From positions 64,001 to 128,000 of IMG/VR virus record IMGVR_UViG_3300027749_000040: DNA of 64,000 nt. One strand, given 5' to 3'. Numbering within the stretch: the stretch's first letter is position 1; each line of letters opens with the position of its first letter. The DNA is from a virus. The notes below the pieces were generated by a model that was not told the origin of the DNA, searched no databases, and was given only the letters and a program-made list of their open reading frames with translations. The translations under genes were made by a program, and so were the position numbers. Shown one piece after another: positions 1-64,000 of this stretch.

Positions 1-2
1 GG

Positions 3-1121
3 TTGGATATGCTTAATGGTGTAGAAATAGCAGGTTGTTCTGTATGCAATAATAGATCAGGATCATCAACAACTCATCGAGATGAAACTAATGCTCTTTG
101 GTTTAACAATAATATTGATATAATAAATCAAACTCATTTAGACGGATTTTTACCGGAACATAAACTTAAATACATTGATGCTAGATTTAATAATTTATGT
201 AATTTGAAGTGTAGAACATGCACTCCTCATTTTAGCACCAGTTGGCATGCAGATTATGAGAAGTTGCGTAATTCGACAGAATCTAATAAGTTCCCCAAAG
301 CACTGTTAATACCCGGAAACAGTGATGACCATTTATTAAATGAAATACTCCCGCATTTATCTGAGACAAATCGTATCTATTTTGCAGGTGGAGAACCATT
401 AATGCAGATTGAACACTATAAGATTTTAGAAGAATTAGTAAATCTTAAACACACCGGTACTACCTATAAACCCTTAACAATACAGTATAGTACTAATTTT
501 AGTTCACTAACTTTAGGAAAACATTTTGTTATTGATTATTGGAAAAAATTTAATAGGGTAATTGTAAATGCTAGCTTAGATGGTAGTCATGAACGGGCTG
601 AGTACTGGAGAAAAGGTACTAACTGGTCAACTATAATTGAAAACAGAAAAGCCCTTATAAAGAATTGCCCGCGTGTTATGTTTAATATTGGATTTACTTT
701 GTCTTGGGTAAATGCATTTAACCTATTAGACTTTCATAAAGAATGGGTAAATTTAAAATATATTAATATAGATTCAGTAAATGTTAATTTGCTAGACATG
801 CCGTTTATGTATTCATTGAAAAATATACCATCATGGAAAAAGAAAAAAATAGAATTAGCTTTTTGTGAACATATTGAATGGTTGACTGAGAAAAAAGCCA
901 AAGATAGGACTAAAGATCAATTTGTAAATGCCATAAATTTTATGAATTCAATTGCCACTGGAGATGATTTTATTGGAATATTTGATTTTATGGAAACAAC
1001 AGAGCAATTAGATAAATTGCGGAATGAAAATTTCTGGAATGTGTTTCCAGAACACAACGATATGAAAGAATTAATATATGGATCTAACTCCCTACAAAAA
1101 TTGCCTAGCACTAACGAATAG
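3..1121 (+). CDS. Radical SAM protein (N-terminal twitch/SPASM type), probably 5'-truncated by window edge
   Basis: CNLKCRTC motif, FAGGEP, YSTN, ASLDG; clear paralog of 3519..4847. Confidence 0.9.
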   Translation: MDMLNGVEIAGCSVCNNRSGSSTTHRDETNALWFNNNIDIINQTHLDGFLPEHKLKYIDARFNNLCNLKCRTCTPHFSTSWHADYEKLRNSTESNKFPKALLIPGNSDDHLLNEILPHLSETNRIYFAGGEPLMQIEHYKILEELVNLKHTGTTYKPLTIQYSTNFSSLTLGKHFVIDYWKKFNRVIVNASLDGSHERAEYWRKGTNWSTIIENRKALIKNCPRVMFNIGFTLSWVNAFNLLDFHKEWVNLKYINIDSVNVNLLDMPFMYSLKNIPSWKKKKIELAFCEHIEWLTEKKAKDRTKDQFVNAINFMNSIATGDDFIGIFDFMETTEQLDKLRNENFWNVFPEHNDMKELIYGSNSLQKLPSTNE

Positions 1122-2229
1122 TATCTTTATTGCAAATGAAGAAAATCCATATAGACCCTGTTGCTGGTTTAAAACTTATATTAATGCGACTGATGTTAAT
1201 GATTACAAAAAACAATTAGCTGAAATAGATATCGAAACTAATTGCGATTATTGTATTCAACAAGACAAGGGCGGTTCATATAGTTACAGGCAACAATTTA
1301 ATGATGCTGAAGAATTAATTATAACTGCATCCTTTGACAACTTATGTAATTTAAAATGCATTACGTGTACTCCAAATAATAGCACACAGATTTTTGCAGA
1401 ACGTTTTAAATTCCATAATGAAGCAGATGCTCAATATTTAAAGAATTATATTACTGACGTTGTTAGTAAACAAGCACCTAAAAAAATAGATTTTATTAAA
1501 TCTATGTTAGCAGATGCTACATTTAAAAAACTAAGATTTGATATACTAGGAGGAGAACCATTAATTAACCCTGCTATTTATGAGTTCTTGGACTGGTTAG
1601 TAGAACAACCCTATGCAAAAGAAACAACAGTAGCTATCACAACAAATGGTACAACTTATGATGAAAAATTAATAAAATATATTAGTGGCTTTAAACGCAT
1701 GGGTGTACAATTAAGTATAGACGGAATTGAAGAAGAATTTGAATATCTTAGATACGGGGCCTCATTTGAAACTTTAGAAAAAGTATGCGATTCATTCTAT
1801 GAGCTAACAAAAAAATATGAAACTTTTCATATGGGATCTCATTATACACTATCGTGGATGAATTGTTTAAGATTCCCTAAATTTTTTAATTGGATGCAAA
1901 CTAGGTATCCTGATATAAGTGATATTTATATTAGTAAGTTACAAGAACCTAATCAATTTTCCATTGAATTGTTGTCTTTAGCTCAACGCCAAAAGATATA
2001 TGATGATGTAATAAGTAGATTGAACTCTCCAATTAATGAATCATATAAAAGAACATTATTTTTATATAAAGAACATATGCTAAACACTACATATGATGAA
2101 TTTAATTTAGAAAAATTTACATTTGGATTAGGAATGCTAACCACCTCAGATCGCAAACGAGGTAACAACCATATGAAGATAGTAAAAGATTTTATAGAAT
2201 TTATTGAAATTGAAAAAAATGATAGATAA
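1078..2229 (+). CDS. Radical SAM protein with N-terminal Cys cluster
   Basis: CNLKCITC, LGGEP, TTNG, LSIDG; N-terminal C..PCC..CDYC. Confidence 0.9.
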   Translation: MDLTPYKNCLALTNSIFIANEENPYRPCCWFKTYINATDVNDYKKQLAEIDIETNCDYCIQQDKGGSYSYRQQFNDAEELIITASFDNLCNLKCITCTPNNSTQIFAERFKFHNEADAQYLKNYITDVVSKQAPKKIDFIKSMLADATFKKLRFDILGGEPLINPAIYEFLDWLVEQPYAKETTVAITTNGTTYDEKLIKYISGFKRMGVQLSIDGIEEEFEYLRYGASFETLEKVCDSFYELTKKYETFHMGSHYTLSWMNCLRFPKFFNWMQTRYPDISDIYISKLQEPNQFSIELLSLAQRQKIYDDVISRLNSPINESYKRTLFLYKEHMLNTTYDEFNLEKFTFGLGMLTTSDRKRGNNHMKIVKDFIEFIEIEKNDR

Positions 2230-3529
2230 AAAGATTGATGAATTATCAAAAACTTTTTGTAGCGTACCGTGGTTACAAATTCATACAGAACCGGATGGTA
2301 AAGTATTTCCCTGTTGTTATTATACCCATGCTAGTAATTACAATTTAGGTAACTGGAACGAACAAAAAATAAAAGACATATTCCATGGTGACAAATGGAA
2401 TAAACTTAGAAAAGATTTCTTAGATGGAAAAAAGCCTAACGCATGTAATAGATGTTGGAAAGAAGAAGATTCAGGAATTGTTAGTATGCGTCAACGATTT
2501 AATGAACGATATTCAAACTTTCCAGACTATACTAATCAGAACGGATATAATAAATTTGATGATATTATAGCTGTAGGGAATGATGACGGCTCCGTAGAAG
2601 ATATAAAATTGGCTACTGTAGATTTGATATTCAATAACCTATGCAATATGAAATGTAGAACATGTGGTCCCGGCTTAAGCACATCCTGGATTCCTGACGA
2701 AATTAAATTGGGTCGTTCAAAAATTAACCCGGTATCATTGTTGACAAACGAAACGGTCACTCATATGAAAGATGATTTAGTTGCATTAGTTGAGATGGTC
2801 GATCCTTATACTGAGATACACTTTAGTGGCGGCGAACCCATGATGCAAGCAGATCATTATCAGTTCTTGCAATTGTTGCTAGACATGGGCAAAACTAAAG
2901 TAAAAATTCGTTATAACACAAACCTTACAGTGTACACGCTTAAAGAGTACAATGCATTTGAAATGCTTAAAAACTTTGATAATGTATTTATGGTTGGAAG
3001 TTGCGATGCTATGGGCAAGCAAGGTGAATATATTCGTAAAGGATTTGATTGGGAAAAAGCTTTAGAATGGTTAAAGACTTGTAAAGAATATTTACCCAAT
3101 GCTGATTATGGAATAAGTGCAGTGTATAGTTTATTAAATGCTTCAGCATCCGTTGACTTTCATAGATATATGTGCGAAAGTACATTATTCAAACGAAGTA
3201 ACGGTACTAACTTTGGATTCTACTTGAACACATTGCACGAACCTATGTGGTTAAAGACAACTCTATTACCGATAGAAGTTAAAGAAGTAGTTACAGAAAA
3301 AATTAGTAAGCATATTGAATGGCTTAGTGAAACACAACCACATGACTTTCATTATGATGTATACATTGACCATTGGAAGAATGCTATTACATTGATGAAT
3401 AGTGCTGACCATAGCGGATTGATACCAAATTTCTACAAAGAAACACATTTATTAGATAGTATACGCAATGAAAAGTTTGAAGAAGTATTTCCTGAATTAC
3501 ATGAAAAAATGAAAATATATGACAAATGA
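2204..3529 (+). CDS. Twitch/SPASM-domain radical SAM protein
   Basis: N-terminal FCSVPW...GKVFPCC...CNRC, then CNMKCRTC and SGGEP. Confidence 0.9.
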   Translation: MKLKKMIDKKIDELSKTFCSVPWLQIHTEPDGKVFPCCYYTHASNYNLGNWNEQKIKDIFHGDKWNKLRKDFLDGKKPNACNRCWKEEDSGIVSMRQRFNERYSNFPDYTNQNGYNKFDDIIAVGNDDGSVEDIKLATVDLIFNNLCNMKCRTCGPGLSTSWIPDEIKLGRSKINPVSLLTNETVTHMKDDLVALVEMVDPYTEIHFSGGEPMMQADHYQFLQLLLDMGKTKVKIRYNTNLTVYTLKEYNAFEMLKNFDNVFMVGSCDAMGKQGEYIRKGFDWEKALEWLKTCKEYLPNADYGISAVYSLLNASASVDFHRYMCESTLFKRSNGTNFGFYLNTLHEPMWLKTTLLPIEVKEVVTEKISKHIEWLSETQPHDFHYDVYIDHWKNAITLMNSADHSGLIPNFYKETHLLDSIRNEKFEEVFPELHEKMKIYDK

Positions 3530-4847
3530 TTTTAATCCAGTTGAAATGGCAAAGAACAGCAAAACATTTTGTATCTTTCCATGGATACAGCAATATGTAG
3601 GACCGCCGGGTGATGTTAAACCGTGTTGTGTATATGACAATCAAGATGAGATTGGTAGTTTAAAAGAAAACACATTAGCAGAAATTTGGAATAACGATAA
3701 GACAAAACAAATGCGTTTAAACTTCCTTAATGGAATTGAAGAACCAAGTTGTAGTATATGTAACCGTCGTGCAGGATTAGGTCATGCACATAAAAATGAG
3801 TACAATAGAATGTTCTTTGACAATGATGAAGAAATTCAAAAAATTGTAGCAAGCACTAATACAGACGGATCATTGGATGAGCACAAACTATACTACATTG
3901 ATGTTAGATATAATAATCTATGTAATTTAAGTTGTCGTAGTTGTGCTCCGCATTTTAGTACTAGTTGGGTAATGGATCATCGCAAATTGTATAACTTAGC
4001 TGAAAGACGAGATAAAGATGATGGTTATCAATTCCCGGGCAAGACAGAAGTACAAGCATTAGAAGAAATAATTCCTCATCTAGCAACAGCTAAAATGATT
4101 TACTTTGCAGGTGGTGAACCACTGATGCAAAAGGAACACTATGAAGTACTCAACAAATTAATTGAGTTTGGCAACACTGATTTAGAGATTCGCTATAACA
4201 CAAACTTCAGTAACTTTAAATTAAAAAAATACGACAATGTATTAGAGTACTGGAAGAAGTTTTCAAATGTACATGTGTATGCTAGTTTAGATGGTAGCCA
4301 TGAAAAGGGTGAATACTGGCGCAATGGTATAGATTGGAAGCAGGTTATAGAAAATCGTACACAAATGATGGAGGAATGTCCTCACGTGCATTTTATGATA
4401 TCATATACTCTAAGTTGGCCTAATGCTTTTAACTTAGTAGAATTTCATAGAGAATGGGCAGAATTGGGATATCTCAAACCAGAACACATGATGGTTAACC
4501 CATTAGACACCCCTTCGTACTATTGCTTGAAAAATATTCCAGATTGGAAAAAAACAGAGATTGAAAAAGCATTGCAAAAAAATATTGACTGGTTAAAATC
4601 TTTAGACCCGACGTTCGGAATCATAAGTATGTATGAGACAGCAATTAAATTCATGTGGGATAAAAATGGGCAATACTACAATGGCATTGACGAGAGTTTG
4701 AAAGAATTCAATAAAATCTCTACCCGATTAGATGAGATACGTGATCAAAGTTTCTTTGATGTATATCCTGAACATATAAACATCAAAAATTATTTGATCC
4801 ATAATGAATTAAATGTTGAATTTGACTACAGCACATCCAAAAAATAA
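3519..4847 (+). CDS. Twitch/SPASM-domain radical SAM protein
   Basis: FCIFPW...VKPCC...CSIC; CNLSCRSC; AGGEP; YNTN. Confidence 0.9.
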   Translation: MTNDFNPVEMAKNSKTFCIFPWIQQYVGPPGDVKPCCVYDNQDEIGSLKENTLAEIWNNDKTKQMRLNFLNGIEEPSCSICNRRAGLGHAHKNEYNRMFFDNDEEIQKIVASTNTDGSLDEHKLYYIDVRYNNLCNLSCRSCAPHFSTSWVMDHRKLYNLAERRDKDDGYQFPGKTEVQALEEIIPHLATAKMIYFAGGEPLMQKEHYEVLNKLIEFGNTDLEIRYNTNFSNFKLKKYDNVLEYWKKFSNVHVYASLDGSHEKGEYWRNGIDWKQVIENRTQMMEECPHVHFMISYTLSWPNAFNLVEFHREWAELGYLKPEHMMVNPLDTPSYYCLKNIPDWKKTEIEKALQKNIDWLKSLDPTFGIISMYETAIKFMWDKNGQYYNGIDESLKEFNKISTRLDEIRDQSFFDVYPEHINIKNYLIHNELNVEFDYSTSKK

Positions 4848-6100
4848 TGGAAGAAAAGAAACTATTTAAAATAAGAGATGAGACAAGCGATACGTTTTGT
4901 CTAGCAAAATTTCATGAGGCAAGCATCTGGGTTTACTCGGGTAAGATTGCCAGTTGCCATTATACCCCGTTTATTCAAGTGGGTAATACAGTAGATACAT
5001 TCTATAATCCAGCAGAAAAACGTGAACAACAAAAGAAAATGTTAGCAGGAGAACAACCACCTGCATGTGATAGTTGCTGGCGTTATGAGAATTTAGGATT
5101 GCGTAGTGACAGAACACGCAAGAGTCTAAGTTTTACTGACCATTTAGCCGCAGAAGATTATAAGAATCCTAACTATGTGTTCAAACCCAAAGCATTAGAG
5201 TTAGCATTTCAAAATACTTGTAATTTAGCATGTAGCTATTGTAGCCCGCAATTTAGTACTAGTTGGACCAATGATATTAGAGTAAATGGCGTTTACAAAG
5301 GTATTATTACTGATGATCGCAGACACTATCAAAAGGATATAAACGAACTTAATGAGATGATAGACCCGCCTGATATGACATTGTTCTGGGAATGGTTTGA
5401 GAGTGTTGCTACTGGTTTAGAATCTATTCGTGTTTCCGGTGGTGAACCACTAATGCACGAAGAAGTTTTTCGTGTATTTGAAATGATGACAGAGATAAAC
5501 CCTAACATTGAATGCGTGATACACAGCAACCTCTGCCAAAAGCCAGCAATCATGGATAGATTCTTTGATAAGATTAGTGGATTAACTAATTTACGAATGA
5601 ACATTAGTAATGAATCTGCAGGCGAGACTGCTGAATTTGTGCGTGAAGGTATGATATACACCGAATGGTTGGAGAATATCGAACGACTAGCAAACAGTAC
5701 AGTAAAAGAGTTTAGTGTAAGCACCACTGTAAGTGCAATTGCATTACAATCACTTGACCAAATGTATTTGGACATAATTAATATTCGGAAACACACAAAA
5801 GTAAAACCCTATATCTCTATCAACATGGTTGATAAGCCAGACTTTCAAGGATTTGCTTGTTTAACACGTGAAGAACGTGACTTCTACATTAATAAGTACA
5901 CAAAGTTTTATGATTCAATTAAGGATAAGTTATTACCAGTAGAACATGAACATTGTGCTAGACTGCTTAAGTTTTTAGATGAAGGTTTCATTAAAGAAAC
6001 CCAACCACAATTACGTAAAGACAGTGATATATTCTTTGAACAATATACTCAGCGTAGAAATAAACCAGACAATCTAGCAAAATATATAGGATTAAAATAA
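4847..6100 (+). CDS. Radical SAM protein with N-terminal Cys/His cluster
   Basis: FCLAK...SCH...CDSC; CNLACSYC; SGGEP. Confidence 0.9.
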   Translation: MEEKKLFKIRDETSDTFCLAKFHEASIWVYSGKIASCHYTPFIQVGNTVDTFYNPAEKREQQKKMLAGEQPPACDSCWRYENLGLRSDRTRKSLSFTDHLAAEDYKNPNYVFKPKALELAFQNTCNLACSYCSPQFSTSWTNDIRVNGVYKGIITDDRRHYQKDINELNEMIDPPDMTLFWEWFESVATGLESIRVSGGEPLMHEEVFRVFEMMTEINPNIECVIHSNLCQKPAIMDRFFDKISGLTNLRMNISNESAGETAEFVREGMIYTEWLENIERLANSTVKEFSVSTTVSAIALQSLDQMYLDIINIRKHTKVKPYISINMVDKPDFQGFACLTREERDFYINKYTKFYDSIKDKLLPVEHEHCARLLKFLDEGFIKETQPQLRKDSDIFFEQYTQRRNKPDNLAKYIGLK

Positions 6101-7272
6101 TGGAACGAATGTATGAAGTAGAGAATGTAAAAAGATTGCATATAGAATTGTCTAGTAGATGTAATGCTAGTTGTCCTGCGTGTAGTAGAAACTATTCAGG
6201 CGGTCCTGTTGCGGATAGTTTGGAACTAACTGACTTATCATTGGATGACATTAAGCGTATGGTTCCCAAAGAGATAGCAAAGAATTTAATTGGTATAAAT
6301 TTCTGTGGTAATGTAGGTGATCCTGGTATGGCACCTGACTTAATTCCTATACTAGAATACTTTAGAGAGCAATCACCAAAAATAGTTCAACAACTTAGAA
6401 CCAATGGTGGTATGCGTAATGACAAGTTTTGGACAACATTGGGTGATTTCTTTGTAAAACAACCACCTCCAAGAGACAATCATTTGTTTAGTAAAGCCGG
6501 AGTTGTATTCAGCGTAGACGGGCTAGAAGATACAAACCATATATACCGAAGAGGTGTTATATGGGACAAACTAATTAGAAACATGAGAGCTTATAGTGAC
6601 ACTGGCGCTTTTGCTGTTTGGGAATGGTTATTATTCGAACACAATGAGCATCAAGTTGAAGAAGCAAGAACAATAGCTAAAGAATTGGGATTTGAATTTA
6701 TTGTTAAAAACCCATTAGGTTTTGGTGAGTATGAAGATACATTAAGTGGGATGAATGTGTACGGTAAAGACGGGGACTATGAGTACACTATATGGCCTAG
6801 TAAATATACTGGGCATAGAAAAGAGCCGTTGTTTGGTAAAAAAGTTGATTTTACTTACATGAACAGATTAACTATTCCTATCTTACCTGAGTTTAGTAAA
6901 GAATTAGAAAAGAATTCAGATATAGTTTGTAAGTCTATTGAGCATAAGGAATCTAAAGAAATATACATATCAGCAAATGGATATATGTTACCGTGTTGTT
7001 TTTTAGGTGGAGTGTTTGGTCAGTTTCATAGTTCATATTCACGCTATCAATTTAACAAAATGATTAATGATTATGGATTAGAAGTTTTTAATTTAAAAAA
7101 TCAATCAATATTGGATATTATTCAAGGTCCTGATTTTAGTAAGTTCTTTTTAGATGGATGGAAAGCAGATACAATTGAGAATGGTAAATTGTTATATTGC
7201 TTAGAAACATGCGGGCACAAGTCTGCTATGGACAAATTATATAGTACAAAAATTATAGAGGTGGCTAAATGA
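6100..7272 (+). CDS. Radical SAM protein with C-terminal SPASM/twitch domain
   Basis: CNASCPAC; CGNVGDP; RTNG; FSVDG; C-terminal C...GYMLPCC...CLETC. Confidence 0.88.
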   Translation: MERMYEVENVKRLHIELSSRCNASCPACSRNYSGGPVADSLELTDLSLDDIKRMVPKEIAKNLIGINFCGNVGDPGMAPDLIPILEYFREQSPKIVQQLRTNGGMRNDKFWTTLGDFFVKQPPPRDNHLFSKAGVVFSVDGLEDTNHIYRRGVIWDKLIRNMRAYSDTGAFAVWEWLLFEHNEHQVEEARTIAKELGFEFIVKNPLGFGEYEDTLSGMNVYGKDGDYEYTIWPSKYTGHRKEPLFGKKVDFTYMNRLTIPILPEFSKELEKNSDIVCKSIEHKESKEIYISANGYMLPCCFLGGVFGQFHSSYSRYQFNKMINDYGLEVFNLKNQSILDIIQGPDFSKFFLDGWKADTIENGKLLYCLETCGHKSAMDKLYSTKIIEVAK

Positions 7273-8000
7273 AAATAGGTGTATTTGGTGATAGTTTTGC
7301 AGATAGAACGCCGTACAATCCAGAGAGCCCCTTCAAAGAAGATGAGTCGTGGATTGCCGATATGGAATCAGCCGGACACAAGATAACATCGTACGGAAAA
7401 ACAGGAACTTCTACGTGGTATTCCTTTCAGCAATTTATAGCGCACTGTGAACAATTTGATCACATTGTGTTCTGCTACTCATCACTTCACAGAATGCATC
7501 ATTTACCGGATGGGCTAGAAGATTTGAGTTTTCTAACAACCCCTGATGAGTTATATTCATTGAGAAGAAATAAAAATTTATCTAAACAACAAGAATTAGA
7601 AATGGTTAGAATATTGACTGGACATGTACCTAACATTTCAGTGCCTTTTGATATTTGGATAAAGCAAAAAATATTTAATGATGTAAACTTAATGTGTTAT
7701 AGTAAAAATATTAAACTTGTAAATCTTCTTACCTTTGATGATAGAAAAGATAAACATACTACTATATCACTGGAAGAAAGACACGGAGAATGTTTATATA
7801 ACTTATTTGCTGTAAGTAAAAAAGAGTTACCTACTATGGGTGATGTAGATAATAGATGGTGTCATCTATCTAAGGAAAATAATATAGTATTGTCTAACAT
7901 TATATTTAATTCTTTAATCAGCGAAGATAAAAACATTATTGATTTATACAAAAATACTAATTTTTTATATAACAAAGAAATTACTGCGAGGTATGAATGA
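7269..8000 (+). CDS. SGNH/GDSL-like protein
   Basis: N-terminal VFGDSF, C-terminal RWCHLS; paralog of 58194..58958. Confidence 0.6.
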   Translation: MKIGVFGDSFADRTPYNPESPFKEDESWIADMESAGHKITSYGKTGTSTWYSFQQFIAHCEQFDHIVFCYSSLHRMHHLPDGLEDLSFLTTPDELYSLRRNKNLSKQQELEMVRILTGHVPNISVPFDIWIKQKIFNDVNLMCYSKNIKLVNLLTFDDRKDKHTTISLEERHGECLYNLFAVSKKELPTMGDVDNRWCHLSKENNIVLSNIIFNSLISEDKNIIDLYKNTNFLYNKEITARYE

Positions 8001-8749
8001 GTACACTTGATAGAATAATAGTGTTAGGTGATAGTTATACGTTTGGACATGGCTGTTCGGACAGAATATACTATTATGACGAAGACCTTAAAAAATTTGT
8101 AGGAGATATAACTCCTATGCAACAGTGTATTCCTAGCGAATACTGTTGGCCAGCACTATTGCAAAAAGAATTTCCTAATTTAAAAATATTTAATTTATCG
8201 CAACCCGGTCATTGTAATCCGGGAATGTTTAGAGATTTATCAGAATTTTATTTCAAAAATGGTCATAAGTCAAATGATTTGGTTATTTTCAACGGCACAT
8301 TTCCAGATAGGATAGAAGTTAAAACTATGTATACTGACGATGAAATTGGATCATGGTCGATTAAATGGGAGTATATGTCAGGTGGACAAGATTTTAAAGA
8401 ATATATTTCAGCCCAAAAGGAATATACTAAACACTTATATCATGAAAAAATAGGTATTAATCTAACATTAAGTTCTTTGTTTAGTATACATGGTTATACC
8501 ACAGTCAATAGACATAATTTTTTATATAGCATGCCTGATTATTTACTTAAAACATTACAAAGGCACGTAGAACCATTATCAAAGTATAATATACCACCTA
8601 TCCATAATTATGATTTTTCAAGTGAAAACAACTATCAATTCAATATAACATGTCAAGCTAAGGACACACATACCAACGAAAGGGGTCATGAAATTTATTA
8701 TGAAAAAGAAATAAAACCCCGTATAGAAAAATTTATAAGTAAACAATGA
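7997..8749 (+). CDS. SGNH/GDSL-like hydrolase or acyltransferase
   Basis: LGDSYTFG block I; C-terminal DTHTNERGH. Confidence 0.65.
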   Translation: MSTLDRIIVLGDSYTFGHGCSDRIYYYDEDLKKFVGDITPMQQCIPSEYCWPALLQKEFPNLKIFNLSQPGHCNPGMFRDLSEFYFKNGHKSNDLVIFNGTFPDRIEVKTMYTDDEIGSWSIKWEYMSGGQDFKEYISAQKEYTKHLYHEKIGINLTLSSLFSIHGYTTVNRHNFLYSMPDYLLKTLQRHVEPLSKYNIPPIHNYDFSSENNYQFNITCQAKDTHTNERGHEIYYEKEIKPRIEKFISKQ

Positions 8750-10050
8750 AAAAAACATTCCCTATACAAAACGATGCCGCTTGTCTCTACAAATGGGCTT
8801 GGAGTACCTTATTTTTAAGTAGAGGCACTACTTCAAGTTGTCATAGAGGTCGTCATTGGAGATTGACTGAAGATAACTTTATGGATTTTCACAACCATCA
8901 TGGTAAACTCGCTGATAGAGAAAAAATGGCAAGTGGTGAATGGCCTGGTAACGGTTGTGAATATTGCAGAGACATTGAAAAGACCGGTGGCAAAAGTGAT
9001 AGGACCGGATTTGTCAACGAATCAATTGAATTACTACCCCCGGAGTTTGAAGGATATGTACAACGTGCATATGAGTTTGATAGTATTCCATTAAAAGTTA
9101 GCCCCACCTTGCTTGAAGTATACTTCAATAACGTATGTAATCAATCATGTGTATATTGTACCCCCGGTTTTAGTAGTCAGATTGAACAAGAAGTTCGTAA
9201 ATTTGGACCTAGCAAATTTAATGAAGATTACAGCACATGGCGCCCAGACTCTAAGTATGAAATGTATAAGGAGAAGTTTTGGGAATGGATGGAAAAGAAT
9301 AGCGAACACTTGCAAATTTTACAAGTATTAGGCGGAGAACCGTTATATCAAAAAGAATTTGAGCAATGCTTGGATTTCTTTGACAGAAATCCTAGACCAA
9401 ATTTAGTCTACCGCTCGTTCAGTAATCTAAAGCATGAACCTGAAAAGTTCAAAGCAAAAATTCAACGTGTGCAAAACTTAATAGATCAGGGAAAATTAAA
9501 ACGTATGGAATTTGTCTGTAGCATTGATTGCTGGGGGCCGGAAATTGAATATGTGCGTGATGGATTAATATTAACTGAATGGGAACAGAACCTAAATACA
9601 TTATTACATTCCCCGGGCGTAGGCGTATTGATTCACGCCACTCTTACTGCATTGACATTGCCCACCTTACATCAGTTAATAGAGAAAACAAATGAATGGC
9701 GCACGATTAAATCTACGGTTGGTATTAATTGGAACACTGTGGTTAGACCCTCAACATTCAATCCATATAACTTTGGTAAATATATAGCACCTTTTATTGA
9801 TGCATCGATTCAAGCGTTAGAAAATTATAGTGATCCCATCGAAAAAGAAAAACTACAAACTCATTTAATGGGAATACAACAACAACTATTGACTACCCCT
9901 GCAAACAAGAAAGAAGTTAATGATTTTGCTAACTTCTTAACTGACATAGACAAACGTAGAAATAGAGACTGGCAAGCAATATTTCCTCAGATTGTAGATA
10001 TAATAAATACTATCAACAAAGAGGAGCCGGATCATGTTCAAGTGGATTAA
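8746..10050 (+). CDS. Radical SAM protein with N-terminal Cys/His cluster
   Basis: ACLYKW...SCH...CEYC; CNQSCVYC; LGGEP. Confidence 0.9.
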   Translation: MKKTFPIQNDAACLYKWAWSTLFLSRGTTSSCHRGRHWRLTEDNFMDFHNHHGKLADREKMASGEWPGNGCEYCRDIEKTGGKSDRTGFVNESIELLPPEFEGYVQRAYEFDSIPLKVSPTLLEVYFNNVCNQSCVYCTPGFSSQIEQEVRKFGPSKFNEDYSTWRPDSKYEMYKEKFWEWMEKNSEHLQILQVLGGEPLYQKEFEQCLDFFDRNPRPNLVYRSFSNLKHEPEKFKAKIQRVQNLIDQGKLKRMEFVCSIDCWGPEIEYVRDGLILTEWEQNLNTLLHSPGVGVLIHATLTALTLPTLHQLIEKTNEWRTIKSTVGINWNTVVRPSTFNPYNFGKYIAPFIDASIQALENYSDPIEKEKLQTHLMGIQQQLLTTPANKKEVNDFANFLTDIDKRRNRDWQAIFPQIVDIINTINKEEPDHVQVD

Positions 10051-10138
10051 AAATTTATATCACAGTATAAAATCGGAAATTCGTTATCGTAAACGATTAA
10101 AAGAATTACGCAAAAGAGATCCCTTCATCTACAAATGA
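10034..10138 (+). CDS. 34-aa basic peptide ending RDPFIYK (not in ORF track)
   Basis: MFKWIKNLYHSIKSEIRYRKRLKELRKRDPFIYK; GAGGAG RBS at 10021-10026; stop overlaps next start (ATGA); fills the gap between neighbouring genes. Confidence 0.75.
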   Translation: MFKWIKNLYHSIKSEIRYRKRLKELRKRDPFIYK

Positions 10139-10959
10139 TACAATTTGTTAATTTATTAGATTCTGAATCGTTAGATGATGTAACTGGATATACTAAAACA
10201 GAACATTTGACTTGGACTGATGAACCGTACAGAATTGATTTTGCATCACGTGGGGAAATAGAACATGCTAGTTCATGGCAAGGTCCTCACTTTGATTACT
10301 ATTTTAATAAATTAGGATTCCGATCCTCAAATGATATACCTAGCAGTATAGATATAGGCGCATTTGGTTGTAGCTTTACAGCTGGATTAGGATTACCCGA
10401 GAATTATCTTTGGCATAACTTACTAGCCAATGAATTAGAGTTGACATCTTTAAATTTTGGCGTGTCTGGGGCATCATGCACATCTATTAGAGATTTATTT
10501 TTAATTACATCTAACCATATACAAATGAAACATGCTGTATTTTTGTTACCTAGCTATAATAGAATGCAAATTGGAATAAAGCACATGCAAAAAGATATGT
10601 TGACTAATTTATCTTTAATACCTGGTTTAAAAAGTGAACTATCATATAGTTATGGGGTAGATGTTGAAATGTTATTCAAACATATACCCGATGATGAACA
10701 AATAAAAACCTTTAAAAATGACATATACTTAATAGACTATGTTGCAAAACACAGAGATATTAAAGTATATTTTTCATCTTGGGACGGTGACACATATAAT
10801 TTGCTTAAGCAATTAAACTTAAAGAATAGTACGGTGGTGCCGTTATGGAGTTCACAGAGTAAAGAACAGGCAGACTCAGATTTAGCTAGAGACAAAAAAC
10901 ATCCCGGCCCCATACATCATAAACAATGGGCTGATGTTGTTAGGGAATTTATTAAATGA
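10135..10959 (+). CDS. SGNH-like protein
   Basis: FGCSFTAG, NFGVSGAS, RDKKHPG. Confidence 0.65.
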   Translation: MIQFVNLLDSESLDDVTGYTKTEHLTWTDEPYRIDFASRGEIEHASSWQGPHFDYYFNKLGFRSSNDIPSSIDIGAFGCSFTAGLGLPENYLWHNLLANELELTSLNFGVSGASCTSIRDLFLITSNHIQMKHAVFLLPSYNRMQIGIKHMQKDMLTNLSLIPGLKSELSYSYGVDVEMLFKHIPDDEQIKTFKNDIYLIDYVAKHRDIKVYFSSWDGDTYNLLKQLNLKNSTVVPLWSSQSKEQADSDLARDKKHPGPIHHKQWADVVREFIK

Positions 10960-12452
10960 ACTATATAGGTATATCCTCAGGATTTCACGATGCCGCACTA
11001 AGTGTTATAGATGACAAAGGTAATATATTGTTTGCCGGCCACAGTGAACGTTATAACAAAGACAAACACACAAAGCACTTGTGTTATGATATAGTTGAAG
11101 ATGCACTATCATATACAACCTCACGTGATATCAAGATTCATTACTATGAACGCCCTTGGATGAAGTTTCTGCGACAAGTTAGATCAGGTGAAAAACCTGT
11201 ATTATCTAATTTGTTTGTTAAAGAGATTATAGGTCGTGGATTACTTCATAAGTTACAAGATGGTCGTGGTGATAAGGTTCATACACATAATCATCACCTA
11301 AGTCATGCAGCCGCAGGATTTCAAACAAGTCCCTATGATGATGCTACTGTAGTTGTTATTGACGCTATTGGTGAGTTTGACACAATCAGTATTTATAATG
11401 CATGGTATGACAAAAATGGTGTAGCAAAATATAAGAAGTTATGGGGACAATATTATCCTAATAGCATTGGTTTGTTTTATAGTGCAATGACACAACGAGT
11501 GGGTTTAAAACCACTAGACGAAGAATACATTCTTATGGGTATGGCAGCATATGGTAAATCAAAACCAGTAGATAAGATGTCTACTCAGTTAATAAAATCA
11601 TACAGAGACATTACATTCAGGGATAACTTGCACACGGGTGTATCTGATAACTTTTTAGAGGGTGCAGATAACATGGATATTGCTTGTAGCGCACAATTAA
11701 TTGTTGAACAATTAATTACTAATGTTATCAGCAAAGCAAAAATGTTAGGCGGTAGCAAGAATTTTGTATATAGTGGCGGAGTCGCACTAAATTGTTTAGC
11801 AAATAGATTGTTAGGAAACTTTTACGACAACATTTGGATTATGCCTAATCCCGGCGATGCTGGTTCTAGTCTTGGAGCAGCCTGCCTTGGCTATGGCAAA
11901 CATGTTAATTGGACTAATGCTTTTCTTGGTCATAATATTAGCGGTAATTATCCTACCAATCGTATTCTTGACTCTCTACTTACTGATAAAATTACAGGAG
12001 TCGCTAGTGGTAGAGCAGAGTTTGGGCCCAGAGCACTTGGACATAGAAGCTTGCTTGCAGATCCACGAGGTAATGACATAAAGGATAAAGTAAATGAAAT
12101 TAAACGTAGACAAAAATTCAGACCCTTCGCCCCGATTATTCTGGAGGAACATGCTGATACTTACTTTGATATGCCTCATGGTTTCAGTAATAGTAGGTAT
12201 ATGCAAGTCATCAGTCGTTGTAGGGTACCTGACTTATTTCCTGCTATCGTTCATCACGACGGTACTAGTCGTGTACAGACAGTCCCAAAAGATGGAAGTG
12301 GAATTAGAGAACTACTTGAAAAATGGTACATACTAACAGGATGCCCTATGTTGTTGAATACATCATTGAATGTTCGCGGAGAACCAATGGTAAATGACCG
12401 AAAAGATGCGGATCGCTTTGAATTAATGTATAATGTAAAAGTTATATCATAA
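10956..12452 (+). CDS. Carbamoyltransferase, NodU/CmcH/TobZ family
   Basis: HDAA, HHLSHAA, DAIGE, SGGVALNC, GDAG, EFGPRALGHRS, RPFAP, LLNTSLN. Confidence 0.95.
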   Translation: MNYIGISSGFHDAALSVIDDKGNILFAGHSERYNKDKHTKHLCYDIVEDALSYTTSRDIKIHYYERPWMKFLRQVRSGEKPVLSNLFVKEIIGRGLLHKLQDGRGDKVHTHNHHLSHAAAGFQTSPYDDATVVVIDAIGEFDTISIYNAWYDKNGVAKYKKLWGQYYPNSIGLFYSAMTQRVGLKPLDEEYILMGMAAYGKSKPVDKMSTQLIKSYRDITFRDNLHTGVSDNFLEGADNMDIACSAQLIVEQLITNVISKAKMLGGSKNFVYSGGVALNCLANRLLGNFYDNIWIMPNPGDAGSSLGAACLGYGKHVNWTNAFLGHNISGNYPTNRILDSLLTDKITGVASGRAEFGPRALGHRSLLADPRGNDIKDKVNEIKRRQKFRPFAPIILEEHADTYFDMPHGFSNSRYMQVISRCRVPDLFPAIVHHDGTSRVQTVPKDGSGIRELLEKWYILTGCPMLLNTSLNVRGEPMVNDRKDADRFELMYNVKVIS

Positions 12453-12462
12453 GTAAATATCT

Positions 12463-15400
12463 ATGCTAAGAGATGTATTTTATTTCGGAGAAAAACCCAA
12501 TGTTCACCCTAGAGAAAAGTTTGCAACAGATTTAGTTGACGCTAAACGACAGTGTACAACCGAACACTTTTGGATAATAAACGAACATTGTAATTATAAA
12601 GATTTTGATTGGGACTGGGAGTTTGACTTCCTGCCTGACGAAGATGTATGGGCTGAAGAACACAATAATGTATGGCCAAGTCCCTATCAGAAAGATAGTG
12701 GCACTTGTCTGTGTTCAACTAATTTAGATGCAGTAACAATATATCGTGCTGATGTTGATCCTATACCATTAAAAGATGAAATAACAAACAACTGGAAGAT
12801 TATTGAGTACATTGATGAATCTAAATTTGATTTTAAATGGCACCCAGACCCAAACGATCCGCCGTACATTTATGTATGGGGTAATAAATGGTATCCCGGT
12901 ACAATCATGCCAACAGTTGAGTATCATGTACCTGGGGCAACAGATAGAAAATATATATTAGACAATTTAGCACCATTATTGCCTATGCCAATGTTGTTTA
13001 ATATTATATATGAGCCTGCTGACTTTGATTATAGTTGGAGACCAGACCCAACTGCACCACCATACATATATGTGTTTGGTAATAATCAACATCCAGCAAG
13101 CGTGATGCCAACAGTTGAGTTTCATGTAGAGGGGGCGACTGAGCGCAAATTCATTGAGAATATTATACCCAAGTTAGCCGCAAGACCCGCTGACTTTGAA
13201 ACACTAGAAAATATTGATCCAACAACATTTGACATGACATGGGTTCCTGACCCGACGGCACCTCCTTACATTTATGCTTGGGGTAATCAATGGAATAAAC
13301 CTGAAGATAAGATTAGTGTTATACGTAGAGTAGAAGGTGCAACTGAATACAAATACATGGAAGCACGTGTAAAACGTAATCCATGTATGGATAACTGGAA
13401 TATACCTAATAACATGTTTCAAAATAAGTTTGACTTTAGCTGGGAACCCAATCCACATGATCCACCATTTATATATCAGTTTGGTACGCAATGGCAAAAG
13501 ACAGGCGGTCCCAAATATGTCGTAGAAGGTGCAACGGAGATAAAATATATAGATGTATTAAAAGCAGAAGTAGTTTGCACACAGTTTGAAAATTGGCAAG
13601 TGCCAAGAAATATAGACCAAACTAAGTTTGATTTTAGCTGGCATCCAGACGATACTGAAGAACCCTTCATTTATCAGTTTCCCGATCAATGGACCCGTAC
13701 AGGTGGTCCTAGATATGTAGTACCAAGCGCAACTGAAATAAAATACATAGATGTACAAATAGCAATTGCTAAACAAGATAAAACACATTGGTCAATACCT
13801 GAAAATATTGATACAACTGACTTTGACTTCAGTTGGCATCCCGACATTGACCATGCACCATTGATATATCAATTCGGTACGCAATGGCAACGAACGGGCG
13901 GTCCTAAATTCTACGCAGTAGGTTGTACTGAAGATAGCGACATACAATATGTGGATACTCTTAAAGCTAAAGCAATAGTTGACATGAGTAACTGGTGTGT
14001 TCCTAACAACTTAGATATAGATACGTTTGATTTTAGCTGGCACCCAGACGCTACAGAAGATCCGTTCATCTATCAGTTTGGAACTGAATACTCTAAAGTA
14101 GGTGGACCTAAGTATACTGTCAACGGAGCAACTGATATCAAATACGTTGCAGATATCATTGCTAAATTGCAACAGAATTATGACAACTGGATTATACCTG
14201 ACTACATTGATAAAGGCTCATTTGATTTTAGTTGGGTACCCGATGTTGAAGACAAGCCTTATATCTATCAGTTCGGTACACAGTGGCAAAAGACAGGTGG
14301 ACCAAAGTATGTAGTAGAGGGTGCATCTGAGATTAAGTATGTTAATGTAATTAAAGCAAAGAAATTGCAACATGAAAATACTGCATGGAAAACATTAATC
14401 AATATAAGTGATTTTGATTTCAGTTGGCATCCCGATGATTCAGATGAACCCTACATATATGTGTTCGGCAATCAATGGAATGATGCTACATTAGAATCTA
14501 CTGTAGAATATCATGTTGAAGGTGCAACACAAAGAAAATATGTTACTGACTTAATTGCTCAGGCAGCACCGTACAAAGAAGATTGGGTCAACGTAGAAGA
14601 TGTAGAAAGTTTTGACTATAGCTGGAGACCTAATCCAACCGACCCTGCATACATATATGTGTTCGGTAATACGCAGTATCCAAACACAATCATGCCAACT
14701 GTCAAGTTAGTAAAACGTGGTGCAACACAAGAAAAGTTTATAGATGATATGGTAGCCACATTGGCACAAAAGCCTGAGTTGTTTATTAACACAAAATTAA
14801 TTAAAGACTTTGATTATTCATGGAGACCTAATCCTAAGGATCCCCCATATGTGTATCAGTTTGGTACACAGTGGGCTAAGACACATGGGCCTCAATTTAC
14901 AGTAGAGGGTGCTACTGAAAGCAAGTTTGTCAACGAACCAGTATCAACTATCTTACCTGATATGACATATTGGGAAATACCAGAGAACGTTGACGTAACT
15001 AAGTTTGACTTTAGCTGGCATCCTGATGCAACTAGCCCTCCGTACATCTATCAGTTTGGTACAATACTAGATGAGAAAGATGGTCCTAGATATATTGTTC
15101 CTGGCAACACTGGTGTTGTTGTTAATATAGAACGTACAGAGATTGTACTAGAAGAATTAGAATTCCCTAAGTATACAATTAAGACTACACTAGAAGATTT
15201 GATTGAAGACCATACCGGTGAAATCTTCTGGGCATTAAACCCTGATTTAGATTATAGTGAGTTTGACTTCAAGTGGGTACCTGATAAACAAAACGTTTAT
15301 CATGTTAACGCATTCGGTAGTAAAGATAACATGAACTCACAAACTTACTTTGTTAACGGTAAGATGTGGCAAAAGGGTTATAGAGATATAAATTATATTG

Positions 15401-17160
15401 AAGATAAAGTAGTTGAAGTTCGTACTAAGATTGACATGTTCTTCATTGACAAGGGCAATAGTGAGTCGCTAGCTAGATTCCAACAACTACGTGAAAGATT
15501 CCCCAACATAACTAAGACAAGATATCTAAACAGTTGGGTAGAAACAATTAATCGTTGTATAACTAAGTCTGAAACAAATTTATGCTGGATATTGAATAGC
15601 GAACTAGATTATACTGACTTTGAATTTGATTACTATCCTAGCCCGTGGCAGATGCGTATGGTACATGTGTTTGGAACTCAATGGAGTCACTGGGGCACAA
15701 CATTCATGGTCAATAAGACTACGTTCCCTGAAGATACAAAGTATGTCAAAATTATTGAGCACTTATCCACATTAAACTTTGTTAAACGTAAGACAGCAAA
15801 AGCAACCAATTGCTTATATGATATTGTAATGATTGACCATGGCAATAAAGAAACACAATATATTCGCAAAATTGTCAAAGACAGAACTGGTAGAGATTCT
15901 GAAATTGTTAAGTACAATAGAAGCTATTTACAAACATTTAAGTCAATGTTGAAAGACATTCAACCTAAGAAAGAACACTATCTTTGGGTATGTTCTAGTA
16001 TCTGTGACTATGAAAACTTTGACTTTAGTTATATATGTGATCCATATGCTAAAGATCAACTGCATGTTTTCCCTAGTGACAAACAAAAGTTTGGAGATAC
16101 ATTCTTAATCGATGTAAGCAAGTTCAAGTTATTAATTGATGATATGATTATGATAGAAGACTATGAGAAGGTTAATTATAATCAACATCAAAGAGTAAAG
16201 CGTTTACCAGCACCCGTTATTATTACAAAAGAAGATACACATGTCACTAATATTCATACTGATTTTGATTGGCCTTACGCTACGTTTGTCACGCAAGACA
16301 ACAAAGAATTAAATGTACATGATAATGAACCTATAAGCTTATGGACACTTGACACCAAGAACATACTGATTACTAGTACAGGTGGAACACGAATTATTGT
16401 CCCTAAAGAAGCAAAAGATTATGTAGAGAATGAACTGTATGATTACCCATACATCAGTCGTAGCAAATCTCTAGCGCAATCCCAGCCATTGGATATAGTC
16501 TTCCTAAGCAACGGAGAAACTGGAGCTGACGAGAACTACGAACACTTACTGAAAGTGACTAAGGGATTACGTAATAGAGTTGTTCGTGTTGATGGCGTGA
16601 ATGGTCGTGTAGCGGCATATCACGCAGCCGCACTAGCAAGCAACACACCTTGGATGTTTACTGTGTTTGCTAAATTAAAAGTCAATAATAAATTTGATTG
16701 GAGTTGGCAACCTGACAGATTGCAAGTTCCTAAGCATTATATCTTTACTGCATCTAACCCAGTAAACAAACTAGAGTATGGTCACCAAGCTATGATTGCC
16801 TACAACAAGCGTATCACACTTGCTAACAATGGTACTGGTCTTGACTTTACGCTTGACAATGAACATGAAGTTATTGAAGTGAATAGCGGTGTTGCTGTGT
16901 ATAATACAGATGCATGGAGTACATGGCGTACTGCATTTAGAGAAGCAATCAAATTAGTTGCCGCAACTGATGATATGTCTAAACAAAGACTTGATGCATG
17001 GTTAAATATTGGTGAAGGAGACTTTGCTCAATATAGTTGCAATGGTGCAAAAGATGCAGTAGAATACTACAATCAAGTCAATGGCGACTTAGACAAATTG
17101 CGTTTAAGTTATGATTGGTTATGGCTAAAAGAATATTATAATAAAAAATACAAATTATGA
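12463..17160 (+). CDS. 1565-aa protein with tandem ~66-aa repeats and C-terminal glycosyltransferase-like (GT-A-like) domains
   Basis: 12 repeats of FDFSWxPD..xPYIYxFGxQW..GP.Y.V.GAT..KY; C-terminal DIVFLS...RVDGVNG...AYHAAA..SNTPW resembles a degenerate GT-A start (inferred). Confidence 0.6.
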   Translation: MLRDVFYFGEKPNVHPREKFATDLVDAKRQCTTEHFWIINEHCNYKDFDWDWEFDFLPDEDVWAEEHNNVWPSPYQKDSGTCLCSTNLDAVTIYRADVDPIPLKDEITNNWKIIEYIDESKFDFKWHPDPNDPPYIYVWGNKWYPGTIMPTVEYHVPGATDRKYILDNLAPLLPMPMLFNIIYEPADFDYSWRPDPTAPPYIYVFGNNQHPASVMPTVEFHVEGATERKFIENIIPKLAARPADFETLENIDPTTFDMTWVPDPTAPPYIYAWGNQWNKPEDKISVIRRVEGATEYKYMEARVKRNPCMDNWNIPNNMFQNKFDFSWEPNPHDPPFIYQFGTQWQKTGGPKYVVEGATEIKYIDVLKAEVVCTQFENWQVPRNIDQTKFDFSWHPDDTEEPFIYQFPDQWTRTGGPRYVVPSATEIKYIDVQIAIAKQDKTHWSIPENIDTTDFDFSWHPDIDHAPLIYQFGTQWQRTGGPKFYAVGCTEDSDIQYVDTLKAKAIVDMSNWCVPNNLDIDTFDFSWHPDATEDPFIYQFGTEYSKVGGPKYTVNGATDIKYVADIIAKLQQNYDNWIIPDYIDKGSFDFSWVPDVEDKPYIYQFGTQWQKTGGPKYVVEGASEIKYVNVIKAKKLQHENTAWKTLINISDFDFSWHPDDSDEPYIYVFGNQWNDATLESTVEYHVEGATQRKYVTDLIAQAAPYKEDWVNVEDVESFDYSWRPNPTDPAYIYVFGNTQYPNTIMPTVKLVKRGATQEKFIDDMVATLAQKPELFINTKLIKDFDYSWRPNPKDPPYVYQFGTQWAKTHGPQFTVEGATESKFVNEPVSTILPDMTYWEIPENVDVTKFDFSWHPDATSPPYIYQFGTILDEKDGPRYIVPGNTGVVVNIERTEIVLEELEFPKYTIKTTLEDLIEDHTGEIFWALNPDLDYSEFDFKWVPDKQNVYHVNAFGSKDNMNSQTYFVNGKMWQKGYRDINYIEDKVVEVRTKIDMFFIDKGNSESLARFQQLRERFPNITKTRYLNSWVETINRCITKSETNLCWILNSELDYTDFEFDYYPSPWQMRMVHVFGTQWSHWGTTFMVNKTTFPEDTKYVKIIEHLSTLNFVKRKTAKATNCLYDIVMIDHGNKETQYIRKIVKDRTGRDSEIVKYNRSYLQTFKSMLKDIQPKKEHYLWVCSSICDYENFDFSYICDPYAKDQLHVFPSDKQKFGDTFLIDVSKFKLLIDDMIMIEDYEKVNYNQHQRVKRLPAPVIITKEDTHVTNIHTDFDWPYATFVTQDNKELNVHDNEPISLWTLDTKNILITSTGGTRIIVPKEAKDYVENELYDYPYISRSKSLAQSQPLDIVFLSNGETGADENYEHLLKVTKGLRNRVVRVDGVNGRVAAYHAAALASNTPWMFTVFAKLKVNNKFDWSWQPDRLQVPKHYIFTASNPVNKLEYGHQAMIAYNKRITLANNGTGLDFTLDNEHEVIEVNSGVAVYNTDAWSTWRTAFREAIKLVAATDDMSKQRLDAWLNIGEGDFAQYSCNGAKDAVEYYNQVNGDLDKLRLSYDWLWLKEYYNKKYKL
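12790..15130 (+). repeat. In-frame tandem repeat array, 12 units of ~198 nt (boundaries approximate)
   Basis: FD(F/Y/M)xW motif recurs from 12826 to 15004 at ~198-nt mean spacing. Confidence 0.85.
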
Positions 17161-18140
17161 AATATCTAATCGTAGAGATGTATATTTCCAAACATTTTGA
17201 AATGTGTGATGAGTTTATACATAAATTAAAAACAGAAGAATATGATGTTTGTATTTTTTATGCACCATCTGAATGGGAATATTGGTTTGTTCATGATTTT
17301 AAAAACTTATGGAATACCATGACAGAAATAATCTATAGTAGAAACAAAAAAATAGAAGTAATTACTGGGGCGGCCAGAGTATTATACGGGGAACCTAAAC
17401 TAGATTATGTCACGGTTCATCCATGGGATACTTATTGGATAACATTAACACATCATAGCCTACAAAATTATGTAAGAGAAACAAAGCTATACACTTACAA
17501 ATACATTTATATGAATAACAATGACCATGCATGGCGTTGTAAACTTATAGATTTGGTAGCTAAGAATAATTTGATTAAGCATGGTGCAGTCTCATGGCAT
17601 AAATTGCGTTATAATTATCCATGGAAATATTTTAAACCTGAAATATTAAAATTAACGGATTCGTTCTCCGGAGATTTTTTTGATATTTTTACACTCCCTG
17701 AAGAATATGATAATTCTTTTATGCAATTGATTAGTGAAACTACTGTCAATGCTCTTTTTATTACGGAAAAAACAGCTATACCACTACTAACATCTAAACC
17801 ATTTTTAGTAGCATCTGTTACTGGTTATCATGCACATTTAAAAAAATTAGGATTTGAGTTATATACTGAAATTTTTGATTATTCATTTGATGATGAAATT
17901 GACGAAGATATAAGATATCAAAAATTACTTAGTAATTTAATTAAAATATGTAATTATTCAAAAGATCAACTAACATCAGCTCACCATCTGATTAAAGAAA
18001 AACTGTTGTTTAATCAAAACAGAGCAATAGAAATTGCAACCAAAAATATTAATAAACCTAGTATTTTAAATAATTTTCCCGAAAAGTTTTGGCATTCCGA
18101 TTCAATGATATATAATAAATATATGTTTATGACTGTATGA
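17157..18140 (+). CDS. Putative glycosyltransferase-like protein (ET..FxTEK..P family)
   Basis: ISETT...FITEKTAIPL...PFLV...LKKLGFE...FDYSFD; paralog of 47764..49074. Confidence 0.5.
   Translation: MKYLIVEMYISKHFEMCDEFIHKLKTEEYDVCIFYAPSEWEYWFVHDFKNLWNTMTEIIYSRNKKIEVITGAARVLYGEPKLDYVTVHPWDTYWITLTHHSLQNYVRETKLYTYKYIYMNNNDHAWRCKLIDLVAKNNLIKHGAVSWHKLRYNYPWKYFKPEILKLTDSFSGDFFDIFTLPEEYDNSFMQLISETTVNALFITEKTAIPLLTSKPFLVASVTGYHAHLKKLGFELYTEIFDYSFDDEIDEDIRYQKLLSNLIKICNYSKDQLTSAHHLIKEKLLFNQNRAIEIATKNINKPSILNNFPEKFWHSDSMIYNKYMFMTV
18111..18121 (+). promoter_or_regulatory. Probable tmRNA precursor promoter (overlapping TATAAT and TAAATA)
   Basis: TATAATAAATA about 10 nt upstream of the first tmRNA-pairing segment. 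Confidence 0.45.
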
Positions 18141-18192
18141 AGTAGACAGAAAAGGATTCAAGACGCGGGGGCAGTGCCCGCCAGGTCCACCA
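18131..18192 (+). ncRNA. ssrA: Two-piece (permuted) tmRNA, acceptor piece; 5' boundary approximate
   Basis: GAC-GCGGG-GGCAGTG-CCCGC T-arm followed by CAGGTCC-A-CCA; pairs with GGGCCTG at 18533 including G3-U70. Confidence 0.9.
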
Positions 18193-18204
18193 TAAGGAAG
18201 TTTA

Positions 18205-18519
18205 ATGAAGATAAGTGAGTTAACATCAGGATACTTGGGACAGATTGCTAAGTTAAATTGGCAACCGGTCAACAAGAGTGTATGGAATTCTATTCAAGAT
18301 GAAGGTCTTGACGAAGAACAAGACACACCCAATCCTGCCGACTGGCTCATGGCGTCATTAAATATTACACCAGATGATGCTCAAGCATTGATGGCATATG
18401 AAGATGATGCAATTGAAGAATTTAATCGTTTTGATATTGCATTGAAGCAACGCTATCCTGGCATGGTAGATTTAATTGATTACGACAACGGTACTGTTAC
18501 TATTGTCAAAGTCAAGTAA
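18205..18519 (+). CDS. 104-aa acidic hypothetical protein encoded inside the tmRNA intervening segment
   Basis: AAGGAAG RBS directly after the tmRNA CCA; open frame fills nearly all of 18193-18532. Confidence 0.75.
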   Translation: MKISELTSGYLGQIAKLNWQPVNKSVWNSIQDEGLDEEQDTPNPADWLMASLNITPDDAQALMAYEDDAIEEFNRFDIALKQRYPGMVDLIDYDNGTVTIVKVK

Positions 18520-18532
18520 GTTTTCTTATGAT

Positions 18533-18713
18533 GGGCCTGACACAGGATCGATTGGGTCACAAGTATTGAAATGGACAGTCCGGCAATGTAGAAGCCGTTA
18601 GGATTGGGGTCTCCCGGTCGCAGACACAAAAAACGTAAATGCAAACGACGAACTTTTTGCCTTAGCGGCCTAAACACCGCTTAGGGGAACTATCCCTCGT
18701 AACAGAAAATAGT
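18533..18713 (+). ncRNA. ssrA: Two-piece (permuted) tmRNA, coding piece, tag ANDELFALAA; 3' boundary approximate
   Basis: 5' GGGCCTGA..GGATCGA; TTGGGTC pairs with GATTCAA and ACAGTC with GACTGT of the acceptor piece; tag frame 18641-18673 after TAAAT; AGCGG/CCGCT helix encloses the stop. Confidence 0.9.
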
Positions 18714-18738
18714 AATAGGCTCCTAGGAGCCTATTTTT
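18714..18738. terminator. Terminator hairpin between tmRNA and convergent lipoprotein gene, possibly bidirectional
   Basis: Perfect palindrome AATAGGCTCCTAGGAGCCTATT followed by a T run. Confidence 0.8.
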
Positions 18739-19162
18739 ATGGTGTACATGGACCTGTAACAAATCCACCAGCATCTGGTCTACAAGTTGTAGGCAACGGT
18801 GTGCAAGGGCCAACAATAAACCCGTCCCTACAGTAGTTGATTACAGGTTGTGTTATAACGCTGGGTCCAATTACTACGGGGGGAGTCACAATGACTGTTG
18901 GGCCTACTACTGGTCCTGTTACAAATGTCACAGTGGGTGGTGTAGGCCCAACAACTACTGGGCTGGGAACAGTGCCACTGGGTCCAACTACAAACTGCGG
19001 GGCAGTGGGTGCTGGGCCAGGGCCAACCACAAACGGTGGAGGGATGTCAGCAAGTGACTGTGCTGATAATTTTACTATTTGTGGTTGTGGTGTATCTGTT
19101 GCAGTGCCTACACCGCAGGCAGTTAATGCTGTTACTAATAACAGTGATGCAATTTTTCTCAT
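18737..19162 (-). CDS. Pro/Val/Gly-rich lipoprotein with (F/V)(V/I)xGP repeats
   Basis: Start re-called at 19162 (AAGGAA RBS); MRKIASLLLVTALTAC lipobox; 8 repeats; 4 C-terminal Cys. Confidence 0.7.
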   Translation of the reverse strand: MRKIASLLLVTALTACGVGTATDTPQPQIVKLSAQSLADIPPPFVVGPGPAPTAPQFVVGPSGTVPSPVVVGPTPPTVTFVTGPVVGPTVIVTPPVVIGPSVITQPVINYCRDGFIVGPCTPLPTTCRPDAGGFVTGPCTP

Positions 19163-19472
19163 GGTAATTTCCTTGGTTAGGAAACTTCTTAAGAAAAAGC
19201 TCTCTAAGCACAACTTAGAATTTGGGAACTCTGTCCTAATATTTTTTAAGTCTCAGGGATATTTATCGTTTATATTTTTGATATTAATTTAATTTTAATT
19301 AATTACCAATAGAAATAACCGCACTTTAAAGAATTTTTTACCTTATACACTTACTTATTGCGTAACTAGTGTGTATACTTTACAGCATGAACTATTTTAT
19401 TTAAACAGTATTTTGTTTACTAAATATAAGTCTAGCCTGATGAGTCAGGCTTATTTTTTAAAAGGAAATTAA

Positions 19473-20024
19473 ATGAAGAAAATTTTAACAATCTTGGCAC
19501 TAGCCACTTTCGGTACTGCGTTCGCCGCAGATTATGTATCTGTTGATGTTGATGCAGTGACAGGTCTTAAAGGTGCAAAAGACAGCACAGCACAATATGT
19601 TCGTGCAGGTAAAAGCTTCGGTGACTATCAATTAAGTTTACAGTCTCGCACTGCTAACTTCAAAACTGGTGGTTTAGTAAACAGCACAGAAGTAACAGCC
19701 GCAAATAACAAAATTGGCTTTGCAAGTATTACACCATTCATTGGTGTTGGTCATGACAATGGCTTCAATGGTGTTAAGGGTTCTTCTTACACATACGGTC
19801 TAGTTGGTGCTACTGCTGGTCTACCAGTTGGCCCAGGCTTTGCACTAGTTGGTGTTAAGACACGTGTAGGTAGTGATGAGCGTACTCGCACTAAGCAGAC
19901 TTTGGCATTTGCTACTTATAGCGTTCCAATTGTAAAGAATGTTGCAATCGAATTGAATGCAAGCAAAAGCTATGAGACTATCCAAGAAAACGCTTTTGGC
20001 CTAGGTCTAAAAGTTAGTTTCTAA
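19473..20024 (+). CDS. Outer-membrane beta-barrel protein
   Basis: Sec signal peptide (AFA-A), amphipathic beta strands, terminal GLGLKVSF; AAGGAA RBS. Confidence 0.75.
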   Translation: MKKILTILALATFGTAFAADYVSVDVDAVTGLKGAKDSTAQYVRAGKSFGDYQLSLQSRTANFKTGGLVNSTEVTAANNKIGFASITPFIGVGHDNGFNGVKGSSYTYGLVGATAGLPVGPGFALVGVKTRVGSDERTRTKQTLAFATYSVPIVKNVAIELNASKSYETIQENAFGLGLKVSF

Positions 20025-20039
20025 TCAAAGATTAGTGAT

Positions 20040-20061
20040 AAAAGGCTCTTTGGAGCCTTTT
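20040..20061. terminator. Rho-independent terminator
   Basis: AAAAGGCTC-TTTG-GAGCCTTTT. Confidence 0.75.
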
Positions 20062-20077
20062 ACCATATAAATACTGG

Positions 20078-21067
20078 ATGTATTTTACACTCAGCCATAC
20101 TCGGTCTGCTCTACCATTTCACTTGCAAATAAATGATTTATGGTTGTCCACTTCACACAAACCTAGAAGTTATGGGTACAGATTGGGTGAATGCGGCGGT
20201 GACTATGTAAATTTCAATGAGTCCGGGATTGAATTCTCATTTCACAAAGACTTTAAGCTATACAAGAATGATGATATTCTGTTGACTAATTTAAAGATTG
20301 ATGGTGAAGAATTACCAAGTGACATACTTTATTTTGATTATATTGATAGAAAGCCCATACAATATACACAGCGCATTGGTTCAGAAATAGGATATACTTC
20401 AGTACTTACCCGCGTCTATGAAATCTTACTAGAAAACTTGAGAACATGCTATAAGCTAGGTGCAAACAAGATTGCGTACACTGCTGGTTTAGATAGCAGT
20501 ACACTTGCATATATTACAGAATATCATCAACGAATGTTTGAATGCGTTATTGATAAAACATATGAAGGTCGATTTAATAATTTACCATTCAAACATATCA
20601 TGTACGAAACAAGACAAGCCAGACCAAATGATGATATTGATTACGGGGAGTATGTAAGAGACAGCTTTTATCAGCATGACAAACTAATTACAGGATTTTA
20701 CGGAGACTTAACTGTAGTACATAACGGTGACATGTACAATCAAGCTAAGAGATTGTATGAGACACAACTACCTTTATATGATCCCAAAGAACCCAATGAT
20801 TATATTCCTTTTAATGGCAAGGAGGATATAATCAATGCTATCTATTACACCAACACTCATACGTATTTTAGACATTGGTTTCCTGACTTTCAAATACTAG
20901 ACCCATATCGTGATCCTAGATTGTTTGAAATGATTTGTAGACTAGACACAACAGATTTGATCGAACAAATAGGTACGGGCAAAATACAAAAGAACATCAT
21001 TGGCTCATTTAATAAAGAATGGGTTAACAACTTATGTGATATAAAGAATAACTATGACAAATTCTAA
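20078..21067 (+). CDS. Divergent asparagine-synthetase-like (PP-loop) protein
   Basis: IAYTAGLDSS resembles SGGxDS; ITGFYGD; DPYRD. Confidence 0.5.
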   Translation: MYFTLSHTRSALPFHLQINDLWLSTSHKPRSYGYRLGECGGDYVNFNESGIEFSFHKDFKLYKNDDILLTNLKIDGEELPSDILYFDYIDRKPIQYTQRIGSEIGYTSVLTRVYEILLENLRTCYKLGANKIAYTAGLDSSTLAYITEYHQRMFECVIDKTYEGRFNNLPFKHIMYETRQARPNDDIDYGEYVRDSFYQHDKLITGFYGDLTVVHNGDMYNQAKRLYETQLPLYDPKEPNDYIPFNGKEDIINAIYYTNTHTYFRHWFPDFQILDPYRDPRLFEMICRLDTTDLIEQIGTGKIQKNIIGSFNKEWVNNLCDIKNNYDKF

Positions 21068-21752
21068 AACAATCATTTCATACAACGGCGGCAGTGCAGG
21101 AGACATGTTTACCTTATCATGTAACGGTAGGCCCTTATTAGGATTAACTAATTTAAGAGTAGTACAACCCTCTACACTAAAAGAATACGAAGCATTAATT
21201 CAAAAAGATTTGCCTGCTAACCTAGATGAGGAATTAAATAAAATTGATTATCAATATGCAAGCACTCATTTGCTTGATGAAATAGTTGATAAAGGATTTG
21301 ATGTATATAACATTATCATCAATGATCCTGCGGTACAGTCATATGCTGTCTATAGACAGATGCAAATTCAAAAACTACGTATCATTGTTAACCATGACCA
21401 TATTTGGTTTAATACTGTCAAAAATTTTTGTTTGAACAAAGAGTATGAATCAGCCGCAATATATTGGTTTGACAATGCTAAGAAAATTTGGTTAGACAGA
21501 ATGGCATATAGAATCAAATTTACTAAAGCAAAACAATTAAACTTCAACAAATTGTTTACCAATGACTTTGTACATGATTTGACTATTCAAGGTTGGACAC
21601 ACAACTTGTCAATGCTTGTACCTAATCACAATAAATGGTTAAGAGAGAATGGTAAGTTCTCATACCAAAAAACAATTGAGATGATGCGTCTGAAATTGTC
21701 AACTATGAATTGGAATCAATCTGATGGTTGGATTGAGTTTGTACCCAAATAA
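21054..21752 (+). CDS. Hypothetical protein
   Basis: Overlaps upstream gene; N-terminal YNGGSAGD similar to YYIGARGD of 36276. Confidence 0.6.
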   Translation: MTNSKTIISYNGGSAGDMFTLSCNGRPLLGLTNLRVVQPSTLKEYEALIQKDLPANLDEELNKIDYQYASTHLLDEIVDKGFDVYNIIINDPAVQSYAVYRQMQIQKLRIIVNHDHIWFNTVKNFCLNKEYESAAIYWFDNAKKIWLDRMAYRIKFTKAKQLNFNKLFTNDFVHDLTIQGWTHNLSMLVPNHNKWLRENGKFSYQKTIEMMRLKLSTMNWNQSDGWIEFVPK

Positions 21753-21756
21753 TTGC

Positions 21757-21785
21757 TTGACAAAATATCTAAACTATGATATCAT
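21757..21785 (+). promoter_or_regulatory. Sigma70-type early promoter
   Basis: TTGACA-17-TATCAT with TG extension; ATG 6 nt downstream. Confidence 0.7.
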
Positions 21786-21791
21786 ACAGGT

Positions 21792-22046
21792 ATGAAAATT
21801 GAAAAAGCACTTGATTGGGACAAAGTTAGTACTCAGATACAGAAGCAGATGACTGCCGCTGGATACAACCCTGATTTGACTAGAATGCTAAAAAACATTG
21901 ACACAATGGTCACTGAATTGAGCAAACTTGAGGTGACTTTCCGTAGAATTCACAAGTCTAATATGACTGATGACAAAGTTGCAGAGATAAACAAGGCAAT
22001 TGATCACCTTGAGAAGTTAGTTTTGATGGCAAATTTAATGAAGTAA
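21792..22046 (+). CDS. Hypothetical helical protein
   Basis: ORF directly downstream of promoter. Confidence 0.7.
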   Translation: MKIEKALDWDKVSTQIQKQMTAAGYNPDLTRMLKNIDTMVTELSKLEVTFRRIHKSNMTDDKVAEINKAIDHLEKLVLMANLMK

Positions 22047-22048
22047 AT

Positions 22049-22092
22049 TTGACAATAAATCGTTTTGGGTATATAATAGAGTCTTATTCAGT
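22049..22092 (+). promoter_or_regulatory. Sigma70 early promoter cassette
   Basis: TTGACAATAAAT...TATAATAGAGTCTTATTCAGT, 17-nt spacer. Confidence 0.85.
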
Positions 22093-22104
22093 TGAAAGGC
22101 ATCT

Positions 22105-22359
22105 ATGAAATTCAATGCAAACGCAGTGAGTACTTTGTACTTCAGAATCTCAGTTAAAAAACGGCCCTATAGTGATGAAGAAATTTGTTTATTAATTAGT
22201 GCAAGTGACTATACTAAGACAAATGACAAAGGTAAAATCATGTTAGGTAAAACTCTTTATTTCAGAGAATTACCTCTTTTTACAGAACAAGCAAGTATTG
22301 ACGCAAATGTTGCCCAGATATGCAAAGTTAATAACTTCTCTGTTGCCCAAGTGTTGTAA
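22105..22359 (+). CDS. Hypothetical protein
   Basis: GAAAGG RBS, follows promoter cassette. Confidence 0.7.
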   Translation: MKFNANAVSTLYFRISVKKRPYSDEEICLLISASDYTKTNDKGKIMLGKTLYFRELPLFTEQASIDANVAQICKVNNFSVAQVL

Positions 22360-22390
22360 TAACACAACACGCCCATAATGTCTAAATAAT

Positions 22391-22419
22391 TTGACAATAA
22401 ATCATTTCTCTGTTATACT
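22391..22419 (+). promoter_or_regulatory. Sigma70 early promoter
   Basis: TTGACAATAAAT, 17-nt spacer, TG-T-TATACT. Confidence 0.8.
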
Positions 22420-22464
22420 ATCTTTTCTTTCTGTTAAACACAAATTTTTTTCTAGGAGCATTTA

Positions 22465-23568
22465 ATGGCATCGCAAATTTCTGACAATCTGACTATCACT
22501 TCTGTCCAAGCACGTAAGGCAATGCTTACTGCATTTAAAGCAAAACGGCCCCTGTTCATATGGGGTCCGCCCGGCATTGGTAAATCTGATGTTGTTGCTG
22601 AGGTAACTCAGGAACTGAAAGGTCATATGATTGACTTGCGTATGGCACAAATGGAACCCACTGACATTCGTGGTATCCCGTTCTATAACAAAGACAAAAA
22701 CGTTATGGAATTTGCACCCCCAATTGACTTGCCTAGCGAAGAACTTGCAAGCAAGTATCCCATTGTTGTTTTGTTTCTTGATGAAATGAATTCGGCACCC
22801 CCAGCTGTTCAGGCTGCAGGTTATCAACTTATTTTGAACCGTCGCATCGGCAAGTATGTCTTGCCAGATAATGTCGTTATCGTTGCGGCAGGTAATCGTG
22901 ACAGTGACAAAGGTGTTACATATCGTATGCCAATGCCCCTTGCTAATCGTTTCTTACACTTGGAAATGCGCCCTGATTTTACATCATGGCAGAACTGGGC
23001 GGTGAACAAAGGCATTCACAAAGACGTTGTTGGTTACTTGAGTTTTGCAAAACAAGATTTGTACGACTTTGACTCTAAGAGTGCAAGTCGTGCGTTTGCT
23101 ACACCTCGTTCATGGTGTTTCGTATCTGACTTGTTACAAGATGAAGACAATATCGACACCGATACATTGTTCAACTTGGTAGCAGGTTCAGTTGGTGAAG
23201 GTCTTGCAGTTAAGTTTGCGGCACACCGCAAGATTTCAGGTCGTATGCCCGAACCTTCTGCTATCTTGAATGGTAAGGTTAAGGACCTTGCGGTAAAAGA
23301 AATTTCTGCTATGTACTCACTGACTATTTCAATGTGTTACGAATTGCGTGATGCAATTGAAAACAAGAAAGTAGATAACAAGAAGTTCCACGAAATGGCT
23401 GATAACTTTTTCAGCTATATCATGGCAAACTTTGAAACTGAATTAGTTGTAATGGGTGCAAAGATCGCACTGAAGACATACAAGTTGCCAATTGAGCCCA
23501 GTCAGTTGAAGAACTTTGATGATTTCCACAAGAAGTACGGTAAGTACATCGTGGAGGCTGGTAACTGA
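22465..23568 (+). CDS. MoxR-like AAA+ ATPase
   Basis: Walker A GPPGIGKS, Walker B LFLDEMN, AAGN sensor, LANRF arginine finger. Confidence 0.9.
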   Translation: MASQISDNLTITSVQARKAMLTAFKAKRPLFIWGPPGIGKSDVVAEVTQELKGHMIDLRMAQMEPTDIRGIPFYNKDKNVMEFAPPIDLPSEELASKYPIVVLFLDEMNSAPPAVQAAGYQLILNRRIGKYVLPDNVVIVAAGNRDSDKGVTYRMPMPLANRFLHLEMRPDFTSWQNWAVNKGIHKDVVGYLSFAKQDLYDFDSKSASRAFATPRSWCFVSDLLQDEDNIDTDTLFNLVAGSVGEGLAVKFAAHRKISGRMPEPSAILNGKVKDLAVKEISAMYSLTISMCYELRDAIENKKVDNKKFHEMADNFFSYIMANFETELVVMGAKIALKTYKLPIEPSQLKNFDDFHKKYGKYIVEAGN

Positions 23569-23586
23569 TTCAGTTACTAGTTTTAC

Positions 23587-23619
23587 AGGGTGAGTGTAGC
23601 AATATGCTCACCCTTTTTT
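23587..23619 (+). terminator. Rho-independent terminator
   Basis: AGGGTGAG...CTCACCCT followed by a T tract. Confidence 0.75.
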
Positions 23620-23632
23620 AATAAGGAACAAT

Positions 23633-23785
23633 ATGACAGGAAAAAAGTATTTCTACGCATTGGGACAAAGTGCCCGAGCAAAAGGTTTGACTAAGGATCA
23701 AGGAATAGAATTCTATTGTATCGATGCCGGACTACCTTACGCACGTATTGCGTTTGACGCTGGATTTCGAGGCTTGTCAATTTGA
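23633..23785 (+). CDS. 50-aa peptide, possible Rmf/CrpP-like fold (not in ORF track)
   Basis: TAAGGAA RBS; MTGKKYFYALGQSARAKG...IAFDAGFRGLSI. Confidence 0.6.
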   Translation: MTGKKYFYALGQSARAKGLTKDQGIEFYCIDAGLPYARIAFDAGFRGLSI

Positions 23786-23810
23786 CAATAAATCAACAAT
23801 GTGTTATAAT
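23782..23810 (+). promoter_or_regulatory. Sigma70 early promoter
   Basis: TTGACAATAAAT, 17-nt spacer, TATAAT. Confidence 0.85.
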
Positions 23811-23836
23811 ATAACATATTCTGAAAAGGACCTAAT

Positions 23837-25105
23837 ATGAGCGAAGTAATTGACAAATCAAAATCTAAGAAAAAACGTAGTGCTAAATTTGAGAATCTTG
23901 TAGGTACTACTGACCCAAAGATTGATGCACTCGCACGTGAACGATTAGTAACAGCACGTATTGGTTTGTTGTTGCGTCAATCATTTTTTGGTAATCTTGC
24001 AACTCGTTTGCAATTAGTTAATGCCGATGAGTGGTGTAGTACAGCGGCAACAGACGGCTTAAAGTTCTATTACAATAGCCGCTTCATTATGATGTTGAAG
24101 CCCAAAGAAGTTGAATTCTTAGTAGGTCATGAGGTCCTTCATGTTGTTTACGATCATATAGGTCGTAGAGGTGATCGTGATCCTCAAATCTGGAACATTG
24201 CAGATGATTATGTTGTTAATGCTGACTTGAAACGTCACAAGATTGGTCAATTCATTACCACAGTACCTTGCTTGTACGAACAAAAGTATGATGGCAAATC
24301 GGCTGAGGAAGTATATGATGACTTGATGAAAAATGTTCAAAAAATATCTATTGAAGATTTACTTGATCAAATGATTGATGATCATATGGATGGTGACGGC
24401 GATGGTGACGGTGATAATGAAGGCAAAGGCAAGCGCCCTAAGATGTCTCCTGAAGAACGTGAACGTATGCGTCAGGAAGTTAAGCAAGCGATTATCAATG
24501 CCGCACAAAGTGCAGAAGCAGGTCAACTACCCTTAGGTGTTGAACGATTGATTAAGCAAGCAGTTGACCCAGTTATGCCTTGGCGTGAACTAATTCAAAC
24601 AAACTTGACCAGTGCTATTCGCACAGACTATAGTTGGATGCGACCCTCACGTAGAGGCTGGCACATGGATGCTATCATGCCCGGCATGACTCCCGGTGAA
24701 GAGATTGATGTAGTTGTTGCTATTGACATGAGTGGTTCTATTAGCAATAGTCAAGCACAAGCATTCTTGGGTGAGATCGGTGGTATGATGGATAGTTTTG
24801 ATGGTTATAAGGTTCATGTATTTTGTTTTGATACTGAGACATATAACCCACAAGACTTCACTAGTGAAAATCTTGATTCAATTGACTCATACGAACCGAT
24901 GGGCGGTGGTGGTACTGACTTTGATAGCATCTTTGATTACTTGAAGAAAGTAGGCAACGTGCCCAATCGATTGATTTGTTTCACTGACGGCTACCCCTGT
25001 GGTAGTTGGGGTGATCCAGACTATTGTGATACAACTTGGATCATTCACGGTGACCCTAATCCAAATCCCCCATTCGGTACATATGCGCTTTATGATGACA
25101 AATGA
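23837..25105 (+). CDS. HExxH metallopeptidase-like plus VWA domain protein (DUF2201-type), likely partner of the MoxR ATPase
   Basis: TAATDG, HEVLH, MIDAS DMSGS, GGGGTDF, FTDG. Confidence 0.85.
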   Translation: MSEVIDKSKSKKKRSAKFENLVGTTDPKIDALARERLVTARIGLLLRQSFFGNLATRLQLVNADEWCSTAATDGLKFYYNSRFIMMLKPKEVEFLVGHEVLHVVYDHIGRRGDRDPQIWNIADDYVVNADLKRHKIGQFITTVPCLYEQKYDGKSAEEVYDDLMKNVQKISIEDLLDQMIDDHMDGDGDGDGDNEGKGKRPKMSPEERERMRQEVKQAIINAAQSAEAGQLPLGVERLIKQAVDPVMPWRELIQTNLTSAIRTDYSWMRPSRRGWHMDAIMPGMTPGEEIDVVVAIDMSGSISNSQAQAFLGEIGGMMDSFDGYKVHVFCFDTETYNPQDFTSENLDSIDSYEPMGGGGTDFDSIFDYLKKVGNVPNRLICFTDGYPCGSWGDPDYCDTTWIIHGDPNPNPPFGTYALYDDK

Positions 25106-25230
25106 TCATGGAACTCTTACTTGAAATTATCGGGTATGGATTTATTGTATTAGTACTAATGGCAGTGTTGTATACTTTTGTTATGTTGCTAACCAAAGCT
25201 TTACAGACATTAACCAACAATGATGATTAA
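25102..25230 (+). CDS. 42-aa single-pass membrane peptide (not in ORF track)
   Basis: ATGA overlap with previous stop; hydrophobic IIGYGFIVLVLMAVLYTFVMLL. Confidence 0.55.
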   Translation: MIMELLLEIIGYGFIVLVLMAVLYTFVMLLTKALQTLTNNDD

Positions 25231-25465
25231 GTCTAGTGAAGAAATAATCATCTACGAAAGTCCAGATGGTGGCAAGACGGTCTACTCACGCAAGAGTGGA
25301 TCGTCTGACAGAACCATGGTAAAAGAAGACAACTCAAAAAATCATATCACTAGATGGTATGAATGGCGAGAGATTCTTAAATTAGCAGAAACAGAACCGT
25401 CATTAGCAGATTCAATCAACAAAGCAGAGATAGTATATGCCCTCGTTAAGAAAGAACAAAACTAA
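25220..25465 (+). CDS. Hypothetical phage protein
   Basis: IYESPDGGKTVYSR; operonic position. Confidence 0.7.
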   Translation: MMIKSSEEIIIYESPDGGKTVYSRKSGSSDRTMVKEDNSKNHITRWYEWREILKLAETEPSLADSINKAEIVYALVKKEQN

Positions 25466-25814
25466 ACATTATCTAGCAATGTGGGATATGCTGGGTCTTG
25501 AATGTTTATTTGATGTTGACAAACATATGAACGAACATAATGCATGGGAAAAAGAAAAGATTGTTGCTATTCTTAAAGAATCAACAACATATCCATTAAA
25601 GCCTGCAGGCATTCCTTTGCAAATGATGCTCCTTCGTGCTAGGGTTAATAGTCAACGTGCCTATGAGATTTATGAATTCAATAGCACAATGGCTTATGAT
25701 GAATTGAAAGAAGCGTTCAATGACAATCCGCAACCCATTGTTGAATGGATTAGAAATAATGGTAAAAAAGTTTATAGTGATTATCTTAAACAAGATAGAA
25801 AGATGATTGTATGA
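25437..25814 (+). CDS. Hypothetical protein
   Basis: Operonic overlap with both neighbours. Confidence 0.65.
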   Translation: MPSLRKNKTKHYLAMWDMLGLECLFDVDKHMNEHNAWEKEKIVAILKESTTYPLKPAGIPLQMMLLRARVNSQRAYEIYEFNSTMAYDELKEAFNDNPQPIVEWIRNNGKKVYSDYLKQDRKMIV

Positions 25815-26221
25815 TGTATATTGGTACAAGTTTGGGTAGATGTTTGCGTAGTATCTTGTTAGGTGAAGTGTCCGAGGATGATGTTTTATTGATTATTACT
25901 CGCACTATGACTCCTGATTTAGAAGGATTTATTATGGTAGTAAAACAATATTACGATGACGGTAACTACTCCTCATATCAACCGCATGAATATGACCTTT
26001 CGGTCAAATCTTGGGAAGAAGTAGAAGCACTTGCAACAGATTTATATACTACTGGCAAGATTCATCAACCTAGAAACTTTGCAACTTTGGGTAGTCAGTT
26101 CATTCACCCCGGTCTACGCAATGATATTTGGATAGAGGTATCTCCTAAAAATCGTAATACTACACCTGCAGTAGTTGAAGCATATGAAAAATTCAAGGTG
26201 CTGGATGCACTAACAAAATGA
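25811..26221 (+). CDS. Hypothetical protein
   Basis: ATGA-coupled. Confidence 0.7.
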   Translation: MMYIGTSLGRCLRSILLGEVSEDDVLLIITRTMTPDLEGFIMVVKQYYDDGNYSSYQPHEYDLSVKSWEEVEALATDLYTTGKIHQPRNFATLGSQFIHPGLRNDIWIEVSPKNRNTTPAVVEAYEKFKVLDALTK

Positions 26222-26466
26222 TAGAATATGAAGTTGATCCTGTAGTATGGTTTGCTGAACGACAACTTGATTATCCTCCTGTACATTTTGTTTCGGTATC
26301 CACTCCATTGAATTCAGAATCAAAACAATGGATATTGAATAAGTTGCGTGGTAGATTTGCTGTTACAGTAGATACTACTGATTTTTTATTTAACATGGAT
26401 TCATTGGGATGTGTCAGTTTTGAAGATCCCAAAGAAGCTACACTTTTTGAATTGACATGGTCATGA
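26218..26466 (+). CDS. Small hypothetical protein (FE..EA..F.LxW family)
   Basis: C-terminal SFEDPKEATLFELTWS. Confidence 0.7.
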   Translation: MIEYEVDPVVWFAERQLDYPPVHFVSVSTPLNSESKQWILNKLRGRFAVTVDTTDFLFNMDSLGCVSFEDPKEATLFELTWS

Positions 26467-27695
26467 AAAAATTATTAACTAGTTTATTACTTTTACTTTT
26501 AATATTAACTGGATGCGGAGGGGGAGGGGCAACGCCTAATAGTAATCCTGTTGATCCGATACCTGTTAAACCTCAACCAATATCTCAATTTAACCCCCCG
26601 GCAACAATCCCCACTGATAAGTTTAGATTAGCCCGAATAGATTATAGATATGATACCCCTATCGATAATAAAGACATAAACGGGTATCACACTACATCAT
26701 ATGAATCTGTAAAACCAACTTTAAACAGAATTAAAGAAATAGGTTTTAATGGAGTTATTGTTCAACTACAAACACCTGTTAACAAATATACCGGACTTGT
26801 AAGTTTAAATGACCAGCCTACCGATAATAAAACTATTCCTAAAGATATTTGGAAGTTGGTTGATTATGCAAAATCTCAAGGATTATATGTTTGGATATCC
26901 TTAAGAATTGTAGATAGTGTAACAGATGTAGAACTGACACCTGACTTTAAAAAATATACTGAACAACAAATGTTTAATAGTATCATTGCTTATCAGAAAA
27001 ATATTGCAACTATTGCTCAACAACATGCGGTAGATGGAATATTTATAAGTGAGGGTAATAGTAACTTAGAATCATATGACCATTTATTTTATTGGCAACA
27101 ATTAATCTCTGAATTAAGAAAAGTTTATTTTGGTAAATTATCGTATGCTAGTGGGTTGCTTGAACAAACTGCAATATGGAATCATGTTGACTATGCAAGT
27201 TTTTATTTAAATGGGGGTTTATCAAAGACTCCCGTATATGACTTAAAAACAATTGTTAATTTATACACAAATGATGTATATAGTATAAATCAAATACAAA
27301 GGATAAAAGATATTTATATGGTATATGGTAAAAAATTTATTATAACAACATTACCTTTAATGTCAGACACTGGTGTTGGTATGGTGCCTGTTGGATTTTG
27401 GGATATGATGATTAGTAATATTTGGACAACTCAAAAACAAAATATTAATCCACAAATACAATTGTTAAAAATTCAAGCATTCCTTGAAGTGATACATCGC
27501 AGTATACCTGACATTACAGCCGGCGTTGCATTTGGTGAGTTTAGCCCTTGGTTAGAAGAAGTTAATTTTAGTAAACCAGAGAATCCGGTATATATATATT
27601 ATTGCTGTGGAATGAATTTGTCTAACAATTTAGATGCCCAAAAAACACTAAATTTTTACTTTAGTAAGCCCTGGGGCTACTCTACACTACAATAA
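26463..27695 (+). CDS. Lipoprotein with TIM-barrel glycoside-hydrolase-like (GH113-like) domain
   Basis: MKKLL...LTGC lipobox; IKEIGFNGV, AKSQGLYV, WQQLISELRKVYFGKLSYA. Confidence 0.55.
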   Translation: MKKLLTSLLLLLLILTGCGGGGATPNSNPVDPIPVKPQPISQFNPPATIPTDKFRLARIDYRYDTPIDNKDINGYHTTSYESVKPTLNRIKEIGFNGVIVQLQTPVNKYTGLVSLNDQPTDNKTIPKDIWKLVDYAKSQGLYVWISLRIVDSVTDVELTPDFKKYTEQQMFNSIIAYQKNIATIAQQHAVDGIFISEGNSNLESYDHLFYWQQLISELRKVYFGKLSYASGLLEQTAIWNHVDYASFYLNGGLSKTPVYDLKTIVNLYTNDVYSINQIQRIKDIYMVYGKKFIITTLPLMSDTGVGMVPVGFWDMMISNIWTTQKQNINPQIQLLKIQAFLEVIHRSIPDITAGVAFGEFSPWLEEVNFSKPENPVYIYYCCGMNLSNNLDAQKTLNFYFSKPWGYSTLQ

Positions 27696-27755
27696 AAAAT
27701 ATTTGATTGATTAATATCAGTTAAATATCTTTATCATATCTGATAGGAGATTATT

Positions 27756-28418
27756 ATGTTTACACGACATGTAGGAAAACAAGGCGACCGAAAAGTTGCA
27801 GTAGTATTTCGAGAAGTGCCCGGCGAACCTCACATGTGTTTGGTTGTTCATACTGAATTATTGAACCAGCACATACACGACCCATTGATTCAATGTATTG
27901 AGAGTGACATTGGTCAAAACAGCGAACACTTAGCAGACGCATTAAATCGCACTCACACCAAAGACGGTAGAATTATTCTTCAAGTGTTGCATGGTGAAGG
28001 ACAATTAAAGAAAGTTCAAACAAGTCAGATTTTAATGACACCCTCACCTAACCAATCTATTCGATTAAATGAATTGAATACAATTTTGGATGAAATGAAA
28101 CAAGGTGAGAGTGCAGTTAAGCGTTTACAAGAATTGGACAATAGCCGCGGAATGCAAGATCCGGCTGATGTAGTTCGTAGGATGCGTGGTAATCAAGCCC
28201 CAGTTGTGCCATCAGGTGATTTACTCGGTGATGCATCACTTGCAAAACAAAGACTTGAGCAAGCACAAAAAATGGAACGTGAGGCAAAAGGATTATTAGC
28301 AGAAGCACAACGATTGACTGAAGAGGCTAAAAGTCTTGACCCTTCGGTAATATCTGTACCTTCGGTTGAAGTGAAACCAACTAAAGCAAAAAAAGCAAGA
28401 GCAAAAGTTAGTGTCTAA
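27756..28418 (+). CDS. Hypothetical protein with C-terminal coiled coil
   Basis: AGGAG RBS; TAAATA motif upstream. Confidence 0.75.
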   Translation: MFTRHVGKQGDRKVAVVFREVPGEPHMCLVVHTELLNQHIHDPLIQCIESDIGQNSEHLADALNRTHTKDGRIILQVLHGEGQLKKVQTSQILMTPSPNQSIRLNELNTILDEMKQGESAVKRLQELDNSRGMQDPADVVRRMRGNQAPVVPSGDLLGDASLAKQRLEQAQKMEREAKGLLAEAQRLTEEAKSLDPSVISVPSVEVKPTKAKKARAKVSV

Positions 28419-28714
28419 TGTCACCAGAATTCATCCACAAATGGGAACATATTCTTGAAGATGTAGAAAAGAATAAAATACCTGTAGAATTTATTAAGAA
28501 GCTTATCATCAAACTTCAAGGTAAGAAACAACAGACTATTAATATTCAAAAATTTCTATCACAAGGATTAAACCCGGACGATATAGAAGAAGCAGTTAGT
28601 CGCAAACTAGATGAATTGGATGACATGATAGTGAGTGTAGAATTCGTGCTGAATGTTCAAAGTATTGCAGACACCGTACAACCAGAAACTGATCGGCTAC
28701 TAGGTAAACTTTAA
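28418..28714 (+). CDS. Hypothetical protein
   Basis: TAATG-coupled. Confidence 0.7.
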   Translation: MSPEFIHKWEHILEDVEKNKIPVEFIKKLIIKLQGKKQQTINIQKFLSQGLNPDDIEEAVSRKLDELDDMIVSVEFVLNVQSIADTVQPETDRLLGKL

Positions 28715-28722
28715 TCCAATCA

Positions 28723-28748
28723 AAAAGCCCTGAATATTCGGGGCTTTT
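28723..28748. terminator. Rho-independent terminator
   Basis: AAAAGCCCTGAA-TA-TTCGGGGCTTTT. Confidence 0.75.
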
Positions 28749-28772
28749 CTCATTACATGATATAATATAACC

Positions 28773-29672
28773 ATGAAACAATACTTAGACTTACTACAAG
28801 ATATACTAGATAACGGAGAACTTAAAGATGACAGAACTGGTGTTGGCACCTATAGTGTTTTTGGACGTCATATTCGCTTTGATTTGCGTAGGGGCTTTCC
28901 CGCAGTCACTACTAAGAAACTTGCATGGAAAGCTTGTGTCGGTGAACTACTCTGGTTCATTGAAGGATCTAGTGATGAGCGTAGATTGGCAGAACTTACC
29001 CACGGTAGTGCAGAAGGAAAGGTTACTATCTGGACGCCAAATGCGCTTGCACCGTATTGGAAACCAAAAGCGAAATTCGAGGGCGATCTCGGTCGTGTTT
29101 ACGGGGTACAATGGCGTCATTGGAACAAATATCGTACAGAAAAAAACATGGGCTCGGCGCACAAAGGCGGCACACGCCTCGCTGTTGACCAAATTGAAGT
29201 CGACCAACTATCAACCCTTATTGAGGGGTTGAAGACTGATCCTAATGGACGTAGACACATTCTAAGTGCTTGGAATGTAAGTGAGTTAGATCAAATGGCG
29301 TTGCCCCCTTGTCATGTAATGAGTCAATTCTATGTCAACAAAAATAAAGAACTATCTTGCCATATGTATCAGCGTAGTGTGGATGTTTTTCTTGGCTTAC
29401 CTTTTAACATTGCTAGCTATGCGTTACTCACTCATTTGATTGCACATCACTGTGGATTAAAAGTAGGAGAGCTTATTATTAGTTCGGGTGACACACATAT
29501 CTACAAAGACCATATTGAACAAGTTAAAGAACAATTAACACGTGAAACATATCCATTGCCTACATTGATGTTAAATGCAGAAAAGACTAACATCTTTGAA
29601 ATGACAATGCAAGACATACATTTAGAGAACTATCAAAGTCATGGCCCTATCAAAGCAACAATGGCAATCTAA
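28773..29672 (+). CDS. thyA: Thymidylate synthase
   Basis: DRTGVGT, ELLWFI, YGVQWR, MALPPCH, YQRSVD.FLGLPFNIASY. Confidence 0.97.
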   Translation: MKQYLDLLQDILDNGELKDDRTGVGTYSVFGRHIRFDLRRGFPAVTTKKLAWKACVGELLWFIEGSSDERRLAELTHGSAEGKVTIWTPNALAPYWKPKAKFEGDLGRVYGVQWRHWNKYRTEKNMGSAHKGGTRLAVDQIEVDQLSTLIEGLKTDPNGRRHILSAWNVSELDQMALPPCHVMSQFYVNKNKELSCHMYQRSVDVFLGLPFNIASYALLTHLIAHHCGLKVGELIISSGDTHIYKDHIEQVKEQLTRETYPLPTLMLNAEKTNIFEMTMQDIHLENYQSHGPIKATMAI

Positions 29673-29970
29673 CGAATTCACTAGACCCAAGTATCAGGTA
29701 CAACTATCTGATACTGGGGAAGAGATGGTAACCATTACTCAAGTAGTTCACACTATTAAGATGGGTGATGTTGAAGATCCTGATTTGTTTGTTGCTCAAC
29801 CAATTTACGAATGGCAACAAACAGAAGCCGGTAAGTGGATAATGGAAAATTCTATACCTGCTCCTAGTTGGCATCGTAATCATGACATATACAATTATGG
29901 ATATACTTATCAGATTAGAGCATATCTAACACATAAACAATTAACATTTTGGAAGTTAAAATATGAGTAA
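29641..29970 (+). CDS. Hypothetical protein
   Basis: MGDVEDPDL...; ends TFWKLKYE. Confidence 0.65.
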   Translation: MALSKQQWQSNEFTRPKYQVQLSDTGEEMVTITQVVHTIKMGDVEDPDLFVAQPIYEWQQTEAGKWIMENSIPAPSWHRNHDIYNYGYTYQIRAYLTHKQLTFWKLKYE

Positions 29971-30937
29971 TATATTGGTTACTGGCGGACTAGGACTTAT
30001 TGGTCACAATGTAGTTAAACGACTACAAGATATGGGACATTTAGTATCTATAATGGATAACAAAACAAACTATGGAATTATTCCCCAAGATGAAATTGAT
30101 TACTTGATGGCCGAGCGAATGAAGAAGATTGATGAAACTAGTTTTATCTATGACAGAGACATTTGTGATGCAGAGGCAGTTAACTTTATCTTTAATGTAG
30201 AGCAACCAGAGATTGTTATACATATGGCTAGCTTCCCAAGACAAAAAGTAGTTAACGCAAATCCTGCTTGGGGAAGTCGTGTTATGAGTGAAGGGTTGCT
30301 CAACTTGCTGGAAGCTAGTAATAAGTATGATGTACGTAAGTTTATCTATATCAGCAGTTCAATGGTGTATGGTGACTTCACTGATGATGTAACAGAAGAT
30401 TATGATTGCAAACCTCAAGGTCAGTATGGTATATTGAAACTGGCAGGTGAAGATTTAGTCAAAGACTACACACGCAGAACTAATCTTGTCCATACAATTA
30501 TTCGTCCAAGTGCGGTCTATGGTGAACTAGATGTTGAGGATCGTGTTATTGCTAAGTTTATGCTTACTGCCATGCGGGGTGGCACATTGAATGTTAATGG
30601 TGCAAATGAAACATTAGACTTTACTTATGTTGAAGATGCCGCAGATGGCATTGTAGGTGCCGCATTAAGCGACAATACAGAGAACAAAACATATAACATC
30701 ACCAAAAGCCATAGTCGAACCTTACTTGATGCGGCTAACTTGGCAGTCAAATGTGCAGGCAAAGGCTCAATCAATGTAAGAGATAAAGATGCAGACTTCC
30801 CCAGTCGTGGTGCATTAAACATTGATGCGGCACGTAGTGACTTTAGATATGATCCTAAAGTAGACGTAGAAGAAGGCTTTCAAAAATATTATGATTGGCT
30901 TAGTACATCAAGGTACTGGCAGGATAAAATAAAATGA
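29963..30937 (+). CDS. NAD-dependent nucleotide-sugar epimerase/dehydratase (extended SDR)
   Basis: TGGLGLIG, ISSSMVYG, YGILK, DFTYVED. Confidence 0.92.
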   Translation: MSNILVTGGLGLIGHNVVKRLQDMGHLVSIMDNKTNYGIIPQDEIDYLMAERMKKIDETSFIYDRDICDAEAVNFIFNVEQPEIVIHMASFPRQKVVNANPAWGSRVMSEGLLNLLEASNKYDVRKFIYISSSMVYGDFTDDVTEDYDCKPQGQYGILKLAGEDLVKDYTRRTNLVHTIIRPSAVYGELDVEDRVIAKFMLTAMRGGTLNVNGANETLDFTYVEDAADGIVGAALSDNTENKTYNITKSHSRTLLDAANLAVKCAGKGSINVRDKDADFPSRGALNIDAARSDFRYDPKVDVEEGFQKYYDWLSTSRYWQDKIK

Positions 30938-31143
30938 ATGAACTAGAAACTGCATTGAAAGCACATGATTGGTCTCTAGATGGATATAAATCTAGACTTA
31001 ACATAGACAAGTTGATGAAAGAAAATACCGAACAATCAAAATTGTTATGGGAACAATACTGTCCGTGGTCTGTTACTAACGGCGGGTATATAGCTTGGGC
31101 AAAAAATGCAAATCTCCCACTTCGGTCTAGCAAGACAGTATAA
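30934..31143 (+). CDS. Hypothetical protein
   Basis: ATGA-coupled 69-aa ORF. Confidence 0.55.
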   Translation: MNELETALKAHDWSLDGYKSRLNIDKLMKENTEQSKLLWEQYCPWSVTNGGYIAWAKNANLPLRSSKTV

Positions 31144-32155
31144 GAACATTGGTCCAGAGTTGCTTGATGCAACTCACCGAGCCCTTAAAGATGGACAGCT
31201 TGTAGGTGGACATTATACACGCTCGTTTGAAGAATGGCTAAAGCATCGTACTAAAACAAAGTATGCTGTTACTGTTCATAGTGGCACACAAGCATTAGAG
31301 ATTATCGCAAGATATAAAAAGAAAAAGCATAACGAAACAATGGAAGGCAATCCTAAAGTTGGTATACCTAATTTAACTTATCCAGCAACATTGAACTCAT
31401 TCTTAACTGCAGGCTGGGATATAGAGTTAGTTGATACTGATAAAAATGGAATCATTGAAAAATACATAGTAGGATACACGTGTGTCATGGGTTATGCAGG
31501 TCGTAAGCCTTGGCCTATTGCAGGGTATACTAGCGCAAATGCAGTGATTGTAGACGGAGCACAACATTGGTTAGTATGTGACGGAGATGTTGGTAGTGGT
31601 ATGTCTATTAGTTTTGATCCTACAAAAAACTTACCTAGTTCAGGTAATGGTGGTGCAATTGTAACAAATGACGAACAACTATATCTGTTTGCCGCAACAT
31701 ACAGAGACAACAACAAACCTGCATTCCATGATGCAGGAACTAACAGCAAGATGAGTGAACAAGATTGTGCTCAGATTCTTGTTAGAGCAAAGTATATTGA
31801 TGGATGGCAAAAGCGTAGAAGTGAGATTTCCAAGTATTGGTGTAATGCGTTCAGAGAACTACCATTAACTTGTCTGTCTGACACAACAACTCCTCATGCA
31901 CATCAAAAGTTTGTGTTATATTTACCTGATCGTAATAGCTTACATACTCATTTATTGACTGATGGTATTGATAGTAAGATTCATTATGAGTATGTACTAG
32001 GTGACTTACCTACAGCAAAGAATTTACCAAAGCCTGACTTGTTATCTACTAGCGTAATGCTAAGTCGCGGTGTGTTAAGTTTACCAATCTATCCTGAATT
32101 AACTGATGTAGAAGTTGATTATATAGCTGAGAAGGTTCATGAGTTCTATAAATAA
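31106..32155 (+). CDS. DegT/DnrJ/EryC1/StrS PLP-dependent sugar aminotransferase
   Basis: SGTQAL, VDGAQH, SFDPTKNL (PLP Lys), GGAIVTND, LSLPIYPEL. Confidence 0.9.
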   Translation: MQISHFGLARQYKNIGPELLDATHRALKDGQLVGGHYTRSFEEWLKHRTKTKYAVTVHSGTQALEIIARYKKKKHNETMEGNPKVGIPNLTYPATLNSFLTAGWDIELVDTDKNGIIEKYIVGYTCVMGYAGRKPWPIAGYTSANAVIVDGAQHWLVCDGDVGSGMSISFDPTKNLPSSGNGGAIVTNDEQLYLFAATYRDNNKPAFHDAGTNSKMSEQDCAQILVRAKYIDGWQKRRSEISKYWCNAFRELPLTCLSDTTTPHAHQKFVLYLPDRNSLHTHLLTDGIDSKIHYEYVLGDLPTAKNLPKPDLLSTSVMLSRGVLSLPIYPELTDVEVDYIAEKVHEFYK

Positions 32156-32158
32156 CTG

Positions 32159-33106
32159 ATGATAAAGATACCAGTCAAAGTAGAAAAAGCAGTTAAATCT
32201 GAATGTAAGTTTATTGAATGGAAGATTCATAATGTATGCAATCTTAATTGTAGTTTTTGTGGATTAGAAAATAAAGATGGATCACAGCGATGGTCTTCTT
32301 TAGCATCATATAAAGAGTACACCGATAAGATAGTAGATAGTTGCAATGGTATTCCTTTTTGGATTCAAATAACAGGTGGTGAACCTACATTGTTTCCTGA
32401 ATTGATAGAACTAATAAAATATATCAAACAAAAAGGTGGTTATACTTCATTAATATCAAATGGTAGTAGAACATTAAGGTGGTGGCAAGAATTAAAAGAA
32501 TCAATGTCACTCGATCAGTTGTATATAACTTATCACAGCGAACAAACAAATGACTACCAGCATGTTGCAAATGTACTTAATATTTTTCATAATGAACCCA
32601 CAGAAACCATTTGCTTGATAACACATATAGTATTATCAATTGATTTGGCCTTTGAAGCTGGTCACTTTATGCAAGAAAATACAGGCGCAACCACAATTAT
32701 AAAAGGTATGTCTACGCCAGACATATACAAAGACTATTCTACAGAACAATTAATCACACTGAAAAAATCAAATAGTCTATTTGGCAATTTAAAAAAATAT
32801 AAAAGAAAAAATAATGTACCAGTTAAACATATGATTGATAGTGCATTATTAATAACATATGACGATGGTTCTACTAAGATAGAAAATCCGCAAACATTGA
32901 TGAAAAATCAAGAAAATTATTTTTTAGGATGGAAATGTGATACAGGCAGAAATTTTATGAGAGTAGATTCTATGGATAAAATATATAGAGGTGTATGTGG
33001 TGAGGGAGGATCTTCTACAGAAATAAAGTTTACAGAAGATTATATGATATGTAACAGAAACAAATGTTTTTGCACCACCGACCTAATATCTACTAAAATG
33101 AAATGA
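32159..33106 (+). CDS. Radical SAM protein
   Basis: CNLNCSFC, TGGEPT, ISNG; C-terminal Cys cluster. Confidence 0.88.
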   Translation: MIKIPVKVEKAVKSECKFIEWKIHNVCNLNCSFCGLENKDGSQRWSSLASYKEYTDKIVDSCNGIPFWIQITGGEPTLFPELIELIKYIKQKGGYTSLISNGSRTLRWWQELKESMSLDQLYITYHSEQTNDYQHVANVLNIFHNEPTETICLITHIVLSIDLAFEAGHFMQENTGATTIIKGMSTPDIYKDYSTEQLITLKKSNSLFGNLKKYKRKNNVPVKHMIDSALLITYDDGSTKIENPQTLMKNQENYFLGWKCDTGRNFMRVDSMDKIYRGVCGEGGSSTEIKFTEDYMICNRNKCFCTTDLISTKMK

Positions 33107-33140
33107 ATATTTGTTTAATATTAGTATAAATAAGAATACT

Positions 33141-33599
33141 ATGTGGATACTATCAATATTACCCGACGCCGCAATACATATAATATTTCTATTAGGTATT
33201 TTAGGCACCCTTGCTGGATTCATCTTAGGATTCATTCCTTTTGTCAAAACTTATCAAGTTGTCATACAAATCTGTAGCATTATTATACTTGTATTTGGTG
33301 TATACCTTGAAGGAGGCTTAGTTGACTACAAAAAATGGGAACTTAAAGTCAAAGAGATGGAAGCTAAAATTGCACACGCTGAAATAAAGTCTAGCGAAAA
33401 GAATGCGGAGATGCAACAAAAAATCGTAGAAAAAACCAAGATAGTACGAGAAAAGGGTCTTGACATAATTAAGTATATAGACCGCGAGGTAGTCATGAAT
33501 CAAGAAATTGTCAAGTACATTGAAAATTGCCCGATTCCTAAAGAAATTATAGACATACATAATCAAGCTACAGAATTGAATAAGGCGGCTATAAAATGA
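33141..33599 (+). CDS. Putative i-spanin (Rz-like)
   Basis: N-terminal TM segments, coiled coil, C-terminal Cys; overlaps a downstream lipoprotein; start re-called after TATAAATA. Confidence 0.6.
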   Translation: MWILSILPDAAIHIIFLLGILGTLAGFILGFIPFVKTYQVVIQICSIIILVFGVYLEGGLVDYKKWELKVKEMEAKIAHAEIKSSEKNAEMQQKIVEKTKIVREKGLDIIKYIDREVVMNQEIVKYIENCPIPKEIIDIHNQATELNKAAIK

Positions 33600-33856
33600 G
33601 ATATTTACTAATTGCCCTATTATTAGCAGGATGTTCCACAACTGTACCTGTAACTCAAAAGTTTCCTAATGCTATCCCCGAATTGATGCAAAGTTGTGAA
33701 AATCTTAAAAAAGTTGAGGGTGATAAAGTAGCTATTACAGAAATGCTTAAGGTCATTATACACAACTATTCACTATACTATGAATGTTCAGCTAAAGTTG
33801 ACAGTTGGCAAGAGTGGTATAACGAACAAAAAAAGATATTTGATAGTGTAAAATAG
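33596..33856 (+). CDS. Putative o-spanin (Rz1-like lipoprotein)
   Basis: LLAGC lipobox, P.ELMQSC...YYEC. Confidence 0.65.
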   Translation: MRYLLIALLLAGCSTTVPVTQKFPNAIPELMQSCENLKKVEGDKVAITEMLKVIIHNYSLYYECSAKVDSWQEWYNEQKKIFDSVK

Positions 33857-33936
33857 TAACATATTATGAAATATGTTGTAGGCCAAAAAAGAATTGGTCA
33901 GGCTTCTGATAAATACATTATAGTCTAGGAATTATA

Positions 33937-34758
33937 ATGACACAAGAAGTTATTGAAACAGGGGAAATACCAAACGATGGTTCTGGTGATCCACTTCGTT
34001 TAGCATTTGATAAAATTAACAACAATTTTGCTAACTTGTTTACCACAATAGGTGCTAATGTTGAGTTGATTGATTCCTCGCAATTTCCAGAAAGCAATGT
34101 GTCTAACAATGGTGGCACACAGAATATTTTAAATATTGGTCAAGTTATATTTAACACGACACAAATTGTTGAATCTATACCCACTGAACCGCAATTATTA
34201 TCATTTACTACGACGGAAGGCCCGTACGGGGCACAAGAATACATCAATATAGGTGCTACCCCTAACGATGGTCAAGGTGATCCATTACGAGTTGCATTTG
34301 GTAAGATAAACAATAACTTTAGCAATTTATTCTTTACAACAACTAACACCAGTAATGTATATACAAGTGGATTAACGCCAGGACAAGTTATATATGAGTA
34401 TCCAGCAAATAGCTTTACACAAGGCTCATTTCAGATTAGATCAAGCGATCCGGGAACGCCTAATAGTCAAGACATTACTATTTCAGCGCAAATTACAAAT
34501 AATAATGACGCAGTAAAGTTTACTGGTTATGCTATGACTTTTGCAGGTAATGCATTAACTAGATACGATATGGATGTAACTGGTGGAAATGTTAGAATTC
34601 TTGCCAATCCTATTGCAAATGCTTTTATTCTACATTTTATTGCATCTCAGGTTACATTCATTGGTGTCATGACACCGGGTGTTGATATTGGTCTTGACGG
34701 CTATGTTGATTCTGTTTTAGGCACACAAAATGGTGATATACTAACAACTGAAAATTAA
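33937..34758 (+). CDS. Baseplate/tail-associated structural protein with two gp9/gp10-like N-terminal motifs
   Basis: PNDGxGDPLRxAFxKINNNF occurs twice. Confidence 0.65.
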   Translation: MTQEVIETGEIPNDGSGDPLRLAFDKINNNFANLFTTIGANVELIDSSQFPESNVSNNGGTQNILNIGQVIFNTTQIVESIPTEPQLLSFTTTEGPYGAQEYINIGATPNDGQGDPLRVAFGKINNNFSNLFFTTTNTSNVYTSGLTPGQVIYEYPANSFTQGSFQIRSSDPGTPNSQDITISAQITNNNDAVKFTGYAMTFAGNALTRYDMDVTGGNVRILANPIANAFILHFIASQVTFIGVMTPGVDIGLDGYVDSVLGTQNGDILTTEN

Positions 34759-34759
34759 A

Positions 34760-35155
34760 ATGCGAGCTAAAGAATTTATAAATGAAGGTAGAACTGGTAC
34801 AATCACACGTGATGTGGGATTGGCTCTACCCGGTGCATTTAAGATTCCTGCTCTTAAAAATCAAGACCCATACTTACAATATCGTTTTGGTGTAGCAATT
34901 GCTGGCGCTAAAGGTGCGGCTCAACGTGCTCAGGATCATGTACCAAAGTTTGACGGTAAAGAATCAGTGTTTGGTGAAAATGAAATCATAGTAAGCTATG
35001 ACCCAATGGCAGAAGTATGGATCAAAGACGCACTAGTATCAATGGGTATGCCTGCAAGCGATGCTGTACGTATTGGTACACAAGCTAGTGAAGAAGCACC
35101 TGATGTAGATAAATCTAGCCCAGTCAAAGCCTTTAAAGGATACAAGAGAAAATGA
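34760..35155 (+). CDS. Putative internal head protein
   Basis: MRAKEFINE resembles the T4 capsid-targeting sequence; paralog of next gene. Confidence 0.5.
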   Translation: MRAKEFINEGRTGTITRDVGLALPGAFKIPALKNQDPYLQYRFGVAIAGAKGAAQRAQDHVPKFDGKESVFGENEIIVSYDPMAEVWIKDALVSMGMPASDAVRIGTQASEEAPDVDKSSPVKAFKGYKRK

Positions 35156-35526
35156 GAGCATATGAATTTTTAACTGAAGGTGAAGGCAAACCTCACCCTC
35201 ATCATTCGTCTGTATCACAGGGTATCTTTAAAACACGTGATATTGGTGGATATGATCGTATCTATCACATGAATCGTTTATGGATGGCAATGGCAATGGC
35301 TGATGGTAAAAGTCAAGATGCAGTTGAAATGGACAGTGCTAGTTTTGCTGAAAAGTATAACACGGTTCATCCATACACAGAAGAAGAATACAATATGTTT
35401 GTTGCGGCGACTAAAACTATACCAACAGATAAAAAAGATGTTGTGCCCTATAGTAAATCACAAGAACCTGATGATACTAACAAAACAAGTTTAGTCAAGC
35501 CATTCAAAGGCTACAAGAAAAAATAA
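35152..35526 (+). CDS. Putative internal head protein
   Basis: MRAYEFLTE; shares C-terminal SxVKxFKGYK with previous gene. Confidence 0.5.
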   Translation: MRAYEFLTEGEGKPHPHHSSVSQGIFKTRDIGGYDRIYHMNRLWMAMAMADGKSQDAVEMDSASFAEKYNTVHPYTEEEYNMFVAATKTIPTDKKDVVPYSKSQEPDDTNKTSLVKPFKGYKKK

Positions 35527-35579
35527 TTTCACTACCACATTTTTTGAATAAGTAATTATATCAAATTACAGGATTCTCA

Positions 35580-36269
35580 ATGATTGATATCAACAATACT
35601 CTCGACTTAATTAAACTAAAATTCTACAACGAATGGTTATACACAGCACATATCTATGATGAGGGCAACAGCCAAATGCATGAGAATCTCACTAGAGAAG
35701 TCGTTGCAAAATATATAGATCCTCTCAACTTACCAAAAGATATTAAAATCTTAGATTTAGGATGTGGTCCGGGTTATTTCTTAGATGAGATGAAAATTCG
35801 TAACTACACAGATGTTACTGGAGTTACATTAAGTCCCGGTGACATTAAGATTTGTGAAGATAAGGGTCACAAAATTGAAAAATATGATTTAAGTTTTCTT
35901 CCTCAAAAAGATGGATATTTTGATGAAAGTGTAGACTTTATTTTCTTGCGACATGCGTTAGAACACAGTCCATACCCTATCTTTAGTATTATGGAATATA
36001 ATCGTGTTTTAAAACAAAACGGTAAAATTTACATTGAAGTTCCTGCTCCAAATTGTGACCGCAAGCACGAATGGAATGCGAACCATTATAGTATATTAGG
36101 TGAACAACAACTAGCCGCGTTATTGACACGATGTGGATTTAATATTGATTACTTTAATAATTTAGAATTTGATATTCAAACACCGAACGATAAAGGTGAA
36201 TTGGCAACATCTAAAGAAAAATATTATTGTGTTTTAGCTACAAAAGCAAGACCGTTGGATATTAAATAA
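35580..36269 (+). CDS. Class I SAM-dependent methyltransferase
   Basis: ILDLGCGPG, VDFIFLRHALEH, RVLKQNG. Confidence 0.88.
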   Translation: MIDINNTLDLIKLKFYNEWLYTAHIYDEGNSQMHENLTREVVAKYIDPLNLPKDIKILDLGCGPGYFLDEMKIRNYTDVTGVTLSPGDIKICEDKGHKIEKYDLSFLPQKDGYFDESVDFIFLRHALEHSPYPIFSIMEYNRVLKQNGKIYIEVPAPNCDRKHEWNANHYSILGEQQLAALLTRCGFNIDYFNNLEFDIQTPNDKGELATSKEKYYCVLATKARPLDIK

Positions 36270-36275
36270 TGTAAA

Positions 36276-36950
36276 ATGAATCAATTTTTTATTAATTATT
36301 ATATAGGTGCAAGAGGTGATTTTTTAATAAAATGTTTACATGGTGATGTATTCGATGATAGTTTATTCAAGACATTATCTATTTTTTCTAAAATCCCTAC
36401 CACATTAGATTATAGTATAAAAATTCACGGTGATATTAACCCCGCGATAACAGAAATACAAAATTTTTCAAAAAAAAACAATTCTTGGGAAGAATTGTTT
36501 GATAATGTTAATAAACATCAATTAATAAAAATAAAAATACTTGCAGAATCATTTGAAGAACGCATTGATGTGATGTGGTTGGCATTAGCCAAAATTGTTT
36601 TAAATAATACAGAACACGTGCCGCATTTAACTAGTGAAGAGGTTCCTATACCTACATTAGACATACTAAATGCCAATAATATGTATATGTTAGATGGTGT
36701 TAATGTACATTTACCTAATGCTCAAAATATGGACAAAAAGTTTCAGCATGAATATGATTACATCATAAAGTTTGAAGACCTTTTTAATGCCGAATACATT
36801 CGAGATTTGTATAAGAAGATTAATGGCAAAGACATGCATTATTTACGATTTAAAGCCATAGAGAAAAATATTGCAATGCAGTATAGAATTAGTAAATCTG
36901 AGTTTTATCCAATTCTTAAACAAAGATATAATGCACTTGCTATAAACTAA
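36276..36950 (+). CDS. Hypothetical protein
   Basis: AT-rich ORF; YYIGARGDFL; IKFEDLF. Confidence 0.6.
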   Translation: MNQFFINYYIGARGDFLIKCLHGDVFDDSLFKTLSIFSKIPTTLDYSIKIHGDINPAITEIQNFSKKNNSWEELFDNVNKHQLIKIKILAESFEERIDVMWLALAKIVLNNTEHVPHLTSEEVPIPTLDILNANNMYMLDGVNVHLPNAQNMDKKFQHEYDYIIKFEDLFNAEYIRDLYKKINGKDMHYLRFKAIEKNIAMQYRISKSEFYPILKQRYNALAIN

Positions 36951-36959
36951 ATACTCATT

Positions 36960-38081
36960 ATGAGTGATAATTTTTGTCCAGCCCCTTGGACCAGTATATA
37001 TACTAGCCCTAGTGGATTAGTAAAGCCGTGCTGTGTGTCTAAAGATACATTAGGTAATTTGAACAAAGATACTGTGTCAGATATCTTAAACAATGACAGA
37101 CATAAATTAATACAAAAAGAAATTTTAGAAAACAAATTACCTAAAGGTTGTTCGAATTGTAAAATAGGACCAGATAGTTTTAAAAAAACTATGGTAAAAA
37201 AATTTGAAAAATATCTACCAAATAAATCTTTCTATCAAAATGAAGGTAATTTTGAATTAAGACTTGCTGATTTACGATTTAGAAATACATGTAACTATGC
37301 GTGTATATATTGTGGCCCTGAACTCAGCTCACTTTGGGCTTCAATTAACAACAATTCTTATATAAACATTGAATCAGAGACACGCACTGACCTAATTGAA
37401 TATATTTTAACAAATGCAACAACATTAAATGATGTTATGCTTGCCGGTGGTGAACCATTATTGATTAAAGAAAATGAAATAATTTTACAAAAACTACTGG
37501 AAGTAAATCCAAATGTTCAAATATTCGTAAACACTAACCTATCGCAAATTAAAAATAACAAGATTTATGATTTACTGTTAAAATTTAAAAATGTTTGTTG
37601 GATTGTAAGTGTTGAAGATATAGGAGACCGATACAACTATATCAGATGGCCGGGTACTTGGGATAATTTTTATCACAACTTATTAGAATTAAAAAAAATT
37701 GAAGGTCATGATATTACATTTAACATGGTCTATACCATACTAAATTATAAAAGTATTTTTGATTGTATCAACTTATTAAAAAATAATGGATTTGTTTCAT
37801 TTACTATAACATATGTAAGTGGGAAGGCCGGATATTGGTTAGATCCAAGACACTTACCAACGGAACAATTAGAGGATATTAAAAATTTTTTAAAATTGAA
37901 AATAGATACTGGAACTGAAAAAAATACTTACCAAACTTTATTAAATAAAATTAATGAAGAATATAAACCAAACATCAATACTGTATTAGAGCGGTTAAAA
38001 AAATTTGATAGTGATAGGAAACTGAATAGCCAATATGTTTTCCCAGATCTGTATAAACTTATAAATATTCACTATGAGTAA
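36960..38081 (+). CDS. Twitch/SPASM-domain radical SAM protein
   Basis: FCPAPW...VKPCC...CSNC; CNYACIYC; AGGEP. Confidence 0.9.
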   Translation: MSDNFCPAPWTSIYTSPSGLVKPCCVSKDTLGNLNKDTVSDILNNDRHKLIQKEILENKLPKGCSNCKIGPDSFKKTMVKKFEKYLPNKSFYQNEGNFELRLADLRFRNTCNYACIYCGPELSSLWASINNNSYINIESETRTDLIEYILTNATTLNDVMLAGGEPLLIKENEIILQKLLEVNPNVQIFVNTNLSQIKNNKIYDLLLKFKNVCWIVSVEDIGDRYNYIRWPGTWDNFYHNLLELKKIEGHDITFNMVYTILNYKSIFDCINLLKNNGFVSFTITYVSGKAGYWLDPRHLPTEQLEDIKNFLKLKIDTGTEKNTYQTLLNKINEEYKPNINTVLERLKKFDSDRKLNSQYVFPDLYKLINIHYE

Positions 38082-39621
38082 CGCACCGTCACTAGTAAAG
38101 AATCCTTATACCAAAACAGTTTTTAAAACTGATAAAGAACTACAGGATTTTATAAAATGCTGTGACCCTGATACAGGTTATCTATACTTTATGGATAACT
38201 TCTTTATCATACAACACCCTACTAAAGGGAGTATGGTTTATCATCCGTGGTCCTATCAAAAACGATTGATTGAAACCTATCATAATTATAGATTTTCAAT
38301 CTCATTGATGCCACGACAATCAGGTAAATCAACTTCAGCCGCAGGATATCTACTCTGGTACGCCATGTTTGTACCTGATAGTACTATCTTAGTTGCGGCA
38401 CATAAGTATACAGGTGCACAGGAGATTATGCAACGTATACGTTATGCATACGAAAACTGTCCTGACTATATTAAAGCAGGTGTAACAACATACAACAAAG
38501 GCTCATTAGACTTTGAAAACGGTAGTCGTATTGTTAGTGCTACAACTACTGAAAATACAGGTCGTGGTATGTCTATCACACTATTATATCTTGACGAGTT
38601 TGCATTCGTTAGACCAAGTATTGCTAAGGAATTCTGGACAGCTATCACACCCACACTAAGTACTGGTGGTAAAGCTATTATCACAAGTACACCAAACAGT
38701 GATGAGGATCAATTTGCTTATATTTGGAAGGGTGCTAACAAGACAGAAGATGATTTTGGTAACACAACAGAATTAGGTGTCAATGGCTTCAGAGCGTATA
38801 GAGCGCATTGGAGTGAACAACCCGGAAGAGATCAAAAGTGGGCTGATGAAATAAAAGCACAACTCGGTGAAGATCGTTTCAACCGAGAAATTGGTTGTGA
38901 GTTCATTATCGCTGATGAAACACTGATTAATCCAAATACATTGATTGCTTTGGAAGGGATTGAGCCCGTTAAACGTATAGGACAAGTTCGTTGGTATGAC
39001 ACTCCTTTAAAGGGTAACTTGTATTGTGTAGGTTTAGATCCAAGTCTAGGTACAGGCGGTGATCCGGCAGCTATTCAAATCTTTGAAGCAAACACAACTA
39101 AGCAGATTGGTGAATGGAAACATAATAAAACTGATATACCTAGCCAAATCAAACTACTATCTCAGATTAACAAATACATAGCAGAATGTACAGGTGAGCC
39201 CAACAACATCTATTACAGTATTGAGTGTAACGGTATTGGAGAAGCCGCAATTGTATCATTAAACGAATACGGAGAATCGGGTATTCCGGGTGTCTTTATT
39301 AGTGAAACTGGTAAAGGTCGTAGAGGATTCAATACAACGAACAAGAGTAAGTTAGCAAGCTGTGCCAAATTTAAAACTCTAGTTGAAAGCAAGAGAATGA
39401 CTATAAATAGTCGTAGTCTTATCAGTGAGTTAAAAGCGTTTGTAGCACACGGGGGCAGTTATGCCGCCAAAATAGGTGATACAGACGATTTGATTATGGC
39501 TAGCTTATTAGTAACACGTATGCTACAACAATTGAGTGACTATCATTTTGATTTAGAGAACCAGATTCGTGACCATGATGAGTATATTGCACCCCTACCG
39601 TTCTTTGCGGTGATGAGCTAA
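38074..39621 (+). CDS. terL: Terminase large subunit (T4 gp17-like)
   Basis: PRQSGKST Walker A, LYLDEFAF Walker B, ITSTPN, GLDPS nuclease Asp, DDLIMA. Confidence 0.93.
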   Translation: MSNAPSLVKNPYTKTVFKTDKELQDFIKCCDPDTGYLYFMDNFFIIQHPTKGSMVYHPWSYQKRLIETYHNYRFSISLMPRQSGKSTSAAGYLLWYAMFVPDSTILVAAHKYTGAQEIMQRIRYAYENCPDYIKAGVTTYNKGSLDFENGSRIVSATTTENTGRGMSITLLYLDEFAFVRPSIAKEFWTAITPTLSTGGKAIITSTPNSDEDQFAYIWKGANKTEDDFGNTTELGVNGFRAYRAHWSEQPGRDQKWADEIKAQLGEDRFNREIGCEFIIADETLINPNTLIALEGIEPVKRIGQVRWYDTPLKGNLYCVGLDPSLGTGGDPAAIQIFEANTTKQIGEWKHNKTDIPSQIKLLSQINKYIAECTGEPNNIYYSIECNGIGEAAIVSLNEYGESGIPGVFISETGKGRRGFNTTNKSKLASCAKFKTLVESKRMTINSRSLISELKAFVAHGGSYAAKIGDTDDLIMASLLVTRMLQQLSDYHFDLENQIRDHDEYIAPLPFFAVMS

Positions 39622-39642
39622 GAGGTAAAAGATAAATACATT

Positions 39643-41547
39643 ATGCCAAAAAACACAGAATCTTTGAATCGTTCACTTTTCGACCTATTGCATAGCAAGG
39701 GTCTTGATCCTACTATGTTAAGCACTGCAGGTAAGGAAATTCCTACCCCTGAAGAAGCAGAAGTTTTCCAATTTAACTTTGTTAAAGACGGAGAAGACTA
39801 TGGAACAGTTACTATCTCTATTGATGGACTACATAAATTAACAGTTTATTTTGGTGACGAAGTAGCTAATAGTGAAAAAGAAGAATTAGAATCTGATGAC
39901 ATATCTTGGTATAAATTATTAAATCAATTGAAGAAGTTTTCACAAAAATATCAATTGAGTTTTGAATTACGGAATTTAAGCAACTTAAAGCACGACATGG
40001 CAAAGAGGGAATATATGAAGAAAAAAGAATCAATTGCAGAAGGTTACTACCCAATGGGCAGAAAAGCAAGTTACAGTGATGCTGTACCTAGCGTAAAGAT
40101 TGTGTTGCAACATAGTCGCCAAATCGAAGAAGGCGAACAACGTTATCGTAATGTTGAACGTATCTTCTTAGAGAATGAACAGGGTGAAAGATTCTTAGCA
40201 CCAACTACAAGACCTGGCATTGCACGTGTATATGCTAGACATATTGCAGAAGGTGGTATGCCACATGACGAACGTTGGAACCACATTGGTAGTTTATGTG
40301 AAGAATATAGTAAGATGGCTGGATTTGTTCGTGCTACTCGCAGTGGTCAATTTACAGAATCAACACAGAAATTGATTGCTGAGGGTATTAATCACTATCA
40401 ATCATTGCGTGAGTCATTAAGTAAATTAGCAGGTCACCGTGGTTATAATGCGTACTTTGAATCATGGAGTCCTCCATTAATGGAAGATGATAGCGACATG
40501 AGTAACATCAACGAATTGTTTGTACAAGAAACAGTTGATCCACGGATTGAATCAGTAATGCCAATACTGTCTAAGCTACAGAAGAAGATTAGTGAAATGT
40601 CAGAAGTTACTGAATTAAGTGAATGGGCAGATAAGTTAATTGAAGGTGACGAAGATATTGAAGATGACCAAGCCGATGATGCGGCAGATGATGCTGAAGA
40701 AGAATTAACAGAAGCTCCTGGCGCAGAGACATTAGGTCATAATGTAAGAACGGATGCTAAGAATTTAAGAGCATTTGATTTAGAGGAAGAAGAAAGTCTA
40801 ACAAGTAATAATCCACAAGGCGTTCCAGAAAGTGCTGAAGATAATCCAGTAGCCGGCGCTATTACTCGTAGAATATTATCACAACGATTAGACTTGTTAA
40901 AGAAGTACGGTCCTGTAGCAGTTACACAAGCTATCGATGACATTGCAGATTTCGTTGGTGACACTGATGAAATTGGTTCAAGTGATGTAAGTGGTTGGAT
41001 CAAACAAATAGAACAAACATTAGGTGGAGTTGATGAAGGTATACTAAACACACTAAAGAAAGTTGGCGGCAAAGTGTTAGACACATTAGGTCACGAAGAT
41101 GATGTGTTAAAAGACTTGCAAAAGAAAGCTGGCATACCTGCTCATGCACAACACGGTAAGCCTAACATGGCTCAATCTAACGAAAAAGAAGTTGATGAAA
41201 GTGCATTACAAGCATACTTGGGTGATAAGAAGTATGGTAAAGATGGTATGGATGCATTGCGTGATGCAGGTCGTGACCATGCTAGCGAGAAAACAATGCA
41301 AAACATTCGTGCCAAATATAGTAACAAAGAAGTTGCAGAAAAATTTGATCCATTGAAACATATTGATAAAGACAAACAAACTCCTGATATTAAGAAGGCA
41401 GCTAAAGATGTTAAGCAAGGTAGCTATGCTGACCGTGCGGCATTGATGAAGGCAGGCGGAGTTAAAGATGACCGCGGTCCACGTGGTGTAACAATGGCAG
41501 AAGGTCAAGATGACTTGGATACTATCAAACGATTATTGAGAAGATAA
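39643..41547 (+). CDS. Acidic hypothetical protein, possibly head/core-associated
   Basis: Follows terminase; late-type GATAAATA upstream; many hydrophobic-x-E sites in the C-terminal half. Confidence 0.55.
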   Translation: MPKNTESLNRSLFDLLHSKGLDPTMLSTAGKEIPTPEEAEVFQFNFVKDGEDYGTVTISIDGLHKLTVYFGDEVANSEKEELESDDISWYKLLNQLKKFSQKYQLSFELRNLSNLKHDMAKREYMKKKESIAEGYYPMGRKASYSDAVPSVKIVLQHSRQIEEGEQRYRNVERIFLENEQGERFLAPTTRPGIARVYARHIAEGGMPHDERWNHIGSLCEEYSKMAGFVRATRSGQFTESTQKLIAEGINHYQSLRESLSKLAGHRGYNAYFESWSPPLMEDDSDMSNINELFVQETVDPRIESVMPILSKLQKKISEMSEVTELSEWADKLIEGDEDIEDDQADDAADDAEEELTEAPGAETLGHNVRTDAKNLRAFDLEEEESLTSNNPQGVPESAEDNPVAGAITRRILSQRLDLLKKYGPVAVTQAIDDIADFVGDTDEIGSSDVSGWIKQIEQTLGGVDEGILNTLKKVGGKVLDTLGHEDDVLKDLQKKAGIPAHAQHGKPNMAQSNEKEVDESALQAYLGDKKYGKDGMDALRDAGRDHASEKTMQNIRAKYSNKEVAEKFDPLKHIDKDKQTPDIKKAAKDVKQGSYADRAALMKAGGVKDDRGPRGVTMAEGQDDLDTIKRLLRR

Positions 41548-42476
41548 TGCGTATTGATGAAGTTGTTCGTGTGCAGAATCCAATGGGCGGTGACTACAAG
41601 TCACAGCTTGATAGAGACCGTGCCGCTGCCGCAGTAAGAGCACAACGTCAAGCAAATAGAGAAATTTCCAATCGTGGTCCTGTATCTGGAGCAAAGTCTG
41701 GTACTGATCCACAGGGTGGTATGTTCACTCCAGGAGCAGTCACTACTAAATCTTATAACAATGCATTGACTAAACAGTTTGCAAGACCTGCAGGTCAAGG
41801 TAAAGGTTTAGATATAATGGGTAAACCATTACAACAACCTGTACAACGTAAAGTTGAACCTGCAACCCAAACAACACAACCCACACAACAAACACCGCAA
41901 CCTACACAGGCAGCGCAACAAAATCAATCATGGGTAGGGCAAAATACTGATATACCCGCAGTGCAACGCAAACAACAAGCACAACAGGGTCAACCATCAA
42001 CGACACCACCTGTAGTTGCAAAAACTCCGAATTTCAGTGGAGGTTCAACTGGTTACGCTACTGCGAATACTACATTCAAACCACCGGTAACAAAACCTGC
42101 ACAACAGCCAGTACAACAACCAACTACGCAACCTGCGGCCCAAACAACTGCGACTGCTGGAACCAGCGCACCCGCAACTACTTCTACTACTGTACCGCAA
42201 CAAACTGCACCACAAACAACCGATCGTCCTAATCCATATATGACACCTCAGGCAAATACACCAAGTGAGCCTGAACAACCGCAGACAATGCCAAATGAGC
42301 CAGTTAAAATTGGTGGACAAAAATTAAACCCGAATGATCCTAGTGATGCTAAGATATTGCAGATGATACAAAAACAATTACCACAAATGCCCACACCGCA
42401 AGTAGCGGCTGTAAAACAAGTAGCAGACAAAACTCTTGCTACACGCAGACGAAACAAGCCAAAGAAGCGTTTCTAA
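41547..42476 (+). CDS. Gln/Pro/Thr-rich low-complexity protein
   Basis: TAATG-coupled; QQPTTQP-type tracts; basic C-terminus. Confidence 0.65.
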   Translation: MRIDEVVRVQNPMGGDYKSQLDRDRAAAAVRAQRQANREISNRGPVSGAKSGTDPQGGMFTPGAVTTKSYNNALTKQFARPAGQGKGLDIMGKPLQQPVQRKVEPATQTTQPTQQTPQPTQAAQQNQSWVGQNTDIPAVQRKQQAQQGQPSTTPPVVAKTPNFSGGSTGYATANTTFKPPVTKPAQQPVQQPTTQPAAQTTATAGTSAPATTSTTVPQQTAPQTTDRPNPYMTPQANTPSEPEQPQTMPNEPVKIGGQKLNPNDPSDAKILQMIQKQLPQMPTPQVAAVKQVADKTLATRRRNKPKKRF

Positions 42477-42487
42477 AAAGGGTAAAT

Positions 42488-42511
42488 AAACCGCATAAAA
42501 ATATGCGGTTT
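42488..42511. terminator. Hairpin, probable terminator
   Basis: AAACCGCATA-AAAA-TATGCGGTTT. Confidence 0.55.
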
Positions 42512-42524
42512 CCCACATATGGCA

Positions 42525-42562
42525 TAAATACTATTGACATGAGAGTAAAGTACTGCTATACT
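42525..42562 (+). promoter_or_regulatory. Tandem late (TAAATA) and sigma70 promoters for the SSB gene
   Basis: TAAATA 42525-42530; TTGACA 42534, 17-nt spacer, TATACT 42557. Confidence 0.7.
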
Positions 42563-42639
42563 TACACTTGTGTTAGACATTCATGGTGAGTGTCGAATAC
42601 TAAAACAGAGACCATCTCAATTTTATTAAGGAAAATATC

Positions 42640-43635
42640 ATGGCATCATTAGCAGACATTCGTGCTCGTATCGCGGCACAAGAAAACAAAACAAGCAATA
42701 AGGGTTCTAACACCCAATCTGATAACTCAGTTTACGCACACTGGAACATGGATGAAGGCACTACTGCCAGCATTCGTTTCTTACCAGATGGTAACTCAAA
42801 GAATGATTTCTTTTGGGTAGAAAAACAAATTATCAAACTTCCATTCAATGGCGTTAAAGGTGATTCTAACGTTAAACGTATTGAAGTACAAGTACCGTGT
42901 GTAGAAATGTATGGTGATAACTGCCCTATCTTGGCAGAAGTTCGTCCTTGGTATAAAGACGAATCATTGAAAGAAATGGCAAACAAGTATTGGAAGAAGC
43001 GTAGTTATCTATTCCAAGGTTTTGTTCGTCAGAACCCACTTGGTGATGACAAGACACCTGCGAACCCTATTCGTAGATTCATCATCAGCCCACAAATCAT
43101 CCCAATTGTTAAAGCTGGATTGATGGATCCAGAGATTGAAGAATTGCCAACAGACTTCTTGCGTGGTCTTGACTTTAACATCAAGAAAACAAGCAAAGGT
43201 GGTTATGCTGATTACTCAACAAGTAACTGGGCACGTAAAGAAACTCCTCTAACAGAAGCAGAACAAACTGCTATTGAAGCGCATGGATTATTTGACCTTG
43301 CTAGCTTTCTTCCAAAGAAGCCCGGAGAAGCAGAATTGCGTATCATCAAAGAAATGTTTGAAGCATCAGTTGATGGTCAACCGTATGACAATGAACGCTG
43401 GGGTAATTACTATCGTCCATATGGATTAGAAGCACCAGCAGGAGCTACGGCACAAACAACAGCGACTATTGCAACCAGCGCACCCGTAGCAACTCCTGTA
43501 GCAGGAACTTCTACTACACCCTGGGATGAAGAAGCATCTACAACATCATCGGCTCCTATTGAAGTTCCAAAAACAACTTCAACGGATAAAGCACAAGACA
43601 TCTTAGCGATGATTCGTGCTAGACAAAATAAGTAA
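42640..43635 (+). CDS. Single-stranded DNA-binding protein (T4 gp32-like)
   Basis: IRFLP, C..CP, KRSY, DFNIKK..GYADYSTS; located upstream of UvsX. Confidence 0.85.
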   Translation: MASLADIRARIAAQENKTSNKGSNTQSDNSVYAHWNMDEGTTASIRFLPDGNSKNDFFWVEKQIIKLPFNGVKGDSNVKRIEVQVPCVEMYGDNCPILAEVRPWYKDESLKEMANKYWKKRSYLFQGFVRQNPLGDDKTPANPIRRFIISPQIIPIVKAGLMDPEIEELPTDFLRGLDFNIKKTSKGGYADYSTSNWARKETPLTEAEQTAIEAHGLFDLASFLPKKPGEAELRIIKEMFEASVDGQPYDNERWGNYYRPYGLEAPAGATAQTTATIATSAPVATPVAGTSTTPWDEEASTTSSAPIEVPKTTSTDKAQDILAMIRARQNK

Positions 43636-43680
43636 TACTTATTGGATAGGGAGCACTTGCTTCCTTCCTTAGGAACCACG

Positions 43681-43911
43681 ATGACACTACCAGACGAACG
43701 CTACCGCGCCATTAAGCAAGGTAAAAAACTGTTAGAGGAACTATGCGACCCAGGTCGTACACCTAGGGTGCCGGGCATCATTAGAGATAGAGCTAGAGGT
43801 GCATTAAGACATTTCCCGCAAGATTGGGAAATTGATTCAATGGCAGAAAAATGTCCAGATATGCTAGACAAACAACCATTCAGCGTGTATACTAATGGCA
43901 TACACAAATAA
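43681..43911 (+). CDS. Hypothetical protein
   Basis: Start re-called at ATG after AGGAA; MTLPDERYRA...TPRVP...LRHFP. Confidence 0.65.
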   Translation: MTLPDERYRAIKQGKKLLEELCDPGRTPRVPGIIRDRARGALRHFPQDWEIDSMAEKCPDMLDKQPFSVYTNGIHK

Positions 43912-43924
43912 CAAGGAGAATAAT

Positions 43925-44119
43925 ATGGCTAAGAAATTAAACAAACTAGAAAAAGTAAATGAATCATTTACGGTCAATCGATATGATAACGGCTTTATGA
44001 TTGAAGTCGGTGGAAGAGACAAAGAGAATGATTGGAAAACTTGTAAAATTATGTGCGCTACTGAGGTAGAACTTTTTGAAGTAATCAAAGAAGCACTTAG
44101 TATAGAAATGGATAATTAA
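43925..44119 (+). CDS. Hypothetical protein
   Basis: AAGGAG RBS; start re-called. Confidence 0.7.
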   Translation: MAKKLNKLEKVNESFTVNRYDNGFMIEVGGRDKENDWKTCKIMCATEVELFEVIKEALSIEMDN

Positions 44120-45187
44120 ATGGGAAAACCTTTTGACGTAAGTAAATTCCGCAAGGATATTACAAAAAGTATTGAAGGATTATCAATAGGATTTAACGAT
44201 CCTACCGATTGGATCTCGACAGGAAATTATGCTCTCAACTACCTCATTAGTGGTGATTTTAATAAAGGCGTACCTCTTGGTAAAGTTACTGTCTTTGCCG
44301 GAGAGTCAGGCGCCGGAAAATCATTTATCTGCTCAGGAAACCTCGTCAGACACGCACAACAACAAGGAATCTTTGTAGTCTTAATTGATAGCGAAAATGC
44401 ACTTGACGAAGCATGGTTACACGCACTGGGTGTATCTACTGCGGAAGATAAACTACTAAAACTTAACATGGCAATGATTGATGAAGTGGGAAAAACTATT
44501 TCTATGTTCGTCAAAGATTACAAAGCATTACCGGAAACAGATCGTCCTAAGGTATTGTTTGTTGTTGATAGTTTAGGCATGCTATTGACACCAACTGATG
44601 TTAATCAATTTGAAGCAGGTGACATGAAGGGTGACATGGGTCGTAAACCTAAAGCACTGACTGCACTTGTTCGTAACTGTGTAAACATGTTTGGTAGTCT
44701 AGGCATCGGCTTAGTTGCAACTAATCACACATATGCTTCACAAGATATGTTTGATCCAGATGATAAAATCAGTGGTGGTCAAGGTTTTGTCTATGCATCA
44801 AGTATTGTTGTTGCTATGAAGAAATTGAAACTTAAAGAAGATGAAGATGGTAATAAGATTAGTGAAGTGCGAGGTATTCGTGCGGCATGTAAAATTATGA
44901 AAACTCGTTATGCAAAACCATTTGAAAGTGTTCAAGTTAAGATTCCATATGAGACAGGTATGAGTCCCTACTCAGGCATGCTAGACATGATGGAGAAGGC
45001 AGAGCTTGTTAAAAAAGAAGGTAACAGTTTAGTCTATACAACACTTGATGGTGAAATCATTAAGAAGTTTCGTAAGGCATGGGAAGCAAACACAGACGGT
45101 TGCTTAGACACAGTTATGTCTGAGTATGGTAAAAAATCAAATTCAAAGATAAGTAATGTATCATCGGAGGAGGATGTTACAGCATGA
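44120..45187 (+). CDS. uvsX: RecA-like recombinase (UvsX)
   Basis: STGNYALN, GESGAGKS, DSENA, VVDSLG, TNH, SGG. Confidence 0.92.
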   Translation: MGKPFDVSKFRKDITKSIEGLSIGFNDPTDWISTGNYALNYLISGDFNKGVPLGKVTVFAGESGAGKSFICSGNLVRHAQQQGIFVVLIDSENALDEAWLHALGVSTAEDKLLKLNMAMIDEVGKTISMFVKDYKALPETDRPKVLFVVDSLGMLLTPTDVNQFEAGDMKGDMGRKPKALTALVRNCVNMFGSLGIGLVATNHTYASQDMFDPDDKISGGQGFVYASSIVVAMKKLKLKEDEDGNKISEVRGIRAACKIMKTRYAKPFESVQVKIPYETGMSPYSGMLDMMEKAELVKKEGNSLVYTTLDGEIIKKFRKAWEANTDGCLDTVMSEYGKKSNSKISNVSSEEDVTA

Positions 45188-45435
45188 ACTTAGATTTTGT
45201 TGCAGAAGTGTGGGACGCATTGCGTTCGCATATTGATTTAAATGACCGTAGCGAAGCGGCCGATTCACTAGTCAATCTACTGATTGATAACAACTACGAA
45301 GCTGAAGATATCAAAAATGCCTTTAAGGGCGAGAAAGAAGTTATTACTGCACTCAAAGAGTATATAGCACAGCATGATACTGAAGAATCGTATGAAGATT
45401 ATGATGAAGATGACGCAGACGAAGAATGGGATTAA
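45184..45435 (+). CDS. Hypothetical acidic protein
   Basis: ATGA-coupled. Confidence 0.7.
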   Translation: MNLDFVAEVWDALRSHIDLNDRSEAADSLVNLLIDNNYEAEDIKNAFKGEKEVITALKEYIAQHDTEESYEDYDEDDADEEWD

Positions 45436-45894
45436 ATGAACTGGTATACTCGTATCACACAAAATCTTGGTGTGATACCCGATTTCATAACTCACTATGA
45501 AGCTGAATTAATTTTGGCTAAACAAGAAGTCAAGATATATGGCAATGTTGAAAAGAACATTGCCGCTATCCCGGGTGTAACTGAACACCGTTTTAATCAA
45601 CTGCAAGAGATTGAAGCGGTGCTTAACTATCTCAATATACAATTACGGAGAATTCGCCGAAAACATTTTCAAAAATATTTAGAAGCGTATAATAGGGCAT
45701 TGACAAGCCGTGATGCTGAAAAGTACGCAGAAGGTGAAGATGAAGTAATTGATATGGAAGTGTTGATTAACGAAGTTGCCTTATTACGCAATAGATGGCT
45801 TGGCATTATGAAGGGTCTCGAAGCCAAACAATGGCAGATGGGACATATCGTGCGACTACGCACTAGTGGAATGGAAGATATTACAATTGGCTAA
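45436..45894 (+). CDS. uvsY: Recombination mediator, UvsY-like
   Basis: Helical ~150 aa, RALTSRDAEKYAEG; near UvsX. Confidence 0.7.
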   Translation: MNWYTRITQNLGVIPDFITHYEAELILAKQEVKIYGNVEKNIAAIPGVTEHRFNQLQEIEAVLNYLNIQLRRIRRKHFQKYLEAYNRALTSRDAEKYAEGEDEVIDMEVLINEVALLRNRWLGIMKGLEAKQWQMGHIVRLRTSGMEDITIG

Positions 45895-46732
45895 TTATAA
45901 CTTAAGCAAACAACTTGCAAATATAAATATCCGTAGTTCACAAATAACTAATAATGGTTATGGTGCAACGCCTACTATCTCGATAACCGGTACTAGTGGA
46001 GCCATCGCCGGTGGATATAGTGCTCAAACTATAAACTTAGGTAATTTAGAATTTGGATTTAATGATGATGTTAAAAAATACGAAGTCTATGAAATCAGCC
46101 AAGACCTATTAGCACTGAGCGTATGTTGGGCACGATATCGTAAGACTAGGGACACATTGCCGCACCTGCCTCAACCTACTATCACTAAACTATTAGACAG
46201 TGAATTGTTTCGCTTAGTAAGTGAAGACGATATTGCACACGCTAATATTATCCGTGATTATTACAGCAAGAAAATCATGGTATTAAAATTGAAGAATACA
46301 GGCTTTACCTCTTTCCGTGAAGATTTGAATACCTTTATTCACAGTGATGGTAAGATGTTTAAAGAAAACATGATGCCATTAGCATATCGTCTTCCTGAAT
46401 TCTATGAGTATGATGTTGAGTTTGAAAAAATGTTATTTGATTTCAACAGAGAAGTTAAGCGCATGGATCAACCTCATGTCGTTGACACCAAACAATTGAA
46501 GTTTGTAAAACAGCTATCAGTCAACACTAAACGCTACAAGCGCAAAGAATATTGGTTTAGTGACAGGTCTAATAATCTAGTGAACATTAATATAGATACT
46601 AGTAATCCATTGATTTCATTGATGGATATGACAGTGAATAAAAATGACATTACTATTAAAGGCAAATTTAAAAAATGTTCACGTGATGGTAATGAGTTTA
46701 TAAAAACTGATAACAAGTTTACATTTGTGTAA
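45866..46732 (+). CDS. Hypothetical protein
   Basis: Long ORF; exact start uncertain. Confidence 0.65.
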   Translation: MEWKILQLANYNLSKQLANINIRSSQITNNGYGATPTISITGTSGAIAGGYSAQTINLGNLEFGFNDDVKKYEVYEISQDLLALSVCWARYRKTRDTLPHLPQPTITKLLDSELFRLVSEDDIAHANIIRDYYSKKIMVLKLKNTGFTSFREDLNTFIHSDGKMFKENMMPLAYRLPEFYEYDVEFEKMLFDFNREVKRMDQPHVVDTKQLKFVKQLSVNTKRYKRKEYWFSDRSNNLVNINIDTSNPLISLMDMTVNKNDITIKGKFKKCSRDGNEFIKTDNKFTFV

Positions 46733-46741
46733 ATATGATTA

Positions 46742-47767
46742 ATGGATCAATATCAATTAGTCTCACGCTGGATACAAGGCAAGATACCCGGTAAAATACT
46801 ACCCTGGCAGATAGACTTAGACACTACTAATATCTGCAATCAAGCCTGCTATTACTGTAACACCGAGCAATTCAGAAATGATATGCCGGTTTACCAGTCT
46901 GTGGAACAATATATTAAATTAATTGACAGACTACACAACTGGCGTAAGTATGACAGTAATGTCATAGGAACATTAAGTAATGTGATCTTTAGTGGTGGAG
47001 GGGAACCCACATTACTTCCTGGATATGAAGATTTATTAGAAGACGTAATTGATAAAGGTTATGTTGCCGCAATGAATACTAACGGCACAAAACTACACAA
47101 GATACTGACAATTGATACAGATAAACTAAAGCAAATGGCTTATATAGGTTTAGATATTGACAGCGGGAATCCTGATACATATGAGTTAATACGCAAAAGC
47201 AAAATGTCGGATAGTCCCTTCAATAGAGTCAAAGAGACAGCAAAAGAATTAGGTAGTAAAGGTGTTCCGTTAGATATAAAAGCATTACTCATGCCTGAGA
47301 ATACAAGCCAATTAGAAATTAACAGTATATTTGAATATGCAAGAGATGTAAAAGCACGTGCAGTCCATTTACGCCCAATGGTATTGAATGGGCATAGTTT
47401 CATTATGAATGATGAAGTCAATACTAGAATAAAAATTGCAAGTGAGTTTTATAAAATCAATGCAGACATATCACTTGGGAGATATGACACAAGAACATAT
47501 ACACGATGCCATCAGATGTTTTTGTTTCCTAATTTCTGTGCCGATGGTAACATTTATCTATGCTGTGAGTATAAAGGCAGAGAAGATACTAAACTAGGAT
47601 CTTGGATCGATGATGACTTTAGAGATATATGGTGTAGTGATAAACACAAAGAAATTTACGATAATTTTATAACAAGTTTCTGTAAACCATGCAGACCCAA
47701 TTCAACTAATAATAAAATACAAAATTCTATTAATGATTATAGTCAGGTTATTAAGGGATTTATTTAA
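46742..47767 (+). CDS. Radical SAM protein with C-terminal SPASM/twitch domain
   Basis: CNQACYYC, SGGGEPT, NTNG; C...GNIYLCC...C..C. Confidence 0.9.
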   Translation: MDQYQLVSRWIQGKIPGKILPWQIDLDTTNICNQACYYCNTEQFRNDMPVYQSVEQYIKLIDRLHNWRKYDSNVIGTLSNVIFSGGGEPTLLPGYEDLLEDVIDKGYVAAMNTNGTKLHKILTIDTDKLKQMAYIGLDIDSGNPDTYELIRKSKMSDSPFNRVKETAKELGSKGVPLDIKALLMPENTSQLEINSIFEYARDVKARAVHLRPMVLNGHSFIMNDEVNTRIKIASEFYKINADISLGRYDTRTYTRCHQMFLFPNFCADGNIYLCCEYKGREDTKLGSWIDDDFRDIWCSDKHKEIYDNFITSFCKPCRPNSTNNKIQNSINDYSQVIKGFI

Positions 47768-49074
47768 ATAGATTTGTCTTTATCCTGCACAAACGTTGCA
47801 TAATCTCTTAACCTATGCCAAAAGTTTTTACGCATATTATCAGGATATTGAGAAGTTAGTAAATCATGATTATGATTAGTTATAATCATTGATTTATAGA
47901 AAAACTGTTTCTTTCTAGTATTATCCCAATTATGTATATCTTTGCAAATTTCTACTATTTTTAATAATCGTTCAGTTGGATCTTCAATATCATCATATGA
48001 TTCATCCCAAAAATCACTGAATGTTTTATACCCCATATTTTTTAAATTTTCTAATGTTTTATGTGGTCCTACTAAAATAAAGGGGTGTCGATGGACCATT
48101 GGTTTAAATATTTTTTCTGTATTAAAAATATCGTTATTTTGAAAATTGGTTTCAGTGACTATACTAATTAAACTACTTTGATAATACGGATCTATTGCAC
48201 CATATAAACCAGCCATTTCAGATGCACCGACAAATTCATCTATTTGTAGTGGCAACGTTGCTTGTATAGTATCTATATATTCCTCAGTTAATTCAAATTT
48301 AGCAATCAAATTACGATCAATTGCTTGTCTCCAAACATGATCATCATATCCTTCCCCTATAGGGAAATTAGATTTAAGACTCATTGTATAGTAAGTATCC
48401 TCTATTAACTTATTAATATGCCATAATATGAATAAGTTAATACGATGCCAACGATGCGCCCTGTTTATGCATAAAAATGTTTTTTCTATTTTAGTAAAAT
48501 CTATATTTTTTGTAAGTATGTCACGGGTAAGATTTTTATGTTCTGCCATTAATCTACTACACAACCATTCGAAATATTCTAAACAAGATATATTCATCCC
48601 TCGTTCAATTTGCTTTTTAAAACAATAATCTTTATAATATTTTTCACCGTTTACATTACCTGTTTGTAATATTACTTTTCTTAAAGGAATATCTTTTGTT
48701 TTTAAATATGCATGTATAGTGTCTAAAATATAATCATCTAATATAGATTCATTCCCCAAATTAAGAAATAAAAATCCATTTCTGCCTCTTATGCCATTAA
48801 ATGTATGAATAGACATATTAGTTGTAGCTAATAAATCTACTTCCGGATGATTAATCCAATCATCAGGATTTAACCCAAGTGTAATTGGATATATAAAATA
48901 ATCCATTTCTTTTAATAATACCGACGGTTTACATTCAAATCCACTAAGCTTATTAAAAAATTCAAATGTACCGTTATCTCTGATTAATTCAGATAATGAT
49001 TGATTAAAATTTTGATTATTAACTAATGGATAGTTGATTGCAAAATAATCAAAGGCTACTGTTATTCTACTCAT
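47764..49074 (-). CDS. Putative glycosyltransferase-like protein (ET..FxTEK..P family)
   Basis: FLCINR..RWHR, VTETNF...FNTEKIFKP..HPFILVG...GYKTFSDFWDESYD. Confidence 0.55.
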   Translation of the reverse strand: MSRITVAFDYFAINYPLVNNQNFNQSLSELIRDNGTFEFFNKLSGFECKPSVLLKEMDYFIYPITLGLNPDDWINHPEVDLLATTNMSIHTFNGIRGRNGFLFLNLGNESILDDYILDTIHAYLKTKDIPLRKVILQTGNVNGEKYYKDYCFKKQIERGMNISCLEYFEWLCSRLMAEHKNLTRDILTKNIDFTKIEKTFLCINRAHRWHRINLFILWHINKLIEDTYYTMSLKSNFPIGEGYDDHVWRQAIDRNLIAKFELTEEYIDTIQATLPLQIDEFVGASEMAGLYGAIDPYYQSSLISIVTETNFQNNDIFNTEKIFKPMVHRHPFILVGPHKTLENLKNMGYKTFSDFWDESYDDIEDPTERLLKIVEICKDIHNWDNTRKKQFFYKSMIITNHNHDLLTSQYPDNMRKNFWHRLRDYATFVQDKDKSI

Positions 49075-49102
49075 AGATGATATTTATGAGTGGTGGTCAA
49101 GG

Positions 49103-49131
49103 TTGACAATAATTGGACCCTGTGATACAAT
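49103..49131 (+). promoter_or_regulatory. Sigma70 early promoter cassette
   Basis: TTGACAATAA, 17-nt spacer, TACAAT, then AGATGCTTATTCAGT. Confidence 0.8.
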
Positions 49132-49161
49132 AGATGCTTATTCAGTCAAAAGGAGTTGTTC

Positions 49162-49374
49162 ATGGGTTACAAAGTTGTTGCAGACAAATATCAGATGGAT
49201 CAAATGCGTACCAAATATGGTCCTCGCAACGGTCTTGAAGGTCCGTTCAATTTCTCCGGTCGAGTGTTGTATTATGACAACAAAGAAGGTTCCTACTATG
49301 ATCCTACTACCGACTTCTATGTTGAACAAAGTGAAATGGACCTAATTCATGCTCAATTAATTGCCAAAATTTGA
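49162..49374 (+). CDS. Small early hypothetical protein
   Basis: AGGAG RBS; start re-called; LEGPF...YYD..EG.YYDP. Confidence 0.7.
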   Translation: MGYKVVADKYQMDQMRTKYGPRNGLEGPFNFSGRVLYYDNKEGSYYDPTTDFYVEQSEMDLIHAQLIAKI

Positions 49375-49399
49375 CAATAAATGGGCTTTCTGCTATAAT
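49371..49399 (+). promoter_or_regulatory. Sigma70 early promoter cassette
   Basis: TTGACAATAAAT, 17-nt spacer, TATAAT, then AGAATCTTAGACAGT. Confidence 0.85.
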
Positions 49400-49432
49400 A
49401 GAATCTTAGACAGTAAAGAAAAGGATTACGAC

Positions 49433-49807
49433 ATGACTACAGAATTCAAATCTTGGGATGAGTTGACAGTGTTGGAACAGGCTCATGCTACATATTGGGA
49501 CATGTACAAGGATGCTTACGGAGTTCGTCCCCGTGGTATCGATACCTCAACTTGGACTCTTGCAGAGTTTGAAGCTGAGTTTGTAGTCCTCGGTCAAGCT
49601 ATTGAAGCTGAAGAAAAGGTCCGCAAAGAGGCACAAGCCCGCGCTATTGTGGAGTTTGAAAGCCGTGTTACAAATCTCATGCACAACGGTACTAGCCGTG
49701 AGCGTGTTATTGCATGGTTGATGGATGCTGAAAGTGCTAACGGAGATTTTGAGTACTTTTGTTATACACAGGGCTTGCCCTATCAATATTTTCGCAAGGT
49801 AGCATAA
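49433..49807 (+). CDS. Early hypothetical protein
   Basis: AAGGA RBS; start re-called; DMYKDAYGVRPR. Confidence 0.7.
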   Translation: MTTEFKSWDELTVLEQAHATYWDMYKDAYGVRPRGIDTSTWTLAEFEAEFVVLGQAIEAEEKVRKEAQARAIVEFESRVTNLMHNGTSRERVIAWLMDAESANGDFEYFCYTQGLPYQYFRKVA

Positions 49808-49808
49808 T

Positions 49809-49852
49809 TTGACAATAAATGGGTATTGTGCTATAATAGAGTCTTATTCAGT
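49809..49852 (+). promoter_or_regulatory. Sigma70 early promoter cassette
   Basis: TTGACAATAAAT...TATAATAGAGTCTTATTCAGT. Confidence 0.85.
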
Positions 49853-49868
49853 CAAGTAAAGGAAACAA

Positions 49869-50873
49869 ATGACAAGCATCGTTCGCATTACTAGTGGTTC
49901 TTATCGCAATGAAACAATCAAAGGTGAAGTTTTCACACTGGTTAAAGGTTATCAACTTGGAAATAAAGGTGGTTTTGTGACAGTAAAAAATGAAGGTCAG
50001 TTCCCAGGGCGCGGCCCTCAGGTTCGTGTAAACGTTGACAATCAATCAATGATTGAATTTGTGTCAGGTCGTGATAGTGTCAAAGCAGAGACACCTAAAG
50101 AAACTGAAACAGAAGCAATGGACCGTATTGCATCACGTTTTGCAGTGCTTGATGAAATGTCTAAGGCATGTATCAGTGGTGAAATTCGTGCTATGATTGT
50201 GACAGGTCCTGCAGGTATTGGTAAGTCACACGGTGTGAACATTCAAATGGAAAAAGCAAGTATGTTTGACAGACTTGCTAGCAAAAAGGTTCGCTTTGAA
50301 GTTGTCAAAGGTGCAATGTCAGGTATTGGCTTGTTTGCTAAGTTGTACAAATTTAGTGATGCTAAAAATGTATTGGTATTTGATGATTGTGATATCTGGG
50401 AAGATCAGGATGCATTGAACGTACTAAAAGGTGCATTGGATTCAGGCAAGACACGTAGAATTTCGTGGAACAAAGATTCACGTATTTTGCGTGAAGAAGG
50501 TATCCCTAATAGTTTCAACTTCAACGGTTCTGTAATTTTCATTACAAACAAATCGTTTGATGCAAAGAAAGCCGGCAAAATGCAACCTCACTTGGATGCA
50601 TTGCAAAGTCGTTGTCACTTTTTGGACCTGACAGTTGACAGTGAGCGTGACAAAATGTTGCGTATCAAGCAAGTGCATCGGGATGCTGATGGTGGTTTGT
50701 TTGCTGAATATGATTTCACGCAAGAACAGACAGACGAAATTATGTCGTTCATCTGGGACAATCACAATAAATTGCGTGAAGTGTCCTTGCGTATGTGTTT
50801 GAAAGTTGCAGACTTGGTTAAGATTAGTGCTAACTGGCGCGAACTTGCTAAAGCAACTTGTATGAAAGGTTAA
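49869..50873 (+). CDS. AAA+ / P-loop ATPase
   Basis: GPAGIGKS, LVFDDCD, FITN, ALQSR. Confidence 0.8.
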   Translation: MTSIVRITSGSYRNETIKGEVFTLVKGYQLGNKGGFVTVKNEGQFPGRGPQVRVNVDNQSMIEFVSGRDSVKAETPKETETEAMDRIASRFAVLDEMSKACISGEIRAMIVTGPAGIGKSHGVNIQMEKASMFDRLASKKVRFEVVKGAMSGIGLFAKLYKFSDAKNVLVFDDCDIWEDQDALNVLKGALDSGKTRRISWNKDSRILREEGIPNSFNFNGSVIFITNKSFDAKKAGKMQPHLDALQSRCHFLDLTVDSERDKMLRIKQVHRDADGGLFAEYDFTQEQTDEIMSFIWDNHNKLREVSLRMCLKVADLVKISANWRELAKATCMKG

Positions 50874-50944
50874 CCCCTGCAGTGTGCGTAGAGGCAGTGT
50901 CAATAAGCCCTCTTCGATAAGTTTTTTCATAGGCTCTTTCTTTC

Positions 50945-50969
50945 GGGGAACTTAGGTTCCCCTTTTTTT
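50945..50969 (+). terminator. Rho-independent terminator
   Basis: GGGGAAC-TTAG-GTTCCCC followed by T7. Confidence 0.85.
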
Positions 50970-51013
50970 GCCTATTAATTTGCTTTTTGTCTAGTGTCCT
51001 GTTATACTTAAAG

Positions 51014-52021
51014 ATGGACTTTAAAACACTACACGAGGTTGCCACTTGGATGCTTAGTAATATTCGATTGAGTAGATATGATGACCAGTTTGTAAATAAT
51101 CTTACCCTTTATATTACTCAACACAATCGGATTACTAGTAATCAGGACCTTTTGTTCAGGAAGGTGGCACGTAAATATAAACGACAATTCTCTCAATTAA
51201 AAATTGAAGTAGAAGAAATATTAAACCGAGCCTGGGATGTTCCTTTAGTAGAAAGTATTGCTGAATATACCGGAGCTACAATCAAAATAGAGAATGACAA
51301 ACTAATTCTACGTTCTCCCTTTAACAGAAACTTTTTAACAGCACTTAAAAAGAATCCTATATACACACTGCAATGGATTAAAGATAAACGGCAATATGAA
51401 GCAGAGTATAGTCACACTAATTTAAAAGAGTTATTGTATCTAACTGCGGATCATTATCCTATATTGAGTTACTGCGAAACAGTTGCTCAAATTGTAGATA
51501 GTCTTAGCACATATGAGAATATTAAATACTGGGTTCCTACTTTAGTTTATAAGGGGCATTACTATATTGCCGCAATGAACGAGCATTTATATGGGGCAAT
51601 CAAAGACATTCTCATAACAGATGATTTAAAAACAATAGCAACATTAGTTAAATATGGAGTTATGATCGACCAATCAGTTAAGGATCATTTTTCAAAAACA
51701 GAAAACCCTGTTAAAATAATGCTTGCTATGAATTTTCAAATGGAAATAGAAATGAAAGATGCTTTAATAACCATTAAATGGTTAGAAGAATTTGGATGTG
51801 ATGCTATCAGTGAACCCAAATCATTTGTAACTAATTCTAAATTAGATATACATAATACCTCTATTAAATTTTGTAAGAATCCTAAAGACTTGAAAGATTA
51901 TAATAATCCTGTTATAGTGTATCAACGAGGTCACTTTTCATTAGTAAATGAAAAGCCAATGAAATTGTTTAAAGTAATTAAATTTGTAAACTCGGAACCA
52001 ATAGATTTAGGGCCTAAATGA
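51014..52021 (+). CDS. Hypothetical protein
   Basis: Start re-called at ATG 5 nt after TG-T-TATACT. Confidence 0.7.
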   Translation: MDFKTLHEVATWMLSNIRLSRYDDQFVNNLTLYITQHNRITSNQDLLFRKVARKYKRQFSQLKIEVEEILNRAWDVPLVESIAEYTGATIKIENDKLILRSPFNRNFLTALKKNPIYTLQWIKDKRQYEAEYSHTNLKELLYLTADHYPILSYCETVAQIVDSLSTYENIKYWVPTLVYKGHYYIAAMNEHLYGAIKDILITDDLKTIATLVKYGVMIDQSVKDHFSKTENPVKIMLAMNFQMEIEMKDALITIKWLEEFGCDAISEPKSFVTNSKLDIHNTSIKFCKNPKDLKDYNNPVIVYQRGHFSLVNEKPMKLFKVIKFVNSEPIDLGPK

Positions 52022-53496
52022 AAGAATGTAAATTAATAATAAAAGATGAAGTCAATGTAAAGATTGAAGGTCTTGAACTTGGTGATCGCAAAACACTAAT
52101 GAAGATGTTTGAGTTTGAAGTTCCGGGCGCAAGGTATCTTCCTGCAGTAAGGTTGGGTAGATGGAATGGCAAAAGCAGTTACTTTGCCTTAGGTGGTAGC
52201 ACATATATTAACTTGCTCCCAGAAATTCTTCCATTACTTGACCAAGCAGGTTATGATATTGAACTAGAAGATTCTAGAGACTATCAAACAGTATTCAGTT
52301 TCACTGAAGTGTCCGAGGCTACATTCAAACATAAGAACTGGCCTAAGGGTCATCCAATGGAGGGTCAGCCTGTTATATTGCGTGACTATCAGATTGAGAT
52401 TATCAACAACTATTTAAAAAACCTACAATCATTGCAAGAGATTGCAACTGGTGCAGGTAAGACACTAATCACAGCCGCACTATCAAATTGTATAGAACAA
52501 TATGGCCGTAGTATTGTTATTGTTCCCAATACAAGTCTTGTTACTCAGACTGAGAAAGACTACATCAACTTAGGTCTAGATGTAGGTGTATATTACGGTG
52601 GACGAAAAGAGTACGACAAAACACATACAATTTGCACATGGCAAAGTCTAGGTAACATGTTGAAGAACACTAAAGCAGGTGAAGCGGAAGTGCCATTTCA
52701 AGACTTTATTGAAGGTGTTGTATGTGTTATTGTTGATGAAGTACACCAAGCTAAAGCTGATGTTCTTAAATCATTATTGACAGGTGTGATGAGTCAGATT
52801 CCAATTCGTTGGGGATTGACTGGAACTATCCCTAAAGCTAAACATGAATCAATGTCATTGACTGTAAGCTTGGGTCCAGTTATCAATCAATTGGCAGCAA
52901 GTACATTACAAGAGATGGGTGTGTTATCACAATGTCATGTGAACATTGTTCAGCTACAAGATGGTATGGAATTTACAAACTATCAGAGCGAACTTAAATT
53001 CTTAACCAGTGACGATAAACGAATGCAAAAAATTGCTGAATTGTCCAGTGTTGTTAAGAATAGCGGTAACACACTTATACTAGTTGACAGGATCGAAGCA
53101 GGACAACTATTACATTTGAAATTAGAAGAACTAGGTGTATCGGAAGATAACGTAGTGTTTGTATCAGGCGGTACTAAAGGCACAACAAGAACCGAGCACT
53201 ACGATGACATTGCTACTGCTACTAACAAGATTATCATTGCTACATATGGTGTTGCCGCAGTTGGTATCAACATTCCTCGTATCTTTAATGTTATGCTATT
53301 AGAACCGGGTAAGAGTTTCGTTCGTGTTATTCAAAGTATCGGTCGTGGTATTCGTAAAGCAGAAGACAAAGACTTTGTACAGATTTGGGATATTACTAGT
53401 TCATGTAAATTTGCTAAAAGGCATTTGACTCAGCGTAAAGCATTTTATAAAGAGGCTTCATACCCGTTTGATGTTGAAAAATTGAAATATAAATGA
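52018..53496 (+). CDS. uvsW: SF2 DNA helicase (UvsW-like)
   Basis: LRDYQ, ATGAGKT, DEVH, GLTGT, QSIGRGIR. Confidence 0.88.
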   Translation: MKECKLIIKDEVNVKIEGLELGDRKTLMKMFEFEVPGARYLPAVRLGRWNGKSSYFALGGSTYINLLPEILPLLDQAGYDIELEDSRDYQTVFSFTEVSEATFKHKNWPKGHPMEGQPVILRDYQIEIINNYLKNLQSLQEIATGAGKTLITAALSNCIEQYGRSIVIVPNTSLVTQTEKDYINLGLDVGVYYGGRKEYDKTHTICTWQSLGNMLKNTKAGEAEVPFQDFIEGVVCVIVDEVHQAKADVLKSLLTGVMSQIPIRWGLTGTIPKAKHESMSLTVSLGPVINQLAASTLQEMGVLSQCHVNIVQLQDGMEFTNYQSELKFLTSDDKRMQKIAELSSVVKNSGNTLILVDRIEAGQLLHLKLEELGVSEDNVVFVSGGTKGTTRTEHYDDIATATNKIIIATYGVAAVGINIPRIFNVMLLEPGKSFVRVIQSIGRGIRKAEDKDFVQIWDITSSCKFAKRHLTQRKAFYKEASYPFDVEKLKYK

Positions 53497-53508
53497 TACA
53501 ATAACAAA

Positions 53509-54009
53509 ATGCGTATATTAACACTAGACAACGAATTCTATAACTTAGAAACACTCCCCGAAGAAATTGATGACTTGAGGTTTGCTATCTTAGACAATAG
53601 CAATCCAAGCAATGTAGATTATCATTACATCCCATTAATCTTTTTAGAAAGTTTCAATAGCCCTGCACTTGTATTAAAAATAGGTAACAGTACAATTAAG
53701 ATGCCTATTGATTGGCAAATATTAATTGGAGAACAAGAACACGGTGACTTAGAAACATTACCATTAACAAGTATCAATGACAGGGGATTCAATTCATTTG
53801 AGTTCAATCCATTGACTAGCTTTAGTCCCACATTCTTGCCTATTGAGATTGTAGACATTTATCATGATGTAACATGGTATGCCCCTCGATTAAAGAACGG
53901 TCAATTCTTGTGTGTACCATTAGAAGATGGTCCTAAACCTAGATGTGTTTATTTTGTAAAAGAAATTAGTCGTAATTGTGAAATTGTAGATTATAGTCAG
54001 GCGTTTTAA
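53509..54009 (+). CDS. Hypothetical beta-rich protein
   Basis: ORF follows TG-A-TACAAT by 6 nt. Confidence 0.7.
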   Translation: MRILTLDNEFYNLETLPEEIDDLRFAILDNSNPSNVDYHYIPLIFLESFNSPALVLKIGNSTIKMPIDWQILIGEQEHGDLETLPLTSINDRGFNSFEFNPLTSFSPTFLPIEIVDIYHDVTWYAPRLKNGQFLCVPLEDGPKPRCVYFVKEISRNCEIVDYSQAF

Positions 54010-54010
54010 T

Positions 54011-54406
54011 ATGTTAGATTGTTTAATTTTAGGCGATAGTATCGCGGTTGGTATAGCACAATATCGCCCTGAATGTCAAGTCATTGCTAAGGTAGGCATC
54101 AATAGTAAAAATTGGGTGAATAAAAACATCACCAAAGAATTGTCAGCAGACACAGTAATCATTAGTTTAGGTAGTAACGATTATAAAAAGATAAACACAT
54201 TAAAAGAATTGTTTACAGTTCGTCAAGTGGTTAGTGCTAAACGTGTATACTGGATTGTCCCTGCTATTAAACCTGAGATACAAGAAATGGTTGACATTGT
54301 AGCAGACAAATTTGAGGATAAAGTTATACACATTAACAAAGTATCCAGCGACGGAGTACATCCAACAACTGCTGAATACAAAAGAATGGCCGGGGCAACA
54401 AAGTGA
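54011..54406 (+). CDS. Small SGNH/GDSL hydrolase
   Basis: GDSIAVG, SLGSND, DGVHP. Confidence 0.75.
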   Translation: MLDCLILGDSIAVGIAQYRPECQVIAKVGINSKNWVNKNITKELSADTVIISLGSNDYKKINTLKELFTVRQVVSAKRVYWIVPAIKPEIQEMVDIVADKFEDKVIHINKVSSDGVHPTTAEYKRMAGATK

Positions 54407-55008
54407 TGGCAACTAAAAAAGCTAAAGCAACTATCCCTGCAGATGAAAAACTAGAGAACCAAGACTTTCCGTTGTTTGATGCACTATTAGCACTAGACAA
54501 AAAAGACTATGGTTACTATGACAGACTTTCAGAAGCACAACAAAAGAAGTTTGTACCCTTCATGCTTATCAAGTATCTAAGTTATATCAAGGGTTCAGGT
54601 GAGATTGCAGGATATTATTTGCGTAGTACAGATTATCATGCAAATAAATATTTCTTCAATGAAAATATAATGAAGAATCCTAAACTACAATGGTTAATGT
54701 TATGTGCAGCCAGCCCGGGATTAGGAAAACATTTCCATCCCTGGATGCCTCAAATCAAAGAGAAGGTTAGTAGTCTAAAAGAAAATGCTGTATTGAAAGA
54801 TGTGAAAGACTATTACACTAAGGTCTATCCCAAAGCAGACGGTGGTACAATCACAGAGATATCAAAAGTATTTGTAGTAGAACAAAAGAAGAAGGTACAT
54901 CTGGCAAGTGTATATCCAGACATGAAAATAGCAGACATTGAAGTGTTAAGTCAAACGGTAACAGATGAAGAAATTGAACAGTATGAAAGAGATAGAGGCA
55001 ATCGGTAA
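54403..55008 (+). CDS. Hypothetical protein, possibly clamp-loader small subunit-like
   Basis: LFDAL.ALDKKD...FVPFMLIKYLS; weak resemblance only. Confidence 0.4.
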   Translation: MMATKKAKATIPADEKLENQDFPLFDALLALDKKDYGYYDRLSEAQQKKFVPFMLIKYLSYIKGSGEIAGYYLRSTDYHANKYFFNENIMKNPKLQWLMLCAASPGLGKHFHPWMPQIKEKVSSLKENAVLKDVKDYYTKVYPKADGGTITEISKVFVVEQKKKVHLASVYPDMKIADIEVLSQTVTDEEIEQYERDRGNR

Positions 55009-55684
55009 GCTTAAATTTAAGTGTGAATTTTGCACAGGTGAGTATTTGCGTGAATCTACGTTACTCACCCACATGTGTGAATCTAAGCGCAGGTGGATGA
55101 ATAAGGACTTGCAAGGTAATCGCATTGCATATCAAGCCTTCGTTCAGTTTTATAAAAAGAATAGTTCAAGTAAAAAGACAAAGACTTACGAAGAATTTAT
55201 TAAAAGTCCATACTATACAGCATTTGTAAAGTTCGGCAATCATTGCGTAGATATTAATGCATTAAATGTTAGCAGATATGCTGATTGGTTAGTTAAAAGT
55301 CAAATTAGAATTGACACATGGTGTACTGACACAAACTACACTAACTATCTACTTGAGTATATTCGTACAGAAGATCCATTAGATGCTATTCATCGTAGTA
55401 TTGAAACAACAATGTCATTGGCAGAAATTGAAAAGATTCAAAGCAGAGATTATTTGCGTTATGGTAATGTCAATAGAATCTGTTTAGAGATTACTAGAGG
55501 CAGAATCAGTCCCTGGATGTTGTTTCATAGTGAGAGTGGTGTAAAGTTTGTAGAATCACTGGAACACGGCCATGTTAAAATGGTGTTTGATTATATTGAT
55601 CCTGAGAAGTGGGCACTAAAGTTTCATCGTGAGCCGGAGAATGTAAAACAAGTTAAGGAATTACTAAATGCCGGCGGGTACTAG
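54965..55684 (+). CDS. Hypothetical protein with N-terminal C2HC zinc-finger-like motif
   Basis: FKCEFC...LLTHMC. Confidence 0.65.
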   Translation: MKKLNSMKEIEAIGKLKFKCEFCTGEYLRESTLLTHMCESKRRWMNKDLQGNRIAYQAFVQFYKKNSSSKKTKTYEEFIKSPYYTAFVKFGNHCVDINALNVSRYADWLVKSQIRIDTWCTDTNYTNYLLEYIRTEDPLDAIHRSIETTMSLAEIEKIQSRDYLRYGNVNRICLEITRGRISPWMLFHSESGVKFVESLEHGHVKMVFDYIDPEKWALKFHREPENVKQVKELLNAGGY

Positions 55685-55865
55685 GGTTCGTATACCTTGG
55701 CAGAAGGGTAATACTATTAATAATTGGGATGAAACTTGTATCTGGGCAATGGAACAATTTGGTTTACCGGGTGATAAATTTACTACACATGCTACTGAGG
55801 ACTATATGGACTTTTATTTTGATAATGAACATGATGCTATTCATTTTAGTTTGAGGTGGTTATGA
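55668..55865 (+). CDS. Small hypothetical protein (FE..DA..F.LRW family)
   Basis: WAMEQFG...FYFDNEHDAIHFSLRWL. Confidence 0.7.
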   Translation: MPAGTRVRIPWQKGNTINNWDETCIWAMEQFGLPGDKFTTHATEDYMDFYFDNEHDAIHFSLRWL

Positions 55866-56536
55866 TAAATTTTATACCAGTACCAATCAACGAACACGAT
55901 CTAATATTAGGTAAAGACTTTAATAAGAAGTTTGCCAAAGAAATGGATCCTTACTACACGCCTTTTAGAGTAAAGAATCGAGACATACAACTTGCCAAAG
56001 AAACTTGGGAGTACGGTGTCACTGATAGTATTCAAGGTGCATCATGGAAGGGTGCAGGTAAAAATGTTGTAGATGTTGAATCACCTATTGCTGACTTTGA
56101 TGTTAAAGGCATTAGTATTGGCAATATCAATAAAGGATTAACCACAGAAGCTAGCTTCTTACAAAATATTCAAGCAAAAAATGCTAGTTTATTTTCTAGT
56201 CTATTTGATAGTAAAGACTATATTGGATTGAAGACTATGTTTGTTGATCCGTATATGGCTAAAATTTTCAACACAAATAATCTGCATCTACTTACTGTCA
56301 TACGTGAAAAGAAGACAAAAAAAGTATACTACTGTTTGTTCAAAGTAGAGCCTACTACCTTATCACCAACTGAGTTTATAACAAAAATGGCTCCTATTGG
56401 TAAATGTGGTGTGACTGTTCCTATGATTGCTCCTGCATATGGAAGAACATATCTATACAGTAACAAACGCAGGTTAGAAATTAAATTGAAAGGTTCAGGC
56501 TTGCGTGATTTCCTAGTTTATTCACATAATTACTAA
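55856..56536 (+). CDS. Hypothetical protein, possible PD-(D/E)xK nuclease
   Basis: WE...VVDV...FDVKGIS. Confidence 0.4.
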   Translation: MVMINFIPVPINEHDLILGKDFNKKFAKEMDPYYTPFRVKNRDIQLAKETWEYGVTDSIQGASWKGAGKNVVDVESPIADFDVKGISIGNINKGLTTEASFLQNIQAKNASLFSSLFDSKDYIGLKTMFVDPYMAKIFNTNNLHLLTVIREKKTKKVYYCLFKVEPTTLSPTEFITKMAPIGKCGVTVPMIAPAYGRTYLYSNKRRLEIKLKGSGLRDFLVYSHNY

Positions 56537-56537
56537 G

Positions 56538-56780
56538 GTGGCAATGAGAGTTCAAAACTATAACGAAAAGCTTGGGTGGGAAGAAACTGATTCGGGTTGG
56601 TATGAACATGAGATACGTGTGCGAATGGATTTTCCCGCATCATACGATGAAGTATTGGAATGGCTGTATAATAGAATAGATAACTGTGAACGCCATGCTA
56701 GGTGGCGAATCACTAGAGGGCTCATACAACTTAAATTTAGGTATGAGCGTGATGTAATATTATGTAAGTTGAGTTTTTAA
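56538..56780 (+). CDS. Small hypothetical protein (same family as 55668)
   Basis: EVLEWL...KFRYERDVILCKLSF. Confidence 0.65.
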   Translation: MAMRVQNYNEKLGWEETDSGWYEHEIRVRMDFPASYDEVLEWLYNRIDNCERHARWRITRGLIQLKFRYERDVILCKLSF

Positions 56781-57028
56781 TGAACCTTGAACACGAAATG
56801 ATGGAAAAATTATCAAGTGATATGGCTAGAGAAATGGACTATGATATCATAGTTGACATGCTAGAGTATATTAGAGTAGAACTACCACCATTTGATAGTC
56901 GTTATCATGCTGTTGACATTGTTGATTGGTGCACTGATAACTGTACAGGTAATTTTAGAAACTATGGTGTTAAATTTGCTTTTGAAAAAGCCCAAGATGC
57001 TGAATGGTTTATATTGAGGTGGAAGTAA
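56780..57028 (+). CDS. Small hypothetical protein (same family as 55668)
   Basis: DWCTDNC...FAFEKAQDAEWFILRWK. Confidence 0.7.
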   Translation: MNLEHEMMEKLSSDMAREMDYDIIVDMLEYIRVELPPFDSRYHAVDIVDWCTDNCTGNFRNYGVKFAFEKAQDAEWFILRWK

Positions 57029-57300
57029 TGGCAACGATACCGCATCTACAAGATTATGATGACGATGATCCTAAATTAAATTTTCGTAAAAGACGTTGGG
57101 ATTATTGGGCGGCATTAAAGAAAGTTCGTGTTGAATATATGATAGATGCTAAGAATGGACAGTTTGATGCGTTTGATTTTGAAGATTACATTGAAGAAAA
57201 ATATGGCATTAAGATGCTGATAGTCAATGGCAATATCACAGATGGATATAAAATTATGGACGAAAAGAAATACATTGTGTTTCTACTGAAATTTCAATGA
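57028..57300 (+). CDS. Small hypothetical protein
   Basis: TAATG-coupled start; ends DEKKYIVFLLKFQ. Confidence 0.7.
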   Translation: MATIPHLQDYDDDDPKLNFRKRRWDYWAALKKVRVEYMIDAKNGQFDAFDFEDYIEEKYGIKMLIVNGNITDGYKIMDEKKYIVFLLKFQ

Positions 57301-57647
57301 ACAACTCACCCTTCATCATAAACGATTTACCAAACAACAATTGGTCAGTAGAATGGCCTACATTTAAAAACATCAAAGATAGTGTAGCTAACATAAAATT
57401 GTTAGATATATTATTTGGTGAAGTAAAATGTAACCAGGCAGGATTAGCAATAATGCTTAATAGTGGTGAGTATGATACATTATGGATTGATGACATAGAG
57501 TATTATCAGGACACTAGACATGAATATGGTAATTATTTGGAACAGATGTATGAGATTAGAGGAGCAGTCTTCCACAAAGAAAGTGAAGCAAGAAAATTTC
57601 AAGACATACTAGAAAAAAAATACGTATGGAAAATATTAAAGGCATAA
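57297..57647 (+). CDS. Hypothetical protein
   Basis: ATGA-coupled. Confidence 0.65.
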   Translation: MNNSPFIINDLPNNNWSVEWPTFKNIKDSVANIKLLDILFGEVKCNQAGLAIMLNSGEYDTLWIDDIEYYQDTRHEYGNYLEQMYEIRGAVFHKESEARKFQDILEKKYVWKILKA

Positions 57648-57648
57648 C

Positions 57649-58197
57649 ATGGATGTAATGATTGACATTGAATCACTAGACACAACACCAGACTGTGTGA
57701 TTCTAACTATTGGTGCAGTATTATTTGACCCACGTGGTCATGGCATTATTGATAAAATTGAGATTCGTCCTACGATTGAGGATCAAACAGAGATTTACAA
57801 TCGCAGTATCAATGATGCAACAATGGAATGGTGGGGCAAACAAAGTCCAGAAGCAATTGAAGAAGCTATGGGCGACAGAGACCGTGTGTCATACGAAAAT
57901 GCAATGAATCAATTATACAAATTCTGCTGGAATCGTAGTAAGTGTGCATGGAGTAACGGTGCAAGTTTTGATGTAGTAGTTATGGATCATGCTTGGAAAC
58001 AATTTGATAAAAACACACCGTGGAACTTTTGGGACATTAGAGACACAAGAACATTGTATGATATTGCCGGCGTAAAATTAAAAGATGGTGGACATGTTAC
58101 GACACACAAAGCTGTAGAAGATGCCGAAAGACAAGCAATTGTTGTGCAACAAGCGTATACTAAGTTAATTAAAGTAGGATTAATGGAGACAAAATGA
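57649..58197 (+). CDS. DEDDh 3'-5' exonuclease (Rv2179c/exonuclease VIII-like)
   Basis: MIDIESL, WSNGASFD, RDTRT, HKAVEDA. Confidence 0.85.
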   Translation: MDVMIDIESLDTTPDCVILTIGAVLFDPRGHGIIDKIEIRPTIEDQTEIYNRSINDATMEWWGKQSPEAIEEAMGDRDRVSYENAMNQLYKFCWNRSKCAWSNGASFDVVVMDHAWKQFDKNTPWNFWDIRDTRTLYDIAGVKLKDGGHVTTHKAVEDAERQAIVVQQAYTKLIKVGLMETK

Positions 58198-58958
58198 CAA
58201 TAGGTATATTTGGAGATAGTTTTGCAGTAGTTGATAACCACAAAAATCGAAGTTGGACAGGCCTATTAGCAGAGATATTAGACGAAGGATATGTATGCTA
58301 CGGTGAACCATCTACTTCTATATGGTGGTCATATGAACTTTTTTTAAAACATTATAAAAAATATGACAAGATAGTTTTTACATACTCACATTATAGTAGG
58401 TGGAGTTATTTGCCTGAACACCTTACTAAACTATCTCTTATTAGACCTAAAGGTCATGTCGGGGGTTTTGATTCGCACGGTGATGACTCACTAAAAAAAT
58501 ATGTTGATATATTACTTGAAGCTCATCCTATATTGTATTCTGAGGAGTTACAATTATTTACATATCAAAATATCTTCAATAGTGTAAACAAATTGTGCAA
58601 AGATACAAATATAAAATTGATTAACTTAATGCCTTTTGAGCAAAGTTATGTAGATTTTCCAACAAATAATAAATTAGTAGATTTATATATAGATATATCG
58701 GAAGCATTCGGGCCGTGCTTAACTGGTTTAGCAGATGTAAGTTTTGGTGAATTATTGGATCAACGCGGTTTAGTACATAAAGATAGTTTTAAAGGAAAAG
58801 TTTTTGATAAACGAGCATCACACCTATCATTGGATAATAATAAAGTTCTGGCATCAATTATATCAGAGATATTTAATTCCGAGCAAACAAGACCAAAATT
58901 GATACAGTTACAAAAAGACAATAGATTTTTTAAAGGAACATTCTTTAATGAGAATTGA
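58194..58958 (+). CDS. SGNH-like protein
   Basis: IFGDSF...RASHLS; paralog of 7269..8000. Confidence 0.6.
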   Translation: MTIGIFGDSFAVVDNHKNRSWTGLLAEILDEGYVCYGEPSTSIWWSYELFLKHYKKYDKIVFTYSHYSRWSYLPEHLTKLSLIRPKGHVGGFDSHGDDSLKKYVDILLEAHPILYSEELQLFTYQNIFNSVNKLCKDTNIKLINLMPFEQSYVDFPTNNKLVDLYIDISEAFGPCLTGLADVSFGELLDQRGLVHKDSFKGKVFDKRASHLSLDNNKVLASIISEIFNSEQTRPKLIQLQKDNRFFKGTFFNEN

Positions 58959-59529
58959 TTCAGACATTGACATAGATTTTGGAGATAGAGATAAACTACT
59001 GTCTCTAATCAAACATACACCTGCATCAATGCGTAATATCACTCCTATTCGTAGACACAATACTGGTGTCTACATAACAGATATCCCATATGATCCTGTT
59101 AATAATATGTCAGCACTACATTATGAAGACGCAGAAAAACGTGGATATTTCAAACTAGACTTGTTGAATGTGCATGTGTATTCACAGGTTCGTGATGAAA
59201 CACATTTAGTTGAATTGATGTATGAACCAAATTGGTCTAAACTAAATGATAGAGTATTTGTTGAGAAATTAATTCACCTATCAAATCACTATCAAAGTAT
59301 TCAGAAGATGACTGAGCCAATTGATAGTATCCCTAGATTAGCAATGTTTTTAGCATTGATTCGTCCTGCTAAAAAGCATTTAATTGGTAAGAGTTGGAAA
59401 GAAGTGAGTCAAACTATATGGGACCGTGAGAATGACGGATATAGTTTCAAAAAGAGTCATGCTATAGCTTATGCACAGTTAGTCGTTGTACATATGAATT
59501 TACTTACAACATCCGTTTCACAAGCGTAA
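58948..59529 (+). CDS. Miniature DnaE-like (family C polymerase catalytic core) protein
   Basis: SDIDIDF, RHNTGVY, GYFKLDLLN, LALIRP, YSFKKSHAIAY in DnaE order within 193 aa. Confidence 0.75.
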   Translation: MRIDSDIDIDFGDRDKLLSLIKHTPASMRNITPIRRHNTGVYITDIPYDPVNNMSALHYEDAEKRGYFKLDLLNVHVYSQVRDETHLVELMYEPNWSKLNDRVFVEKLIHLSNHYQSIQKMTEPIDSIPRLAMFLALIRPAKKHLIGKSWKEVSQTIWDRENDGYSFKKSHAIAYAQLVVVHMNLLTTSVSQA

Positions 59530-59884
59530 TACTACGGCGTTTTGTCCTACGTTTGTGTAGTTCATTTATGCTACAAGCAGGGCCATGCACGATAGTTAGA
59601 CTTTTATTGTGAAAAGTTCGTATATATGGCTTGAATATGATCCATTCATCTTTAAGGAATAAATTAATAGGAATCAATCTGTTAGATTCCCACCACCATA
59701 TATCACCTAATTCTAAGAATTTCTCTTTAGCCATTGGGTCGATTATAGCACCATAATCGTAAATAGTAGTGACAACATCATCTCTATTCTGTACAATCCC
59801 CACATAATCTTGATTAGCGTAGGAGCACACGGTGATGAAGGGGTGGTTTTCTGTTAGTTTTGTGAAAAATTCGTTAGGTAACAT
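59504..59884 (-). CDS. Hypothetical protein
   Basis: Start re-called at MLPNEFF; divergent GATAAATA motif upstream. Confidence 0.65.
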   Translation of the reverse strand: MLPNEFFTKLTENHPFITVCSYANQDYVGIVQNRDDVVTTIYDYGAIIDPMAKEKFLELGDIWWWESNRLIPINLFLKDEWIIFKPYIRTFHNKSLTIVHGPACSINELHKRRTKRRSITLVKRML

Positions 59885-59950
59885 TGTTGTTCTTATGACC
59901 GAAATATTTATCATCGGGTAGCCTGGCAATATATTTTGATAAATACGATT

Positions 59951-60739
59951 ATGTACTCAACTCAAGTATTCGTTTATACCCAACGACAAATCGTTATTCT
60001 TTTATCAGGAAATTCCCCTAGGAGTTATATGCCCCAGTATGCAAAGCCACTCACTCTACACAAAGGTGTAGATAATCAAATTCAATTTCAGTTCTTAAAT
60101 CAAGAACAAAAACCCGTCAATATCACAGGAAAAGAAATATCTTGTAGAATTTTAAATTCTACCGGTGTCACAGTTCTTATTAGAAAAGCACTTACTATTC
60201 AATTAGGTGCAACCGGTATTGCCGCATTGATGTTAAATCCCGGAGAGCTAGAAGAAATTGAGGCACAAAAATGTTATTATACATTAGAAATTCCAGTAGG
60301 CACATTTGATTACCCTGTATTTGTAGACCAAAATGCAGGTGGCCGGGGTGATATGAATATTGTTAATAGTATATTACCTAGCTTTGTTCCTAGCAATGAA
60401 ATAACTATTCCTACTGGACAAGGTTATCCTAATCCAGATTGGTATTCAAATGACGGATCGTATGTACCTGATTCTAATTCGGTTGTATATTATACCAGTG
60501 TTTATACCACAACTGATAATCCTAGATTAACACTACAAGCCACATATACCGACTTCTATGGTAATGTATTGATTGAAGGTTCTACTATTGGTAATACAGA
60601 CTGGTATCCAATTAGTACAATATATAGTTATACTGAAACAACAGACACATTCCATTATAACATTAATGGATTCCACCCATTCATTCGTATGGGGTTTGTG
60701 AGCAATGCGGGCGTAGTAACCAACATATTGGCAAGATAA
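59951..60739 (+). CDS. Hypothetical beta-rich, probably structural protein
   Basis: ATG 5 nt after GATAAATA; Ig/jelly-roll-like composition. Confidence 0.6.
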   Translation: MYSTQVFVYTQRQIVILLSGNSPRSYMPQYAKPLTLHKGVDNQIQFQFLNQEQKPVNITGKEISCRILNSTGVTVLIRKALTIQLGATGIAALMLNPGELEEIEAQKCYYTLEIPVGTFDYPVFVDQNAGGRGDMNIVNSILPSFVPSNEITIPTGQGYPNPDWYSNDGSYVPDSNSVVYYTSVYTTTDNPRLTLQATYTDFYGNVLIEGSTIGNTDWYPISTIYSYTETTDTFHYNINGFHPFIRMGFVSNAGVVTNILAR

Positions 60740-60777
60740 GTATTGACTGTGTGACAGATTTATGTTACACTATGTAG

Positions 60778-61758
60778 ATGTTCGATATTCTGTCTATAAT
60801 TCCAGGCAAGAAAAAACTCACTCAAGGTGGATGGCACAGTTTCAATGCTGTATGTTGTAACCATCGCGGCCACAAAACTGATGCCAGAAGCCGAGGTGGT
60901 GTTCATTTTGATGGATCAATTAATTGGTTATACCATTGCTTTAATTGTGGGTTCAAGTGTGGGTTCACACTTGGAAGAAGTTTAACAAAGAATACACGAC
61001 AACTATTAACTTGGTGCGGAGTAGATGATACGCAGATTAGTAAGTGGAGTTTAGAAAGTTTACAACAAAAAGATATACTAGACTTTACTCAACCTAAAAA
61101 GAAAACTAAAATTAAGTTTGACGAACATAAGCTGCCTGACGATGCAGAACTACTTGACCAAAATAATCAATCACACAAAATATATGTAGACTATCTAAAA
61201 TCAAGAGGTATAAGTAGTAGTGAATATCCTTTCATGGTCACTCCCAACGAATCAAGTCGCATGGGAAATCGCATCATCATTCCCTATACATACAAAAACA
61301 AGATTGTTGGTCACACAAGTAGGTTCTTAGACAATAAGATTCCAAAATATATCAACGAACAACAACCTGGTTATGTATTTGGATATGATTTTCAACAACC
61401 CAATCAAAGTGTTTGTATACTAGTCGAGGGCATCTTTGATGCATTGAGTCTAGGTGCTTGTGCGTTAACTCATAACACGATTAACGATGACCAAGCAGAA
61501 CTACTAGCACAACTTAACAGACAAATCATTTTTGTTCCCGACCGTGATAAAACAGGATTTGACTCCTGTGAGAGGGCTATTCAACTAGGCTATAGCGTCA
61601 GTATCCCACACTGGGACAAGGACGTAAAAGATGTTAATGATGCAATTGTCAAATATGGTAGACTACCTACACTACTCAGTATATTGCAGTCTGCTACAAT
61701 GAGCAAAATTAAAATAGAAATGCAAAGGAAAAAAATTGGTAAACAAAACGGATTCTAA
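60778..61758 (+). CDS. DNA primase (T4 gp61-like)
   Basis: Zn finger (CC...YHCFNCG), RIIIP, TOPRIM EGIFDA and DRDKTG, KDVND. Confidence 0.88.
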   Translation: MFDILSIIPGKKKLTQGGWHSFNAVCCNHRGHKTDARSRGGVHFDGSINWLYHCFNCGFKCGFTLGRSLTKNTRQLLTWCGVDDTQISKWSLESLQQKDILDFTQPKKKTKIKFDEHKLPDDAELLDQNNQSHKIYVDYLKSRGISSSEYPFMVTPNESSRMGNRIIIPYTYKNKIVGHTSRFLDNKIPKYINEQQPGYVFGYDFQQPNQSVCILVEGIFDALSLGACALTHNTINDDQAELLAQLNRQIIFVPDRDKTGFDSCERAIQLGYSVSIPHWDKDVKDVNDAIVKYGRLPTLLSILQSATMSKIKIEMQRKKIGKQNGF

Positions 61759-63196
61759 AAAACAAATTGACTATACCCCGGAAGTACAAAAGTACTTTTT
61801 ACGAATGATGATGACTAACGCCGAATTATACACTCGGGTTATGAACATTATGAACAGCGAAAACTTTGATAAGTCATTGAGACCTGCCGCAGAGTTATTT
61901 AAAGAACATACAAACAAATACAAAGTATTACCAGATCATACTCAAGTTAAAGCAATGACTGGAATTGATATAGAACCTATCCCAGAACTGAATGAAGGTC
62001 ACAACGAATGGTTCTTTGATGCGTTTGAATCATTTACTAAACGGCAAGAACTAGAAAGAGCAATTCTTAAAGCCGCAGACTTACTTGAGAAAGGTGACTT
62101 TAGTCCTGTTGAAAAATTAATCAAAGATGCAGTACAAATTAGTTTACAACGAGACATGGGTACAGATTACTTCTTTGATCCTAAAGGTCGTATTAACAAA
62201 TACTTCAACGCAGGCGGACAAGTTAGCACAGGCTGGCCCCAGATGGATCGTATCTTATATGGTGGTATGAGTCGGGGTGAACTTAACATCTTTGCAGGTG
62301 GCTCAGGATCAGGTAAGTCATTAGTAATGATGAACTTGGCATTGAACTGGTTACAAGCAGGAATGAGCGGAGTCTACATCACACTTGAATTAAGTGAAGA
62401 ACTAACAAGTTTGCGTACTGATGCTATGTTAACACAGATGGGTACTAAAGCAATTCGTAAAGACATTGACACTACCGATCTCAAGGTTAAGATGGTTGGT
62501 AAAAAAGCAGGAAAGTATCGTGTTAAAGGATTACCCGCTCAAAGTAATGTAAATGATATTCGTGCTTACTTAAAAGAAGTACAAATTCAAACAGGCATTA
62601 AAATTGATTTTGTAATGGTTGACTACTTAGATTTGGTTATGCCGGTCTCTGTTAAAGTTAATCCTAACGATCAGTTCATTAAAGACAAATATGTTGCAGA
62701 AGAATTGCGTAACTTAGCTAAAGAGATGGGCGTGTTATTAGTAACTGCATCGCAGTTGAATCGTAGTGCAGTCGATGAGATTGAATTCGACCACAGTCAC
62801 ATTGCCGGTGGTATCAGTAAAATTAATACAGCAGATAATGTGTTTGGTATCTTTACAAGTCGCAGTATGCGTGAGCGTGGTAAGTATCAGATTCAATGTA
62901 TGAAAAGTCGTAGTTCAACGGGTGTGGGTATGAAAATTGACTTAGAATATGACATTGAAACAATGCGTATCAGTGATAGCGATCCTGACGGGTATGCGGA
63001 TCAACAAGCAAAGTATAGACCTAGTCCTAGTCCAACCGACATTATGAATCAAGTGAGAGCACAATCTACGTTAGTTTCTACAGAACCTATTATTGACCAA
63101 GCTACAGGTGAAGTATTAGAACCCTTAAATAAAAAGGTCGCAGTAGACGTTCAGGGTTCTAAACTCAAAAATTTACTCAACAGTTTGAAGAGGTAA
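61736..63196 (+). CDS. Replicative helicase (DnaB/gp41-like)
   Basis: GGSGSGKS, ITLELSE, VDYLDL, TASQLNR, KSR. Confidence 0.92.
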   Translation: MVNKTDSKKQIDYTPEVQKYFLRMMMTNAELYTRVMNIMNSENFDKSLRPAAELFKEHTNKYKVLPDHTQVKAMTGIDIEPIPELNEGHNEWFFDAFESFTKRQELERAILKAADLLEKGDFSPVEKLIKDAVQISLQRDMGTDYFFDPKGRINKYFNAGGQVSTGWPQMDRILYGGMSRGELNIFAGGSGSGKSLVMMNLALNWLQAGMSGVYITLELSEELTSLRTDAMLTQMGTKAIRKDIDTTDLKVKMVGKKAGKYRVKGLPAQSNVNDIRAYLKEVQIQTGIKIDFVMVDYLDLVMPVSVKVNPNDQFIKDKYVAEELRNLAKEMGVLLVTASQLNRSAVDEIEFDHSHIAGGISKINTADNVFGIFTSRSMRERGKYQIQCMKSRSSTGVGMKIDLEYDIETMRISDSDPDGYADQQAKYRPSPSPTDIMNQVRAQSTLVSTEPIIDQATGEVLEPLNKKVAVDVQGSKLKNLLNSLKR

Positions 63197-63212
63197 GACT
63201 AAATACTATATC

Positions 63213-63467
63213 ATGCAAAAACAAACTCGCAGCCTGTTGGAAGAATTAGAGTCAATCGGTAATAACCGTGACACCAGTCACATTATTGAGAGCCGAGGTC
63301 ATAACATCATTACCAGTGCAATTAATTTACTAGAAATGATTAACAGGCATTATACGCCTGTTCAGGCTGAAATTTTAGAGCGTAAGCTACTAAGTGCTAT
63401 AAAAAATAAAGACCAGAGTAAATTTGCAAAATCACTAAAAAAGAATAGCAACAATGAGCCTATCTGA
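63213..63467 (+). CDS. Hypothetical protein
   Basis: ATG 7 nt after TAAATA. Confidence 0.7.
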   Translation: MQKQTRSLLEELESIGNNRDTSHIIESRGHNIITSAINLLEMINRHYTPVQAEILERKLLSAIKNKDQSKFAKSLKKNSNNEPI

Positions 63468-64000
63468 GTCCCTGTCGATATTAAAGTCTAAAATTGATAA
63501 ATTTTCCATTAAAGAGGCTAAGGGACATTTAGACCATCCTGAGGATTTAATATTTTTAGACGGCACTCAAGGTGCTAACCGTGCTGTTCAAGCAAGCGTA
63601 GACACAGTTAAAAATCCAGCAACAGTCACAATTAAGTGGGATGGATATCCTGCATTGATTTTTGGGCGTGGTACAAATGGCAAGTTCAGTATTATGGACA
63701 AACATATGTTCAATAAAAAAGACTTATCAGGTCGTCAAGTATTCAGCCCCGAACAATTTGTTGAATATGATAGAGCCCGAGGAGTTGACCGTAGTGGATT
63801 ACATCAATTAATTGCCGAAATTTGGCCAGGACTAGAAAAGTCAGATAGAAGCAAAGGTTATTACTGGGGAGACTTACTATTCAGTCAACCGTTGCAAGAA
63901 CAAAACGGTATGTATAAGTTCAAAGCTAATCCCAATGGTATTGCATACACAGTTGAGGCAAACAGTGAAGTAGGACAGTTATTTAAAGGAAAACAAGCCG
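63454..64000 (+). CDS. Hypothetical protein with KxDG motif (DUF6267-like), runs off window end
   Basis: Open frame from ATG 63454: ...KGHLDHPEDL...TIKWDGYPALIFG...WGDLLF. Confidence 0.65.
   Translation, partial: MSLSESLSILKSKIDKFSIKEAKGHLDHPEDLIFLDGTQGANRAVQASVDTVKNPATVTIKWDGYPALIFGRGTNGKFSIMDKHMFNKKDLSGRQVFSPEQFVEYDRARGVDRSGLHQLIAEIWPGLEKSDRSKGYYWGDLLFSQPLQEQNGMYKFKANPNGIAYTVEANSEVGQLFKGKQA

What the first reader, a model, noticed from the sequence alone, without database searches (positions are those of the whole stretch)
18191..18532. A complete protein gene nested in the intervening segment of a permuted tmRNA, with RBS and stop codon locked in one stem
Seen: the segment between the tmRNA CCA (18190-18192) and the mature 5' G (18533) is 340 nt and almost fully occupied by a 104-aa ORF (18205-18519). 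Nucleotides 18191-18204 (CATAAGGAAGTTTA) pair with 18517-18530 (TAAGTTTTCTTATG) over 14 bp, three of them G-U. This stem extends the acceptor helix and buries both the Shine-Dalgarno (AAGGAAG) and the stop codon; the ATG is the first unpaired position. Known: intervening segments of two-piece tmRNAs are normally short, non-coding, and removed by RNase P plus 3' processing. Inference: tmRNA maturation excises a one-gene mini-mRNA, or translation of the ORF and tmRNA folding compete, coupling expression of this protein to tmRNA processing. The loop may also be a protected slot for exchangeable cargo genes. I do not know of a described case but cannot search.
Basis: partly seen in the sequence, partly recalled or inferred. 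Interest (0 to 1): 0.92.

Follow-up and report, generated by a model that had tools for sequence, protein, structure and literature searches.

The report
Protein gene inside phage tmRNA spacer
A large uncultured freshwater phage carries a two-piece ribosome-rescue RNA (tmRNA) gene whose normally discarded spacer holds a real, selected 104-codon protein gene. Related phages use the same spacer, with the same built-in ribosome-binding site and stop codon, as a swappable slot for about thirty other small genes.

Summary
Rfam finds a complete permuted tmRNA at 18131-18673 (99.8 bits). Its CCA (18190-18192) and mature 5' G (18533) are 340 nt apart, and a 104-aa ORF (18205-18519) fills that gap. The ORF is a real gene. 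dN/dS is about 0.13 among ten nested copies, the AlphaFold model has pLDDT 93, and more than 150 homologue clusters exist, many outside tmRNA genes.

The 14-bp stem is real. Across 92 distinct phage tmRNA spacers, its first 13 pairs are 95% canonical, against 43-56% when the partner strand is slid, and many pairs show compensatory changes.

The junction CCA-TAAGGAAGTT occurs in 105 IMG/VR stretches and in no bacterial tmRNA searched. It is followed by about 30 ORF families not detectably related to each other, including a thioredoxin. Most end in ..VSL plus a TGA one base before the mature 5' end. Cargo and tmRNA backbone are uncoupled, with the same cargo in backbones only 64-77% identical, so the "exchangeable slot" idea is supported.

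Coupling of translation to processing remains an inference; folding models only suggest it. I found no published description. This scan has noted similar spacer genes on other phage DNA. The function of the protein is unknown.

The parts
18089..18116 (+). Sigma-70-like promoter TTGGCA-16-TATAAT, upstream of the tmRNA acceptor piece and inside the 3' end of the upstream ORF 17157-18140
   Evidence: 11 of 12 consensus positions match. Comparable -10 boxes precede the acceptor piece in related loci. Consensus match only; not shown to be active.
18131..18192 (+). tmRNA acceptor piece: 5' strand of the long helix, T-arm (18165-18181), acceptor 3' strand (18182-18188), discriminator A18189 and encoded CCA (18190-18192)
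   Evidence: Rfam RF04321 alignment, model positions 1-63. Acceptor pair probabilities are 0.985-1.0.
18193..18532 (+). Intervening segment (spacer), 340 nt, absent from the mature two-piece tmRNA
   Evidence: It aligns as one long insertion in RF04321 and RF01849. The same model spans only 181-343 nt in 151 alphaproteobacterial genomes, against 543 nt here.
18191..18204 (+). 5' strand of the closing stem: the CA of CCA plus the first 12 spacer bases. It contains the Shine-Dalgarno AAGGAAG (18195-18201).
   Evidence: Seen directly in the sequence. Covariation across 92 distinct stems. SD-like motifs are enriched in ORF-bearing spacers: 10 of 14 against 6 of 44 distinct 5' strands, Fisher p = 9e-5.
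18205..18519 (+). Nested protein gene: 104 aa, acidic (pI 4.1), alpha/beta fold with no clear match to a solved or predicted structure, no Pfam or PHROG family
   Evidence: ORF listed. 37 clusters of close homologues and 155 representatives. Median dN/dS 0.13 among ten nested copies. AlphaFold pLDDT 93.3.
18517..18530 (+). 3' strand of the closing stem. It contains the TAA stop (18517-18519) and the UG that pairs with the CA of CCA.
   Evidence: In most relatives the same bases are read as ..VSL plus TGA.
18533..18712 (+). tmRNA coding piece: acceptor 5' strand (18533-18539), D-loop-like region, return strand of the long helix, and the mRNA-like region. The 3' end is approximate.
   Evidence: Rfam RF04321 positions 87-213 and RF01849.
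18641..18673 (+). Tag reading frame ANDELFALAA plus TAA
   Evidence: Read and aligned to the tag region of RF04321. Relatives carry tags such as ANDSVYALAA, ANDEVFALAA and ANDERFEVRLAA.
18714..18740 (.). Intrinsic terminator: a 9-bp hairpin flanked by T runs on both strands. It ends the tmRNA unit and also faces the convergent ORF 18737-19213 on the minus strand.
   Evidence: Hairpin plus T tract also follows the coding piece in related loci.

Best explanation
This is a functional phage two-piece (circularly permuted) tmRNA gene whose spacer doubles as an expression slot for a protein gene.

One transcript runs from the promoter at about 18089-18116 to the terminator at 18714-18740. It carries, in order, the acceptor piece, the 104-codon gene and the coding piece.

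A 13-14-bp helix extends the acceptor stem. It pairs the CA of CCA and the first spacer bases with the last spacer bases, and it is a general feature of this phage tmRNA lineage. In gene-bearing spacers its 5' strand has become a Shine-Dalgarno sequence followed directly by the start codon. Its 3' strand supplies the end of the reading frame. Usually this is ..VSL plus a TGA, whose UG pairs with the CA of CCA and which ends one base before the RNase P site. In this window the gene instead has its own TAA at the distal edge of the stem.

Because the flanks are conserved tmRNA sequence, recombination between co-infecting phages swaps the cargo, and about 30 different small genes occupy the slot in different phages.

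Inferred, not shown: ribosomes load on the SD while the transcript is still being made. At that stage the SD is predicted to be about 65-70% unpaired. Once the 3' strand is transcribed and the last ribosome has left, the stem closes. Predicted SD accessibility then falls to about 18% and start-codon accessibility to about 2%. The tRNA-like domain folds, and RNase P plus 3' trimming release the two tmRNA pieces. Each precursor would therefore give a short burst of protein and then one tmRNA.

The protein's function is unknown. It is acidic, and it also occurs as a module of large multi-domain phage proteins, which hints at a role in host takeover or counter-defence.
For: tmRNA integrity:
- RF04321 scores 99.8 bits against a cut-off of 47.
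- The 7-bp acceptor stem has G3:U70, the CCA is encoded, and the tag is ANDELFALAA.
- All 20 sampled relatives with other cargos score 78-141 bits.

Gene reality:
- Median dN/dS is 0.13 over 42 pairs of nested copies.
- The alignment shows conserved motifs.
- Homologues stand free in operons, next to GOLLD RNA, and fused into ORFs of 238-993 aa.
- pLDDT is 93.

Stem:
- 13 pairs are 95% canonical in 92 distinct stems, against 0.43-0.56 with the partner slid by 1-3 bases.
- Positions 5-12 each show 5-8 canonical pair types.
- This holds in both ORF-less and ORF-bearing sets.
- The MFE and centroid folds of the 588-nt precursor recover the T-arm, the acceptor stem and the proximal stem, with z = -3.7.

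Slot:
- 105 IMG/VR stretches carry CCA-TAAGGAAGTT.
- 62 distinct ORFs fall into about 30 BLASTP clusters of 21-133 aa.
- One cluster is a Pfam thioredoxin, E = 4e-21.
- 47 of 62 spanning ORFs stop one base before the mature 5' G.
- Other cargo clusters mostly have dN/dS of 0.11-0.22.

Exchange:
- 30 pairs have the same cargo (90% or more nt identity) in backbones only 64-77% identical.
- The window's backbone is 91-93% identical to backbones carrying 68-, 122- and 64-aa cargos, but only 66% identical to L126, which carries the same cargo.

Unit: promoter and terminator bracket the whole unit, and no plus-strand terminator lies inside it.

SD accessibility along growing transcripts.
Against: - There are no expression data of any kind.
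- The ordering 'translate first, then process' rests only on equilibrium folding of naked RNA.
- The five distal stem pairs of this window are predicted weak (0.03 or less).
- In this window the gene stops 13 nt before the 5' end, so the ribosome-footprint argument is weaker here than in the majority class.
- A sigma-70-like match (TTGTCA-18-TATGAT, 18503-18532) exists inside the unit.
- The cargo clusters were separated only by BLASTP, so remote homology between some of them is not excluded.
- Two cargo clusters show weak constraint: dN/dS 0.57, and 0.89 at very low divergence.
- The 5'-junction scan fixed the 5' strand by design. The unbiased 3'-pattern sample gives a lower ORF share, 15 of 62.
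Confidence: 0.7

Rival explanations
1. The gene is translated mainly after processing. RNase P and 3' end-formation excise the spacer as a roughly 340-nt RNA closed by the stem. This RNA then serves as a stabilised mini-mRNA, with the stem acting as protection against exonucleases and as a throttle on initiation.
For: The spacer ends are defined by tRNA-type processing sites. The stem joins the two ends of the excised piece. Cargo ORFs fill the spacer almost exactly.
Against: In the closed form the SD and AUG are predicted to be mostly paired, with unpaired probabilities of 0.18 and 0.02. The piece would carry only a two-base single-stranded 3' tail and no 5' triphosphate, so its stability is unknown. 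No RNA data are available.
Confidence: 0.15
2. The gene is merely parked there. The spacer is neutral space inside a strongly transcribed, recombination-prone RNA gene. The stem exists only for tmRNA processing, the SD-like sequence and the shared stop are by-products, and translation and maturation do not influence each other.
For: ORF-less spacers have the same covarying stem. The UGA is forced by pairing of UG with the CA of CCA. Phage tRNA and RNA-gene regions are known hot spots for small ORFs (general knowledge). Homologues of this gene also sit beside GOLLD RNA and upstream of another tmRNA.
Against: SD-like purine runs are specifically enriched in ORF-bearing 5' strands, p = 9e-5. The start codon sits 11-12 nt after CCA in 45 of 62 cases, and the stop one base before the 5' end in 47 of 62. 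This is tighter than parking alone would require. Physical overlap of the ribosome-binding site with a processing helix makes complete independence unlikely.
Confidence: 0.12
3. The tmRNA is a dead gene split by an insertion, and the two halves are decaying remnants.
For: The spacer is unusually long. ARAGORN does not call the gene.
Against: Rfam scores are full-length and high here and in all 20 relatives tested. Acceptor stems covary between loci, for example GGGCCTG/CAGGTCC, GGGCCGG/CCGGTCC, GGGCCAG/CTGGTCC and GGGGGTG/CACCTCC. Tag frames remain canonical. The layout persists across backbones that are only 64% identical.
Confidence: 0.03

Closest known systems
Circularly permuted (two-piece) tmRNA genes of Alphaproteobacteria, some Betaproteobacteria and Cyanobacteria (Rfam RF04321, RF01849-RF01851; Keiler, Shapiro and Williams 2000 and Sharkady and Williams 2004, from my own knowledge; database paper PMC11915505)
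   Same: The gene order is the same: acceptor piece with encoded CCA, then spacer, then coding piece. The tRNA-like domain has G3:U70 and the tag ends in LAA. The spacer is presumed to be removed by tRNA-processing enzymes.
   Different: In 151 alphaproteobacterial genomes the same model spans 181-343 nt. Here it spans 543 nt because the spacer holds a selected protein gene with its own SD. The database paper reports a tRNA-Ala gene in one spacer and a repeat element in another, but no protein gene.
Two-piece tmRNAs of aquatic T4-like phages, such as OM43 phage Melnitz and pelagimyophages (PMC9004378)
   Same: They are phage-borne permuted ssrA genes of alpha/beta type in aquatic phages, and no phage smpB is found (in a record only 50% complete).
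   Different: That paper describes 53 two-piece phage tmRNAs and a glutamine riboswitch beside one of them. It contains no occurrence of the word 'intervening' and none of the passages shown mentions a coding spacer. BLASTN of this locus against the phage collection found no match.
tmRNA genes interrupted by group I introns, some carrying homing-endonuclease genes (PMC11915505)
   Same: A protein gene lies inside a tmRNA gene and is removed at the RNA level.
   Different: Those sit in the T-loop and are removed by self-splicing, and the cargo is a selfish nuclease. Here no intron is present: Rfam finds none in the window. The insert lies at the natural break of a permuted gene, removal needs only ordinary end-processing, and the cargos are diverse non-nuclease proteins.
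mRNAs released or delimited by tRNA processing: mitochondrial tRNA punctuation, and the E. coli tRNA-tufB and tyrT-tpr co-transcripts (own knowledge)
   Same: A stable-RNA precursor and an mRNA share one transcript, and RNase P-type cuts define the ends of the mRNA.
   Different: Here both ends of the mRNA are defined by one tRNA-like domain that is assembled from sequences on either side of the gene.
Fold-back inhibition in hok mRNA, and long-range SD sequestration in RNA phage MS2 (own knowledge)
   Same: Long-range pairing between the 5' and 3' parts of a message occludes the ribosome-binding site until the RNA is remodelled.
   Different: This is only a functional analogy. There is no sequence or family relationship, and regulation has not been shown here.

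Membership tests
Permuted two-piece tmRNA (Rfam RF04321) | Covariance-model score above the curated gathering threshold over the full model | tested here: met
   99.8 bits against 47, model positions 1-213. RF01849 also passes, 55 against 50.
Permuted two-piece tmRNA (Rfam RF04321) | Permuted order: the T-arm, acceptor 3' strand and CCA lie upstream of the acceptor 5' strand and the tag frame | tested here: met
   CCA at 18190-18192, 5' G at 18533, tag at 18641-18673.
Permuted two-piece tmRNA (Rfam RF04321) | Seven-bp acceptor stem with the G3:U70 alanine identity pair | tested here: met
   18533-18539 pairs with 18182-18188. G18535-U18186 has pair probability 0.999.
Permuted two-piece tmRNA (Rfam RF04321) | Tag reading frame ending in a hydrophobic ..LAA degron followed by a stop | tested here: met
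   ANDELFALAA plus TAA.
Permuted two-piece tmRNA (Rfam RF04321) | Short, non-coding intervening segment (a typical feature, not a defining one) | tested here: not met
   The spacer is 340 nt and holds a gene with dN/dS of 0.13. In bacteria the model spans 181-343 nt.
Permuted two-piece tmRNA (Rfam RF04321) | The precursor is processed into two base-paired RNAs that act with SmpB | not testable with these tools
   No RNA data. No smpB in the 174-kb record, which is only about 50% complete.
Group I intron with homing endonuclease inside tmRNA | Group I intron core, with the insertion in the T-loop | tested here: not met
   Only the two tmRNA families reach their thresholds in the window. The insert lies between the CCA and the 5' end, not in the T-loop.
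Unnamed protein family of the 104-aa cargo | Conserved motifs (IQDEGLDEEQ, EEFNRFDIALK, DLIDYDxGT) over a domain of about 95 aa | tested here: met
   Alignments A1 and A2. phmmer gives 155 representatives at E <= 0.001. No Pfam or PHROG family.
Modules of phage polyvalent proteins (Iyer et al. 2017, own knowledge) | The domain recurs inside very large multi-domain phage ORFs together with GNAT, ParB_N, nucleotidyltransferase, deaminase or ART-PolyVal domains | tested here: inconclusive
   The domain is embedded in ORFs of 238-993 aa. These carry GNAT, ParB_N, dCMP deaminase, NTP_transf_2 and a weak ART-PolyVal hit. No curated family links them.

The most novel reading that the evidence does not exclude
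The closing helix is a ribosome-operated gate. Transit and release of ribosomes on the spacer gene time or license the folding of the tRNA-like domain and its cleavage by RNase P. The supply of phage tmRNA would then be set by the translational state of the infected cell. At the same time the conserved flanks make the spacer a cassette site, loosely comparable to an integron but with no integrase or attachment site identified, through which phages trade small early genes.
Probability: 0.2. Interest if true: 0.9.

Novelty: new variant of a known kind. Interest (0 to 1): 0.8.

Why it matters
tmRNA spacers are treated as throw-away RNA. The 2025 tmRNA database paper, covering 97,179 sequences, mentions only a tRNA gene and a repeat element inside them.

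In this phage lineage the spacer is a standardised expression site. The precursor helix supplies the ribosome-binding site and the stop codon, and at least about 30 different genes, one of them a thioredoxin, have been slotted into it and exchanged between phages.

This has three consequences:
- One transcript would be both messenger and stable-RNA precursor.
- Translation would be tied physically to the maturation of a ribosome-rescue RNA.
- ARAGORN did not call this locus, which suggests that gene finders can miss long-spacer tmRNA genes like this one.

It also gives a compact natural system for testing how ribosomes and RNase P compete for one RNA.

Tried and rejected
- ARAGORN found no tmRNA in the window, presumably because of the long spacer. 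Rfam did find it.
- BLASTN of 17900-18900 against 50,697 phage records found no match.
- Pfam and PHROGs give nothing for the 104-aa protein. The best hit is HTH_micro at E = 0.1, below its cut-off.
- Fold searches gave no convincing match. The Foldseek PDB best is E = 0.16. The VIA-align wide best is Z = 5.1 to an R3H domain, with other R3H, KhpB, Smr and IF3-like rows at Z = 3.3-4.6. These are below the level the tool calls meaningful, and an RNA-binding role fits poorly with a pI of 4.1. ESM Atlas shape search stays below TM 0.5 and the feature search reaches at most 0.80.
- The 17-mer junction occurs 37 times in 596 Gb of bacterial and archaeal genomes. That is no more than my own estimate of roughly 70 chance matches for a 17-mer in that much sequence. 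None of the 37 sits in a tmRNA context, so the junction looks phage-specific.
- A maximum-likelihood tree of the protein family did not resolve whether the nested copies arose once. It gives a polytomy, and one origin is neither shown nor excluded.
- The promoter-like site at 18503-18532 was considered as a separate promoter for the coding piece. I rejected it as the main route, because a start about 7 nt after its -10 box would remove the acceptor 5' strand.
- The original two-piece tmRNA papers (PMC16621, PMC516066) are not held, so statements about them rest on my own knowledge.
- Literature searches for a protein gene in a tmRNA spacer returned nothing relevant.

Full report
**What is in the sequence**

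The window is part of a 174-kb IMG/VR virus record that CheckV rates as about 50% complete. G+C is 30-40%.

Rfam places a complete permuted tmRNA at 18131-18673. RF04321 scores 99.8 bits against a cut-off of 47, and RF01849 scores 55 against 50. ARAGORN misses it.

Reading against the Rfam alignment gives the anatomy:
- T-arm: 18165-18181
- Acceptor 3' strand: 18182-18188
- Discriminator: A18189
- CCA: 18190-18192
- Mature 5' end: G18533
- Acceptor 5' strand: 18533-18539, with the G3:U70 pair at G18535-U18186
- Tag frame: ANDELFALAA plus stop, 18641-18673

A promoter-like site, TTGGCA-16-TATAAT, lies at 18089-18116. A two-way intrinsic terminator lies at 18714-18735. No plus-strand terminator lies between them.

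The 340 nt between the CCA and the 5' G contain one long frame, 18205-18519, of 104 aa.

**The ORF is a gene**

- A word-index search found 37 clusters of 102-123 aa at 48-100% identity.
- An exhaustive phmmer search found 155 representatives at E <= 0.001.
- The alignment shows blocks that are invariant or nearly so.
- Among ten copies nested in tmRNA genes, the median pairwise dN/dS is 0.13.
- With an 82-sequence alignment, AlphaFold2 gives an alpha/beta model with pLDDT 93.3.
- The protein is acidic, with pI 4.07.

It has no Pfam or PHROG family. It has no convincing structural neighbour in the PDB or the ESM Atlas. Its biochemical function stays unknown.

**The gene also lives outside tmRNA genes**

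Homologues at 74% identity or less are not nested. They occur in several settings:
- In an operon with an IF1-like gene, superoxide dismutase and an Fe-S assembly gene, sometimes with an HNH gene inserted.
- Directly downstream of a GOLLD RNA (L056; and L058 with a GIY-YIG gene in between).
- Just upstream of the promoter of another permuted tmRNA (L057).
- As an internal module of ORFs of 238-993 aa under the standard code. Those ORFs also carry GNAT, ParB_N, dCMP-deaminase and nucleotidyltransferase domains and a weak ART-PolyVal hit.

One 335-kb phage has the fused form and, elsewhere in its genome, a permuted tmRNA with a 72-nt spacer and no ORF.

A tree does not resolve whether nesting arose once.

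**The stem is a conserved feature of the precursor**

I collected phage tmRNA loci with a pattern taken from the 3' side only, GAT plus the acceptor 5' strand, and added the loci from the 5'-junction search. I then counted pairs in a script.

In 92 distinct stems, 13 positions are canonical in 95% of cells. These are C75 with G-3, A76 with U-4, and then spacer bases 1-11 with their partners. With the 3' partner slid by 1-3 bases the figure is 43-56%. Positions 5-12 each show five to eight different canonical pair types, for example GC, CG, GU, AU and UA at one position.

The result holds separately for 43 ORF-less stems and 49 ORF-bearing stems. So the helix is not special to this gene. It is a general extension of the acceptor stem in this lineage, separated from the acceptor stem by a 2x2 internal loop.

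Folding the 588-nt precursor recovers the T-arm, the acceptor stem and the proximal part of the helix, with z = -3.7. Pair probabilities are 0.79-1.0 for the first eight pairs and low for the five distal pairs.

**The spacer is a standardised slot for many genes**

The 17-mer that spans the acceptor end, the CCA and the first ten spacer bases occurs in 105 IMG/VR stretches. In 596 Gb of bacterial and archaeal genomes it occurs 37 times. I estimate roughly 70 matches would be expected by chance, and none of the 37 is in a tmRNA.

Downstream of that junction the spacers are 100-415 nt long. Almost all contain an ORF that starts 11-12 nt after the CCA. There are 62 distinct ORF sequences, which fall into about 30 clusters that BLASTP does not link.

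One cluster is an 84-aa thioredoxin with the WCGPC motif (Pfam E = 4e-21). Others include a 122-aa protein in 11 loci, proteins of 54-84 aa, and short hydrophobic peptides.

In 47 of 62 spanning ORFs the frame runs through the 3' strand of the helix. It ends ..VSL..VFL or ..DSL and stops at a TGA that ends one base before the mature 5' G. In 11 ORFs, as in this window, the gene has its own stop 12-13 nt earlier. The UG of that TGA is the partner of the CA of CCA, so the RNA structure itself provides a stop codon.

SD-like purine runs are found in 10 of 14 distinct ORF-bearing 5' strands, against 6 of 44 ORF-less ones (p = 9e-5).

All 20 loci sampled across cargo types carry full tmRNA_permuted matches of 78-141 bits.

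Most other cargo clusters are under purifying selection, with dN/dS of 0.11-0.22. One cluster is at 0.57 and one, barely diverged, at 0.89.

In the sample taken from the 3' side only, 15 of 62 tmRNA loci have a spanning ORF of 25 aa or more. Among spacers of 100 nt or more the figure is 12 of 24, against 9.5% after shuffling.

**Cargo and backbone are uncoupled**

Thirty locus pairs share a cargo at 90% or more nucleotide identity while their tmRNA backbones are only 64-77% identical. In L095 and L146 the cargo is 100% identical and the backbone 68%.

The window's backbone is 93%, 92% and 91% identical to backbones that carry 68-aa, 122-aa and 64-aa cargos. It is only 66% identical to L126, which carries the same 104-aa gene.

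L024 has the window's acceptor piece and ORF unchanged but a different tag region.

Recombination in the conserved flanks is the simplest explanation. How a new gene first enters the frame is not explained.

**Baseline in bacteria**

In 151 genomes of the class of a Bauldia MAG, 146 have RF04321 matches above the cut-off. The listed matches over the cut-off span 181-343 nt, against 543 nt here. One of those genomes (G044) is unpublished. It contributes a single ordinary 223-nt match, and no claim here depends on it.

**How it probably works**

Shown:
- An intact permuted tmRNA.
- A selected gene in its spacer.
- A covarying helix that holds the SD and the end of the frame.
- Many exchangeable cargos.

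Inferred: the gene is translated from the precursor. In partition-function folds of growing transcripts the SD is about 64-70% unpaired up to position 18350. It falls to 18% once 18517-18532 exist, and the AUG falls to 2%. Ribosomes could therefore load during transcription. After the last ribosome leaves, the helix shuts, the tRNA-like domain forms and processing follows.

A ribosome terminating at the usual TGA would cover the acceptor 5' strand. On any one molecule, translation and folding of the tRNA-like domain should therefore exclude each other. In this window the stop is 13 nt further upstream, so the ribosome would cover the helix but barely reach the acceptor stem.

Rivals are translation from the excised spacer, or a merely parked gene with no functional coupling. 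Both remain open. A dead tmRNA is very unlikely.

**Literature and earlier notes**

The 2025 tmRNA database paper notes a tRNA-Ala gene in one spacer and a repeat element in another. The term 'ORF' does not occur in its text.

The Melnitz paper counts 53 two-piece phage tmRNAs. The word 'intervening' does not occur in it, and the passages I read do not mention a coding spacer.

Four further searches found nothing relevant.

This scan's own notebook lists 129 findings in at least 106 genomes that match a search for these terms. The eight I was shown all describe protein genes in phage tmRNA spacers, and several call the spacer an exchangeable slot. Those are unchecked AI notes. I tested the slot claim independently here, and it holds.

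**Verdict**

It is a new variant of a known kind, a permuted tmRNA gene with a standardised coding spacer. I could not find it described in the literature available to me.

Noticed in passing
L056:170-632 and L058:1-205: Homologues of the 104-aa gene (74% and 70% identity) lie directly downstream of a GOLLD RNA: RF02032 at 212 bits in L056, and a 5'-truncated match in L058 with a GIY-YIG gene in between. The same small gene thus keeps company with two different large structured phage RNAs.
   Followed up: partly
L057:684-1239: A 69%-identical homologue ends 38 nt before a TTGACA/TATCAT promoter and the acceptor piece of another permuted tmRNA. Here the gene is upstream of the tmRNA rather than inside it. 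The contig ends inside that tmRNA.
   Followed up: partly
L015-L017, L029-L034, L036, L038 (match at about 1501-1790 in each): The same domain of about 95 aa is an internal module of ORFs of 567-993 aa read with the standard code. Those ORFs also carry GNAT, ParB_N, dCMP deaminase and nucleotidyltransferase domains and a weak ART-PolyVal hit, an architecture like that of polyvalent proteins.
   Followed up: partly
L024:337-888 versus window 18131-18673: The acceptor piece, the ORF and the start of the coding piece are identical, but the tag region differs (ANDAYFGEDRLAA against ANDELFALAA). This places a recombination breakpoint inside the tmRNA coding piece.
   Followed up: no
L025:1815-2040 and L059:381-605: Two tmRNAs that carry the same cargo appear to have much longer tag reading frames after the GCA AAC resume region. 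I did not check whether these are real extended tags or misread frames.
   Followed up: no
L087, L095, L115 and others (first codons of the cargo ORFs): The 122-aa and 133-aa cargos begin MRINE(I/V), as do some members of the 104-aa family (P0020, P0021, P0024). Otherwise unrelated cargos may share their first few codons, which could mark the recombination joint.
   Followed up: no
window 12463-17160 (+): A 1565-aa ORF is built from many repeats of a motif of the type FDFSW.PD....PYIY.FG.QW...GGP.Y. It has no Pfam family.
   Followed up: partly
window 18737-19213 (-): A 158-aa ORF with a lipoprotein-like N-terminus and a P/G/T/V-rich body converges on the tmRNA terminator, which is a two-way hairpin. 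It has only a weak match to an Rz-like spanin PHROG (E = 0.064).
   Followed up: no
L115:159-203: A COG2908 RNA motif (RF02939, 70.9 bits) lies about 2 kb upstream of a tmRNA that carries a 133-aa cargo.
   Followed up: no
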